A DNA stretch of 63,640 nucleotides, filler included, from Octopus bimaculoides (taxonomy: Eukaryota): the NCBI RefSeq assembly GCF_001194135.2. It is 8 parts of 7 records of this genome, joined end to end, with 100 filler letters (N's around TTAATTAATTAA, not from the genome) between each part and the next. Parts side by side here need not be neighbours in the genome. Positions count along the whole stretch, not along the records: positions 25,890 to 37,078 come from NC_068987.1; positions 37,179 to 44,780 come from NC_068999.1; 6 more parts are not named here. One strand, written 5' to 3'. The notes under the pieces were generated by a model. It had not been told where the DNA came from. It saw nothing but the letters and a program-made list of their open reading frames with translations, and did no database searches. Below are positions 1 to 63,640 of the stretch, piece after piece. A program made the position numbers and the translations under genes. Within the stretch, counting starts at the first letter, position 1. Every line of letters starts with the position of its first letter.

Positions 1-219
1 AATTCTATAATATTACAGATAATAATACTATAATATTACAGATAATTCTATAATATTACAGATAATTCTATAATATTACAGATAATAATACTATAATATT
101 ACAGATAATAATACTATAATATTACAGATAATTCTATAATATTACAGATAATAATACTATAATATTACAGATAATTCTATAATATTACAGATAATAATAC
201 TATAATATTACAGATAATA
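1..219. repeat. AT-rich minisatellite of alternating ~20/23-bp units (TATTACAGATAATTCTATAA / TATTACAGATAATAATACTATAA)
   Basis: About 10 tandem units are directly visible; the array is truncated by the window start. Confidence 0.95.
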
Positions 220-904
220 AGTGCGTTGAGTAGCACTAACAGTAAATGACCAGGTGAAATATTTCATTGTATTTTATTACTTTCTCTTCTGTTGAAAGTT
301 CAATACACAAAAGGAGGATAATTTAACTTATCCCTCGAAGATCGATGAAGTCAGTACAATTTATGTGTCAAGGGAGAAAAACTCAACATATTGCATACCT
401 CACTCTATACATTTAAGACCATAAATCAAGCTGATATTCATTTTATTTTTGAATCTTCAAAGTCCAGAGCGTAATATCTCGCTCAAGACATCATATTCCT
501 TCTTACTGGAAATACCATTTCCTCTCAAGCAACAAACATCAAAACACATTTACACCAGACATATTATATTATTAGATCATTTTGATGTTGCATTGCGAAC
601 CGCTTCTGGCTTGATTCCTTTCTGCCATGTTGATGTTAAATTCACCAACAGAACAAAATAAAAACAGAATAAAAACTAAAAGTTACTTTGAATCACTAAA
701 ATATTCTTGCTGATTTTTTAGGTTCTTATATATTTACGTAGAGATTTGACGTAGAGCAGGATTTATTTGTCAGAAGTTCTTTAATTGAACTTGGCATATT
801 TATTAGACATGAAACAGACAGGACGTCGCAGAGAAAGAAGACTTATACAAAGAACAAACATATATAAATAGATACACAATAGGCACAAAAATAAACATAT
901 TCAT

Positions 905-1020
905 ATGTGTATACATATTTGTGTGTGTGTGCGTGCTTGTGCATGCGTACGTGCGTTTGTGCATGTCCACAGACACAAAATGCAGAGATACATGCGTTTG
1001 GTACCCTTTCGTATATGTTT

Positions 1021-1105
<85 letters not shown>

Positions 1106-1155
1106 TACGTATTTGTACGTAACTACATTTTCTATAATTTGTATGTGTGGGCATT

Positions 1156-1189
<34 letters not shown>

Positions 1190-1218
1190 GTCTATCTCTC
1201 TGTCTGTCTCTCTGTCTC
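905..1218. repeat. Compound microsatellite (TG/CA)n, (TA)n, (TATC)n, (TC)n next to a gap
   Basis: Directly visible. The overlapping ORFs are low-complexity translations. Confidence 0.95.
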
Positions 1219-1791
1219 NNNNNNNNNNNNNNNNNNNNNNNNNNNNNNNNNNNNNNNNNNNNNNNNNNNNNNNNNNNNNNNNNNNNNNNNNNNNNNNNNN
1301 NNNNNNNNNNNNNNNNNNNNNNNNNNNNNNNNNNNNNNNNNNNNNNNNNNNNNNNNNNNNNNNNNNNNNNNNNNNNNNNNNNNNNNNNNNNNNNNNNNNN
1401 NNNNNNNNNNNNNNNNNNNNNNNNNNNNNNNNNNNNNNNNNNNNNNNNNNNNNNNNNNNNNNNNNNNNNNNNNNNNNNNNNNNNNNNNNNNNNNNNNNNN
1501 NNNNNNNNNNNNNNNNNNNNNNNNNNNNNNNNNNNNNNNNNNNNNNNNNNNNNNNNNNNNNNNNNNNNNNNNNNNNNNNNNNNNNNNNNNNNNNNNNNNN
1601 NNNNNNNNNNNNNNNNNNNNNNNNNNNNNNNNNNNNNNNNNNNNNNNNNNNNNNNNNNNNNNNNNNNNNNNNNNNNNNNNNNNNNNNNNNNNNNNNNNNN
1701 NNNNNNNNNNNNNNNNNNNNNNNNNNNNNNNNNNNNNNNNNNNNNNNNNNNNNNNNNNNNNNNNNNNNNNNNNNNNNNNNNNNNNNNNNNN

Positions 1792-1898
1792 AGAAGAAGA
1801 AGAAGAAGAAGAAGAAGAAGAAGAAGAAGAAGAAGAAGAAGAAGAAGAAGAAGAAGAAGAAGAAGAAGAAGAAGAAGAAGAAGAAGAAGAAGAAGAAG
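1792..1898 (+). repeat. (GAA)n trinucleotide tract
   Basis: Perfect AGA repeats after the gap, abutting the 5' end of a LINE fragment. Confidence 0.97.
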
Positions 1899-3143
1899 AC
1901 TACAGGAAAGTTCTTAAACGATGCATGGTACCCATCAGCCACGTGCAGACACTGGTCGTCTATACGCGAAGAGAACAAATGGTGGAAAGAGAGTGATAGG
2001 TTTGGAAGACTGCGTGTGTACCGTACTCGAGAGCTTAATGAGATACTTAGCCCAGAATAAGGAAATCTTGCTAGTGACAGTAAGGAACGAGAGAGTATTG
2101 AGAACAGAGAATAAATGGAAAACGAAGGAAGAAGTACAAAAAGAAACGAAGAAGAATTAGGCAGCAAGGGACTATACAATCAATTCCATGTAGCCACAAT
2201 TGAAGTTGCTGGAAAATATAGGTGGGATTGGATGAAGAAAGGAACACTAAGAATACTATACTGGTAGTACAAGACCAAGCTTTGGCCATGAACTCGAGTG
2301 TCGACCTTAAGAATGGAAAAGTGTCACCGCTGTGCCGCATCTGTAATAGAGTGGACGAAATCATTGCTCATATCACAAACGAATGTCCTAGACTTGTTTA
2401 AGCCATTACAAGTTGTGGTGACACAATAAGGTAGCGAAAGTGCTACACTGGAAACTGTGCGAAAAATGGAGGTTAGAGAGAGGCAAGACGTGGTATGAGC
2501 AGAAACTGTAGAGAGTGGCGGAGTTGGAGGCTTGCAAAATCCTCTGGGGTCTCGCAATCCAAACAGATCAGAGCCTAGAGCATAGCAGACCGGATCTAGT
2601 GGTGGTGAACAAGATGCACCACATGTGCTATATAGTTGAGACTGCATGCCCGTTTGACGAACGATTAGACAAGAAGGAAGGCGAAAAGATTTGATAGATT
2701 CTTATTCTTTGTTGCCCACAAGAGGCTAAATATAGAGGGGACAAACAAGAACAGACAAACGGATTAAGTCGATTATATCGACCTCCAGTGCGTAACTGGT
2801 ACTTATTTAATCGACCCCGAATGGATGAAAGGCTAAGTCGACCTCGGCGGAATTTGAACTCAGAACGTAGCAGCAGACGAAATACCGCTAAGCATTCCGT
2901 CCAGCGTGCTAACGTTTCTGCCAGCTCGCCGCCTTACTTGATAGATTCAACCCTCTTAAATACGAAATAGTCCGGCTATGGAAAATGAAGAGAGGTGAAG
3001 ATAGTGCCAATTATTGTTTACCTCCTTGGCACGTCCAGAATAATCAGGAAAGTATTAGCTGAAAAGAGTGAATAGAACAATATTGAAGGCTACAGGTAGT
3101 AATCCCGCTACGCATGCAAGGCTCCAGGAGTTCCAAAAAGCCT
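1899..3143 (+). mobile_element. Degraded 3' part of an RLE-type non-LTR retrotransposon (R4/Dong-like)
   Basis: Frameshifted translation gives QDQALAM, a CCHC knuckle (CRICNRVDEIIAHITNEC), LHWKLCEKW and the restriction-like endonuclease motif RPDLVV...ETACPFD...KEGEK. A SINE interrupts it at 2702-2937. Confidence 0.85.
2702..2937 (-). mobile_element. tRNA-derived SINE with Meta-like central domain, 11-bp TSD
   Basis: The minus strand reads GGCGAGCTGGCAGAAACGTTAG...GAGTTCAAATTCC...GCCTTTCATCCATTCGGGGTCGATT. The direct repeat TTGATAGATTC flanks it at 2691-2701 and 2938-2948. Confidence 0.9.
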
Positions 3144-3870
3144 AAAGAAGAAGAAGGAGGAGGAGGAGAAGGATCTCTGGCTTACTATCTATTCAGGAAG
3201 TGCAAAAAGATTGTATTAACTGGTACGTCACATGTATTCAGAAAAGCATTGTCGCTGTGAATTTTCTTTCCTCCCGCCCTCTATTTTCTTTGTTTACTTT
3301 TTTTTTATCTTTTCTTTTTTTTTTGTATGTCTTTCTTTCCCCTTTTCTCTATTACATGACTTTGTAAATGAACAACCTGGTGTGTTTCTTTTAATGGCCT
3401 ATCAGTGTAGTTAGTGCGTTTTTCTGCCCTAGTTGTCAGGAAGACACTCGGCAAGAAATGGAAACTGAATTGAAAGAAGATGCTAATGAAAATGATACTA
3501 AAAGTGTGTGTGTGTGTGTATGTGTTCGTGTGTGTGTGAGTATATATATATATATATATNNNNNNNNNNNNNNNNNNNNNNNNNNNNNNNNNNNNNNNNN
3601 NNNNNNNNNNNNNNNNNNNNNNNNNNNNNNNNNNNNNNNNNNNNNNNNNNNNNNNNNNNNNNNNNNNNNNNNNNNNNNNNNNNNNNNNNNNNNNNNNNNN
3701 NNNNNNNNNNNNNNNNNNNNNNNNNNNNNNNNNNNNNNNNNNNNNNNNNNNNNNNNNNNNNNNNNNNNNNNNNNNNNNNNNNNNNNNNNNNNNNNNNNNN
3801 NNNNNNNNNNNNNNNNNNNNNNNNNNNNNNNNNNNNNNNNNNNNNNNNNNNNNNNNNNNNNNNNNNNNNN

Positions 3871-3920
<50 letters not shown>

Positions 3921-4774
3921 ACACAGAGGCGCAAGCAAGCAAACAAACAAATTCTCCCCGTGTCCATTTCATCCTTAGTATGCTCTGCTGAAGCAACGGT
4001 GTTAATACCAAGTGTTGTATGAAAACAAATCGTCCAGAGTGTAAATATTTACCAGCTTTTTGCTGAAAGAAAACATACATTGGAAATAATAATAAAAAAA
4101 ATACACTCATAAATTAAACAACAGTGTAAATACAAAATTCTAAAAAAATTACTAAAGGAGAATATAAAAAAAAAACAACAGGAATGTATTTTGTGCAAAT
4201 CAAAAAATAAAGCTTTCACCCACGCAAACACATACTCATGATCGCATACATACGCATGTGTGTGTGTGTGTGTACACACACACACAAAACAAAACGGAGG
4301 AAGATATAATTAAGTAGGCAAACTGTCTCCTCCTACTCCGCCACACTTAGCTATACACTAAAATATCGATGCGAACAGTGCAAATATTCCTTCAGTATAT
4401 CCAACAGCGCCTATACATTAATGTGTAATGTTGCTGTGGTTGGTATTTTCATGGCTATATTATTGATGCCGGCAAGTTTCGTGTTTAATACATAAGTGGG
4501 GTATTTTCATGAGAAGGAGAGAGAGAGGGGGGAGATGTGGGAATGGCATGACAGAGAAATAGAGGAACAGAGAATGTGAGACGACGAGAGAGTGAAGGAC
4601 AGGGTAAGAGATGGTTTAACCAGAATGTAACGTTGTGTGTGTCATTGAAATTATGGTTAAAGTTTTAATGATGGTAGCAATTCCTTTTTAGCGAGGGTAT
4701 TATAATGAGTAAGGGAGAAAGAGGAAAGGAGGGAAAGAGACATACAGACAGATGAAGATTGTGTGTATGTGTCT

Positions 4775-4778
<4 letters not shown>

Positions 4779-4839
<61 letters not shown>

Positions 4840-5200
4840 NNNNNNNNNNNNNNNNNNNNNNNNNNNNNNNNNNNNNNNNNNNNNNNNNNNNNNNNNNNNN
4901 NNNNNNNNNNNNNNNNNNNNNNNNNNNNNNNNNNNNNNNNNNNNNNNNNNNNNNNNNNNNNNNNNNNNNNNNNNNNNNNNNNNNNNNNNNNNNNNNNNNA
5001 GAGACTGAGAAAGAGAGAGAGACTGAGAAAGAGAGAGAGACTGAGAAAGAGAGAGAGACTGAGAAAGAGAGAGAGACTGAGAAAGAGAGAGAGAGAGTGC
5101 GAGAGACTGAGAAAGAGAGAGAGAGACTGAGAAAGAGAGAGACTGAGAAAGAGAGAGAGAGAGAGAGAGAGTGCGAGAGACTGAGAAAGAGAGAGAGAGA
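4779..5200. repeat. (GA)n microsatellite and 16-18-bp GAGAGACTGAGAAAGA minisatellite
   Basis: Directly visible around a gap. Confidence 0.95.
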
Positions 5201-6227
5201 AACAGACGGAAAGAAAGTAGTAGAGTGTTGGCGTGGAATAAATAAGTAAATATATATATAAATGGTTGGGCGAGTAGAAATGTTCAAGAGTCTAAATGAT
5301 CGAGTGATCAAATGGCTGTTCTGGATGTGGGTTTAATAAGATAAATATATACATAAGGAGATTTAGCAAACAAATTATAACCGTTGTGTGTTTTGAGTCC
5401 GCATTGGTTATATACTCAGTATATACTGAGCTCATCTTTGCTGCTTTTTGTTTTGTTCGTTTTCATTTTTCCGTTAAATATTTTTGAACTTTCCTTTCCC
5501 TTGAGGTTCTCACGGGAAGTTGTATCCAACTAGACACTTCTCCAGAATTTCTTTCCTTTAGCATGCACCGTGTATGTTTTGTGTGTGTGTGTATGTATGG
5601 GAGGGGGTATAAGTGAGTGTGTAGGTTCAGATACAAGTAAATAGACAAACAGACAAGCACTCACATATCTATAATATTGTGTGTGCGTGTATGGGCGTGC
5701 GTGCACGTGTGTATAGATGTACATACATATATTAATACATACGCACACATCCACACATACATTTACATATAGATATGAATGTGTGTATGTGCATGTGTTT
5801 GCGCACATATGTGTGTCTGTGTCTATGTATATATGTATGTATGCATGTATGTATATTTGTATGCACGTATGTATATATGTAAATTTGTACAATTGTGAAT
5901 AAATTCTGTTGGTTTTACCATGTTTAAAAAATGCGTTTGTTCAGTTCCTCTGTGTGTGTATGTGTGTATGTACGTGTATGAGTTGTGTATTTGTATATGC
6001 TTGTTTCTTGTTCGTGTTTGTATGATTGTGTACGTTTATTTGCGTGTGGTCGTGCGTGCCTGGGCAAAATATATCCCCTGTCCACTCTTTTCATTTCCCA
6101 TTTTTACTTTCCCTTCTTCCTTTTCTTTTAGTTTTTACCCCCTCTTTTCTCTTTGCATAACGAAACGAACTCATGTCCAGCTTCTTTGTTGCCGTTTTAT
6201 GAGAAATTCAGTGGCACAGCGTGCCAT

Positions 6228-6406
6228 TCACACCACCACCACCAACAACAACAACACCACCACCACCACCACCACCAACACCACCACCACCACCACCACG
6301 ACAACAACAACAACTACAACAACAAAAACTGCAACAACACCACCAACTACAAAATCATCATCGCTATCAACGCCATTAAGAGAAACAACAGCAGCATAAA
6401 ATAATG

Positions 6407-6482
<76 letters not shown>

Positions 6483-6514
6483 TAATAACAACAACAATAA
6501 TAATAATAATAATA
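6228..6514. repeat. Compound (CAC)n/(CAA)n/(AAT)n microsatellite
   Basis: Directly visible. It is the source of the poly-T/H/L ORFs. Confidence 0.95.
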
Positions 6515-7239
6515 GACGTTTTAAACGTATGAACTCACTGACATTGCTACATCCACGGAAAGTGTTGAACGTTAATGCAATATTAACTAGAGTCGACGTT
6601 GTAGAACAAAGGCGGTGCGTTAACGTTTTGTATATAGTAATACTTAGTAATAACTTGATTACCGACGCTATACTTCACTACTTGACACAACAATGTTACC
6701 ATGAACCGACGATGGAGCATTTACGAGACTGCTTGACTCCAAGAAATATCAGCTAAGTCTCCTTCAAAATCATGTTCTCATTTTAAATAATACAAGGACA
6801 CATTACGTAATGTAGTAAGTCCTGCAACCCACTGAATAAACAGCATGATCGCTTTTAAAATAACTAAATGCATACGTTGCTCGATAACGCATTGACTTGG
6901 GGTTATATTAGGATAAAGTCATTCATTGCCATTATCCCCAAGTTCGTTCTGACCTGGAACGGTCCCCAATATGTGTTAAATAGATTTCTTTAAGGGTAGA
7001 GTGGGTTCCGAGTATTTGGCAAAGCCGTGGGGAAGGTTGCTTTTCTAAGAGAAAGATAGTCTGACATGGAACTTGCAGTTATCTTGTAATACTTTTTACT
7101 GGAGGGAGCGAGACAAAAGTGTTGTACATGTTTTTGTCAATTAAATCCAGTGGCGTAAAGATGTATGAGTGAGACAGATGCAAATTGACGAGAATATACT
7201 CTCTTACGCCTATAAGCACAGCCTACTCACGGACTAGCA

Positions 7240-7622
7240 AGACACATACTTCAGGTACTTCCTAGAGGAATTTGACCAGGTACCGTTTGAAAGTTGTGGG
7301 GTCTATTTCTAGGATGACATTGAAAAGAGCAGGACCATTTGCAGTGAAGAAAATGTGTCGCAATGTTCTTATCTGATGCGATCTCGATCTCTGTAGGGGA
7401 CGCATTGCACGGGGTTCTTGGCTTGGGTGAATTGTAAACATAATACCGATATCATTTGGATAATATTGGTAGAATATTTTCCACATGGTGCAAATAATGT
7501 ATCGATCACAGCGGCGTTGCTGGGAATAGAGTTTCAGCTATTTAAGTCGACCCCGATAATTAAGTCCCGCCATGCCATTTATTTTGTGTTTGTTCAATAG
7601 TGTCTATAGCTGCTTCTAATTC
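7240..7622 (-). mobile_element. CR1-clade LINE 3' ORF2 remnant
   Basis: Translation GLNYRGRLK*LKLYSQQRRCDRYIICTMWKI...NGPALFNVI...FKRYLVKFL*EVP matches the CR1 C-terminal pattern (LYSLERRR...GP.LFN.LP...FK..LD.FL..VPD). Confidence 0.75.
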
Positions 7623-8231
7623 NNNNNNNNNNNNNNNNNNNNNNNNNNNNNNNNNNNNNNNNNNNNNNNNNNNNNNNNNNNNNNNNNNNNNNNNNNNNNN
7701 NNNNNNNNNNNNNNNNNNNNNNNNNNNNNNNNNNNNNNNNNNNNNNNNNNNNNNNNNNNNNNNNNNNNNNNNNNNNNNNNNNNNNNNNNNNNNNNNNNNN
7801 NNNNNNNNNNNNNNNNNNNNNNNNNNNNNNNNNNNNNNNNNNNNNNNNNNNNNNNNNNNNNNNNNNNNNNNNNNNNNNNNNNNNNNNNNNNNNNNNNNNN
7901 NNNNNNNNNNNNNNNNNNNNNNNNNNNNNNNNNNNNNNNNNNNNNNNNNNNNNNNNNNNNNNNNNNNNNNNNNNNNNNNNNNNNNNNNNNNNNNNNNNNN
8001 NNNNNNNNNNNNNNNNNNNNNNNNNNNNNNNNNNNNNNNNNNNNNNNNNNNNNNNNNNNNNNNNNNNNNNNNNNNNNNNNNNNNNNNNNNNNNNNNNNNN
8101 NNNNNNNNNNNNNNNNNNNNNNNNNNNNNNNNNNNNNNNNNNNNNNNNNNNNNNNNNNNNNTATATATATATACATACATACATACATACATACATACAT
8201 ACATACATACATACATACATACATAAAGTTT

Positions 8232-8609
8232 AAGGAAAAGAAAAAATATAAGCGTACACAATCTTTTAATACAAAGTTGGTACAAATCCAATAAAGATCC
8301 TACAAGTTGTCTCCAAGCTTAATTAATTCCAAAACAAAACGAAAAAATAATCCTTTTGAAATCACAAATTGGGCTTTTCTTCAGGAAAATTTTATTTTTT
8401 ATTCCTTTCTAGTCTATTAAAGGTCTTTATATTTTTGTTGGTCGAACACGTTCATTCCAATAATGAATTCTTAAAGAAAAATCCAATTTGTGATTTCAAA
8501 AGGATTATTCTTTTGGAATTAATTTGGTTTGGAAACAACTTGTAGAATCTTTATCGGATATGTATCAACTTTGTATTAAAAGATCGTCTATGCTTATATT
8601 CTTTTCCTT
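8232..8609. mobile_element. Foldback/MITE-like imperfect palindrome (~380 bp)
   Basis: The left arm (AAGGAAAAGA...TACAAAGTTGGTAC...CACAAATTGG) is the reverse complement of the right arm at ~8460-8609. Confidence 0.75.
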
Positions 8610-8747
8610 TCATTATATATATATATTTTATTGATTATACCAATACTGAATATATAACTTTTTTATATATTCTTTGGTTGGATTGAACTGGCGGACTTGG
8701 ATGCATGACATCTCTTTCAATGATCTTGGTCCTTACTTCTTATTTAT

Positions 8748-8778
<31 letters not shown>

Positions 8779-9644
8779 CATATGTATATATGTGAGCGTG
8801 TGTNNNNNNNNNNNNNNNNNNNNNNNNNNNNNNNNNNNNNNNNNNNNNNNNNNNNNNNNNNNNNNNNNNNNNNNNNNNNNNNNNNNNNNNNNNNNNNNNN
8901 NNNNNNNNNNNNNNNNNNNNNNNNNNNNNNNNNNNNNNNNNNNNNNNNNNNNNNNNNNNNNNNNNNNNNNNNNNNNNNNNNNNNNNNNNNNNNNNNNNNN
9001 NNNNNNNNNNNNNNNNNNNNNNNNNNNNNNNNNNNNNNNNNNNNNNNNNNNNNNNNNNNNNNNNNNNNNNNNNNNNNNNNNNNNNNNNNNNNNNNNNNNN
9101 NNNNNNNNNNNNNNNNNNNNNNNNNNNNNNNNNNNNNNNNNNNNNNNNNNNNNNNNNNNNNNNNNNNNNNNNNNNNNNNNNNNNNNNNNNNNNNNNNNNN
9201 NNNNNNNNNNNNNNNNNNNNNNNNNNNNNNNNNNNNNNNNNNNNNNNNNNNNNNNNNNNNNNNNNNNNNNNNNNNNNNNNNTTCACATATATACACACAC
9301 ACATGTATGTACAGATTATTTGAAATGGTGTACAAATTTTATATATTAAGAAAAATGAATTTTGGATAAATTCTTTATCAGGCGCATTTCAGGGAATTTA
9401 CAGAAAATGTATGTCTTTTATATAAATCTGGTCTTGAATAGAGAAGAGAATGTGCTTTTGTTATCTATAAGTGCGGGTATATATCTGTGTAAGTATGCAT
9501 GTGTGTGTGTATGTATGTACATGTATATGAGTGTAAGTATGTGTGTGGTGAAGTTTTGGAGGCTTGATCGGAGGGAGAACAAATGAAAGAAAAAGGAAAG
9601 AACGATAGAAGATAGAGATAAAGGGAGAAATAAAACAAGAAGGA

Positions 9645-9684
<40 letters not shown>

Positions 9685-9850
9685 AAAGGAGAAAGAAGTA
9701 AGGCGAGAAAGAATGAGAAAAGATAGCAAGGGGCCTCTTGTGGAGATGGTTGAATTTGTATTCTTAATGGTCAGTTCTCATGCTATACAACTGTAAAGAA
9801 AGGGTAATTTTTCAAGGATGTTTGAAGTTGTCGACGGATCTTTTGTTCTC

Positions 9851-10020
9851 TAGGCACGAAATTTTTGGGAAGGAGCCAGTCGATTAGATCAACCCCAGTG
9901 CGCAACTGATACTTAATTTATCGACCCCAAACGGATGAAAAGCAAAGTCGACCTCAAAGTTGAACTCAGAACGTAAAGACAGACGAAATACCGCTAAGCA
10001 TTTCGCACGGCGTGCTAACA
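9851..10020 (-). mobile_element. Meta-type tRNA SINE (partial)
   Basis: Homologous to 2702-2937 (ATTTATCGACCCC...GGATGAAA...GAACTCAGAACG...ATACCGCTAAGC). Confidence 0.85.
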
Positions 10021-12472
10021 ATTAAAAATGTCAGTCTTGTTTTAGTCATTGCTTTGTCAGTTGCCATATATTCTCTCACGACTCCATTATACATATATTA
10101 ACATGAATTAGGGTTAGTGTTTAACACACACATATATGTGTGTGTCTGTTTTCTTTTATCTTTTATCTTGTTTCAGCCATTAGACTGCAGCCATGTTGGG
10201 GCACCACACTGAATTTTTTGTCGAATGAATTACCTCCAGTACTATATCCATATATACATATATATAATATATATATATTATGCAACACACACACGCTCAT
10301 ATCATTTAATATTGTCCAGCTAAGGATTATAGCAATAGGACGTGGATGGCAGGCTTAAACCCTAGAACATATATCTGGAAATATATTTGTCTATCCTTTC
10401 ATCTCTTTCCCCACTCTCTTTCATTTTGTCGCTCTTATGACATAATTAATAATCAGAAAACTACAGTTGTCTAACAACATTTGGTCCTTGCAAAAGAAAA
10501 AAAAAACTAGTTTGATTTCCTTCGGGTTTAAGTACTGTATCTTTTTTTCACCGTGGTCTATTCCTTTAATCTTTGCATTTTACATGTCCGCATTTGTCGT
10601 TTACTTACTTATGAGAAATAGTTATCATTACTGCTTTCACCTAAAGGCACTCTTACCCAAAATCATAACGAGTAAGGAGTTAATGATTCGTATTCCATTA
10701 TAGTCTTTTAGTAGAGGAAGAACGGGATCACACAACTTTTCTCGAGACTCTTGTGACCTTTGCAATTTCTTCAGAGACCAAAGATTGGTTCAAATACATA
10801 TAATAAGGCAAACTCAACAAAAGTCAAAGAATGACCAGATGGTGTTTAAGCCCTAGCCTCTTGACGAAAGTTTACCCTCAACCTAAATACACGCTTATTC
10901 ACAAATATTTCATACATTTATTCACTACATAACCGACGGACACTATGTATCTGCCCTTAGAGTTTTCTTGCATAAACATAGCTGTTGATGGTCGTCTGAG
11001 TTTGCAATTGTGCATTATCATCTTCCAAATCTCTTTGATACACTATTTCGCATCGTATTCCGAACCTTTTGTGTATTCCTGCATACAAACCTTGTATGAA
11101 ATACTAAGATTTCTTCCCAGACCTGTCGCCTTATAAACTTTCCTGACGCCAAAAACATTGGCACTATGCTTCATTTATAAGTTGCTGGTTATAAGCGTCT
11201 GCAGTAACGGCCATTCCTTGTATCAGTGCATCATAATGACTAACACCCATTCGTGTTCAATTAGAAAAATAGCAAAAAATATTTCTTGTTTTGGTGTTGG
11301 TAATGACTTCTCTATTTATTGATAATCACTCTTTCACTCTTCTTTCCTTTTTCTGTTGACATGATTAAGCCGTTTCCCGTTGTACGAACACGAGACACTG
11401 TTATTCCTGGTAAAGAGACTGGTGTAAGGCAGAACATTGAGTTCAGTTCTTATATGGGAGCTGATAAGGAAACGTATTTTTCACAGTTCGTTTTTGAGGG
11501 GAGTGACATCTATTTGTATCTATTAGACAAGCCGAACTGATTAATTCAGTATACTTTGTGCATAGCAAATTATTTTTCTTACTCTCGTCATTGTTAACAT
11601 TGGAGAGAAGAGTGGATAACATTTAAATGTTGACCTATTATTGAAAATGTTTTCCAATATTAGTATAGGTAATTTAGGCAATTTATGAACATAGCGTTCG
11701 GAAATTTAAATATGACAGCGTCGGCAAAGTGGAGTAAAAACCGGACCACTATGTGCATGAATACAATATAAATTCTTAAATAAGTTCTCTAATGAACAAG
11801 AGAACAATTTTATGTCATTTATAGCTGATCCAGTCAAGACAATGATATAAGGAAAGCGTTAAAAATCATTACTAAAATTAGTAGCAGTGTTATTTACGTT
11901 GTTTAGTGTAATACGATTCAAGATTATGCCAACTTCAGAAACAATGGTCATTGAATAAGTTAAAGACTTGTTCGAAGATATGGAGATGAGGGAGACTTTT
12001 GTGCTTATACATGGGTGATTTACAAACTTAATTTGTCCTGTAGAAAGAAGTCATCAAATTCTTAGAATGCTGAAAAAGTTTGTTATTCATTTATGACTTT
12101 GTTAAAAAACGAAGTTTAGTAAGCGGTATACTTGATAATCTGGGCCGAACACTAAGCACACTAGTATTTTGGTTATGAACGAACGTTGAGCAACTTCAAA
12201 CAAAATATTTGAATCGTATGGATTAATAAATAATTGCTATAAAATTACGTTGTATTTCTTCTCTGCTTCAAAAGCTGTCAGGGTTATGTTTTAATTCAAA
12301 GAGTGATTTTATCGGACGGTCTCTTTAAAGCAATATACCTGCGTCTGTTATATTTAGTTATCTATTTTGGTTAAATATATCCAGTGAAGAAAAGGATAGG
12401 TATTCATAGAGAAACAACAAAATGCTAAAACGAAGAAATGTACATGCAAGCATACATACAGACATATGCACA

Positions 12473-12506
<34 letters not shown>

Positions 12507-12532
12507 AATACCTCTGTCTGTCTATCTGACTG

Positions 12533-12599
<67 letters not shown>

Positions 12600-12840
12600 N
12601 NNNNNNNNNNNNNNNNNNNNNNNNNNNNNNNNNNNNNNNNNNNNNNNNNNNNNNNNNNNNNNNNNNNNNNNNNNNNNNNNNNNNNNNNNNNNNNNNNNNN
12701 NNNNNNNNNNNNNNNNNNNNNNNNNNNNNNNNNNNNNNNNNNNNNNNNNNNNNNNNNNNNNNNNNNNNNNNNNNNNNNNNNNNNNNNNNNNNNNNNNNNN
12801 NNNNNNNNNNNNNNNNNNNNNNNNNNNNNNNNNNNNNNNN

Positions 12841-12883
<43 letters not shown>

Positions 12884-13639
12884 ATGTATTTATGTATACA
12901 TATATACGTGTGCGCGCGTGTGTATGTATACACGCTCACACGCACACAACAGGAACTGTAAAAACACAGCAGGAAGGTTCTAGAGTCTTCAGCTCTCTAA
13001 ATGTCATTCCTCTCCATAACGTTAGCCACCTGAGATTCTTTCTTTCTTTCGCCATCTTTTTCAGCCCCTCTTTTTCCCCTGTTCCCATATTTTTCTGAAG
13101 CAATTAAATAGCAACTGTTCATATCGAATATGACTGTGTCCATCTCAACAGTCTATAAGGCTATGTCGTTTGAAATTTGGCTCCCAGCCACGTATTTTCG
13201 GGTTCAATTCCACTGAGTGACATTTTGGGCCGAATAAGGCTTGGGTTTGAAAGACAGAAACTGTAAGAAGTGCGTCGTACATACAAACGTACATACTTTC
13301 TTTATTTGCATTGAATTGTGATTATAAAATTGTATTGTGTAATGTGTGGCATGCATATTAGTGCAGACATATAAACATCAGACACGGAAATTATTTTTAC
13401 ATGAAGACTGTCGTCGTTGATTGGTTAAAATACCCCAATACGACAACTTTAACACGAAATAACTTCTAAAACACAAAATTTTTGTCACACTGTTGAAAGT
13501 AAACCGTGTTCAGCATGGGAAATGACACCAGTATACGAAGTTTCAAACTGTTTAGTTAAAAAAAGAATAATTAAAAAATCTGTGAGTGAAACTGAATAGA
13601 TACCAAGTAAAAAAATTAAATATATATATGTATTCGCAT

Positions 13640-13835
13640 TTGTCCCCCACCACCAGTTGTCGACCGATGTTTTCTTTATATGTGTGTATGTGTCCATAAC
13701 CTAGCGTTTCGGCTAACTGACAAATAAAACAAGTACCAGATTTTAAAAGATAAGTACTGCAGTCTATTTGTTCGACGAATTGATTCATGGTGATGCCTCA
13801 GCATTCGCGCAGTCCAATGACTGAAACAAGTAAAA
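13640..13835 (+). mobile_element. Degenerate 3' part of the CORE-like octopus SINE family
   Basis: TTTGTCCCCC...CAGCAT...CAGTCCAATGACTGAAACAAGTAAAA tail, shared with other copies in the window. Confidence 0.65.
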
Positions 13836-14071
13836 TGCTAGTTCTAAAATCTCTCTAAGACATTGGAGGACTTTTCAACTCTAAATTTCACAACAATGCT
13901 GGCAGCGCATCAGCCCTATTATAAGTATAAATTAATCATGAAATTTTGGATTTGCCATTTATCGGCTTTTGCTTGTTAGCCACCTATATTATTGTTGTTA
14001 TTCATATTACTAATCATAATAATTTATAATAATATCTAGATAAATATTTTCTAATATTTATTCATTATATA

Positions 14072-14106
<35 letters not shown>

Positions 14107-15085
14107 NNNNNNNNNNNNNNNNNNNNNNNNNNNNNNNNNNNNNNNNNNNNNNNNNNNNNNNNNNNNNNNNNNNNNNNNNNNNNNNNNNNNNNNNNNNNNN
14201 NNNNNNNNNNNNNNNNNNNNNNNNNNNNNNNNNNNNNNNNNNNNNNNNNNNNNNNNNNNNNNNNNNNNNNNNNNNNNNNNNNNNNNNNNNNNNNNNNNNN
14301 NNNNNNNNNNNNNNNNNNNNNNNNNNNNNNNNNNNNNNNNNNNNNNNNNNNNNNNNNNNNNNNNNNNNNNNNNNNNNNNNNNNNNNNNNNNNNNNNNNNN
14401 NNNNNNNNNNNNNNNNNNNNNNNNNNNNNNNNNNNNNNNNNNNNNNNNNNNNNNNNNNNNNNNNNNNNNNNNNNNNNNNNNNNNNNNNNNNNNNNNNNNN
14501 NNNNNNNNNNNNNNNNNNNNNNNNNNNNNNNNNNNNNNNNNNNNNNNNNNNNNNNNNNNNNNNNNNNNNNNNNNNNNNNNNNNNNNNNNNNNNNNNNNNN
14601 NNNNNNNNNNNNNNNNNNNNNNNNNNNNNNNNNNNNNNNNNNNNNNNNNNNNNNNNNNNNNNNNNNNNNNNNNNNNNNNNNNNNNNNNNNNNNNNNNNNN
14701 NNNNNNNNNNNNNNNNNNNNNNNNNNNNNNNNNNNNNNNNNNNNNNNNNNNNNNNNNNNNNNNNNNNNNNNNNNNNNNNNNNNNNNNNNNNNNNNNNNNN
14801 NNNNNNNNNNNNNNNNNNNNNNNNNNNNNNNNNNNNNNNNNNNNNNNNNNNNNNNNNNNNNNNNNNNNNNNNNNNNNNNNNNNNNNNNNNNNNNNNNNNN
14901 NNNNNNNNNNNNNNNNNNNNNNNNNNNNNNNNNNNNNNNNNNNNNNNNNNNNNNNNNNNNNNNNNNNNNNNNNNNNNNNNNNNNNNNNNNNNNNNNNNNN
15001 NNNNNNNNNNNNNNNNNNNNNNNNNNNNNNNNNNNNNNNNNNNNNNNNNNNNNNNNNNNNNNNNNNNNNNNNNNNNNNNNNNNNN

Positions 15086-15136
<51 letters not shown>

Positions 15137-15140
15137 TTAT

Positions 15141-15320
15141 TTTACTTGTTTCAGTTATTTTGACTGTGGTCATGCTGGGAACCGCCTGTTAGTCTAAGGA
15201 ATTGACCCTGGTCTCATTCCTTATAAGCCTTGTACTTATTCTATCGCACCATTTTGTCGAACCGCTAAGTTACGGCATCTGTTGTCAAGTGATGGTGAGG
15301 GAGTAAATAGGGACACAAAC
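15141..15320 (-). mobile_element. CORE-like SINE 3' part
   Basis: TTTACTTGTTTCAG...TTTGACTGTGGTCATGCTGG...CCGCTAAGTTAC matches the 52597-53026 copy. Confidence 0.8.
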
Positions 15321-16317
15321 ACACAAATATATATATATATATATATATAAATACATACACACACATATATGTATGTGTATGTATATATATATATAACCTA
15401 CATCTATACATACATAAATACATACGTACATACTTATACATATGCATTATAGATGGATATACATATACACATGGACACACGCATAAACGTGTTGTATGTG
15501 TGTAAATATCTACCTGGGTATGCTAGGCAGGTACATAAAGTTATCACAGCAAACAATTAAGAAAAAATATTTATATGTATATCGTAGAGATCTGTTTCTT
15601 ACAAACACAAGCACAAAGGGATCCGTTTGTTACACGAATAACACATTGGATATCAGAGTTATGTACTTGTTAAGTAAATGATAGTTTTGTGGAGGGATTA
15701 TTGTTTTATTGTTGTATTCTTATGAATGGTTAATGAATAACTTGTTATTGATTTTATTGTTGTTATTGTAGTTATGCTTTTGTTTATCTTGTGCTTGTTA
15801 CTGCCGTTAATAATACAAACGCCTATTTATCCGTTTTTTTCCGCTGGGTACTGGTGTCACCAACTTAGCCTCTGCCCTAAACGGCGGCTAAAAAACATTA
15901 TTTTGAGACATGACAATTCAATCTAAAATAAAACATTAGTTAAGATAGAATGTTTTCGTTAAGTGGTGCGAGAGGTGAGAGATTTGTGAAGTGGGAAGAT
16001 GTGTTGTTAGATTGATGGGCAAAGAAAGCAGAAATGACTACCAACGTTGTTTTCAACAACGCTGCTTTCTGTTTGTATGCTTTCTACACTGAACTCCAAA
16101 GTTTGTCGATGATGTTGAAGTGGGTTCTAAACATATGAGGTCAATCAACTTTGTTTCTCTCTCTCTCTTTCTCACTCTCTCTGCCCCACTCTTTGTCTTT
16201 CTCCTCTCTTTCATTCAGTCACTCACTCACGCACTTACTCATCTCCATCTCTCTCTCTCTCTCACTCTTCTCAAAACCACGTCCTCCATTTCAGAGCATT
16301 AAACATTTTTTTTTCTC

Positions 16318-16366
<49 letters not shown>

Positions 16367-17103
16367 NNNNNNNNNNNNNNNNNNNNNNNNNNNNNNNNNN
16401 NNNNNNNNNNNNNNNNNNNNNNNNNNNNNNNNNNNNNNNNNNNNNNNNNNNNNNNNNNNNNNNNNNNNNNNNNNNNNNNNNNNNNNNNNNNNNNNNNNNN
16501 NNNNNNNNNNNNNNNNNNNNNNNNNNNNNNNNNNNNNNNNNNNNNNNNNNNNNNNNNNNNNNNNNNNNNNNNNNNNNNNNNNNNNNNNNNNNNNNNNNNN
16601 NNNNNNNNNNNNNNNNNNNNNNNNNNNNNNNNNNNNNNNNNNNNNNNNNNNNNNNNNNNNNNNNNNNNNNNNNNNNNNNNNNNNNNNNNNNNNNNNNNNN
16701 NNNNNNNNNNNNNNNNNNNNNNNNNNNNNNNNNNNNNNNNNNNNNNNNNNNNNNNNNNNNNNNNNNNNNNNNNNNNNNNNNNNNNNNNNNNNNNNNNNNN
16801 NNNNNNNNNNNNNNNNNNNNNNNNNNNNNNNNNNNNNNNNNNNNNNNNNNNNNNNNNNNNNNNNTTTTTGTTTTTACCGTACTTTTTTTTTTTAGGAAAT
16901 ACTTTTTGCTTGAACGTTTTTTGATTACGGGGAATCCAAATATTGAACAAATTGATTAGGTACTAGAATACGCACATACATGCACATAAATACACAAATA
17001 CACACAGACTCACACACACACACACTACATACACAATACACACACACAAGCTTACATAGCCTCATAAAGAAATGCATTGTTATACATACATAGATATAAA
17101 TAA

Positions 17104-17474
17104 CTCCTACACATACATAGGCAATGTTGCCGCTAAATGGAGGGCTGAGTACGCCGTGGTTGATGATGCGCAGCCATGCGCTGAGACTGCGACATCTCCG
17201 GCGCTTCATAGACGACGGTGAGCAGGTGTGCTCGCCGTTTGTGCGGCGCGCTTTCCCGCAGCTCGTCTCCTTAGCCGAACTGCAGTCGTGGATTAAACAA
17301 AGACCTAGGCTCGGCGAATGGCACCGCGAGTGTCGCGTTGCTCTCAAGCAACTCTGCCGTCCGGGACCAATCTTGAGCATCTTTGATTCCACAAAAGCGT
17401 TCTATAGAGGATTAGTGGAGGGGAGGTGCGACGACGATCTCGGGCAGAATCTGGGCGTCGACGAGGAACACCTG
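17104..17474 (+). mobile_element. L1/Tx1-clade LINE ORF2 fragment (post-RT region)
   Basis: GC-rich island encoding LPLNGGLSTPWLMMRSHALRLRHLRR. Its 3' end (GGATTAGTGG...GTGCGACGACG...CTGGGCG.CGACGAG) is homologous to 45975-46050, which continues into a zf-RVT-type CCHC finger. Confidence 0.75.
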
Positions 17475-17574
17475 NNNNNNNNNNNNNNNNNNNNNNNNNN
17501 NNNNNNNNNNNNNNNNNNTTAATTAATTAANNNNNNNNNNNNNNNNNNNNNNNNNNNNNNNNNNNNNNNNNNNN
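17475..17574. other. Assembly spacer: 44 N + TTAATTAATTAA + 44 N. The same marker occurs at 25834, 37123, 44825, 48087, 59075 and 61812.
   Basis: Identical 12-mer (stops in all six frames) centred in a 100-bp N block, seven times. This is an artificial scaffold join, so order and distance across these points are uncertain. Confidence 0.95.
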
Positions 17575-17620
<46 letters not shown>

Positions 17621-19956
17621 GCATGTATATATATCCCTCACCACCAACATTCGACAACTGGTGTTGGTTTGCTTGCATCATTGTAACTTAGCAGTTTGGC
17701 AAAAGAAATCGACAGAATGAGAGCACCGGACCTTAATAATTGGATACTGCACTTGATTTCTTGGACTAAAAATCCTTCAAGGCAGTGTCCCAGAATGGCT
17801 GTAGTCCACAGACTAAAAGATAAAAGGAAGCAACAGAAATGTAGAACTTACTCCGCTTTTTGCATCACAGCCTGCTGGTTCTCAGAGGTTGAAAATTCTG
17901 ACTGGAACACAGGTACTTTATTGTCCAGCAAATATTCATCCAGAGCATCTCCTATAATAACAAAATGCATTCAGTTTACGATTAAATGCTAATGTATAAA
18001 ATGAACCAAATACAATTAAAAAAAAAATTAAAATGAAGGATCAACACATAGATGTGGTTAATAAGCTTGCTTTGCAACCACATGGTTTTGGGTTCAGTAC
18101 CACTGTGTGGCATCTTGGGCAAATGTCTTCTGTTATAGCCTTGAGCCGACCAATGGTTTTTGAGTGATTTGATACAGGGAAATTATGTGAAAGCCTGTCA
18201 TGTGTGTTTGTGTATGCATTATCTTTTATAGCAGAAACAGCTATAAGCTAATGAAATTCATTACATAATTTCTTACTCCCTTGTCGTTTACTTCATTTCT
18301 TATTAGAGCTCTGTACATGCCTGATACTTCTTTTTTTTTACACATACATGTTGAGATATAATACTACATTATTAGTTTTGCATTTGTGTATCTCCCTTCT
18401 TCCCATCCACATGACAACAGCTTCTGGTTTTTATCCCTACAATTTAGCAGTTTGGGTGCAAAGAGACTAACAGGATAAATGCTAGACTTAAGAGAAAAAA
18501 CTAAACCCTTCAAGCTAGCACAATGCTTTGGCATGGTTACAGTGCCATGACTGAAATGAGATGGGCAAAAGAAAAAAAGATAATGCAAAGATTAATATGT
18601 TTTACCAAAACCCACCTGGGTTGAAATGCAATTCCTACATAAATATTGACTTAATTCACTCAAATTAAATTTGTAAGGCTTGTGCATGAATAAATCTGTT
18701 TGCTGTTGCTATTAAACTCTAATTTGTCTTAACTATAGATCTATAATAAAGAGCATTTCAACCATAGCCATCCTGTCCCTTTCTCAAGGATTACACACAT
18801 ACACACATGGCAGAGGCTTGTCTGATCCAATGTTAATTGCATCCATATGGCTGCGTATCATGATGTACTAAATCTACCAACATTATTATGGATTGCTGAG
18901 CATCCCCCACCCACATCCCCAAAACAACTGTTGGACTTATATCTTTCTTCCACCAATTTAATTTTTGCATAAACTGGACCTATTAATATAAATATCTCTA
19001 AATACACATTGCATATATGTTAAGTATGAGTAGTCAATAATATATCAACTTATAGTGGTTTTGTGTGGCTATTCAAGTTATACTTTTTAGCTCTTATTTC
19101 TAGCAATTGTAAGTGCTATTTTGCACCATTATTTATGCATTCTACCCCTTTGGTTTTCAATTGCTTTAGTCACCTATAGTATAACATATTTAATATATTA
19201 TAATATCAATTTATCGTTATAATATCTCACTCTATGTATATGTATGCATGTATGTATGTATGTATGTAAGTATATATATATATATATNNNNNNNNNNNNN
19301 NNNNNNNNNNNNNNNNNNNNNNNNNNNNNNNNNNNNNNNNNNNNNNNNNNNNNNNNNNNNNNNNNNNNNNNNNNNNNNNNNNNNNNNNNNNNNNNNNNNN
19401 NNNNNNNNNNNNNNNNNNNNNNNNNNNNNNNNNNNNNNNNNNNNNNNNNNNNNNNNNNNNNNNNNNNNNNNNNNNNNNNNNNNNNNNNNNNNNNNNNNNN
19501 NNNNNNNNNNNNNNNNNNNNNNNNNNNNNNNNNNNNNNNNNNNNNNNNNNNNNNNNNNNNNNNNNNNNNNNNNNNNNNNNNNNNNNNNNNNNNNNNNNNN
19601 NNNNNNNNNNNNNNNNNNNNNNNNNNNNNNNNNNNNNNNNNNNNNNNNNNNNNNNNNNNNNNNNNNNNNNNNNNNNNNNNNNNNNNNNNNNNNNNNNNNN
19701 NNNNNNNNNNNNNNNNNNNNNNNNNNNNNNNNNNNNNNNNNNNNNNNNNNNNNNNNNNNNNNNNNNNNNNNNNNNNNNNNNNNNNNNNNNNNNNNNNNNN
19801 NNNNNNNNNNNNNNNNNNNNNNNNNNNNNNNNNNNNNNNNNNNNNNNNNNNNNNNNNNNNNNNNNNNNNNNNNNNNNNNNNNNNNNNNNNNNNNNNNNNN
19901 NNNNNNNNNNNNNNNNNNNNNNNNNNNNNNNNNNNNNNNNNNNNNNNNNNNNNNNN

Positions 19957-19995
<39 letters not shown>

Positions 19996-20984
19996 CATAC
20001 ATACACACATAAACACGCACATGACAGGTTTCTTCCTCTGTCAATCTACCAAATCTTTTTATTGTAACACTTTGGTTGGCCTAGAACTATAATAGAAGAT
20101 ACAGGCTCAAGCTGCTGAACAGTGAGACTGAATCCAAGACCACATAGTTGGAAATAGAGCTTCTTAGCCACACACCCAAGCCTGCACCTAAATCAGCATC
20201 AATTTTCACTACAGTGCTTTGGGAATCAATGCCATAGTAGTAATCGGGATGGTAATCCAATAGAACCACCAAGGAGGAAAGAGTTAAGATGATTAGTTAA
20301 AATTTGAAAGCAATTCGTCTGCTGTTCTTACAACCATGTAAAGGTTCCCTTGTTAGTTGATGTTTGTGGTGAAAGAGAGAAAAAGAAGGGTTATTGATTT
20401 AAAGAATGCCATTACGAATTTGATATACAAGCTGAAATAGACCATTAGCACCACAATCAGACAAGAGAACATTCTGTAAAGATCCCGAAGTTGATAAAAT
20501 AGAAATCTAAAATAAGAAAATGGTTACAATATATGAAAATATAATTGGCATCAGCCAGTTGGTTAAATCTTAGTTCGTTGACAATATTTCAACAAGAAAG
20601 CAAATTCATTAAGAATGATATATTGAAATTGTAGAATGATACTAGAAAAGATAGATGAGGATTTGTCCAAGATTTACACTAATCATAATATTTAACTCAT
20701 ATACAGTAGATTAAGGAGTGTTTTAAATACGTCAGAATAACAAGAAAAAAAATTGCCTTGCCTGTGCTCGCTGACATAGCAGTCAATGGGTACAAGCAAA
20801 GCTATGTTTCTTCCCAATCACAGAGTTCTAAGTTACATCCTATTGTGTGGGACCATAGGCAAGTGTTTTTGTCATTTTTACCATAGCCTTGAATTGACCA
20901 GTGACATGTTAATAAAACTATGGTAAGTGTAAATTGTGCAGAAACTCTCCATATATATATATACATAAAGAAGTTTAAGGAATG

Positions 20985-21540
20985 CATAAGAACTAAGATG
21001 AAGTCACTTGGAATGAATTCAAAGGCCATAGAAACCCTTGCTTTGGGTCAAGCTGGGGTGAACAAAAGTATGGAGTAGAGTGAAAGCTTTTGAAGAAACC
21101 AGGATGACCTATACAAAACTCAAAAGAAATCTAAAAAAAAAAAAATGCTACAACCAACAAGAAAATGAATCGCAACCACATTTTTGCGTGCACAATTTGT
21201 GATAGACCATGCCTTTCTTTTGCTAGGCTCACATCTCATTTGCGGACCCATGAAAAGTGAACCTCCACCGACTACTCTGGCTATCTATCTGTGCATACTT
21301 GTCAATGCCATGTATGCCATAAAGACTGCAAATCTGTTGGTAGCCTCAAAAGCCATTTTAAGATCCACATAGATCAGAACTTAACTGCAGCTCTCAGTGG
21401 TCCAAATCTGATATGCAATTTATGTGGATGTCTTTTCAAAATATTGTCTGGTTTAAAAAGCTACATGAAATGCCATAAGTGATTTAAGATGTAAGTACAA
21501 TAGGTGGTCAGACTCTGCATAAGAAACAGACAGCCACCAT
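20985..21540 (+). mobile_element. RTE/BovB-like LINE 3' end with two C2H2-like fingers
   Basis: KMKSLGMNSKAIETLA...VKAFEETR resembles the RTE C-terminus. It is followed by CHVCHKDCKSVGSLKSHFKIH and CNLCGCLFKILSGLKSYMKCH, has frameshifts, and ends in a microsatellite tail. Confidence 0.6.
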
Positions 21541-21549
21541 ATGTATGTA

Positions 21550-21603
<54 letters not shown>

Positions 21604-22609
21604 CGCACCCATTTATTGCACTTGGTAAAAACACTAGAGTAATAATAATTGGGTATCCTCCCAGCAGTATATAGAATAGATATTATTCCTTATTGGGTTG
21701 GATTCACAACCCCTAACTCTCTTGGATTATATATANNNNNNNNNNNNNNNNNNNNNNNNNNNNNNNNNNNNNNNNNNNNNNNNNNNNNNNNNNNNNNNNN
21801 NNNNNNNNNNNNNNNNNNNNNNNNNNNNNTATATATATATTCAGGTACAGGTGTGTCTTTGTGGTATAAAGTTTGCTTACCAAGCACATTGTTTCTAGGT
21901 TCAGTCCCACCTGTGCAACACCTTGATCAAGTGTCTTGAACTATAGCCCCTAGTACACCAAAACCTTTTGTGTGAATTTTGTCAACAGAAACTGTAAAAA
22001 GCAGGTCATATATAGATACCCCACTTGCAATTGTTGCCTATAGAAGGACACTGAAATATCATCCAATATACACTCTGTAAGTGAAATCTGGTAGACCCAT
22101 TAAGAGTCCATGAGAGTTTTGTTTTCCTGTTGATCAAATGGTTAAATTTTATTGAATACGGCATAATTTGCAACTGAAAACTTTTCAGTTGTCTACCAAT
22201 ATTACTTTATTCTCAGAATATAATCGATGGGTTGCATACAAATATGAATGTAGCTATTACAATATAATAAGATATTCAGCTATAGTTTGTAGCTGAGATT
22301 GTCGGAGCTAATTTGATAATTATGAATAGTTAAAATAAAAGAATTAAAAATGCAAATGCTGTTAATTTTGGGTTTATGTAATTCAAAATATCCAAGTATA
22401 TGTCTACCTTATAAATTTAAAGCTTTGAAGCACAGAATGCAATCTACAGTTGGCTATATTTTCTCTTTCTCTCCCTCACTTTCCAGGTGGGGAAGCCATG
22501 TATTTACCTCTTCAGCAAGACACCTGTTCCTCTCCCTCTTTCATAGTTTCTTATTCCTCCAGTCTTTACCCCAGCTCAGTTGAGGGGTCTCATCTTGTGT
22601 GTACTTGGC

Positions 22610-22775
22610 AACTTCATTGGTACTGGTGCCACATAAACACCCAGTATACTCTGTTAAGAGGTTGACATTAGGAAAGGCATCCAAATGTAGAAACCATGCC
22701 AAAGCAGATGTAGAACCTGGTGGAGCCCTCTGGCTCATCTGTTCTTGTCAAACCATCCAATTCATGTCAAGCTAA
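22610..22775 (+). mobile_element. SINE 3' part, (GAT)n-tailed family
   Basis: CTGGTGCCACATAAACACCCAGTATACTCTG...GGAAAGGCATCCA...AGAAACCATGCC is shared with the 25335, 54890 and 56150 copies. Confidence 0.7.
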
Positions 22776-23399
22776 AACACTGCAAAATGCATTGTGATCA
22801 GTGATGTATGACAACATCAGATAAACTGGTTGATCATGTGATATACTTTGAGTTCCACTGTTAAAAATGATTTACACACATATACGAGCACCCCGTCAGT
22901 TATGATAAGGAGGGTTCCAGTTGATTCGATCAACAGAACAGAAGACTGCTCATGAAATTAACATGAAAGTGGCTGAGCACTTCACAGACACATGTACCCT
23001 TAATGTAGCTTAATTCAGCATGACACAGAATGTGACAAGGCTGGCCCTTTGAAATACAGGTACCACCTGATAGTAGCATCATATTTTAGCATCATAGTAT
23101 CATATTTTAGTATTCTAAGACATTCCGATAATAACTTTTGCAGTATTCTCATTTCTCATTACTGACTTTATCTACTACACAACTTATTATTAAATAGTTA
23201 CATTCAATAGAATTCTTGCACCAATAGATAGTTGCAGTTGTTGTTTAGCACCCAGGTCAGTCTGTTCCACCAATGACCATCACACATTTATTTCACGTGA
23301 GTGTATAACCCTTGCATGGATATTATGTGATGGGTGTAAATGAGTATCATCAACAGACAAGTCTTCTGTAAAAAACACAAGCCTGGTTAAGGAGAAATA

Positions 23400-23614
23400 T
23401 TGGTTTCAAATTTTGGCACAAAGCCAGCAGGTTTGGGAAAGGGGCTAAGTCAGTTAAAATCAACTGCACTTTTCAACTGGTACTTATTTTATAGAAGCCG
23501 AAAGGATGAAAGGCAAAGTCAACCCCAGCGGAATTTGAACTCAGAAAGTAAAGATAGATGAAATGCCTTGAAGCATTTTGCCTTGTTTGCTAACAATTCT
23601 GCCAGTTCACTGCC
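23400..23614 (-). mobile_element. Meta-type tRNA SINE
   Basis: CTGGTACTTATTTTAT...GAAAGGATGAAAGGCAAAGTCAACC...GGAATTTGAACTCAGAA is homologous to 2702-2937. Confidence 0.85.
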
Positions 23615-25112
23615 AGAATGTAATATTTCTCTAAGGAGAAATATAATCTTGCTTGGAAACAGGTGAATGTTGGTGACAGGAAAGGTATCTGACTGAAGAA
23701 AATCTACCTCAACAAATTCTCTCTGACATGCAAGCATGAAGGAAAATTGGATGTTAAATGATAAAAGTGATTATTAATATTTCTGTCAAGTTTTTTAATA
23801 TGCTTATTTCATAAGCACAGGTATAGGAACAAGGATCAAATAGCTGTAAACTGTGAATTTCTATCTTGCCGTAGCAGAAGCACAACCAACAGCAGAACGT
23901 ATAAGAAGGGGTAACAACATCAACCACGATCCTGTAGCAATGGAATCAACTGTCTGCCCTCATTTATTTTAATCGCGATATATATAAGAAAAAATTAACG
24001 AGTCCACATAAAACTTTTAGATGCCATGCAACTAGCAGTTTTTAATTATCTAAACAAATATACAGCGTTTGTTATAAATTTCATTCTGTCCTTCTACAAC
24101 TCACATTTTAACATCTTAAGAGAAAAGATGAGGGATTTTGGGGATCTATTTCTAGTAAGATGAGCAATGACATAGCAGCTCCTTTGTTGGCTTGTGATAC
24201 TTAAAATTTAAATAAGCAGCAATAAGAACCCAAGACTGAACTAATCAGTTAAGTCCTCTCTTTACAAAGCATACAGTATACATTATTATGTAATTATTAA
24301 TACCGATGGGAAAGACGAACAAAACAACAAAAACAACAGCAAGCAACAAGAAAAAAACATACAAATGAAACACACAAAGTTAAAAATTATAGATAATATT
24401 TAGTGATATGAGACGTGTGTATGATGATAGTAATAATATACAGTTGCGTCTTGATCAGTCGTATTTCCAAAAGATAAAACAAAATTGAATTACCAAAATT
24501 AAGCCGCAAGTCTGGAAACCAAACAAGTTTCATAAATAATACAGTATTTTCTTTTTTATTTTTTTGTAATGAAATGAGAAGTTTACTTAGTAAATATATA
24601 AAAGAAAAAACAAATCACAAATAAATATGGAGGTTTTAAGACATAGAGACTACTTCTGCTTCTTTCAAAGATGAAAATACACAAGTAACGATAAATATTT
24701 TCAGAATTCTAATCCCCAGGCAATCGAGGATCCTGATCAGGAATGTGAAACTGACAGTAGTATTGCAATTTTTCAGTTTTGCAGTACTATACATGAGGAC
24801 AAGTAGCCCAGTGGTTAGGGTACTGCAGTCATGATCATGAGATTGTGGTTTCAGTTCCTGGATCAGGTGGTGCATTGCGTTCTCTCATACCACCTGACTT
24901 TATGGTTTTAGATATGCCACATGAAATAATTTCATACATCGGACCTTTTGGATTTTCAGTTGCATGGACACTCTACATTACACTTCTTTGTAACTGATTA
25001 CTCCGTGGACTTATAGCCAAGTCTGTTAGAAGAGCTTTCTATGATAGCCACATGATTCTTTGAATTCACATCTTATACTACTTATACCAATCAAAATCTT
25101 AATCATCTAATA

Positions 25113-25290
25113 TCTGTTTTCCATGCTGGAATGGGTTGAAGAGTTTGACCTAAGCTGGTAAAGCCTGGAGCTACAGTAGGCTCCATTGTGTGTTCTGGTA
25201 TGGTTTCTACAGTTGAATGCCCTTCCTGATGCCAACCACTCTACAAATTGTACAGGCTGCTTTTAAAGTGGCACCAGCACATTATATGTA
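25113..25290 (-). mobile_element. (GAT)n-tailed SINE family copy
   Basis: Reverse complement of the 25335-25530 family sequence (TTTTCCATGCTGG...ATGGTTTCTACAG...GCCCTTCCTGATGCCAACCAC). Confidence 0.75.
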
Positions 25291-25334
25291 TCACATAAAA
25301 GTGCCCGTGTGACACCAGGTAAAAGTGCCTGTGC

Positions 25335-25529
25335 AGTGCCACATAAAAAGACCCAGCACACTCTATACAGTGGTTGGCATAAGGAATGGCATCCAGCTGT
25401 ACAAACCATGCCAAATCGGACTGGAATCTGGTGCAGCCCCCCAGCACCACTCAGCTTGCCTGCTCTGGTCACACTGTCCAACCCATGCCAGCATGGACAA
25501 CAGACGTAAAATGAAGATGATGATGATGA

Positions 25530-25530
<1 letters not shown>
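25335..25530 (+). mobile_element. (GAT)n-tailed SINE family copy
   Basis: GTGCCACATAAAAAG...GTGGTTGGCAT...CCAACCCATGCCAGCATGG...GATGATGATGAT. Confidence 0.8.
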
Positions 25531-25560
<30 letters not shown>

Positions 25561-25929
25561 TTGAAAAGATTTGTAAATGAACCACACAAGTAAGTAGATA
25601 TTAAAGATAAACAAAAATGAAAATGCCACTTTTTAAAAAATTGGGTGTTTTAATTAATTTACATTACATGTTTTGGTTTTTTTTAAAAAACCTTATCAAA
25701 AATGAGTAAAAAATATGTGAGAAGAGAAGAGGGCTATTAATAAAATAAAATTGAAATCAAAATTAAGAATAACATTCATAGTTTACTGTNNNNNNNNNNN
25801 NNNNNNNNNNNNNNNNNNNNNNNNNNNNNNNNNTTAATTAATTAANNNNNNNNNNNNNNNNNNNNNNNNNNNNNNNNNNNNNNNNNNNNTATAACAAACT
25901 ATGGGCTCCCGATGGCTTCAGAATTTTAC

Positions 25930-26130
25930 TCTATCACGTGACCTTATTAGGGGCCGTGATTGGTCAGTTTGCGTTCTGGCGGGAAAGGTTCGAAGAAGTT
26001 GCCGATTCGAATAATGATCAGTCACGTGATGACAAGGTTAATGGGTTCTCTACTACGCTCGCATTTATTTATATTTAAATGAGAAGATTGTATGTAATGG
26101 CGATAGTAGTTTGTATCTAAAGGCGGGAGG
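25930..26130. promoter_or_regulatory. Putative CpG-containing promoter-like motif cluster
   Basis: TCACGTGAC (25934-42), ATTGG/CCAAT (25959-63), GGCGGGAAA E2F-like (25978-86) and GTCACGTGA (26021-29) within ~100 bp in otherwise AT-rich DNA. Confidence 0.4.
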
Positions 26131-26136
26131 TAGTTT

Positions 26137-26177
<41 letters not shown>

Positions 26178-26268
26178 TAGGCCGTGTGTTTATATATAAA
26201 TGAAAAAATATTTCAATAAAGAATTCACCAAGAGCATTTTCTTTTTTCTTTTCTTCATTTTCACCCAG

Positions 26269-26312
26269 TTCTTTGTCATGTCACTCACGGAAGACCGAAA
26301 TATTTGAAGAGG
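26269..26312 (+). other. Putative 44-nt exon of an unidentified plus-strand transcript
   Basis: Long polypyrimidine tract ending CCCAG at 26268 and consensus donor G|GTAAGT at 26313. Two of three frames are open. No other exons were identified. Confidence 0.35.
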
Positions 26313-26637
26313 GTAAGTTGTCAGAGTCAATATTTAAAGACATTATATTGCAAGAATCTACCATGATTTTGTCCGCATATTCTTGATTGAATGGCAGTCT
26401 TTTAGTGTCCTGTTTTGTAAATAAATCCTGATTAACAACTTGTCCGAGATACGACATGTTTTAATCTGAAACTCCAATATCAACGTATAACTAACGGAGA
26501 ATATCTAGTTCTTGAATATGGTTTGAGATAAGGTTGAGAAACGCTTCTTTTCGTAGGACTCTTTAAAAACTTAATAAAAACATGCGAAGAAATCAAGGTG
26601 CCCACATGGCAAGCTGCTTTATATCGCAGAACGAGAA

Positions 26638-26970
26638 CTATTTCATATTTGAGTCACGGAACGTTACACTCGAACCGTCATTCGCTGTTGTCAACTTGGG
26701 AACAAAATCACCTCGTTTTAGAGAAACCGGAATCTTGAAGTTTGGTTGACTTTTTTCAACTTCTTTGAATACATGAAGTCTCCTGTTGTCGGAGCTATAG
26801 TATTTCCCGTCTTTTTCGTAAACGTCAATAGATGGGAAGTCGTTTGGCGATTTCTTACCAACTTTAATATCATGAATAGCATTTAATAATGGTTCCCCGT
26901 TTTGAAAAGAAGACTTAATAGTATCTTGAGAATAACGGATATCTCTTGGATTCATTTGTTGGTTAGCCAT
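26638..26970 (-). CDS. Intact intronless 110-aa protein, probable ParB/sulfiredoxin-like fold (Tox-ParB-like, DNRRL motif)
   Basis: Complex, non-repetitive ORF: MANQQMNPRDIRYSQDTIKSSF...FPSIDVYEKDGKYYSSDNRRLHVFK. Good ATG context (CCAACATGG). A paralog at 36153 shows codon-phase divergence (16 synonymous-only codon changes, one in-frame 3-nt indel), which supports coding status. The fold call comes from motif recall only. Confidence 0.8.
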   Translation of the reverse strand: MANQQMNPRDIRYSQDTIKSSFQNGEPLLNAIHDIKVGKKSPNDFPSIDVYEKDGKYYSSDNRRLHVFKEVEKSQPNFKIPVSLKRGDFVPKLTTANDGSSVTFRDSNMK

Positions 26971-27333
26971 GTTGGTTTACAAATATCAACTTCGTATTCA
27001 ATGAAGAAGTAACTGTTGTGGGTAATAAGAATGAAAGTGTTTTGGTTAGTATATAACTCGTGATTTCTATATTTGACGGAGAAAACAGTTTTAAAAACGT
27101 AGAATCAAAATTTATATTCACGTCAGTAGATAGCCGGTCCTTATTTTATCGAATCGAATTAATGAAATTCAAAGAAGGTTGACAGACTTGTATAATCTTG
27201 GACACTATCCGGAGGTATTGAAATGTGTTCGTAGAGACAAGTGTTTCGTGGTGACTCAATCCTGTCTAATCAAGTGTAGGCGAAGTTCAGTAAATATATA
27301 TTGAAGTGGCGGTGGTGGTGGTTGGTGTGTAGG
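26971..27333 (-). promoter_or_regulatory. Upstream/promoter region of the 110-aa gene
   Basis: TATAAA on the minus strand (27111-27116) and an AP-1 TGA(C/G)TCA site (27252-27258), both conserved in the paralog's upstream region. Confidence 0.6.
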
Positions 27334-28062
27334 ACGGGTGTGTTGTTTATGCCCATGTGTGTGATTGTATGCGTGTCTGTGTGAGTGTGTTGTGTTGGTG
27401 AGAAGTGTATGTGTATGTGGGTGTGTGTGGATGTGCGTGTGTGTGTGGGGTTGTGAGTGTTAGGTATGGGTGCGTGTGTGTGTGGGGTTGTGAGTGTTAG
27501 GTATGGGTGCGTGTGTGTGTATGCGCGTGTGTGTTTATGTGTGTCTGTATGTGTGTGCNNNNNNNNNNNNNNNNNNNNNNNTGTGCGTGTGTGTGTGGGG
27601 TTGTGAGTGTTAGGTATGGGTGCGTGTGTGTGTATGCGCGTGTGTGTTTATGTGTGTCTGTATGTGTGTGCACGTGTGTGTATATTTTTTGTGCGTGCGT
27701 GTCTGTGTATATTGTGTATGTTTTCGTGCGTGCGTGTGTGTTGTGTATGTGAGTGAGTATTGTGTATGTGAGAGGTGTGTTTATGTGTGTGTGCGTGCGT
27801 ATGTGTGTGAGAGCGTAAGGATGTGTGCCAGGTATGTGTGTTATTTTGTGTGTGCACACCTCTGTGTGTGTGTGTGCATGCGTATGCGGCTGTGTATGTA
27901 GGCGTGCGCGTATATATGGGTGTGTGTGTGTGTGTATAGGGCTGTGTAAGGTGTGTGTCTCTACCACTGTGCGTGTGTGTGTGTGTATATACGTGCGTTC
28001 GTCTATATGTGTGTGTGTGAGGGCGCGCATGTATGTTTGTCATGTGTGTGGGCGGTATATAT
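27334..28062. repeat. Degenerate (TG)n-rich tract with ~50-bp internal repeats (GTGTGGGGTTGTGAGTGTTAGGTATGGGTGCG...)
   Basis: Directly visible. The His/Thr-rich ORFs here are low-complexity artefacts. Confidence 0.9.
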
Positions 28063-28583
28063 NNNNNNNNNNNNNNNNNNNNNNNNNNNNNNNNNNNNNN
28101 NNNNNNNNNNNNNNNNNNNNNNNNNNNNNNNNNNNNNNNNNNNNNNNNNNNNNNNNNNNNNNNNNNNNNNNNNNNNNNNNNNNNNNNNNNNNNNNNNNNN
28201 NNNNNNNNNNNNNNNNNNNNNNNNNNNNNNNNNNNNNNNNNNNNNNNNNNNNNNNNNNNNNNNNNNNNNNNNNNNNNNNNNNNNNNNNNNNNNNNNNNNN
28301 NNNNNNNNNNNNNNNNNNNNNNNNNNNNNNNNNNNNNNNNNNNNNNNNNNNNNNNNNNNNNNNNNNNNNNNNNNNNNNNNNNNNNNNNNNNNNNNNNNNN
28401 NNNNNNNNNNNNNNNNNNNNNNNNNNNNNNNNNNNNNNNNNNNNNNNNNNNNNNNNNNNNNNNNNNNNNNNNNNNNNNNNNNNNNNNNNNNNNNNNNNNN
28501 NNNNNNNNNNNNNNNNNNNNNNNNNNNNNNNNNNNNNNNNNNNNNNNNNNNNNNNNNNNNNNNNNNNNNNNNNNNNNNNNNNN

Positions 28584-28915
28584 AGGTTAAAAATATAGCG
28601 CTGTTTCAAGTGGAGTCGCGAGGGAGTGGACCCATGGTGCAGGGCGAGGCCAAAAACGGAGATGTTAGAGGGGGAGTGGTTGGCCAAGTGGAAGTGACGG
28701 GCGACGGGGGAGTCCGAACCTAGCCGAACGTCCCTTAGGTGTTCGGTGAAACGGTCGGCCAGCTGGCGGCCCGTCTGCCCCACGTAGAGTTGGTTGCATA
28801 GGTTGCATTTGATGCAGTAAATTAGGTTGGAGGAAGTGCAGGTGAAACTGTGTGGAATGTGAAGAGTGTGTAGGTTCGACCCTGTGACAGAGTTGGTGAT
28901 GAAGGGGCTTATGAA
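28584..28915 (-). mobile_element. Penelope-like element GIY-YIG endonuclease fragment
   Basis: Translation FTCTSSNLIYCIKCNLCNQLYVGQTGRQLADRFTEHLRDVR...VARHF. Confidence 0.85.
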
Positions 28916-29039
28916 ATTTATACATAAATATTTGCTTAAAATAACATATATTTTTACATTTATTTATTTAACAGTATTTAACAAATAGGTTTATTGTCAA
29001 TTAAAAGATTTCGATTAAAAAACATATATAAAATCAAAT

Positions 29040-29113
29040 TGCCCATAAAAAGACCCCCTGTCTTGTCCTTGCGGACCCCCTTTGGTCTGTGGACCACAGT
29101 TTGAAAACCCCTG
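29040..29113. mobile_element. Probable terminus of a hAT-type element
   Basis: GCGGACCCCC...GTGGACCACAGTTTGAAAACCCCTG resembles hAT subterminal and TIR sequence. The other end was not located. Confidence 0.4.
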
Positions 29114-29251
29114 ATTTAAAGGACGATGACCAATGGAAGAGGTTTTCCTTCACAACCAATCTACCAAGCATGTGGTTGCTGAAAATCAACACTAAATTAA
29201 AAGAAAGCATGCATACATATGCACATGCATACATACATACATACATACATA

Positions 29252-30065
29252 CAGGGTGGGTGAAAAGTAACTAGGCATTAGAAATTACTTAAAGAACTTT
29301 TAGTATCACTGAAGTCCTGACAAAAACATTTTTTAAACAAACAACACTAATGAAAATTTCTTATTTTCTCATTTCTTATTTTGCAGATGGCCAGTCACTT
29401 GATTGTTCAGGAGCGAACTAACAAAGCATCACGCTATGAAGTGTGGAATTCCAATATTTTGGTTCAGAGATGGTGGCATGCATGGAAAGGTAAGCATGCA
29501 ACACTACGTCCAGAGACAACCAAATCCTGATCAGCAGAGAACGTGATAACGGTGCAAGAAACGTTTAATTGCAGCCTGCAAAGAATCAACACGTCAAGTG
29601 GCTCATGAAAGTAGACTAACAAGACACAATATGTACAGTGTTGTATAAAGAATTGAATTTTCATCCATGGAAACCCCATTGTGCACAGGAGCTAAAAGCT
29701 GAAGACTGTGACCACAGAAGTCCAGAACTTTAAAAAGTCCAGATCTTACTCCATGTGATTTTTACCTGAGAGGTTACACAAAAGAGGTGTACAGGACAAA
29801 ACCTTGCACACTGGACAACTTGGAGACATGGATTCAGGAGGTTCTCAATGATATCCCACACAATGTCCTTCAGAAGGTTGTTCATTCCATCCCTGGCCAT
29901 TTGAGAAAGCTGGTTCATGCCACTGGTGCTTACATTGAAATATATAGATTTACTTTCATTTTCCCATGTAATAAAGAACATATATGATTTATTTCAATAA
30001 ATTTGTAAAAGGAATATGGATTTTATTACCAATTTTTAATGCCTATTTACTTTTCATCCACCCAG
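29252..30065 (+). mobile_element. Internally deleted Tc1/mariner element (~814 bp)
   Basis: TIRs CAGGGTGGGTGAAAAGTAACTAGGCATT / AATGCCTATTTACTTTTCATCCACCCAG, flanked by TA within (TACA)n. Remnant transposase motifs SPDLTPCDFYL and VYRTKPCTLDNLETWIQEVLNDIP. Confidence 0.88.
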
Positions 30066-30893
30066 TACATACATACATAAATACATACATACATACATAC
30101 ATACACACATACATACATACAGGCCTTTTGTGACACCCTTACAGGCCTTTTGTGACACCCTTAAAATCAGGAACTTTTGAGCACACACTTGTACATACAT
30201 ACATAGATAGTGGAAGTCAACTTCTGACTCTGCAAGATGGCTTTCTAAACTCATTTCACTCGAGGAAGCATCTCAAGTTTAGTCTCTCCATCTCCAATGA
30301 CACCTCATATGTCCTTATACTCCAACCACAAGTCGGCCTTCCAGCAACATCCCAGCTACAGGGAAGTTGAGTCTTACAATATCAAATGACTCCACTGGCT
30401 AACCCACAAATTCTACTATACAAAGTGTGCGAGAGAACATGCTGGCTATCACATTAGTAGAAAGGGGCACCCCCGTGATCATGCTTGTTGCTGAATAGAC
30501 CTAACTTTGAGAAGTCGACACAACCACATTGGTGACACGAGGACTGTTTCGTGCCCTTCTTAGATTGAGGGGTCATGTCCTACATATATTTTCCAACATG
30601 GTTTAATTCAGTATAAGTAGACCTGTTGTTCACGAATTTTCAAATTACGAGTATAAGTTCAGATCAGTTAATCATGATTTTATTCAACATATTCCCTCTC
30701 AGGTGCACATACTTATTGCAGTGGCCCTTCAGTTTTTCTAAGCCCTGTAAATGAACTTGGAAGTTTCGGCCTCCAACCAGGCCTTTTGCAACACCCTTAA
30801 AAACAGGAACTTTTCAGCACCCCCATTTAATACTTACATACTTAATTTTCTTGTGGGTGACTTCAATATTTATGCTAAAAATGTTAAGAGTGC

Positions 30894-30930
<37 letters not shown>

Positions 30931-30932
<2 letters not shown>

Positions 30933-31420
30933 ACAGCTAGAATTAATAACAAAATTTCCAGCTGACATAGGATTGAAATTTTGCCAAAAGAAATGTTCAT
31001 ATTTGATTTTTCAATATGGAAAATCAGCCCCCATTCCCAAGATTCAAAACCTGTGCATTAATTGTTTCACCATCTCTCCTGTTTCACATAAAACATTCTA
31101 CAAGCACCTAGGCATTGATGAAATTATATCACATGAAGGCAATGTGAATAAAGATAGATTGAATCAAGAGTACAATACTAGACTTTAAAAAGTGTGGCAA
31201 TCGGAACTCTCCTTGTACAAGACAATATCCCAACATTTGAGATACTTGACTGATTTGTGGAGGAAATCCACCCCATAGACATTAAATCCCACAAGATACT
31301 GGCATCAATTGAAAATCTTCACAGAAACAGTGATATCGACAGATCCTAACTAAGAAGAGACGAAGAAGATAGTGAATTGGGATCAGTGGAGACAGCCTTC
31401 GAATGTCATCTAGTCTCTCT
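30931..31420 (+). mobile_element. RLE-type (R4/Dong-like) LINE RT C-terminal fragment
   Basis: ADIGLKFCQKKC...YKHLGIDE...EYNTRL*KVWQSELS...IDIKSHKIL...LHRNSDIDR. Confidence 0.75.
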
Positions 31421-32049
31421 CAGACAGCACTTCTGGGGACATTGTTGTTTGGGACAGACAAGTAAAAGTATATACCATCATAATTCAGCTGTCCTGCTGA
31501 TGTAAATATTTCTTTGAAGAGCACAGAGAAAGAAGACAACTTAGGACTGCTTTGAAAGCTCCAGCTTCTATATCCAGATTCTGAATTCACATTTATGCCA
31601 ATAATACTAGGTGCACTTTGATTTGTGAGTAAATGTATATGAGACAATCTGGTTAACTTAGTGTTTCCAGAAGAAGAAATCAACCAACTAACTCGCTCAG
31701 TACATGTGCAATCTGTGAGATAGTTAAGCTATATAAAGATATAAACTATGTATAGATATTTGTCTACATATAGGCCTCTTTGTCTTTTCCAAGTATTAAT
31801 AAACCCACTTGAGCCTGTACAAATCCTACGCTAGCATCTTCATCTAAATAATCCCATTTAGCCGAGAACCACTTAAACTACTTACACGCAAACATTCACC
31901 TCCCAACCCCCATTCGCTTTACACACTCCATAATAAATTATTTTACACCTACACAGGGCTTCCTCCATTACTACGAACTTCCTACAACTTTAAGACCTAA
32001 AGACACATAAATTCCTTACTCACCCTGGACTGAGTAATCTGGATAGAGT

Positions 32050-33002
32050 TAATATAGGATAAAATTTTCAAAAAATTTTATTAGTGGCCAGCATATTAAA
32101 AAATACCTTTAAAGGTGAAAATTATAAACAATTTTATAAGGGCAAAAGAAAAAATTCCTATCCCAAATATGCTGAGAATAGACTTTAAATCGTCAATAAC
32201 CACATATAATTCATCACTATAAGAATGCGTTTCGAAGCAAGCTAACAGAAATTTCTAAAAAATTCCGTTATTACCGAATCGGTCCAATCATCATCAGTAA
32301 ATACGTTAAGAAATAAATGAAATAGTTACTTGCACTCATGGAAGAAGCAGATGCAAAGCCATAAGTACACTTAAGTACCCCAAATATATCCAAACAGAAA
32401 TTTTGCAGTATACCTCAAGATACGTGCAACCTGACTGAAAATTCTCATAGAGTAAGAGACAGTCTGGAAGTGAATGGTAATAAATTTACATCTAATATAG
32501 GATAAAATTTTCAAAAAATTTTATCAGTGGCCAGCATATTAAAAAATACCTTTTAAGGTGAAAATTATAAACAATTTTATAAATAAGGGCAAAAGAAAAA
32601 AATCCTATCCCAAATATGCTGAGAATAGACTTTAAATCTTCTGGACTGTCTCTTACTGTATGAGAATTTTCAGTCTGATTGCACATGTCTCGAGGTATAC
32701 TGCAAAATTTCTATTTGGATATATTTGGGGTACTTAAGTGTACTCATGACTTTGCCTCTGCTTCTTCCATGGGTGCAAGTAACTATTTCATTTATTTCTT
32801 AACGTATTTACCAATGATGAGAAGAAAATTCTTTATGAATTAACTCAGAAATTGGACCGATTCAGTAATATGGGAATTTTTTAGAAATTTCTGTTAACTT
32901 GCGTTGAAATGCATGCTTATAGTGATGAATTATATGTGGTTATTGATGATTTAAAGTCTATTCTCAGCATATTTGGGATAGGAATTTTTTTCTTTTGCCC
33001 TT
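32050..33002. repeat. Nested tandem + inverted duplication (A-B-A-B'-A')
   Basis: A = 32050-32190 and 32493-32637; B = 32191-32470; the reverse complement of B and part of A lies at 32638-33002. Confidence 0.85.
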
Positions 33003-33029
33003 GTTTATAAATAAGGGCAAATTTTGGCA

Positions 33030-33300
33030 TTGAAAGCTACACAAATGCCAGGACAGGTCGACACTGCACAATGCCATCACGCTTTAGGACCAGTTACTGA
33101 AACATCCTGGGTTTCAGGGGCCCACAGCTTTTTAATATTCTCCTAAAAAGCCTGAGGGACCTACACAAAGTGGATGTAGGTATTTTCAAATCAAAACTGG
33201 ATTTCTTCCTGTTGAGAGTCCCAGATGAACCTACCTCGCATCAAGAGGTGTAAATGAGGGTAGTGACATCAAACTCCCTTATTCACCAAATGCCACATAT
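33030..33300 (+). mobile_element. CR1-clade LINE 3' remnant
   Basis: LGFRGPQLFNILLKSLRDLHKVDVGIFKSKLDFFLLRVPDEP. Confidence 0.75.
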
Positions 33301-33737
33301 TAGAGGAGCCTCTCAATAATAAGAGTAGCAAAATGGCAGTGCCCCAGCATGACCGCAGCTCTGAGCTGAAACTAGATAAAAATATATAAAGGGTTGGACA
33401 AAATAATGGAAATACCTATCATCATAGCATCAGATATCATCAAAAAAAAAGTAATTAAAATTCATTAAAATGACAGATCAATTGGACTTTCAAAGAAGTC
33501 AAATTGTTGGTGCTTGTATGGCAGGCGCTAGCATAATGAAAACAGCCAAAATGTTTGGTGTATCAAGAAGTACTGTCTCAAAAATAATAATAGCCTTTGA
33601 GAAAGAGGGAAAAACCATCTCCTCAAAACAAAACTCCGGAAGAAAACCAAAACTTTCTGATAGGGACCGTTGGACTCTTACGCAAATTGTTAGAAAGGAT
33701 CACAAAAGTACAGCTCCCAAAATTACAGCAGAGCTTA

Positions 33738-33985
33738 CAGTTCTATATTCAAAAGATGAGGAATTATGTACATTATTTACATTAAACGGATATTTGTCCT
33801 CATCTTGTTTGTTGTTAACACAACGTTTCGGCTGATATACCCTCCAGCCTTCATCAGGTGTCTTGGGGAAATATTGAAAATTTCCCCAGGACACCTGATG
33901 AAGGCTGGAGGGTATATCAGCCAAAACATTGTGTTAACAACAAACAAGATGAGGACAAATGTCCGTCAAATGTAAATAATGTATT
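33738..33985. mobile_element. Palindromic non-autonomous (Penelope-derived?) element with two hammerhead motifs, 10-bp TSD
   Basis: ~100-bp inverted arms span 33769-33983. TSD GCAGAGCTTA at 33728-37 and 33986-95; the sister Tc1 copy carries this 10-mer only once. Confidence 0.85.
33817..33862 (-). ncRNA. Minimal type-I hammerhead ribozyme motif
   Basis: The minus strand reads GACAC-CUGAUGA-A-GGCUG(GAGGGUAUAU)CAGCC-GAAA-CG-UU-GUGUU: intact core, 5-bp stem II, 5-bp stem I, GUU cleavage triplet. Confidence 0.7.
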
Positions 33986-34752
33986 GCAGAGCTTATTGAC
34001 CACCTTGAGAACCCAGTTTCCACAAAAACTGTTTGCCGGGAGCTGCACAAAGCCGGATTTCACAGGAAGGCTGCAATCAGAAAACTACTACTGTCAAAAA
34101 TAAATGTTGCAAAGCGTTTAGCTTGGAGTAAAAACCTACAGAATTGGTCCACAGAGCAGTGGAAGAATGTTATTTTCTCGGATGAGTCATCCTTTACCTT
34201 ATTTCTGACCACCGGCAGAGTATATGTAGGGAGACAGCAAAAAAAACCCAAAAAACTTTTGATCCAAAGTGCCTTCTTCCAGNNNNNNNNNNNNNNNNNN
34301 NNNNNNNNNNNNNNNNNNNNNNNNNNNNCCTTCATGGCAGAATTAACAGTCAAGACTATTCAAGCATTTTATTTGATCAAATTTATCCTATGGTTGCGGA
34401 ACTGTTTCCAGAGGGAAATGCAATCTTTCAGGATGGAAATGCAGCAATTCACACAGCTAAAGTTGTTACTGAATGGCACGAGGAACATTCTAATGAAGTC
34501 AAACATCTTACCTGACCACCACAGTCCCCAGATCTCAATATTATGGTGCATTTTAGAAAAATAAGTAAAGAGTTGATATCCTCCACTATCATCACTACAA
34601 GAACTGGAGACTATTTTAGCTGAAGAATGGACAAAAATACATTTGGAAACAATTCAAACTTTGTATGTGTCCATACCTCGTAGAATTCAAGCTGTAATTA
34701 CTGCCAAAGGCAGTCCTACACCATGTTAAAATAAATTTGTTGGAAATTTTAA

Positions 34753-34917
34753 GGCGCAGGAGTGGCTGTGTGGTAAGTAGCTTGCTTACCAACCACATGG
34801 TTCCGGGTTCATTCCCACTGCGTGGCACCTTGGGCAAGTGTCTTCTACTATAGCCTCGGGCCGACCAAAGCCTTGTGAGTGGATTTGGTAGACGGAAACT
34901 GAAAGAAGCCTGTCGTA

Positions 34918-34976
<59 letters not shown>

Positions 34977-35008
34977 ATATGTTTGTGTGTCTGTGTTTGT
35001 CCCCCCAG
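34753..35008 (+). mobile_element. CORE-like tRNA SINE (5' part)
   Basis: GGCGCAGGAGTGGCTGTGTGGTAAG...GGGTTCATTCCC...CCTTGGGCAAGTGTC: A box, B box and CORE-like segment. Confidence 0.9.
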
Positions 35009-35293
35009 NNNNNNNNNNNNNNNNNNNNNNNNNNNNNNNNNNNNNNNNNNNNNNNNNNNNNNNNNNNNNNNNNNNNNNNNNNNNNNNNNNNNNNNNNNNN
35101 NNNNNNNNNNNNNNNNNNNNNNNNNNNNNNNNNNNNNNNNNNNNNNNNNNNNNNNNNNNNNNNNNNNNNNNNNNNNNNNNNNNNNNNNNNNNNNNNNNNN
35201 NNNNNNNNNNNNNNNNNNNNNNNNNNNNNNNNNNNNNNNNNNNNNNNNNNNNNNNNNNNNNNNNNNNNNNNNNNNNNNNNNNNNNNNNNNNNN

Positions 35294-35592
35294 ACTTATT
35301 CTATCGGTCTCTTTTGCCGAACTGCTAAATTACGGGGACGTAAACACACCAGCATCGGTTGTCAAGCGATGTTGGGGTACAAACACAGACACACAAACAT
35401 ATACACACACATACATATATATATATATACATATATACGACGGGCTTCTTTCAGTTTCCGTCTACCAAATCCACTCACAAGGCTTTGGTCGGCCCGAGGC
35501 TATAGTAGAAGACACTTGCCCAAGGTGCCACGCAGTGGGACTGAACCCGGAACCATGTGGTTGGTAAGCAAGCTACTTACCACACAGCCACT
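35294..35592 (-). mobile_element. CORE-like tRNA SINE
   Basis: Near-identical reverse complement of the 34753 copy. Confidence 0.9.
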
Positions 35593-35757
35593 ATCTCCAG
35601 CAAGTTATCTTTAATTATTCTTTCTCAGAATACGTCTTTATCAGTTGGGAAATACAAAATATTTACTTTCATTTTAATTTCGAAGAAAATAATATGATGT
35701 TGTTATGGGTGTGTGTAGTTTTTGTTAGGTCATATCCTTTTCATTGAAAAACTTTTT

Positions 35758-35786
35758 ACTTTCACTTTCACTTTCATTTCCAAGAA
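35758..35786. promoter_or_regulatory. Tandem IRF-E/ISRE-like repeat fused to a GAS-like STAT site
   Basis: ACTTTCACTTTCACTTTCATTTCC (reverse GGAAATGAAAGTGAAAGTGAAAGT) overlaps TTCCAAGAA (TTC-N3-GAA), ~370 bp upstream of the paralog ATG. Confidence 0.45.
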
Positions 35787-35796
35787 AGGAACCAAC

Positions 35797-36152
35797 CTAC
35801 ACAACACCCTCCACTACAATATATATTTATCGAACTCCACTTACAACCCATTAGACAGGATTGAGTCACCACGAAACACTTGTCTATACGAACACATTTC
35901 AATCCCTCCAGATATTATCCAAGATTAAACAAGTCTGTAAACCTTCTCTGCATTTCATTTATTGGATTCGATAAAATAAGGAGCGTCTATCTACTGAAGT
36001 GAATATAAATTTTGATTCTACATTTCTACAATTGTGTTTTCTCCGTGAAACTTAGAAATCACTAATTATATACTAACCAAAACACTTTCAATTCTTATTA
36101 CCCACAATATCAACTTCTTCATTGGATACAAAGTCGATATTTATAAACCAAC
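35797..36152 (+). promoter_or_regulatory. Upstream/promoter region of the second paralog
   Basis: AP-1 TGAGTCA (35862-68) and TATAAA (36004-09). Homologous to 26971-27333. Confidence 0.6.
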
Positions 36153-36476
36153 ATGAATCGCACTACAATGAATCCAAAAGATATCTGTTATACTCAGGAT
36201 ACAATCAAATCCTGTTTCCAAAACAGGAGATGATTAGTTGATGTTATTGATGACATTAAACGTGGTAAAATTTCGCCTAACGATATAGAGGCTATGAACG
36301 TTTACCAAAGAAATGGAAAATACTATAGTTCCGGCAACAGGAGACTTAATGTATTCAAACGAGTACAAGAATGGAAATCAGACTTGGAGGTTCCAGTTAT
36401 TCTAAAACCACCAGGTAGTTTTATTCCCAACTTCACAACAAAGAATGATGGTTTGAGCGTAGAAATCCGTGACTAA
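36153..36476 (+). pseudogene. Paralog of the 110-aa ParB/Srx-like gene with a single in-frame TGA at codon 27
   Basis: MNRTTMNPKDICYTQDTIKSCFQNRR*LVDVIDDIKRG...YYSSGNRRLNVFK...EIRD. About 59/107 residues identical by hand alignment. TGA at 36231-36233; otherwise open. Confidence 0.8.
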
Positions 36477-37189
36477 TGGAAAATATGGAATACTATTCGT
36501 TCTGCAACATAAAGCAGCATGCCATGTGGGCACCTAAATTTCTTCGCATGATTTTATCAAATTTTTAAAAGAGTCCTACCAGTAGAGGCGTTTCCCAACC
36601 TTATCTGGCATAGTTATAGATGCGCACCCGCCAAATTTGTTGCCTCATAACTTCCAGAAAAATGGATAAATTTTCAACAAATACCGCTTAGATGCTATAG
36701 ATTCAGAGTATACAGGAATTTGTGGGAAAGAAATTTCCGATGGGGAGAGGAGTTTCGAAAAATTCACTTGATCCGACTTTTCTCCAGCGACCACTTCAAC
36801 AGCTTCGTCCAGCCAACGATGACCACCGCCGTCGCCACATCAGCAACAAGAGTCTACGACTACTATCCAGCATCATCGTCATGACCAACACGATTCTACG
36901 ATTACTACTACCAAGCATCAATCTCCACCAGCGTCAACACGACTTACTATGTACACCAAACCAAACCTCTCTTCGATTCTGTTAGGTGACTCAGCTTCAC
37001 CACGATAAACAAACAGACAAGAGTTCTTAAACAGACAAGAAATTCTCAGCCAGCGACGAACATCTGTATAACAAGAATNNNNNNNNNNNNNNNNNNNNNN
37101 NNNNNNNNNNNNNNNNNNNNNNTTAATTAATTAANNNNNNNNNNNNNNNNNNNNNNNNNNNNNNNNNNNNNNNNNNNNTCTACCTCCCA

Positions 37190-37500
37190 CACACAGCCCC
37201 TCGTTCCCGATCACCGTTTGTTATCTCCCCCTTTCTTAGCTCTCCTGAAATAAGAATTTCTAACTTCCGGTCAGTCATTGTTATGATCGGCCATTATTAT
37301 GATTGACCGTTGACTGAACACTGTTCAATTTTTTTTCTCTGTGTTTTTCTCCTTGTCTCCGTATTCTTTCTGTTGAAGAGCGTAGCTCGAAACGTCAAAG
37401 ACTTTCCGTATTCCCGAGCGTCATACTAATATATACTTTTGTTATTTACACCACCTGTCCTCGTCTGTTGTTATTATTTGTATATTCTCCCACATATATG
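37190..37500 (+). mobile_element. Penelope-like terminal (pLTR-like) repeat
   Basis: Carries a hammerhead motif. Its 3' part (CTTTCCGTATTCCCGAGCGTCATACTAAT...CACCACCTGTCCTCGTCTG) recurs at 62280-62381. Confidence 0.6.
37365..37401 (+). ncRNA. Minimal type-I hammerhead motif (core variant CUGUUGA)
   Basis: UCUUU-CUGUUGA-A-GAGC(GUA)GCUC-GAAA-CG-UC-AAAGA: perfect 5-bp stem I, 4-bp stem II, GUC triplet, one core deviation (A6U). Confidence 0.55.
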
Positions 37501-37849
37501 TAGGTATATGCACTTGCATTTATGTTCTGTGTGGATATGCCACTTTAGTCCTTTAGTAATGTGTGTTTTTGCATCATAACTTTTTATATGAACATTCCTG
37601 TTGTAGGCCCGTCGCCAGATTTTAGTGCCTGGGGCATTTCAGAATAATGAGGTGGGGGTGGGGAACTAATTTATTATAATGTTAAAGTGAAGTTTCGGAA
37701 CAAGTGTATCACTGTAAATATGAGAGAGAGAACCATCGAATATTGAGGGGCAGGGCCGTCTAGTGCACCCCTTTAACGATACACACAATTGTGTGCATAT
37801 ATTCAATTGAGTATTTTGCCAATTTTCACCGTGCCGCTAAACGACAGGA

Positions 37850-39480
37850 TTTAGAAGACACGCGTCAGTTTATTTTGCTCTTTCTTATGAAAACCCAGAA
37901 TTTCTAGATTTTTGTGCAGTTCTGTAGATACATAGCCTAATGCCCCTATGATGACGGGTAGAAATGAAAATTTATAACCAGTATACAAGTACAAGACCTG
38001 GAAGTTCCACATTAATTCACTATTAATGCTCACGTTTTCCTGAACTTTTGATGGTACGCTATATCCGCTTTTCTAAACTTTTACGCAGATCTTTTGCCAC
38101 ATAGTCCAGTGCATCTTTGATAATAAGTACAAACGAAAATCTATAGCATGGCTGTAAGAGCCATAGGTTTCTCCTAAGTTCTTCATAGATGTCCTCTTTT
38201 CCCCGATTTTTGACGAGACATTTACATTCACCGGGCAACTGTTCTCAACGGCACTGCATGATTTTTGTCTCCTCTTCCATACAATAGCTGTCCTATTGTG
38301 CTTACACTTTATTACTGCTTTTATTGGAATGTTTCATCAATATTCTTCATTTCTAAAAGTGTAGGTATGTTCTAGTTCTGAAGTGCCTTTGGTGGTATAA
38401 CCCATCAGGACAATATTTCTTGCAGATATTATTGCAGAGTTTTATCGACAATATCATGTTTATGGGAAAGTAAATTCTTGTGTACATTTTTGGATATTTA
38501 CTGATATGGGTGATATCCTCCACACCGATGTAGCACAATCAACATTTTGTAAAAAAAAAAAAAAAAAAAAAAAAATAGAGGTCTAGAGGTCTCCATATAT
38601 CCCTTGTCGATTTGCTATTTAATAGCTATTAGTTCCTGAATAGCATGGCATTCTAGGCAAGATATGATATCTTTACTGCAGGTTCAGGATAGGATACTAT
38701 TTCTATCAGTGTTATTGGTATTCTCTAACTTGAAGAATATGTACCCATGTCTTACATCCTTTTGAAGTCGATAAAATAAATACCAGTTGAGTACTGAGGC
38801 GGGGTCAACGTAATCGGTTTCCTCCTCCCTTCAAAATTGCTAACCTTGTGCCAAAATTAGAAACAAAACCATTATGACTGTTAATTCATAATTTATTACC
38901 ACTCATTCGTATAATGGCTGAATGTTTACTTTAGTATTATTCTTGTTATAGCAATGGTCAAGATCTGTGCAGTCTACCACCTTCCCAGAAAAAGAACTCA
39001 TTGACTTGTCCTGACTTTTAGTTAATGTGAGATTTTGAGGCTGGTAGAAATAGTAACACATTTATTTTTCATCTAAGGTTACTTGTTGATGGAGTTGCTT
39101 GGTACTGAACTGCCAATAGTCGTGGTACTCAACATCATTTTCATATGGACAATCGAATGACCTTCACCAGCCATTTTATAGAATTAGTATAGGTCTTGAC
39201 TCATTTCAAAAGTCCACTGAAATTGCTCTCCATAGCCCCTTGACCTGCGGTAGTTGACCCCTGTCCCTTGTCTAACTATGGTGTGTGCAAATTCGATAGT
39301 AAAGGCACATGTTGGGTTTGTGTTGATTTTCATTGCTCAATTACTTCTATGATCTTCCGTTAAGAAGTTCCTCTTCCCAAGGACCGGATAATCAACTTTT
39401 CACCAGGCTTCTATCAATGGCAAACGTGCTAGCAAATGGTATTTATCACACGAAAGATGCATTTCCCATATGCTGATGTC
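37850..39480 (-). mobile_element. Highly degraded RLE-type (R4-like) LINE, RT to endonuclease
   Basis: YKFSFLPVIIGALGYV...LHKNLEILGF at the 3' end; DFKRM*DM (DYKKAYD-like) RT remnant near 38760. Boundaries are approximate. Confidence 0.55.
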
Positions 39481-39571
39481 ACTCACTTCAATGCCAATTA
39501 ATGTGTGTATGTGTGTCCACGTGTGTATGTGTATCTGTGTGTGTACAACATGTGTGTATACCTAGGTATGC

Positions 39572-39607
<36 letters not shown>

Positions 39608-39972
39608 NNNNNNNNNNNNNNNNNNNNNNNNNNNNNNNNNNNNNNNNNNNNNNNNNNNNNNNNNNNNNNNNNNNNNNNNNNNNNNNNNNNNNNNNNNNNN
39701 NNNNNNNNNNNNNNNNNNNNNNNNNNNNNNNNNNNNNNNNNNNNNNNNNNNNNNNNNNNNNNNNNNNNNNNNNNNNNNNNNNNNNNNNNNNNNNNNNNNN
39801 NNNNNNNNNNNNNNNNNNNNNNNNNNNNNNNNNNNNNNNNNNNNNNNNNNNNNNNNACATCTTTCCTTTTTATGAGAGACAGCTGGAAAGAGACTGCATA
39901 TATGCTGTACTTGTCCTACTTCAGTTATATGGTTTTGATTTTTAAATTGCAAGTCACCCTCGTTACACGTGC

Positions 39973-40005
<33 letters not shown>

Positions 40006-40354
40006 CACACACGCACACACACACACACACACACATACACACACACACACGCACACAGACATTTCAAAATCATCAATGAAAAACTTATGGCCGGTTGTAT
40101 TATTTAAAATGGAGAGGCGTGGAACAAAAAGTAAAAGAAATTGAAATTTTGAAAATATTTTGTGGAAGTGCAATCTTGCACTTTATGTTCGGAAGCTGAA
40201 GTCTTCCAAAATAAAAATAGAAAGTCCAATTCACTTCGTTGTTTGCACATATGCTAAAAATATGAGTGTTCACAGAAAAATTTCGCCACAGCAATTTTTC
40301 CGATTGTGACTATCCTATCTTTTAATCCCGAACACTTAAAACTAACTGTAAACA

Positions 40355-40580
40355 TAAACTCAACCCTAGTCCCAATCCCTAACTCTAAAACCAATCCCAA
40401 TCCTAATCTAAACATTTAATTTTGACCTCTAACCACAAAATCCAACTTGAAATTCAATTCTAATGCCGAAACATTTGCTCTAAGCTCAACTAAACCTGAA
40501 CACCGAATCTAGTTTAAAACTCTAATCTCTAACCTAGACTCTAAGCCTTAACCCAAACCTAACTCCTAAACTTATTCCAA
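40355..40580. repeat. Degenerate TAACCC-like hexamer tract
   Basis: AACCCT/AATCCC/AACTCT/AACCTA variants in 6-bp register. Confidence 0.7.
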
Positions 40581-41879
40581 ATGAAATTTGAAACCGTTAT
40601 TGTTGTTATTTATCGTTAAAGCTGAATTTGTTTTGGAAGTTCCATGAGTTTGTGGCTTGTTTTCCTTTTAGGAGTCTGTTTTTGTTGATTTTATTGCTCT
40701 ACTTTGCCTCTCAGTTGACCAGAACCATAAGGGGTTGATCGGCTGTTTTATCACTCGCCTTGCAGTATAAAATTTTAAAAGGAAAAAAATTTGGAAACTA
40801 CTACCACTACCATTACCACTACCCCGAATGGGGGAGTTGCTTGTCAATAACAATACACAAACACCACCCCAACAGCAGTTTCGCCTCTGCTTGCGAAAAC
40901 AATAAAGTGAATTAAATGCTCCTGTAAATAGAGCAAGAAATATTCCAGGACATATAGCGAGAAATTCTTTCAATTGTCGAGAAAAAGTCATTGCACTATC
41001 CGTTGTATATTCGAAACTGAAGAGTCAGTCAAAACACGGGCTGAAATTGCCAGACATACTTCCGACTATATATTTTTTACTCAAGGATATGAGTCAAAGA
41101 ATACAATAGTGGTAATGATAGACAATGAAAGTGATGTATATCTCACTCACACTCTCTCCCCCTGTCTCTATCTCTCTCTCACTCACTCTCTTTCTCTCTC
41201 TCACACATATGTATGAGTATATATATGCATATATGGGTACAGGACGTCACCAACGGTTCAAACAACATGAAATACGCAAACAACGAGAGATAAAATGGAA
41301 AACAGGACAAGTAAACACAGGGAAAAGACCCTTCATCAGTTGTCGGCTTAAGGGAGCTGTCTATCTACACCTCATTTCGAGCGCTCAACGACAATATGAG
41401 TCTTCAAAAACAGTTGCTCTCATAAATTCTAAAAGGAAATTTAGGATTTATGGAGGGTCAAAGTTGGAAACAAAAACATGACAGTGGAGACATACAAGGA
41501 AACCAAGATGTGGGGGTAAATATATATATATATGTACATGTATATATGCCCATATATCTGCGAGTATGCATCCATACTTATACGAGTGTGCATGTGTGCC
41601 TAGATGTATATTCACATATCCGCGCGAGCGAGCCTACACACACACTTACACACGAAGGCACACACGCACGCACACATATACACACACGCACACACATACA
41701 TATGCACACACGCATGCATACCTTTATCTTCATGTACATATATATGTACAAGAGCACACGCACACGCGCGCGTACACACAGGAGTGTGCATGTGCACATA
41801 CTCCTGTGGTCATGCACAAGAGGTGAGAGTATGCGGGTAGACAGGCATGGAAAAGTGTTGGGGATTGGTTATTTGCAGT

Positions 41880-42270
41880 ACTGTTCATGGGGTTAATTTG
41901 TGACGGGGACTTTGGTGCAGGCGGTGCTAGAGGTGGCTGGTACTGAGGAGGTATATCCGGATTGTCGGCGGCCAGTAACTTGAAATTTACCAGAAGGGTT
42001 TACCTTTATTGACAACAATATGATACCTCATATTTCTTGATGGCTACTGCGGGTTGGTAGATGATATGCAGTTTTTCGAGGAGTCACGGCTAGCAATTAG
42101 GGGCGCCGGATGATTATGGTGGGGCCCTGTTGATAATAGTCCACTTGATGCTGAGTGTTTCGTCTCAGAAGTCACGAAGTCTCCAGAGAAAGCGTGACAG
42201 GGAAGAGGAGTTCTCTTTGTCCTTGGGTCTAAATGAATGCAAGTGCTGGGAATATCTTCCCTTGCTATAA
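41880..42270 (-). mobile_element. Inverted 3' portion (GIY-YIG end) of the adjacent Penelope-like element
   Basis: The minus strand gives GRYSQHLHSFRPKDKENSSSLSRFLW...IKWTIINRAP...LLEKLHII. It is a nucleotide homolog of 43383-43450. Confidence 0.8.
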
Positions 42271-42272
42271 TT

Positions 42273-43490
42273 GACTGGTTCCGCGGTATCGAGAATAAAT
42301 CAGCCTGCAAATTCACCCATTGTTGGCGTCTACCCTTCTATATCTAAACCCCTTCTCCTGAAGGCCGTAGCTTTTGCTGGACAATTTACCAGCATTAGTG
42401 ATCTTTATATCAGAATCATCATGAATGCCAGAAAGTCAATTCTGGTCCATGACGATTCCTTCTGGGTGAAGAAAGAAAGCGATCCATAGTTTGACGTCTC
42501 TATGGGCAAGCTTCGACGGGGCTGAAACCACCAACTTCATCGGGTTATACATTTTGGATACCCTCAAGAGTTGTACTCATCCACATAGGTCGGCCCTCTA
42601 TAGGGATGATGGCCTGGATATCTCAAGCCATATCAATGGCCACGCCATGGACATTTTCAGAAAGGACTTGATAAAAATATTCAGAGATCGGCCTGTCCAT
42701 AACGGTTACTCCCAACCAGACTACAGTCAATTTTTTGGATGTAACTTTAGACCTGAATACAGGCAAATACTATCCCTACAGGAAGCCTAATGAAGAAACG
42801 GTATCTATCCACAAGAGTTCAAACCACTTCCACCCCCGCTGTAATTAGAAACCTGGTTTTATGTATTAGTAAACAGGTGTCTAAACTCTCAGTCAACATG
42901 GAGATCTTTAATAGGGCTGCCCCCACTACAACGATGCTTTGCTTAGGAGCGGATTTTCTGAAAACCTCACGTATGTGTACGAACCCCAAATTCCCACTCC
43001 TCACCCCATGAGAATTAGGAAAAGGAAAACAATCTGGTATAACCCCTCATTTAACCTAGAAGTTTCTACCAACGTAGCCAGGGGCTTCCTGTCGTTAATA
43101 AAGAAACATTTCCCCAGAGGCCATAAGTATTCCAAACTATTCAACCCCTATAATGTCAAGGTAAACTACTCCTGCTTAGACAACATCACATCTAATATCG
43201 CACACATCAACAGACGTAAAAACACATCCACACAACCCCCACTCTAACCTGCAACTGCTGAAATCCTACCACATGCCGTCTAGGAGGATCCTGCCTCTCA
43301 AGGGCTGTAATATACAAGGCCATCCTTACACCATCCGATGGCATTACTAGTCACTACACGGGGAGGACAGCCAATGGCTTTAAGGGAAGATATTTCCAGC
43401 ACTTACATTCATTTAGACCCAAGGACAGAGAGAACTTCACTTCCCTGTCGCACTTTAGTCGAATCAATTTCATGCAGTCGGAGTGTGCTA
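42273..43490 (+). mobile_element. Penelope-like retroelement (Naiad-like) RT + GIY-YIG, degenerate
   Basis: YPSIS..LL, FDVSMG-SFDGAE, LYRDDGL, NFLDVTLDL, RKRKTIWYNP...KHFP and CNC*NPTTCRLGGSCLSRAVIYKA motifs, with frameshifts. Confidence 0.88.
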
Positions 43491-43783
43491 TGTTTCCATA
43501 GCTCCGACGGCATGAAAATAGGCCCGACAAATTTTATTAATATCTGAAAAAATACTAAGTTACCAATATTTTTATGGTAGAGAGTTATGAGAGGTAATAT
43601 TGTATGAGAGAGCGAATTCAATAAGTATTTCAGTTCCGAACGTTCTGAAGCACGTATTATGGTTAAATTACTTGATACAGCTAGAAGTGTCATTGAATAG
43701 TGAGAGAACGGGTCGGAGGAGTAAAGTTGAAAAAGTGTGGCACACTGACACACTCATATTAGCTTTCACCTTTTTCATCATCA

Positions 43784-43824
<41 letters not shown>

Positions 43825-43826
<2 letters not shown>

Positions 43827-44050
43827 GTTAATAAAAATACGGAGAAAAAAGACACCAGAAAACAACGCGCGGACGTGGTAAATGCAAAGTATTAATGAGA
43901 CGCTCAGAGAAGAAAAGAAAGAGTAGTTGTTTTACATTTCGAGCAAAGCTCTTCTTCGGAAACAGGAGACATGGGAAAGTCCAACAGAAAAGAAGAAGGA
44001 AGAAAAAAATCACCAAGAGTCCACGTGTAGTTACATTTTGGAATATGTAT
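43825..44050 (-). mobile_element. Penelope-like terminal repeat with degenerate hammerhead (43927-43963)
   Basis: Minus strand UGUUU-CCGAAGA-A-GAGC(UUU)GCUC-GAAAUGUA-AACA; overall architecture resembles 37190-37500. Confidence 0.5.
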
Positions 44051-44079
44051 ATGTATATATGTTTATATATATATCTATG

Positions 44080-44300
44080 TGTGCGTGAGTGTGTGTGTTT
44101 GTGTTTGTCCTCCCATCATCGCTTGACAAATGGTCCTAGTGTGTTTACCTCATCGTAATGGATTCGGCAGAGGAGACCGAGAGAATAAGTAGAAGGCTTT
44201 AAAACATTCTTAGGGTCAGCTTGTTCGACTAAAAACCCTTCAAGGCGGTGCTACAGCATGGCCACAGTCAAGTGGCTGAAACAAGTAAAGGAATAAAAGA
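44080..44300 (+). mobile_element. CORE-like SINE 3' part
   Basis: TTTGTCC...CATCGCTTGACAA...GAATAAGTA...GGCGGTGCT.CAGCATGGCCACAGTC...CTGAAACAAGTAAA. Confidence 0.75.
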
Positions 44301-44309
44301 ATATGATAT

Positions 44310-44358
<49 letters not shown>

Positions 44359-44738
44359 AGTGGATGTAGAATACTAGTTGCATGGCATCTTTTGAATGTG
44401 ATAAGGAGAAAGATAAATGTAGCTATATTACCATCTCTTGACCCCCCATTGTTATTCTCTTTTGCCACTCCAAATTATGGTTGGGTTATCTTCTCCCTAA
44501 TTTCATTCTGCAACAATAAAAGCAACAAACATGTAATTCTTTTATTCCCCAGTTCTGATGAAAAATTTGCTAATGAATTGTAATGGAGTATCCTGTATGT
44601 TGAAAATCTATATGGTCTTATGCATCCGAGGAAGGTGGTGTATTTCAAATTGATGTAATTCTTGCATTGATCGATTTAATGGAGCCACCTGAAACGGCCG
44701 TAATGCACTAATACTTGGATATCCTTGTTATTTATTTG

Positions 44739-44780
<42 letters not shown>

Positions 44781-44880
44781 NNNNNNNNNNNNNNNNNNNN
44801 NNNNNNNNNNNNNNNNNNNNNNNNTTAATTAATTAANNNNNNNNNNNNNNNNNNNNNNNNNNNNNNNNNNNNNNNNNNNN

Positions 44881-45135
44881 GCTCTGTCAAGTCCATACTT
44901 GTTGGAAAGTGTCCAATGGACAAGCCAGGCTATATTGTCGTGGCGTCTCTTATATTCCTTCTGGGCTAGTGGCGTACATTGCCTGGTAATATGCCATACG
45001 GTTTCACCGTTTTGTCCACAAATTCTGCACTTATCACTTTCTGCTGTGTTGTCTATTCTGTATTTTATGTAGTTTGTTCTTAGTGCTTGCTTTTGGGCAG
45101 CACAGATTACAGCCTCCGTTTCTGGTTTTAAATCA
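44881..45135 (-). mobile_element. R4/Dong-like LINE fragment (CCHC region)
   Basis: DLKPETEAVICAAQKQALRTNYIK...KCRICGQNGETVWHITRQC...YKRRHDNIAWLVHW. Confidence 0.9.
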
Positions 45136-45136
45136 C

Positions 45137-45189
<53 letters not shown>

Positions 45190-45670
45190 ATCTGCATGTC
45201 TGTTACAATCACTTGCTAACACACACCCTGCGTCCTAGGGCTAATGAAGAATAAGAGATGTTACAGCATGAGTGAAATCTTGGGGAGGAGGGAGTAGCAG
45301 GGGCAGTAACGAAATATCTTCATTTAATACAGCACAGACTTTTAAATCGATAGCGTTTTTCTAAGGATGTGGGCAGTATTTGTCAGCACAATCTTTTGAA
45401 TTTCCCTGATACACGGTTTTCCTGGAATGTTTTCTAGATGTTTCTGACATCCACTTTTTTTTAATCACACCAAACTCACCTACAATAACAAGAACATTTC
45501 TTGCTTTAAGATGCCATATCTTTTGTATTTCAATTTCCAGGTCCGTAATTTGTCAACTTCCTTTATAGATATATTTTTATCAGTGAGAACATTTACATCT
45601 AATGCTCTACAAGTATTTTCTTTACTGTCTTTTTTAATTATGTCTGCTCTCTTAGCCAGGATCGTTCTGC
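45190..45670 (-). mobile_element. R4/Dong-like LINE 3' end (RLE domain + 3' UTR)
   Basis: KRADIIKKDSKENTCRALDV...DKNISIKEVDKL...HLENIPGKPCIREIQKIVLTNTAHILRKTLSI*. Confidence 0.88.
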
Positions 45671-45699
45671 CAGTGTTGTTGTTGTTGTTATTGTTGTTG

Positions 45700-45744
<45 letters not shown>

Positions 45745-45749
<5 letters not shown>

Positions 45750-45870
45750 GACTCTGCCTTTCATCCTTTTGGAGTCGATGAATTAGGTACCAGTGAAACA
45801 CTGAGGTTGATATAATTGACTATCCTTCTCCCCACAATTTCAGGCCTTGAGCCTATAGTAGAAAGGATTA
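45745..45870 (+). mobile_element. Meta-type SINE 3' half
   Basis: GCCTTTCATCCTTTTGGAGTCGAT...AGGTACCAG...CCTATAGTAGAAAGGATTATTATT. Confidence 0.75.
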
Positions 45871-45914
45871 TTATTGTTATTTTCATATAGACACAACAGG
45901 TTAGACTGTTATCA

Positions 45915-46900
45915 GTCACGTGCCCACAACCCTCTACCAGTCGGGCAATGGAATCGGTGTATGTTCCGCTTTAGAAATTTATGCGGATTAGTGGCGGGAA
46001 GTGCGACGACGTTCTCGGGGAGACTCTGGGCGCCGACGAGAACGAACTGGCTAGTCTGTTCCGGAGGACTTTCCGATCGTGAACTATCATGGATAATTTT
46101 CAGATGTCCTTAGTCTGGTAGTGCTATCGGGTGGGTGGGGTGGTAGCGCTACTGGTTCGAGACAAGCTCTACAGGCGCAAATGCGCTGTCAGATGGACTT
46201 GTTCGATGTGTGCGCAGTGACGAAACCGTTCTGCACACTCTCGTTCAGTGTCTGGGCATTGCTGACTTGTGGGGTTATGTTCCACAGCTACTGTCACGTG
46301 TGGGACGGATTTGTCTGTTGGCCAAGTTTGTAGTGATGATTGCACCACCGCCCTTCTTTAATCACGCAGGCAAGGCAGTTTTCCTTTGCCTGATGACTAT
46401 GGCGAAAGAGGTTGTTTGGTGGACAAGGCTGAAAGGCATGAGGACAGATACATTCCTTTTTTGGTAGAGGAAGTCTCATTGACTTCAAGTTTCACATGAA
46501 AAGGAAATTGAGAGTGGAGAGGGAAGTGCTGCCCTCGGGTGAGTTTATTGAAAGGTGGGTGAAAGTTGCGAAAATGGCAAGAGTGGATGGTACCTCTCTA
46601 AGTGTAGACCTGTAAGTCAGAGAGAAGGAATTGGAGAGGGCACTTGCTCCTGGGTTTTCAGGGAAATCTCGGACAGTGGAGTTTTTCGATTATCCCTAAA
46701 GGCGTTCCTGTATCAGGCGGGCCACATCTCTATCATCCTTCCCACACTTTTTTTAAACCTTTGTATGTTATGCATATGTCTCTTTTTTCCAGTGTGTATA
46801 CTGTGTATATATATTTTTTATCATTTCATTATTATATGTAAACCCCCACATTTTATGTCTGTATCCCCTATTCCTTCGCCCTTGTAGCAAATAAATGAAA
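45915..46900 (+). mobile_element. L1/Tx1-clade LINE 3' end
   Basis: VRDKL...C.RC...DETVLHTLVQC zinc knuckle, AKEVVWWTRLKG, then a 3' UTR ending in AATAAA (~46890). Same family as 17104-17474. Confidence 0.8.
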
Positions 46901-46934
46901 TCATTACTATTGTTGTTGTTGCTTGCTTGCTTGG

Positions 46935-46981
<47 letters not shown>

Positions 46982-48142
46982 AGAAAAATATAATAATCTG
47001 ATTACACTCAGCGGGTGTCATTGGAGACCCAGACATAAGACCGATAATCTTTCCAGCCTAACTTTTGGCGATAAATATCTTTGACATTAGATATTTCCGT
47101 GACACCCTAACCCTGATTTACAAGACAGAAAGATGGAAAAATATATAAAACTAAGCAATAAACTAACGTCAAAGTAACAACTGTTTATACACGGATTATA
47201 TCCTTATTCTTTCTTTTATTTGTGTGCGTTTGTGTGTGTGTGCGCGCGCGCACGTGCGTGTGTATACAAATAAAAATGGTGAGGGAAAAGAGGAGAAGGA
47301 GTGAGATCGCATGTGTTTATGTGTATGAATAAATTATAAATATGTACTCCTATAAGAAACCCTTAATTCAACCCCACTCGAAGTTAGCTGTTACACGGTT
47401 ACATCTGAAACTTCTTGTCACTGCGTGAAATTTCACTTTTACAATCATTACTGGATAACAATTTTACAATCAACACCATCATTACAAGCAAATCTGTGAA
47501 TTATTGTATATACTGTGCGTGTGTTATTTGATTTTATCTTTACATTTGAATGAAAATCTATTCTGAGGTTATCCACAGGCCCAAAGAAAATCCGTTGTGA
47601 AGTGGGTTAAAAATTCTCGATATTAACTCAACTCAAATGGATACTGCTTTATAGATAACATGCCTCCAAAATAACCTTCACAGTTTAATAATTGCTATCC
47701 TAGCTTCTATAGCCGAACTCGATTTTTAAAAACCTTTAAAATCAACAAAAGTCTGCCATAGGAGAGAGTGGTAGGAGTGTAAACAAACTGCTGTCATCGC
47801 CATTTCTATCTTCACCATCACCAAAATTACTTAGGACTCATATATCTCCTAGTAAACACTACCTAAGAATATATATGTAGATAGATAGATAGATAGATAG
47901 ATAGATATGTTTCTTTATTAGCCACACAGGGCTCAACATAGAGGGGACAAAATACAAATGTACAGTTTTTCTTTTCGATGGGGACGAAAATAAAGTAAAA
48001 AATAAAATGGGGATAACGATGAAAAGGCATCGAGAAGACGTTNNNNNNNNNNNNNNNNNNNNNNNNNNNNNNNNNNNNNNNNNNNNTTAATTAATTAANN
48101 NNNNNNNNNNNNNNNNNNNNNNNNNNNNNNNNNNNNNNNNNN

Positions 48143-49190
48143 CCTTACTTGTTTTTCTAAAATGCACCATAAATGTTCAATAATATTGAGATTAGGGACT
48201 GTGGTGGCCAGATAAGATGTTCAACTTCACTAGAATGTTCCTTGTGCCATTCAGTAACAACTTTAGCTGTGTGAATTGGTTCATTATCATCCTGAAAGAT
48301 TGCGTTTCCCTCCGGAAATAGTTCTGCATCCACAGGATGAAACTAATCGGATAAGATGCTTAAATAGTTTTGACAATTAATTCTGCCATGAAGGGAAACC
48401 TTTGGGCCGGCAGATTTCCAAGATATAGCCCCTCCTCCCAGATCATCACAGATCCTCCTCCATGTTTAACAGTTGGAAGAAGGCAGTCTGGGTCAAATGC
48501 TTTTTTTGGCTGTGTCCACACGTATACTCGACCCGTGGTCAGAAATAAGGTAAAGGATGACTCGTACAAGAAATTAACATTCTTTCATTGCTCTAGGGAC
48601 CAATTCTGTAGGTTTTTACTCCACTCTAAACACTTTGCAATGTTTGATTTTGAAAGTAGTGGTTTTCTGATTGCTGCCCTCCTGTGAAATCCAGCTTTGT
48701 GCCACTACCAGTGAAAATTTTTTATGTGGAAACTGGGTTCTCGAGGTAGTCATTAAGCTCTGCAGTAATTTTGGGAGTTGTACTTTTGTGATCCTTTCAA
48801 ACAATTCGTATAATAGTCTGACGGTCCCTATCTGAAAGTTTTGGCTTTCTTCCGGAGTTTTGTCTTGACGAGGAGGTTTTTCCCTCTTTCTCAAAGGCTG
48901 TCATTACTTTCAAGATTGTACTTCTTGATACACCAAACATTTCAGCTGTTACGCTAGCACCTGCCATATGAGGACCTCATTGAAAGTCCGATAGATCTGT
49001 CATTTTAATGAATTTTAATTACCTTTTTCTGATGATAATTGAAAAGAAACTGCAATTTTAGCAAAACATATTAAGCAACACTAATAATAAATCAAAAGAC
49101 ATGAAAATAAACAAGCTTTTGATGGTTTTATAGATATTTCAGAATTATGATCCTATGATTAGGTGTTTCCATTATTTTGTCCAACCTCTG
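48143..49190 (-). mobile_element. Tc1-family transposon, second copy (degenerate, cut by a scaffold spacer)
   Basis: TA + TIR CAGAGGTTGGACAAAATAATGGAAACACCT at 49190; transposase homologous to 33387-34750; VKHGGGSVMIW motif. Confidence 0.92.
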
Positions 49191-49529
49191 TATATGTAAA
49201 GAACTATTTGCTAGAGACTAGAAATATCCAAATGTATTGTTTATTATGTGAGTGTAAATGTGTTCTGTTTCAAAGTTACTGTTAAAGTTGAAAACAAAGT
49301 TTAATAGAAAACTAAAATTGTTGTTGGAACAATAGATTGGTTTATAATGATATTTCATTTCTTGTAGCCACATCATGAATTATCAATATTATTGTTGTTG
49401 TTGCCACTGCTTTCATTGGAACTCAGGGTAGCCCTGTGATCAAAGAAAGTCCAAGCATATCATCTTTTATCCTTGCACAGTCCATCAGGAAATACAACGA
49501 CCAATGTTGCAGTTGTTGTTTTATTGTTA

Positions 49530-49970
49530 CCCAGAACTTATTCTTTGTAAGCCTAGTACTTATTCTATTGGTCTCTTTTGCCAAACCGCTAAGTTACGGG
49601 AACGTAAACACACCAGCATCNNNNNNNNNNNNNNNNNNNNNNNNNNNNNNNNNNNNNNNNNNNNNNNNNNNNNNNNNNNNNNNNNNNNNNNNNNNNNNNN
49701 NNNNNNNNNNNNNNNNNNNNNNNNNNNNNNNNGTTGTCAAGCAATGTTGGAGGGACAAACACAGACAAACACATACGCACACACACATGCATATATATAT
49801 ATATATATATATACACGACGGACTTCTTTCAGTTTCCGTCTACCAAATCCACTCACAAGGCTTTGGTCGGCCCGAGGCTATAGTAGAAGACACTTGCCCA
49901 AGGTGCCATGCAGTGGGACTGAACCCAGAACCATGTGGTTGGTAAACAAGCTACTTACCACACAGCCACT
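49530..49970 (-). mobile_element. CORE-like tRNA SINE
   Basis: Homologous to 35294-35592. Confidence 0.9.
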
Positions 49971-50463
49971 CTTACACCTTTATGTATATATATAAAGTTA
50001 AGATAATAATGTAGTGATATGTAAACAGTGATTCACATAACCAGATAATGTTCATGGGACAGTCATGAATGTCACAACTTCGTACCACTTTTTCCACTAT
50101 GAAATTATGGCCTCTACTTATATGTAATAAGAGAGAGATTAGATACTACTCTATGAAAGCAATGTTAGAAAATATCAATCAGCTCTCAGTAAGAAAATGA
50201 ATTATTTTTTTTTAATATTCTGCTCATTATAAAAGGATATGGTGATAGAGAAAGGGCAAGTAGCTTGAGAATAAACAACAATTAAAATAAAACACATGTA
50301 TGCTTCAAAGACACATGCAAATGCATGGATTTACAGACCTGTCAAATGCACTCTAATATGATAAAACTGATTGAAATTTGTTAATTAAAAGAGTTGTATT
50401 TTGGTGGTTTTTCATAATTCCTGCTTAATTATACATATATATATATGCATGCTATGTTCATGC

Positions 50464-50500
<37 letters not shown>

Positions 50501-51075
50501 CACACTTACACACATATACATACACACACTCACACACATATATGGTTGCATGTGTATGTGTTCTTGTGCATATGCAAATGCATAGATATACAAAATGCAC
50601 TCATCTAGCTATTGGCTAATGTTTTTCTACATTTATTTTAGAATCTATGTTAATTTACAGCTGAGCGTACATGCATGCCCATGTGAGCATGTATATATGC
50701 AGCATAAGTGCACATGTGCATGTGGGTACTTGAGTGAAATTTTATAAAGATATATAAGCTGTTTCCTAAGATTACAAAATATTTTTAATTAAATATCTCA
50801 CACACACATACGCACATACATATTTAAATTTTTTACTCTTTTTGTAAAAATTTATTTCACTTTTAATTTCTTTTCTAACAAAAATACAAAAACAGGAAAA
50901 ATATTTATTGGAGAAAAAAAAAACAACAAACTATTTGGATAACCTTAAATATTAAATATGTTACTTAAAAAATGGTAAATCTTAACAAACAAATTAAAAT
51001 TTTAACAAATATAAATGTGTTCTTTTATGGCTGTATATCTATATGTATAGATAATTTTTAAAAAATTTATTATAC

Positions 51076-51113
<38 letters not shown>

Positions 51114-51612
51114 TTTTGTTTGTAAATTTATAATTATCTAAAGTGGAATATATTAATTCATATATGCATTTATTAAAAGACCTGTGATGAATCCTATACT
51201 TGGTTGGCTGGCTGGTTGGCATAACAACAAAATTGCATAAACCATCTGAAACACCGCTCTACCTCAGACCTCAATGCCATCCGGTGTTATTATTCCTTTG
51301 TCTTAGAGAAGTGCTTTATCTTAATGTTCCAAAAACCTCACATCCCAAAAGTCAATGATGATGGCTGTTTGGAAATAATTAAATCAAAATTTATCTATTT
51401 AATTCTTCACAAAATGACTTTCGGGGAATACTCATGTTGTTTTTATTTATTTATTTTGTTTCTTTAAATTTTAGTGAATTTTATTAGAGTGATTTTGTAA
51501 ATTATATTTTCATTATTTTAGCATAATTTTACTTAATTATGTTTTTTATTTTATTTTTATCCACATTTATATTTTCTCATATACGATATCATGCCTATGC
51601 CTCACTTTCTCT

Positions 51613-51665
<53 letters not shown>

Positions 51666-52596
51666 GACTCATACATGCACACAACCACACTATACATACA
51701 CATATATATACGCACACACACATACTCACACACAGAGTGTATTTTTACCACTCTCATGTGATATCTTGAACATCTTTGCTTATTTTAATGTTGTTTTCTC
51801 TAGTTGATATTTGGTGTTTGTGAACTATTATTTCTTCAATTTTAGGATTGTGGTTTGGTCATAATTTTTCATTCATATATAATTACATAGGCATTACAAT
51901 TCATACATATATAAATACACTAACTCCCCTACATATACATATGTATATATACACACACATACATAATGCTATATACTTATACATATATATATATATACAC
52001 ACACACACATTATTATATATATATATATATATCTAAATATATACACACACGCCTACATTACTATATATATGGTCATATATTCATTTACATATAATTTACA
52101 AAGAAAGAAAAATTATTGTTTAAAAAATGGGTGATTAACAGAAAATGTGGAGAACGCTAACTAAGACCAAAGTGTGAATCCATAATGCAGGAGTAAATAT
52201 TGCATGACCTTAACCCCAGTCTTATCTCTAACGATGGTATCTATTATGCAAATGAAGCTCATTATAACTCTGAAACAATAACAACACCAACCAGAACAGC
52301 AACAACTCAAACAGCAAAAAGAAGCCATGAAATTAGCCTTGATGTGGTGACTCAACTTGCTAGCTATAGTAGCTAAGCCATTTGCATATTTTTGCATATT
52401 CCTTGAAGGAACAAAAACAGAGGATGGATAATACAGTAGTTCTATATATAAGAAACTACAAAAAATTGGACGGTCATGTCAGGAATGTCTTTGATTATAG
52501 TTTTACATAATCAAGGTTGACCCAGGGTTAAACAGCTACAACAGCAAACATAAGTCTGTATGAGAGCCTTTATGTGGTTTTATGATCTCTCTCTCT

Positions 52597-52790
52597 TTAC
52601 CTGTTTCAGTCATTTGACTGTGGCCATGCTGGAGCACCGCCTCTAGTTGAGAAAATCGACCCCAGGACTTATTCTTTGTAAGCCTAGTACTTACTCTATC
52701 AGTCTCTTTTTGCTGAACCGCTAAGTTACAGAGACGTAAATACACCAGCATTGGTTGTCAAGTGATGGTGGGGGGACAAACACAGAAACA

Positions 52791-52862
<72 letters not shown>

Positions 52863-53026
52863 TATATATACGGCGGGCTTCTTTCAGTTTCCGTGTACCA
52901 AATCCACTCACAAGGCTTTGGTCGGCCTGAGGCTATAGTAGGAGACACTTGCCGAAGGTGCCACGCAGTGGGACTGAACCTAGAACCATGTGGCTGGTAA
53001 GCAAGCTACTTACCACACAGCCACTC
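52597..53026 (-). mobile_element. Full-length CORE-like tRNA SINE
   Basis: tRNA-like head, internal (TG/TA)n tract and CAGTC.AATGACTGAAAC tail are all present. Confidence 0.92.
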
Positions 53027-54185
53027 TGCTAAATATATCAGCAGAATCTCCTTCAAATCACTTTTAAATGTCTTTAAAAATATAGGATACCTTGGATAGC
53101 TATGTGGTCATAGATACATGGTTTGAATATTAGATAAGAATGTCATGGTTGGAATGTGTTTGATAATTACTGGCCTGGATTAAACAACAACAAAATGTTA
53201 AACAAGAAAAACAATAAGATGAAATTAATGCATGAGCTTACTGAACCAAGCAATGAGTTAACCAAAGAACCACTTAGCAAACTGACCGGTCAACTGAGGA
53301 AGTATCCGACCGATCGACCAAGGATGCATCCAGCCAAACAACCAACCGGCCATGCAGCCAACCAAAAACAGTCATTCATCCAACCAACCAAGAAACTAAT
53401 CAAGAAACCAACCATTTAACAAACCAAAAATCAACCATCAATGTGTATAAACCAGCCAAAGAGTAATTATGTGGTCACATAATCTGCTAGATATAACAAC
53501 CAAAACTCCGTCAAATTACGCTCTCCCATATAAAAAGATACAAAAACGCATTGCATAATGTAGCTCATGATACACTATGAGTGAAATAAGAGATGGAATG
53601 GTCATGGCAGGAATACTTTTGACCATAGGTCTGCTTAGTGTGCATTGGATTCAGGCCGAACAACAACAGCCAACAAACCACACTGATTTGTTATGAAAGT
53701 AAATTATTTTATTTATTTGCAGCAAATTTTCATTTCTTCTTCGTTAATTGATATTTTACTCTCTACTCTACCATTATTTTTTTTTTATCAATTTTCGTTT
53801 TCCTAAATATACTTTTTCCTAGTTTTTTTAGTGAAATACAGTGAGATGTTACACTATTCTTATGTTGTTTCTGTTCATTTTTTAATTAAATTTTATCTCT
53901 AATCAATCAATCAATCATTTATTTTAGATTTTAAATTATAATTGGTTGTTATGGTTTACCGTTCTTTTTTAATTTAATTTTTGTTTCTAGAGAAGAGGTA
54001 CTGTGTAGATTGGGGTGAGCAATGGAGATGCTGGCTGTTGAAGGGGTTAGCAAATACAATAACATACAATTAGAACAAAATTTTTAAACACTCCTAACAC
54101 AGATGGTGTTGTGGTAAGTGTTTGTGTGGTTGTTACTGCAGATGTAGCAGCAGTATGGAGGAAAGTAAATGGTGGTGGCATAGAT

Positions 54186-54372
54186 CAGTGCTCCACAATC
54201 ATGTTACACTTTCGGTACTCTTGTATTCTTTTCAAAATTTGGCAGCACACCTGAACTAAAAACATAACTAAAAATATAGGGGAAAAAAATTATATTCAGG
54301 CTATGCTGTGGCACACCTAGCATCGTCTCGTGGCACACCAGCCTGCCGCAGCATACCGGCTGCAGAGCACTG
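54186..54372. mobile_element. hAT-type MITE (187 bp)
   Basis: TIRs CAGTGCTC...GAGCACTG, 8-bp TSD GCATAGAT (54178-85, 54373-80) and an internal repeated GTGGCACACC. Confidence 0.88.
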
Positions 54373-54589
54373 GCATAGATGAAGAAATAGTGATAAGTTG
54401 GTCATGGTGATAGTAGATCCATTGATGGCAGTGGCAGTGGTGAAATTCATGGCGGTAGTGGTGGTGGTGGCTGTTTCAAAGATAGTAGGGTGTGATTTAA
54501 GAGAGATTTGGCCACATTTCTAGCATGTATAGTCATGATATTGAGGCTCTCTCGCAGTTTTAGCAGTCTTGCAATGGATTTTAGTAATG

Positions 54590-55075
54590 CTATTAGTGAA
54601 GTGGAAGGGAGCATGGATCAGTGGTTAGAGCATCAGGCTCACAGTCATGAAGCAGTGAGTTCGATTCCCAGACAGAGCTGTGTGTTGTGTTCTTGAGCAA
54701 GATTCTTTATTTTCACGTTGCTCCAGTTCACTCAGCTTTAGAAATGAGTTGTGATGTCACTGGTGCCAAATCCTATCAGCTTTTGCCTTTTCCTTGGGCA
54801 TCATCAGTGGTATGGAGAAGGGAGGCTGGTATGCATGGGCAACTGCTGGCCTTCCATAAGCAACCTTGCAGACCCACTGCATGCCAGTGACACGTAAAAA
54901 GCACCCGACACACTCTGTAAAGTGATTGGCATTAGTACGGTCATCCAGCAGTAGAAACCATGCCACAATAGACAATCGGAGTCTAGACAGTTCTCTGGCT
55001 GACCAGCATCTGTCAAACCATCCAACCCATGCTAGCATGGAAAACAGACATTAAATGATAGCAATGATAATGATC
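54590..55075 (+). mobile_element. tRNA-headed SINE of the (GAT)n-tailed family
   Basis: A box (TGGATCAGTGGTTAG), B box (GTTCGATTCCC) and family tail CCAACCCATGCTAGCATGGAAAACAGACATTAAATGAT. Confidence 0.8.
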
Positions 55076-56048
55076 AACATAATGATGGACAGAATGCCAC
55101 AAAGCGTTTTTACTCATGCTAACAATTCTGCCAGCTCAACACCTTAAGACACCCAATTACTGAATATCTACAAGGACCCAAATTTCTAGTGCATTTTGGA
55201 CTTGAACTCAAGAACTCAATGCCATTGTTTTTGCATAAGAAATGTCTACATGTGTGGAAAAAGAATAACTTTTTATCTTATCTCTCTTGTCCTTCTGCTG
55301 TTATTTTCGTTTTATCATATCAAATTTTATATATGTAAATATGTACCTACNNNNNNNNNNNNNNNNNNNNNNNNNNNNNNNNNNNNNNNNNNNNNNNNNN
55401 NNNNNNNNNNNNNNNNNNNNNNNNNNNNNNNNNNNNNNNNNNNNNNNNNNNNNNNNNNNNNNNATGTATTTATATATGTATATATATGTATATATGTATA
55501 TAAGTTTTAGTAGGTTGAGCTTGCACTCGGAATCTTTATTTCCAATGCAGAAATAAAAGTTTTGATTTATTAAACCCAGCCTAGAGAAATGCATATATCT
55601 AGAAACAGAACACCTAAAGACAACCGAACGATGCACCAAATGAAACCATGATGTAAGTAAAAACTGCCAAAACATGAAACATTAAAAGACAAGAAAATTT
55701 ATATTATCATCTCAAACAAAAAAAGAAGCCCAGAATCAAAGGAAAGACTGGTGATAGTTTATATAGATAAAAATCAATTAAGAAAATTGATAATATTGTG
55801 AGGAGTGTTGCATTCTAATGGCATCTTACCAAGAAAATAAATTCAGAAATTGAAACAAATGCTCAAGAAAAGTTTGTCCAAAGGTGAAGAAGCTCTCTTC
55901 TCATTGATATGGTTTTAGGTTCAGTCCTGTTTCATGGTATGAGGTTCAAGTGTCTTGGGCTGATCAATGCCTTGATAAGGTACTTGGTAGATGGAAACTG
56001 TAAAAGTCTATCATATGTGTATATAGAGAGATAGATAGACAGACAGAC

Positions 56049-56122
<74 letters not shown>

Positions 56123-56129
56123 GTAGGTG

Positions 56130-56335
56130 CATTATAGACACAAAGCATGGGAAAAGTACCCAGTACACTCTGTAAAGTGGTTGGTATTAGGAAGGGCATC
56201 CAGCTGTAGAAATCATGCTAAGACAGACAAATGGAGCCTAGACAGCTCTCCAACTGGACATATCCTGTGAAACTGCCCAACCTATGCCAGCTTGGATAAC
56301 GGACATATGACGATGATGAGGATGATGATGATGAT
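56130..56335 (+). mobile_element. (GAT)n-tailed SINE 3' part
   Basis: CCCAGTACACTCTGTAAAGTGGTTGG...GGAAGGGCATCCAGCTGTAGAAA...GATGATGATG. Confidence 0.8.
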
Positions 56336-56435
56336 ATATTCACTATATGCACTTATTTTTTGATTTCTAACACACACAAACACTCACACGTATATACATA
56401 TAGATGTACACATATGTGAACATGCATCTTTGTAC

Positions 56436-56550
56436 AGTTCTAAATTTCTCCAAGACACCTGATGAAGGCTGGAGAGTAAACCAGCCAAAACGTTGTGTTA
56501 ACAACAACCAAGGTGAGGACAAATATCTGTCAAATGTAAATAATGTGAAT
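56436..56550 (+). mobile_element. Single-arm copy of the 33.8-kb hammerhead element
   Basis: GACACCTGATGAAGGCTGG...CAGCCAAAACGTTGTGTTAACAAC...AAATGTAAATAATGT matches one arm. The core GAAA is mutated to AAAA. Confidence 0.85.
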
Positions 56551-57804
56551 AATGCATCCTTGTTTCTACATTTGCCCACCACCCTTTGACAACTGGTGTT
56601 GGTTTGTTCACATCCACATAATTCAGTAGTTCAGCAAAAGAGACTGAAGGAATATGTATCAGATTAAAAAAATAATTATCAGTACTAGGGTTGATCTTTT
56701 TCATGGAAGGAAAAACCCTTCAAGCTAGTGTCCCAGCATGGTCGCAGTCCAATGACCCCCACCAAGAACAAGATAAACAATGAGCCACCCCATGTTAATT
56801 AATCCTGGCATGCAATCGTCTGATGTTACATAGCGTTTATGAAGCAGAGTTTCATGTACCCATGTTAGCAAGTTCTAAAGACCAGCTTACCACAAAATAT
56901 GTACTTTAGCGAGAATCTATTATACATGCAATAAACACACATCTTGTATAATACAGTATCAAACAAACTGTCCCTTGTGGACATAGATAAAGCATTAGCA
57001 AAAGGGATCTCTCTGATCCCTTTCTGTTTATGTGTGCAAGTGTGTATCTACTAAACATATCAATGAGCCCTGACAATTTACTTTGAGTTTTTGATGATTT
57101 TGAAATAGACAGTCAGATATTTGAAACCATTGATATCTTTAATTCTTAAATATCCGCTACATATTTCAATAGGAAAAATAAACTTTTTGGGTTTTTTTTT
57201 AAAAAAGTAAATCAATGAAAAGTAGTTAAAGTTAAGGGAATGCTTTAAGCAAGTTAATAGCTGTTGTTAAGAATACAACACAAACGAATCCAAAAACTTA
57301 ATCTTCTTTGAAGTGATAACACTAATAAAGAAAGAAAGAACTAACGATAAGCAGTTAGATACACTGTCATCTCGAAAAATTTTTGATAAGAAAGAGCAAT
57401 GAAATCCAGTGTTAGCCAGTCACAGATTAGCAAAAAGTAAAAAAAAAAAAAAGGAAAAGAAAAAGAAAATAAAGTGGTGGGGGGGATGGAATTAAGTTTT
57501 GTAGGTGCGCCGTGAGGACAAGTAATATCTTGTTGTACATATGATCGTTTAAAGTTCTAAAATCAGACTGCTGTACATGTAGCGGTTTGATGTTCAAACG
57601 ATAGACTTCAATTAAATCGAATATTAAACAGAAAGGATGCACATGTGATCTTTTAATGCCCCGTAAACATAAACTATTCAGTTAACACTCTTTTAGCTGT
57701 GAAAGCATTTGTATATATATGTATATATATATATATTTATGAGTGAATGTATATATGAGTATAGGGCCATATAAAGTGCGTCCACCTAGTATGTATGTGT
57801 GTAC

Positions 57805-57876
<72 letters not shown>

Positions 57877-58861
57877 ATATANNNNNNNNNNNNNNNNNNN
57901 NNNNNNNNNNNNNNNNNNNNNNNNNNNNNNNNNNNNNNNNNNNNNNNNNNNNNNNNNNNNNNNNNNNNNNNNNNNNNNNNNNNNNNNNNNNNNNNNNNNN
58001 NNNNNNNNNNNNNNNNNNNNNNNNNNNNNNNNNNNNNNNNNNNNNNNNNNNNNNNNNNNNNNNNNNNNNNNNNNNNNNNNNNNNNNNNNNNNNNNNNNNN
58101 NNNNNNNNNNNNNNNNNNNNNNNNNNNNNNNNNNNNNNNNNNNNNNNNNNNNNNNNNNNNNNNNNNNNNNNNNNNNNNNNNNNNNNNNNNNNNNNNNNNN
58201 NNNNNNNNNNNNNNNNNNNNNNNNNNNNNNNNNNNNNNNNNNNNNNNNNNNNNNNNNNNNNNNNNNNNNNNNNNNNNNNNNNNNNNNNNNNNNNNNNNNN
58301 NNNNNNNNNNNNNNNNNNNNNNNNNNNNNNNNNNNNNNNNNNNNNNNNNNNNNNNNNNNNNNNNNNNNNNNNNNNNNNNNNNNNNNNNNNNNNNNNNNNN
58401 NNNNNNNNNNNNNNTATATATATATATATATATATATATGCATGCATGCTTATACTACAAGTATGTAGAGAAATACTTATATACATATATATATACTATA
58501 TATACATATACACACACACATACACACATAAATATATATGGACAATAACAAGTGTCGGCACGCATTCATACATACGTAAAAGTAAGGTGCAAAACATTTA
58601 TCTGAATAAAGTTTCGTTAATAAACTCATTTTGCTTCTTCCTCTTTTTCTCCTCCTCATCCATACATCCAATATCCATTATACATAACGGATAAGGATAG
58701 AATAAGTGGAATACACTTAAGGGAATTCCCTTAAGGGATACATCTTGACTGAAGTCAGTACTATCTTGAGCCCTTACGACTGAAGGATAAGGATGCACCT
58801 CTAAAAAAACAAGATTGCAAAAGAGTGACGTATATTCACACATTCTTTTTTCTTTTATTCT

Positions 58862-59030
58862 TTTACTTGTTTCAGTAATTTGACTGTGGCCATGCTGGAG
58901 CACCACCTTTAGTCAAGCAGATCAACCCCAGAGCTTATTCTTTGTTAGCCTAGTACTTATTCTATCGGTCTCTTTTTGCCAAACTGTTAAGTTATGGGGA
59001 CGTAAACACACCAGCATCAGTTGTCAAGCG
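58862..59030 (-). mobile_element. CORE-like SINE 3' part
   Basis: Homologous to 52597-52760; cut by a scaffold spacer. Confidence 0.88.
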
Positions 59031-60119
59031 NNNNNNNNNNNNNNNNNNNNNNNNNNNNNNNNNNNNNNNNNNNNTTAATTAATTAANNNNNNNNNNNNNN
59101 NNNNNNNNNNNNNNNNNNNNNNNNNNNNNNTTACCCTTTAATGAGCCATAAAAGATCAATAAACAATTATATTTTCATACATATTGATAATATACCATAT
59201 TTATTCATTTGTGTTATACACTCATATATAATGTGCAGCAGGACTAATTTTGAGCTGTAAAATCAAAGAGAGGGGTGGGTGGTGTCCTATCAATGCTGTG
59301 GACTGAGTATTCTTCAGTGTTACTTGTACACTAGGTGGCGCCCGTGCCATCAAAAATGACGGCTAATTGTAGTATTTTAAATATAAATATGGATGGGAAA
59401 TCAAATTAATACACTTGTCAATGTTATCTAGTGGTTGTCTGTTGAGATGTGACATTGATCATCCTTTGTTACTGAAAGGTTATGGTGTGAGGGAAGAGAT
59501 TGGAGAGGAGGAGGCTCTTGATGTAGAGGAGCTACATGGCAGCTCACATGTAGGAGAGAGAGAATGAAGGACTTAGAGGTATGTCCAAGGAATAGGACAG
59601 TAAATGATGAAGTGTCCAGGTGGCGCCTCAGGTAGCAGGAGCATATATTTGGCAGAGTGTTCTGGATGTTTATGAGTCAGACTTTAAAAATCTGTGATAT
59701 GAAAGAATGAGAATTCGATATAAACAAGAATCGTAAACTAATGGGACCAAAAACTGGAAACTGTGATTACAAATATTTTCTGGGTTCTTAAATTTTGTAT
59801 TTTCTAGCTTCTTTGGTGAAGCTGTGACCATTCCTGCTAACCCTTGAATATTGGAATGTGCATGCATGTGTGTTCTTCAAATTTTCTTCATTTATCTGAT
59901 TTTTGTGGGGGCTTTTTCTTTTGCTATGGCTTTCAATTGGCTAGTATTTATGTAACAAGCAGTTTTACTCTTTCAAAAGTTTTGGTATTATTTAAATTAC
60001 AATTTACTAACTTTGCCTCCAGGCGACAAATTTGCAGAGAAAAATTGAAGTCATTTTTGTCTAACCTTGCTCCCTTTTCTATTACAAGACTTACCAATTT
60101 AGCTTGTCAAATGTGTGCC

Positions 60120-60155
<36 letters not shown>

Positions 60156-60494
60156 CATACAGATACACCCACAATTTAGCTTGTCAAATGTGTGCCTGTG
60201 TGTGTGTGTANNNNNNNNNNNNNNNNNNNNNNNNNNNNNNNNNNNNNNNNNNNNNNNNNNNNNNNNNNNNNNNNNNNNNNNNNNNNNNNNNNNNNNNNNN
60301 NNNNNNNNNNNNNNNNNNNNNNNNNNNNNNNNNNNNNNNNNNNNNNNNNNNNNNNNNNNNNNNNNNNNNNNNNNNNNNNNNNNNNNNNNNNNNNNNNNNN
60401 NNNNNNNNNNNNNNNNNNNNNNNNNNNNNNNNNNNNNNNNNNNNNNNNNNNNNNNNNNNNNNNNNNNNNNNNNNNNNNNNNNNNNNNNNNNNNN

Positions 60495-60530
<36 letters not shown>

Positions 60531-60552
60531 CATACAGATACACCCACACACG

Positions 60553-60870
60553 AGTCTTGAGTTCAGTACCACTGTGTGACACCTTGGGCAAGTGTCTTCT
60601 ACTACAGCCTCAGGCCAACCAAAGCTTTGTGAGTGGATTTGGTTGAGGGGAAACTGAAAGAAGCTTGTTGTATATGTTTGTGCATATGTGTTTGCCCTAC
60701 ACCATTGCTTGACAACCAGTGCTGGTGTATTTATGTCCCTGTAACTTAGCAGTTTGGCAAAAGAGACCAATAGAATAAGTATTATACTTGTAAAGAATAA
60801 ATCTTAGGGTTGATTTCTTTGACAAAAAATAACCCTTTAAGGTGGGTGGTGCCCCAGCATGGCCGCTGGT
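60553..60870 (+). mobile_element. CORE-like tRNA SINE
   Basis: GGTTCAGT-like B box, CCTTGGGCAAGTGTCTTCTACTACAGCC and family 3' part. Confidence 0.85.
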
Positions 60871-62279
60871 CAGCATGGTCAGTATGGAGCATTTTGTCTC
60901 CTTTCTTGCCTGTGTGTTACTCTGCAGATATTGTCAGCCTTTGTTTTCCATCATCCGTTTCACTGATGAAAAACAGTTCATTTCTATGTGTGTGTGTGTG
61001 TGTGTGTGTATACACATGGATACACACACACACACACACACACACACATATGCATTTGCATTACAAAACTTTTTACATGATCTCAAAAATGATTAAGAAC
61101 TATTATAATTATTTTTGCTATTTAAATATTATTTCTAAAATGTTTTAAAACATTTTCTTTGTTATTTCACTGTTTGTTTTGTTACTATATAAACTGCAGT
61201 TGACAGTTATTACTATGTTGTTTAGCTATTACTTAACTGTTATTTAGCAGTTATTTGATTGTTATTGAAATAACTGTTAAACTGATTTCATTCTCAACGT
61301 CCTGTTGGAAAATTTCCGTCAAAACTGCAGTCCTGTACTGAAAGATACAAGGGTTTCAGTTATTTTACCCCTACATTAAACTATTTAGCATTTAAACTGG
61401 CTCAAGACAGCTGTACCAAAGTGTCTCCTACTTGTCTCATGCAGTTCTGTGAGACTCAGGAAGTTGAGAATATAAGAATTGTTATTTCACTGTTATTTTT
61501 TTAACTGTCTTTTTTTTTTTTGATTTTATATATTTTTGTTTTTGTTGATGTTGATATTTACAACAAAAAAAAAAAAAATCCCCCAATAAAACTTAAAATC
61601 ACTTTTTATTTCCCCTTCAAAATCTTTTGCAGTATCCTCAGCCACTCTCATCACCGTTGTGTTTGCCATTTTTTTCCTTATTATCGTAGCTATTGCTACG
61701 ATGTGTTTTCGGCACCGCAAAAGAGAATCATACAAACGTATTCAGGTGTAACTTTTTTTTTCTCCTTNNNNNNNNNNNNNNNNNNNNNNNNNNNNNNNNN
61801 NNNNNNNNNNNTTAATTAATTAANNNNNNNNNNNNNNNNNNNNNNNNNNNNNNNNNNNNNNNNNNNNGGTCGCGCGCGCGCGCGAGCGTATTTGCGGGTA
61901 TGTATATATTTTTGGGTGAATGTGTGGGTGAGCATGTGTGTGTTTCGAGTGAGGTTGAATGAGTATATACATATAGGCGCATGTACGTGGGTGTGCGGGC
62001 GCACATGTGTATGTATGGACTTACGCGAATACTATGGACATTTTTACTCCCAGCCCTCACTTAGCGGTGATTCTAACAGCTCTTTTGTCTTAATAACGGT
62101 CAATCACACAGTAATTTCCCTTTGTTTAACGGCCATTTTCATAGCATTTTTTTCGATGGCCAGATAATTGAAGAGATAGCGGCGTGGGTTTCCGCCCCGA
62201 CATCCGAAACTCGGAGTTTTATCATGGCTACCGAATAATTGTCACATATTATTTACAGATACATATATATATATTTTCC

Positions 62280-62381
62280 GTCTTTCCGTATTCCCGAGCG
62301 TCATACTAATACATCCTTTTGTTGTTTACACCACCTGTCCTCGTCTGTTGTTGTTTTTTCGTACATCCTCCCATATATATA
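62280..62381 (+). mobile_element. Penelope-like terminal repeat fragment
   Basis: Near-identical to 37402-37500. Confidence 0.7.
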
Positions 62382-63202
62382 NNNNNNNNNNNNNNNNNNN
62401 NNNNNNNNNNNNNNNNNNNNNNNNNNNNNNNNNNNNNNNNNNNNNNNNNNNNNNNNNNNNNNNNNNNNNNNNNNNNNNNNNNNNNNNNNNNNNNNNNNNN
62501 NNNNNNNNNNNNNNNNNNNNNNNNNNNNNNNNNNNNNNNNNNNNNNNNNNNNNNNNNNNNNNNNNNNNNNNNNNNNNNNNNNNNNNNNNNNNNNNNNNNN
62601 NNNNNNNNNNNNNNNNNNNNNNNNNNNNNNNNNNNNNNNNNNNNNNNNNNNNNNNNNNNNNNNNNNNNNNNNNNNNNNNNNNNNNNNNNNNNNNNNNNNN
62701 NNNNNNNNNNNNNNNNNNNNNNNNNNNNNNNNNNNNNNNNNNNNNNNNNNNNNNNNNNNNNNNNNNNNNNNNNNNNNNNNNNNNNNNNNNNNNNNNNNNN
62801 NNNNNNNNNNNNNNNNNNNNNNNNNNNNNNNNNNNNNNNNNNNNNNNNNNNNNNNNNNNNNNNNNNNNNNNNNNNNNNNNNNNNNNNNNNNNNNNNNNNN
62901 NNNNNNNNNNNNNNNNNNNNNNNNNNNNNNNNNNNNNNNNNNNNNNNNNNNNNNNNNNNNNNNNNNNNNNNNNNNNNNNNNNNNNNNNNNNNNNNNNNNN
63001 NNNNNNNNNNNNNNNNNNNNNNNNNNNNNNNNNNNNNNNNNNNNNNNNNNNNNNNNNNNNNNNNNNNNNNNNNNNNNNNNNNNNNNAGATATTAAGATAA
63101 ATCAGGGAAAAGTACTCTATATGACATTTTGTTCATTTTGAGATTGACGAGAATCTAATTAGGGATTCAATGAAACCTCAGCTTCGAATATAAATTATAA
63201 CT

Positions 63203-63203
63203 G

Positions 63204-63260
<57 letters not shown>

Positions 63261-63640
63261 GTCTCTGTCTCTCGCTCCTGTTTCACCCTACCACATGCAC
63301 AGACATACGCAATCACAAACATACACACACATAATCACACACACACACACACTCATATATACTATAAGCTCTTATTTAAAAAAACAATCAGAACCACAAT
63401 CATTGAAGCGCTGTACGCATTGTATGATACACACAGGGTTACATGATTTATTCATATAGTTTATCTCTACAATATATAATTCGTTTCACCGGGAGACCAT
63501 CATCTTCCTTTGTAAATGAATGGATTTCTCTCCTCAAGATACTGGTCTACATATGAATCAAATAAATCGTGGAGAGATAAACTCTCTGAATAAATTATCT
63601 ACATACATACATACATACATACATACATACATACATACAT
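63203..63640. repeat. (TC)n, (CA)n and (TACA)n microsatellites
   Basis: Directly visible. Confidence 0.9.

Follow-up and report, generated by a model that had tools for sequence, protein, structure and literature searches.

An inverted pair of octopus Tox-ParBL1 gene copies with flanks that are probably younger than their coding regions

Two copies of an octopus Tox-ParBL1 gene, here A and B, lie as an inverted pair in the window (the whole stretch of Octopus bimaculoides DNA that was analysed, 63,640 nucleotides), and we consider it reasonably probable that they form a gene-conversion mosaic in which the flanks are younger than the coding sequence (CDS), rather than a pair shaped by diversifying selection. 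A CDS that outpaces its untranslated regions (UTRs) resembles positive selection, but silent sites and a third octopus DNA sequence (L001, from the independent run SRR11869385) indicate that the flanks are the younger part. The animal family concerned, which consists of Tox-ParBL1 domains that stand alone and derive from bacterial conflict toxins, is unstudied, and at least one young octopus pair within it is under strong positive selection.

BLASTN joined the two units in a single alignment with 657 of 817 positions identical (80%, ~815 nt), and repeat finding recovered the same arms; the inverted ~800-bp duplication described by a first-pass annotation of this DNA is thus real. Each unit holds an intronless CDS, and the two are arranged head-to-head with a spacing of ~9 kb. 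The features are as follows.

26526-27326, minus strand: copy A (BLASTN against copy B)
26971..27326, minus strand: 5' flank of copy A, a TATA-like box and then a presumed ~320-nt 5' UTR; 88% identical to B
about 27291-27303, minus strand: TATA-like box of copy A
26638..26970, minus strand: CDS of copy A, an intact intronless 110-aa open reading frame (ORF) with a single Tox-ParBL1 (ParB/Srx-fold) domain
26526..26637, minus strand: 3' flank of copy A (presumed 3' UTR); 86% identical to B
27333..35790, no strand: spacer between the copies, with a GT-rich minisatellite, four N gaps and transposon debris
27333-28062: GT-rich minisatellite; A-B homology ends where it starts
27559-27581, 28063-28583, 34283-34328 and 35009-35293: N gaps in the spacer
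32050-33012: foldback repeats in the spacer
33470-33835: Tc1/mariner-type HTH ORF in the spacer
34761-34974 and 35379-35592: inverted SINE-like copies in the spacer
35605..35790, plus strand: sequence further upstream of B, homologous to L001 and lost from A
35791-36606, plus strand: copy B (BLASTN against copy A)
35791..36152, plus strand: 5' flank of copy B, homologous to that of A
about 35818-35829, plus strand: TATA-like box of copy B
35850-35885, plus strand: 36-nt run identical to A, in the 5' flank just downstream of the TATA box
36153..36476, plus strand: CDS-like region of copy B, 107 codons, probable pseudogene
36477..36606, plus strand: 3' flank of copy B, homologous to that of A

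The TATA-like sequence CAATATATATTTA is identical across A, B and L001, and the 3' flank of A contains the block GCAGCtTGCCATGTGGGCACC...TTTCTTCGCATG; promoter and UTR roles for these flanks are presumed. The first ~20 nt of the B 3' flank are the counterpart of the last four codons of A, where the ancestral TAA was lost through a ~5-nt indel. Against L001, the BLASTN alignment of B begins at B-unit position 6. A GIY-YIG/Penelope reading of the ORF at 28584-28783 was set aside, Pfam giving no confirmation, and ARAGORN found no tRNA.

The first-pass annotation had seen no scaffold spacer between the copies, whereas four N runs separate them and place A and B on different contigs; their head-to-head orientation and ~9-kb distance therefore rest on scaffolding only. 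A paralog-chimeric assembly of this gapped short-read scaffold, in which contigs combine flanks and CDS from different paralogs, or an inversion that is itself a scaffolding error, would count against a mosaic, and the heavy gapping, with one gap bounded by an identical 89-nt sequence (a sign of imperfect contig merging), fits such an artefact. Yet no N run falls inside A or B or crosses a relevant frame, the longest exact run common to the two copies is 36 nt, shorter than most assembly graph switches would need, and the independent L001 carries the same colinear leader, CDS and trailer. We regard an assembly artefact as very unlikely.

By its sequence and predicted structure, the product of copy A is a stand-alone 110-aa Tox-ParBL1 (ParB/sulfiredoxin-fold) domain protein. 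Pfam returned sub-threshold noise for the A and B proteins with no model matched, and single-sequence and profile searches of PDB sequences gave nothing meaningful; the fold was therefore obtained through AF2 and Foldseek. The AF2 model of the A protein reached a pLDDT of 89.3 and a pTM of 0.83, and the best 39 Foldseek matches in the PDB were all ParB N-domains, Noc, KorB, sulfiredoxin or Atu1540 (probability up to 1.0, TM about 0.5). Tox-ParBL1 was defined as a predicted ParB/sulfiredoxin fold with a conserved N-terminal [ST] and an [NT][RT][RT] motif, mostly N-R-R, and metazoans were already among its carriers (Zhang, de Souza, Anantharaman, Iyer, Aravind 2012, PMC3482391). Copy A has both elements, in IRYSQD (Ser14) and DNRRL (N62-R63-R64), and among 17 aligned homologs N62 and R63 never vary and R64 hardly does. 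With phmmer, homologous domains were found at the C-termini of bacterial polymorphic toxins in FilH/CdiA, RHS and PT-HINT contexts, including P0091 (Fil_haemagg + DUF637; domain 2035-2133 of 2137), P0088 (RHS + PT-HINT; 896-997 of 1006) and P0057 (RHS); PF07591 is present on P0165, P0198 and P0089. In molluscs and tunicates the family has expanded, its named members there all being 'uncharacterized'; exact-protein look-ups of copy A, a 60-aa ORF of B, P0002 and P0231 yielded no record. Inspection of copy A revealed no signal peptide: the protein opens with the hydrophilic stretch MANQQMNPRDIRYSQ and enters the domain at residue ~6. It looks intracellular.

Copy B, which the first-pass annotation had treated as a CDS, is not intact. 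Its translation meets an in-frame TGA at 36231-36233 (codon 27), and near-invariant residues are altered (R12C, I48M, D61G, K92N), while the [ST] and N-R-R motifs are kept. B is probably dead, a pseudogene. A homology search with its translation returned no candidates, and thus no B-like protein or donor in the database.

Divergence between the copies is unevenly distributed. The flanks differ at 57 of 452 positions (12.6%) against 84 of 318 in the CDS (26.4%; Fisher p = 1.8e-6), with 41/339 differences in the 5' flank (87.9% identity), 16/113 in the 3' flank (85.8%) and a CDS identity of 73.6%. Among the codons, 46 change the amino acid, one is the stop, 16 are synonymous-only and 42 are identical. 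The earlier observation of better-conserved flanks is thus borne out, as are its hand counts of ~84 differences in 318 nt (~74%) and ~47 changed against 16 synonymous-only codons. A two-change-point likelihood fit placed the divergent block from ATG+3 to A-stop+4, with 95% profile intervals of −51 to +6 nt at the ATG and −12 to +48 nt at the stop of B; its likelihood-ratio statistic of 25.5 was reached in 0 of 200 permutations. CpG decay was rejected as the source of the CDS excess, since the contrast persists once CpG sites are removed (p = 2e-5). A separate repeat insertion as the origin of the flanks was likewise rejected on the colinearity of L001. Rfam searches at permissive E-values gave only sub-threshold miRNA-like matches, on microsatellites and a palindrome, and none in the conserved flanks.

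Silent sites of the CDS share in this excess. The NG86 dS between A and B is 0.44±0.11, compared with a flank K2P of 0.13-0.16; third positions differ at 28 of 105 sites against 12.6% in the flanks (p = 8e-4), and codons with an unchanged amino acid hold 16 differences over ~36 silent sites (p = 8.6e-6 against the same flank value). Overall, silent divergence is 2-3.5 times that of the flanks. Protein-level selection cannot raise silent divergence, so this excess is not explained by selection on amino acids. The pairwise dN/dS is 0.68, and it lies below 1 on every branch (A, B and L001). Copy A is significantly under purifying selection (branch dN/dS 0.31, p = 0.009), while the B branch, on which much of the amino-acid divergence falls, is indistinguishable from neutral (0.74). 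The first-pass annotation had proposed diversifying selection on the protein, for which dN/dS above 1 with dS no greater than non-coding divergence would be expected; an omega of 0.68, a dS of 0.44 where the flanks give 0.14 and the premature stop in B speak against it for this pair.

Positive selection does occur elsewhere in the family. A young tandem pair in O. vulgaris (L002) has a dN of 0.139 and a dS of 0.043 (omega ~3.2) with near-identical flanks, 0.8-2.2% diverged. Its dN far exceeds its non-coding divergence (31/244 versus 61/2936, p = 2e-13), and its silent sites, with 3 differences in 71, are close to the 2% of the flanks. The idea of accelerated evolution is therefore sustained at the level of the family only. 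For the window pair, a scenario in which the flanks date the duplication and nothing but positive selection on the protein then drove the CDS apart could draw on this precedent, on the coincidence of the divergent block with the CDS borders and on the origin of the domain in bacterial conflict toxins; given the silent excess, the branch values below 1 and the stop codon in B, we consider it an unlikely account. In Mactra antiquata, a head-to-head pair (L003) aligns in its exons only (65-71%) and is uninformative for the flank-CDS pattern; L004-L006, with one copy each, were left out of the comparisons.

Genealogical tests rest on the three DNA sequences A, B and L001. Upstream of the CDS, site patterns group A with B (AB|L 49, AL|B 8, BL|A 21), whereas within the CDS they do not (AB|L 35, AL|B 41, BL|A 23; chi-square p = 1.3e-5), and third positions alone behave similarly (AB|L 14, AL|B 12, BL|A 10; p = 0.025 versus upstream). 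Silent divergence per branch amounts to 0.167, 0.176 and 0.185 for A, B and L001, a star tree, against upstream branches of 0.076 for A, 0.029 for B and 0.176 for L001 (internal branch included). For both A and B taken together, the silent branch changes differ from the upstream ones (p = 1.3e-4), and the upstream A and B branches are themselves unequal, with 21 versus 8 changes (p = 0.024). In a GENECONV-like max-run test on the three sequences, the longest run of polymorphic sites at which A equals B fell in the 5' flank (p = 0.036). Together, the silent excess and the conflicting genealogy of L001 argue that the A-B ancestor of the flanks is more recent than that of the CDS.

Two further explanations bear on these branch lengths. 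Mutation targeted to the CDS, whether clustered and multi-nucleotide or deaminase-like, could raise dN and dS together, in keeping with the elevation at silent and replacement sites alike, its persistence without CpG sites and the local clustering of differences (e.g., codons 24-33 and 44-49). However, transitions and transversions are balanced in flank and CDS, the O. vulgaris pair lacks a silent excess, and age explains the star-like tree and its equal silent branches more simply, which makes such mutation extremely unlikely. Alternatively, the duplication could be as old as the silent divergence, with strongly constrained promoter and UTR flanks, a near-neutral CDS and a decaying B. The TATA box and presumed transcribed UTRs of the flanks, the 36-nt perfect run and the neutral-like B branch accord with constraint, but it would have to hold ~450 nt at ~20-30% of the silent rate even in a pseudogene copy, and no Rfam family or structured element was found in the flanks. 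The L001 leader, moreover, has kept pace with the silent rate (0.176 versus 0.185) and differs from A and B by indels of 38, 25 and 14 nt, which argues against strong UTR constraint; with short A and B branches beside it, the flank evolves at a roughly neutral rate on a different tree. We consider flank constraint unlikely.

The gene-conversion mosaic, suggested in the first-pass annotation as conversion restricted to the flanks, gains support from silent divergence ~3.5 times that of the flanks, from the L001 pattern conflict and from the equal silent branches. A and B would be two old paralogs of a Tox-ParBL1 gene with an intronless layout of TATA box, ~320-nt leader, ~330-nt CDS and ~120-nt trailer. 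Their CDS ancestor would be about as old as the ancestor of either with L001, and the ancestor of their 5' and 3' flanks roughly three times more recent. As the simplest mechanism we infer interlocus (ectopic) gene conversion between nearby inverted copies, which could have taken either of two routes. The flanks may have been homogenised and conversions in the coding segments lost, perhaps through selection keeping the CDS unconverted, or a recent inverted duplication may have been followed by replacement of the CDS of one copy by a single tract from a third, older paralog; homology searches found no such donor. Copy A would afterwards have remained under purifying selection, while B drifted and gained its stop codon. 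What speaks against conversion, beside the missing donor and the unequal upstream branches of A and B, is that both change-points fall on the CDS borders, to within some 50 nt. Random tracts would not be expected to end there, and this coincidence suggests that something else acted on the CDS specifically: homogenised coding sequence may have been selected against, or the donor tract may have been confined to the CDS.

Conflict-toxin ancestry, expansion in molluscs and tunicates, and positive selection in O. vulgaris make it reasonable to regard the ParBL1 family as a candidate cephalopod system of intracellular defence or conflict, an idea testable with existing chromosome-level genomes. A bolder and highly speculative reading is a cassette-like system in which leader and trailer serve as recombination handles, diversified coding segments, including pseudogenes such as B, are swapped between paralogs, and bursts of positive selection follow duplication, maybe in an intracellular immune or selfish toxin-antidote role. 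If true, it would parallel in an animal the cassette exchange known from polymorphic toxins of bacteria.

Interlocus conversion between inverted paralogs yields mosaic genes in palindrome arms and MHC-type families, in which segments under selection are spared homogenisation. As in those systems, the octopus copies are inverted and nearby, coalescence depths differ between segments, and the older block is the part on which selection would act; unlike them, homology spans only about 0.8 kb across a transposon-filled spacer, and the run test on three sequences gave the single conversion-like signal with p < 0.05. In toxin multigene families such as snake venom PLA2 and sea-anemone BDS toxins, UTRs and introns are conserved above the coding region (PMC3853724, PMC7285919). 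The octopus family resembles these in the greater likeness of the non-coding parts of the transcription unit, in its clustered, lineage-specific occurrence and in the omega above 1 of the O. vulgaris pair. The window pair departs from them with its omega below 1, raised silent sites and pseudogene copy, and the protein, unlike secreted venom, has neither signal peptide nor propeptide, so that with its intracellular-looking ParB-fold domain the venom analogy drawn earlier is weak. Compared with bacterial Tox-ParBL1, the octopus protein stands alone, lacking trafficking and repeat regions, and the 11 kb around the pair showed no immunity gene next to it, but it shares the ParB/sulfiredoxin fold, the N-terminal Ser/Thr and the N-R-R motif with homologs at the C-terminal tips of FilH/CdiA and RHS/PT-HINT toxins.

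A unit of ~0.8 kb is present twice, inverted and head-to-head, in the piece derived from NC_068987.1 (25890-37078). Each unit consists of a 5′ flank (leader, presumed 5′ UTR), a coding sequence (CDS) and a 3′ flank (trailer, presumed 3′ UTR). Transcription is predicted to begin ~30 nt downstream of a TATA-like box. The two copies were joined by a single BLASTN alignment (657/817, 80%), and the same arms were recovered by a separate repeat search of the piece.

26526-27326 (-), copy A unit
26638-26970 (-), copy A CDS, an intact, intronless open reading frame (ORF) of 110 amino acids
35791-36606 (+), copy B unit
36153-36476 (+), copy B CDS-like region, with an in-frame TGA at codon 27 (36231-36233)

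Divergence between copies A and B by segment
5′ flank, 41/339 differences, 87.9% identity
CDS, 84/318 differences, 73.6% identity
3′ flank, 16/113 differences, 85.8% identity

These values confirmed the claim of the first-pass annotation that the CDS is more diverged than its flanks, and its hand counts proved accurate (16 synonymous-only codons; 46 replacement codons plus one stop). The contrast was significant by Fisher's test (p=1.8e-6) and persisted after removal of CpG sites (p=2e-5). A two-change-point likelihood fit placed the divergent block from ATG+3 to 4 nt past the stop of A, with profile intervals of -51 to +6 nt (ATG) and -12 to +48 nt (stop of B); the observed likelihood ratio was reached in 0/200 permutations.

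The database proteins nearest to copy A are P0002, an uncharacterised protein of Octopus bimaculoides (61% identity), and P0003 (58%), which is encoded by L001, a third octopus sequence on a 1-kb Logan contig. The copy A ORF (ending DSNMK) runs four codons beyond those of B, L001 and P0002 (26638-26655 versus 36470-36497), the ancestral TAA, retained in B and L001, having been lost from A by an indel of ~5 nt. Its product has no hydrophobic N-terminus and is therefore not an obvious secreted toxin. Besides its stop, copy B carries changes at near-invariant family residues (R12C, I48M, D61G and K92N). Parsimony estimates on the three sequences A, B and L001 (L) gave the following CDS branch values.

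Branch A, silent divergence 0.167, pN/pS 0.31, purifying (p=0.009)
Branch B, silent divergence 0.176, pN/pS 0.74, indistinguishable from neutral (p=0.38)
Branch L, silent divergence 0.185, pN/pS 0.49 (p=0.054 versus neutrality)

Thus, copy A is under purifying selection, and copy B is a probable pseudogene.

Selection on the protein alone is one rival explanation for the diverged CDS. Nei-Gojobori estimates for A versus B were dN 0.30±0.04, dS 0.44±0.11 and omega 0.68. Silent sites were clearly elevated over the flanks, where K2P distances were 0.13-0.16. Third positions differed at 28/105 versus 12.6% in flanks (p=8e-4), four-fold sites at 6/22, and the 58 codons with unchanged amino acids held 16 differences in ~36 silent sites versus 57/452 in flanks (p=8.6e-6). 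Divergence at silent sites is 2-3.5 times that of the flanks, an excess for which protein-level selection cannot account; selection alone thus fails at least one test and is unlikely on the three sequences compared.

L001 is colinear with A and B through leader, CDS and trailer, and its addition gave the site patterns below.

Site patterns supporting each grouping
Upstream, AB|L 49, AL|B 8, BL|A 21
CDS, AB|L 35, AL|B 41, BL|A 23
CDS third positions, AB|L 14, AL|B 12, BL|A 10

Upstream and CDS patterns differed (chi-square p=1.3e-5). Upstream, the L branch (including the internal branch) was 0.176, equal to the silent rate, while A and B were short (0.076 and 0.029), indicating approximately neutral flanks with a long A-B internal branch that is absent from the CDS. 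We conclude that the flanks of A and B coalesced ~3 times more recently than their CDSs. Constraint on the UTRs, which would keep the flanks alike, also fails at least one test and is unlikely on the same three sequences. The L001 leader carries indels of 38, 25 and 14 nt, which argue against strong constraint. In a GENECONV-like run test of the three sequences, the longest A=B run lay in the leader, with modest significance (p=0.036).

Pairs of related genes were also found in Octopus vulgaris (locus L002, OX597839.1:32569961-32590437) and in the clam Mactra antiquata (locus L003, CM103821.1).

L002, 3531-5294 and 9875-10477, ParBL1 genes from a recent tandem duplication
L003, 2916-4357 (-) and 10001-11281 (+), ParBL1 genes, head-to-head

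Both L002 genes encode a long acidic SEVELKP-type N-terminal repeat, whose number is very unequal between copies. Their 2.67 kb upstream are 97.8% identical and their 266-nt trailers have 2 differences, versus 34 in the 315-nt ParBL1 domain (31 replacement and 3 silent, p=0.049; dN 0.139, dS 0.043, omega 3.2). Domain dN far exceeds non-coding divergence (p=2e-13), with no elevation of silent sites. Targeted hypermutation of the CDS would raise silent sites, as is seen between A and B, but the absence of such a rise in this young pair argues against a CDS-targeted mutator; this rival, too, fails at least one test and is unlikely on the three sequences. The L003 pair is alignable in exons alone, and is hence uninformative on flank versus CDS divergence; a C1q-domain gene adjoins it.

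Copies A and B are located on separate contigs, so their inverted arrangement and ~9-kb distance depend on scaffolding. An assembly chimera likewise fails at least one test and is unlikely on the three sequences. All N runs are confined to the spacer, both copies are uninterrupted, and none of the relevant reading frames is broken by a gap.

27559-27581, N run, with the same 89-nt sequence to its left and right (27470-27558 = 27583-27671)
28063-28583, N run
34283-34328, N run
35009-35293, N run

The 89-nt repeat at the 23-N gap probably reflects either two overlapping contigs left un-merged or a tandem unit of 113 nt within a GT-rich minisatellite (27333-28062). Other spacer features were also recorded. 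SINE-like copies at 34761-34974 and 35379-35592, inverted and 93% complementary, lie on either side of the 285-N gap; ARAGORN called no tRNA in the element, and the one adjoining copy B is also found beside an O. vulgaris ParBL1 gene (L002, ~5575-5660), which, with the nearest database proteins, marks the source of the DNA as an octopus. A Tc1/mariner-type transposase helix-turn-helix ORF (33470-33835; Pfam HTH_29 and HTH_23, HTH_SB sub-threshold) runs into a near-perfect palindrome (arms 33769-33875 and 33877-33983, 93%, 1-nt spacer), for which Rfam gave just sub-threshold miRNA-like matches. Nested inverted repeats (32144-32288/32851-32995 and 32288-32470/32638-32820) and direct repeats (32050-32194/32493-32641, 97-98%) within 32050-33012 point to a transposon of foldback type or to a duplication that was later rearranged. 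An ORF fragment at 28584-28783 (-) (…GQTGRQLADRFTEHLRDV…), truncated by the 521-N gap, had no Pfam match; we presume a resemblance, unconfirmed, to a GIY-YIG/Penelope-type endonuclease. A run of ~33 A at 30899-30931, within transposon debris, probably marks the tail of a retroposon.

The favoured explanation is that interlocus gene conversion gave the pair a mosaic ancestry in which the flanks are younger than the CDS. The step in divergence at the CDS borders suggests either selection against converted coding segments, which would have left the CDS old, or a tract limited to the CDS and donated by a third, unseen paralog, which would have replaced the CDS of one copy; protein homology searches, including with the B translation, found no donor for such a tract. 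The first-pass interpretation is partly supported: of its two readings, gene conversion is supported by the silent-site excess and conflicting genealogies, while accelerated evolution is not demonstrable in the older A/B pair but is right for the family, as the O. vulgaris omega indicates.

An exhaustive phmmer search returned 1235 homologs. Some form the C-terminal tip of bacterial proteins of the filamentous-haemagglutinin/CdiA type or the RHS/PT-HINT type, and many are small bivalve, tunicate and octopus proteins; those bearing a name are all labelled hypothetical or uncharacterised, and a Pfam search gave no matching model for the A and B proteins. Copy A contains the motifs IRY-S-QD and D-N-R-R-L, and its AF2 model is confident (pLDDT 89), with Foldseek matches to ParB-N, Noc, KorB or sulfiredoxin and nothing else. 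Motifs, model and matches agree with the published definition of Tox-ParBL1 (PMC3482391), a domain that the same paper already recorded from metazoans. The clam genes have one intron each, whereas the octopus genes have none. Overall, copy A adds a new and uncharacterised member to the Tox-ParBL1 family, which is itself known, and the evolutionary pattern of the pair is likewise of a known kind.

Follow-up and report, generated by a model that had tools for sequence, protein, structure and literature searches.

Results

The locus and its gene

The window analysed here is a stretch of 63,640 nucleotides, filler included, joined from parts of the Octopus bimaculoides genome (NCBI RefSeq assembly GCF_001194135.2), and all positions are counted along it. 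The piece from 25890 to 37078, which derives from NC_068987.1, contains an uninterrupted open reading frame (ORF) of 333 nt, running from ATG to TAG and encoding a protein of 110 residues (MANQQMNPRDIRYSQDTIKSS...FPSIDVYEKDGKYYSSDNRRLHVFKEV...; Table 1). A sequence-only reading of this DNA had characterised the ORF by two motifs, and both are present: IRYSQDTI at residues 11-18 and the pattern IDV...YYSSDNRRL at residues 48-65 (IDVYEKDGKYYSSDNRRL). The protein is free of cysteines, in agreement with the absence of a sulfiredoxin Cys motif stated in that reading, and neither a signal peptide nor a hydrophobic N-terminus was found in its 110 residues, a layout which, judged from the sequence, is cytoplasmic. 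No Rfam family and no tRNA gene was detected in the same piece.

The ORF is not a product of chance, since it is related to two octopus proteins and to a large family beyond them. A word-indexed search returned Octopus bimaculoides A0A0L8HIY3 with 61% identity (E 5e-33) and a protein from an octopus read-set assembly with 58% identity (E 5e-30). Exact-sequence look-ups for the loci of the encoded protein and of the O. bimaculoides relative yielded no record. An exhaustive HMM search, for which the query consisted of the encoded protein and these two relatives (three sequences), recovered 2607 cluster representatives (50% identity) at E<=1e-3, with 646 of them at E<=1e-10.

Table 1. Coordinates of the gene, its conserved motif, its flanks and its inverted duplicate.
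Feature	Position	Strand	Basis
Intact single-exon CDS (copy A), 110 aa, stand-alone Tox-ParBL1 (ParB/sulfiredoxin-fold) domain	26638..26970	-	ORF list, homologs, AlphaFold2 models, Foldseek
S-D-N-R codons 60-63, first part of SDNRRL (residues 60-65), strand-to-helix junction	26780..26791	-	Conservation in 145 domains; predicted strand 56-59 followed by helix 62-74
Candidate promoter and 5'UTR; upstream block common to copy B, 87.5% identity	26971..27329	-	Alignments of copies A and B, L001 and octopus paralogs
Candidate 3'UTR; downstream block common to copy B, 86.6% identity	26525..26637	-	Sequence reading
Inverted duplicate (copy B), pseudogene	36153..36476	+	TGA at 36231-36233 (codon 27), six family-conserved residues lost
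Upstream flank of copy B, homologous to 26971-27329	35800..36152	+	Inverted repeats I1, I9, I11; alignment
Downstream flank of copy B, homologous to 26525-26637	36477..36606	+	Inverted repeats I7, I25; alignment

The gene (copy A) lies in an inverted duplication with arms of about 0.8 kb, which extend from 27329 down to 26525 around copy A and from 35800 to 36606 around copy B. Copy B corresponds to the paralog that had been described earlier as codon-conserved; the paralog does exist, but its coding sequence (CDS) is only 73.5% identical to copy A at the DNA level, is interrupted by an in-frame TGA and has lost the conserved residues R12, G25, P46, I48, D61 and K92, and it is therefore a pseudogene. 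The dN/dS between copy A and the closest intact copy, located on another octopus contig (L001), is 0.49. Between copies A and B the value is 0.68, and comparisons involving copy B range from 0.68 to 0.70.

The two arms are unevenly diverged. The flanks of copies A and B are 87.3% identical, a value significantly above that of the CDS (Fisher p 1.9e-6), and synonymous differences exceed the rate measured in the flanks (p 2.5e-5). Divergence extends from the ATG to the stop codon; flank sequences group A with B, while the coding sequences form a star with L001. This excess could stem from gene conversion between paralogs or from faster evolution of the coding sequence.

Upstream of the gene, a TATA-like TATATAC (27050-27056), about 85 nt 5' of the ATG, is kept in copies A and B and in L001, and an AP-1-like TGAGTCA (27252-27258) is kept in copies A and B only. 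Both elements had been pointed out in the sequence-only reading and are present, as candidate elements that are motif matches only. On the other side of the gene, an ATTAAA (26460-26465) is located farther downstream, beyond the block common to copy B.

Genomic surroundings

The DNA between the two copies is composed of microsatellites, assembly gaps, a Tc1/mariner-type helix-turn-helix (HTH) relic (33470-33835) and interspersed repeats which are 83-97% identical to many sites in chromosome loci of O. sinensis and O. vulgaris. The relic consists of an ORF with HTH_29 and Sleeping Beauty HTH domains, ended by a near-perfect palindrome of 107 nt (33769-33983), and represents the remains of a transposon. 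At 34752-35592, an assembly gap is flanked by two inverted copies (93% complementary) of an interspersed repeat that measures approximately 180-300 nt; further copies of this repeat (83-97% identical) recur many times at the loci of O. sinensis and O. vulgaris. Nested inverted repeats, with arms of 183 nt and 145 nt that are 92% complementary, occupy positions 32144-32995; part of this region (about 32050-32577) occurs once per 9.2-kb unit of an O. sinensis array and is possibly MITE-like. Furthermore, an ORF fragment at 28598-28783 on the minus strand (GQTGRQLADRFTEHLRDV...) adjoins an assembly gap. It encodes 65 residues without a Pfam match, and presumably resembles the GIY-YIG nuclease of a Penelope-like retroelement.

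Homologs and conserved residues

The eukaryotic relatives of the protein belong to several lineages. Among octopods they were found in Octopus sinensis, O. vulgaris, O. bimaculoides and Argonauta hians, and among bivalves in Mya, Mactra, Sinanodonta, Mercenaria, Ruditapes, Dreissena, Mytilus, Tegillarca and Mizuhopecten. Further members come from the tunicate Styela clava, the annelid Dimorphilus, a euglenid, a foraminiferan and MMETSP protists. The named eukaryotic relatives are always annotated as hypothetical or uncharacterised, and in many animal members the domain occurs in tandem, as two or three copies.

Alignment of 145 full-length domains revealed the pattern P..IR[YF][ST]QDSI...F..G / P.I.V / Y[ST].DNRRL..F / K.TT.N.G....R, and the octopus protein keeps all 28 positions that are conserved in at least 60% of these domains. 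Residues N62, R63, R64, L65 and G99 reach a conservation of 95-100%: N62 is found in 143 of the 145 domains, R63 in 142, R64 in 138 and L65 in every one. The position of S14, within IRYSQD, is occupied by S or T in 123/145. The sole oddity of the protein is H66, a position at which 132 of the 145 domains have Y or W.

Domain databases were silent on this family. Scans of the octopus protein against Pfam (to E<=10), NCBIfam and PADLOC returned no match, and a Pfam scan of 48 family members returned scattered chance matches only. The ParB_N model PF02195 did not match the octopus protein at E<=10 and matched one of the 48 members, at E 0.058. Likewise, single-sequence and profile searches of PDB sequences produced chance matches only, to adhesin P1, levansucrase and IgA protease.

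Predicted fold

Structure prediction with AlphaFold reached a pLDDT of 77.9 from three sequences, and a pLDDT of 90.3 with a pTM of 0.83 from 96 homologs. The predicted elements are a strand at residues 3-6, a strand at 11-13, a helix at 28-36, two strands at 48-53 and 56-59, a helix at 62-74, a strand at 80-85 and an ordered C-terminal loop. When the shallower model was compared with the PDB by Foldseek, ranks 1-37 were all sulfiredoxin, ParB, Noc or KorB, followed by SbnI, PadC and Spo0J. With the deeper model, ranks 1-31 were again exclusively Noc, sulfiredoxin, ParB and KorB (best E 2.6e-3); probabilities rose to 1.00 at moderate TM scores of 0.45-0.55, and fell below 0.1 outside the ParB/sulfiredoxin superfamily. 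A comparison with viral models gave named top matches that were all ParB/Sulfiredoxin. The fold proposed in the earlier reading is thus upheld by two models searched against the PDB and one against viral models, with structural matches essentially restricted to ParB, Noc, KorB and sulfiredoxin.

Profile comparison was less informative. Aligned by hhalign with 119 ParB_N domains, a set with little diversity (Neff 3), the 145 domains gave no significant match (probability 0.5%, P 0.11), and the elements brought into alignment are the topologically expected ones; with F-plasmid SopB as a single sequence, hhalign found nothing. Since the Pfam, NCBIfam and PADLOC scans were empty and the hhalign result was not significant, the assignment rests on the structure predictions and on the published HHpred match of the family, and these predictions support a ParB/sulfiredoxin fold for the octopus protein.

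Bacterial relatives in toxin cassettes

The kinship to RHS-type polymorphic toxin modules, also proposed in the sequence-only reading, is supported by HMM matches to the C-terminal ends of RHS proteins and of a PT-HINT protein, and by toxin cassettes on plasmids. The profile matched the last ~105 residues of four RHS proteins (P0053, P0127, P0152, P0110) and of one PT-HINT protein (P0103). N-terminal to the domain are RHS repeats in P0152, P0127 and P0053, an RHS core in P0110 and a pretoxin HINT domain in P0103. A tblastn search of plasmids added six further cases. On a Haliovirga abyssi plasmid, the domain forms the C-terminus of a 190-aa protein with a weak PT-TG match, and an ORF of 83 aa begins 4 nt downstream. 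An RHS-tip cassette on a plasmid of Bacillus toyonensis, part of an array with RHS-core and AHH cassettes, ends in the domain, and its end is overlapped by an ORF of 84 aa.

Both small ORFs encode Pfam DUF7660 proteins (E 6e-28 and 1e-26) with 42% mutual identity, and, judged from its sequence, the arrangement of a cassette with a small adjoining ORF is that of a toxin and its immunity protein. These ORFs lie directly 3' of their cassettes (5319-5570 in the Haliovirga locus L003, 5333-5587 in the B. toyonensis locus L004), and the two plasmids belong to unrelated bacteria, one being a Fusobacteriota and the other a Bacillus. DUF7660, a family listed by Pfam as of unknown function, is probably the cognate immunity family of these toxins; the partners named by Zhang et al. 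2012 are Imm-SUKH or Imm44 (PMC3482391). In the animal loci examined (octopus and Mactra), no DUF7660-like ORF was present, although membership of the family does not demand such a partner from eukaryotic proteins.

Animal loci and phylogeny

Other octopod loci show that this small gene family evolves by duplication and decay. The paralog of O. sinensis is part of a tandem array with a period of ~9.2 kb in which three of the four copies are broken. In this array (L005, CM016883.1, ~488-28738), the copy at 10010 is intact and those at 488, 19210 and 28452 are frameshifted or truncated. The O. vulgaris paralog is single-exon; octopod genes are intronless, and an intron interrupts the domain near codon 40 in the Mactra homolog.

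Domain architectures vary among the eukaryotic members. In Mactra antiquata (L002, CM103821.1), two adjacent genes of the family lie beside a C1q-domain gene. An O. sinensis protein (P0010, LOC115211823) and an O. vulgaris protein (P0017) carry the domain at the N-terminus; long repeats rich in Pro, Thr and Ser follow, and the terminal CCVIL or CVIL resembles a CaaX prenylation signal and suggests membrane anchoring. In the euglenid Rhabdomonas costata, a protein (P0119) combines six TCERG1-like WW domains with a C-terminal copy of the domain, an architecture which would point to a nuclear or RNA-processing role rather than to a toxin.

Octopod sequences form one clade in both of the neighbour-joining (NJ) trees computed. 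In the tree of 143 taxa, this clade is sister to a bacterial clade; in the bootstrapped tree of 44 taxa, octopods group with other metazoans in 54.5% of replicates, against 20.5% with bacteria. Because the two trees place the octopod clade differently, no claim of a separate octopod transfer is made.

Discussion

Assignment to the Tox-ParBL1 family

The family to which the octopus gene belongs was defined as Tox-ParBL1 by Zhang et al. 2012 (Biol Direct 7:18; PMC3482391), with Neisseria gonorrhoeae NGK_2271 as type member. Its definition includes a predicted ParB fold (alpha+beta), an N-terminal [ST] and a mostly-arginine [NT][RT][RT] motif, which is mostly N-R-R and corresponds to the arginine motif of ParB, and HHpred related it to Thermus ParB at 93% (PMC3482391). 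The contexts recorded for it include RHS, FilH, HINT, MafB and LXG/WXG, metazoan and protist members were noted, and eukaryotes were proposed to have acquired the domain from toxin systems, independently of sulfiredoxin (PMC3482391). In a literature search, neither the name Tox-ParBL1 outside this article nor an assay of any member was found, ParB goes unmentioned in two reviews from the Aravind laboratory, and the family is without a Pfam model.

With S14, N62-R63-R64, a predicted ParB fold and relatives in RHS and HINT proteins, the octopus protein matches the definition; it is assigned by the published signature and contexts. The structural and evolutionary reading made from the sequence alone is consequently supported. 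Its toxin kinship holds, but the exact family is Tox-ParBL1 and not classical Tox-ParB. Since the metazoan presence and a proposed bacterial origin were published in 2012 (PMC3482391), novelty is lower than that reading had assumed. The family and its metazoan members were already described computationally, and the octopus gene adds a member. It differs from the bacterial members in that the domain stands alone, in a cytoplasmic protein, without a trafficking module or an immunity gene.

Comparison with other ParB-fold proteins

The N-terminal domain of ParB, Noc and KorB (PF02195) shares with the octopus protein the succession of a strand, a Box-I-like segment, a helix, two strands, the twin-arginine motif, a helix and a strand. 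The HTH DNA-binding domain, the dimerisation domain, the ParA-binding motif and Box III of those proteins are missing from it. When Boxes II and III were compared, the twin arginine was found at the strand-helix junction with D61 in place of the glycine, and the domain ends before the helix of Box III (ENLQRE-type).

Sulfiredoxin offers a different parallel. Like the octopus protein, it is found in eukaryotes and consists of one ParB-fold domain, of ~100 aa; its ancestry is bacterial, and it is among the best structural matches (6ky4, 3hy2, 2rii; target-normalised TM up to 0.58). Sulfiredoxin has a catalytic Cys in FGGCHR. The octopus protein has neither this motif nor any cysteine and cannot, therefore, perform sulfiredoxin chemistry, and no sequence similarity between the two is detectable.

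An assayed parallel is ToxB, a warhead of CdiA toxins with the ParB-CTPase fold. A small immunity protein neutralises this toxin, which is an ATP-binding and ATP-hydrolysing protein in which the R108A substitution abolishes binding as well as hydrolysis; the GNHR of ToxB is equivalent to GERR of ParB (bioRxiv 10.64898/2026.05.05.722872). ToxB and classical Tox-ParB share with Tox-ParBL1 the fold and the use as polymorphic toxin warheads, and the phosphate motif would occupy the same strand-helix junction, as GNHR in ToxB and as NRR in the octopus protein. They differ in that PF02195 recognises ToxB and Tox-ParB but not the Tox-ParBL1 family. Moreover, Tox-ParB has DGHHR, while the octopus SDNRRL lacks the glycine of GxxR and has D61 instead, and the C-terminal half differs, with a K.TT.N.G....R loop replacing Box III.

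Proposed activity and the readings that compete with it

In ParB, ToxB and sulfiredoxin, the respective sequences GERR (Box II), GNHR and GCHR are located at a strand-to-helix junction and contact nucleotide phosphates next to Mg2+. By analogy, N62-R63-R64 (the family [NT][RT][RT]) would be the equivalent of this GxxR phosphate-binding motif. The protein would bind a nucleoside triphosphate (NTP) with Mg2+, with N62-R63-R64 at the N-terminus of helix 62-74 clamping the phosphates as GERR, GNHR and GCHR do. S14, Q15 and D16, in the IR[YF][ST]QD segment, would occupy the position of Box I, and the family-specific C-terminal loop K92-x-T94-T95-x-N97-x-G99...R105 would replace Box III of ParB. The NTP would then be hydrolysed, or its phosphate passed to a substrate. 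Mg2+-dependent NTP binding with hydrolysis or phosphotransfer is to be expected because D61-N62-R63-R64, the Box-I segment and the loop match by position. It is with fair confidence that we regard the locus as a genuine octopod gene for a single Tox-ParBL1 domain with such an activity; its part in the animal, as an intracellular conflict or immune effector, is speculative and only suggested by the data.

The main rival to NTP hydrolysis or phosphotransfer keeps the family and the fold, and makes the protein a metal-dependent nuclease, acting on DNA or RNA. Zhang et al. 2012 argued for a possible nuclease activity of ParB-type toxin domains, on the grounds that most polymorphic toxin warheads are nucleases (PMC3482391), and the B. 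toyonensis cassette does stand among AHH nuclease cassettes. Nevertheless, ParB, Noc, KorB and sulfiredoxin, which have been studied in depth among proteins of this fold, bind NTPs, twin arginines are typically found in phosphate clamps, and the sole ParB-fold toxin assayed is an ATPase with an essential GxxR arginine (bioRxiv 10.64898/2026.05.05.722872). Nuclease activity is considered unlikely.

Rather doubtful is the view that the domain has been domesticated into a non-toxic, nucleotide-dependent switch or adaptor, for which toxin ancestry would be irrelevant to the present role. ParB itself is a CTP switch, immunity partners are missing from the animal loci, and the low-complexity tails and CaaX-like ends of P0010 and P0017, together with the euglenid fusion to six WW domains, suggest scaffolding. 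On the other hand, the catalytic-looking residues are as conserved in animal copies as in bacterial toxins, and pseudogene turnover with fast CDS divergence is more typical of conflict genes. A strongly toxic activity is in turn hard to reconcile with animal genes near which no immunity-like partner lies.

The decay seen in copy B and in three of the four copies of the O. sinensis array, along with H66 in place of the usual Y or W, might indicate that the gene is itself an untranscribed relic, a recently dead duplicate still without a stop codon. This is improbable given that copy A retains every family-conserved position where copy B has lost six and gained a stop, that its dN/dS against L001 is 0.49, and that conservation extends to the upstream block, TATA-like element included. 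The ORF is a genuine, intronless octopod gene and is probably functional.

Bacterial contamination or a transposon-borne ORF, to which the bacterial identity of the closest non-octopod sequences (by BLOSUM distance) and the transposon relics between copies A and B could lend some colour, is rejected: octopus interspersed repeats around the gene exclude contamination, the neighbouring DNA is rich in AT and in microsatellites, other octopus assemblies contain homologous copies whose upstream DNA is conserved, and, with respect to the high-copy transposon consensus that the sequence-only reading had named as a finding that would speak against it, the 0.8-kb duplicated unit has neither transposase nor terminal repeats and is present in only two copies in the piece.

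Implications

Tox-ParBL1 is a large family distributed across bacteria, protists and several animal phyla. A cysteine-free, single-domain animal member of 110 aa represents a handy minimal construct for studying how the fold acts in this branch, and the octopus gene could reveal how animal cells tolerate and reuse a toxin warhead when its immunity protein is missing. As a long shot, octopods may maintain a lineage-specific, fast-turnover array of immunity-less Tox-ParBL1 immune effectors derived from bacterial toxins, whose coding sequences are diversified more quickly than the DNA around them, by selection or by exchange among paralogs. If this were true, such arrays would be the animal counterpart of polymorphic toxin cassettes, and the octopod effectors would consume nucleotides or modify nucleic acids inside host cells. 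On a broader scale, the expansions in molluscs and the octopod arrays may add a further bacterial toxin domain to those recruited into fast-evolving invertebrate gene families.
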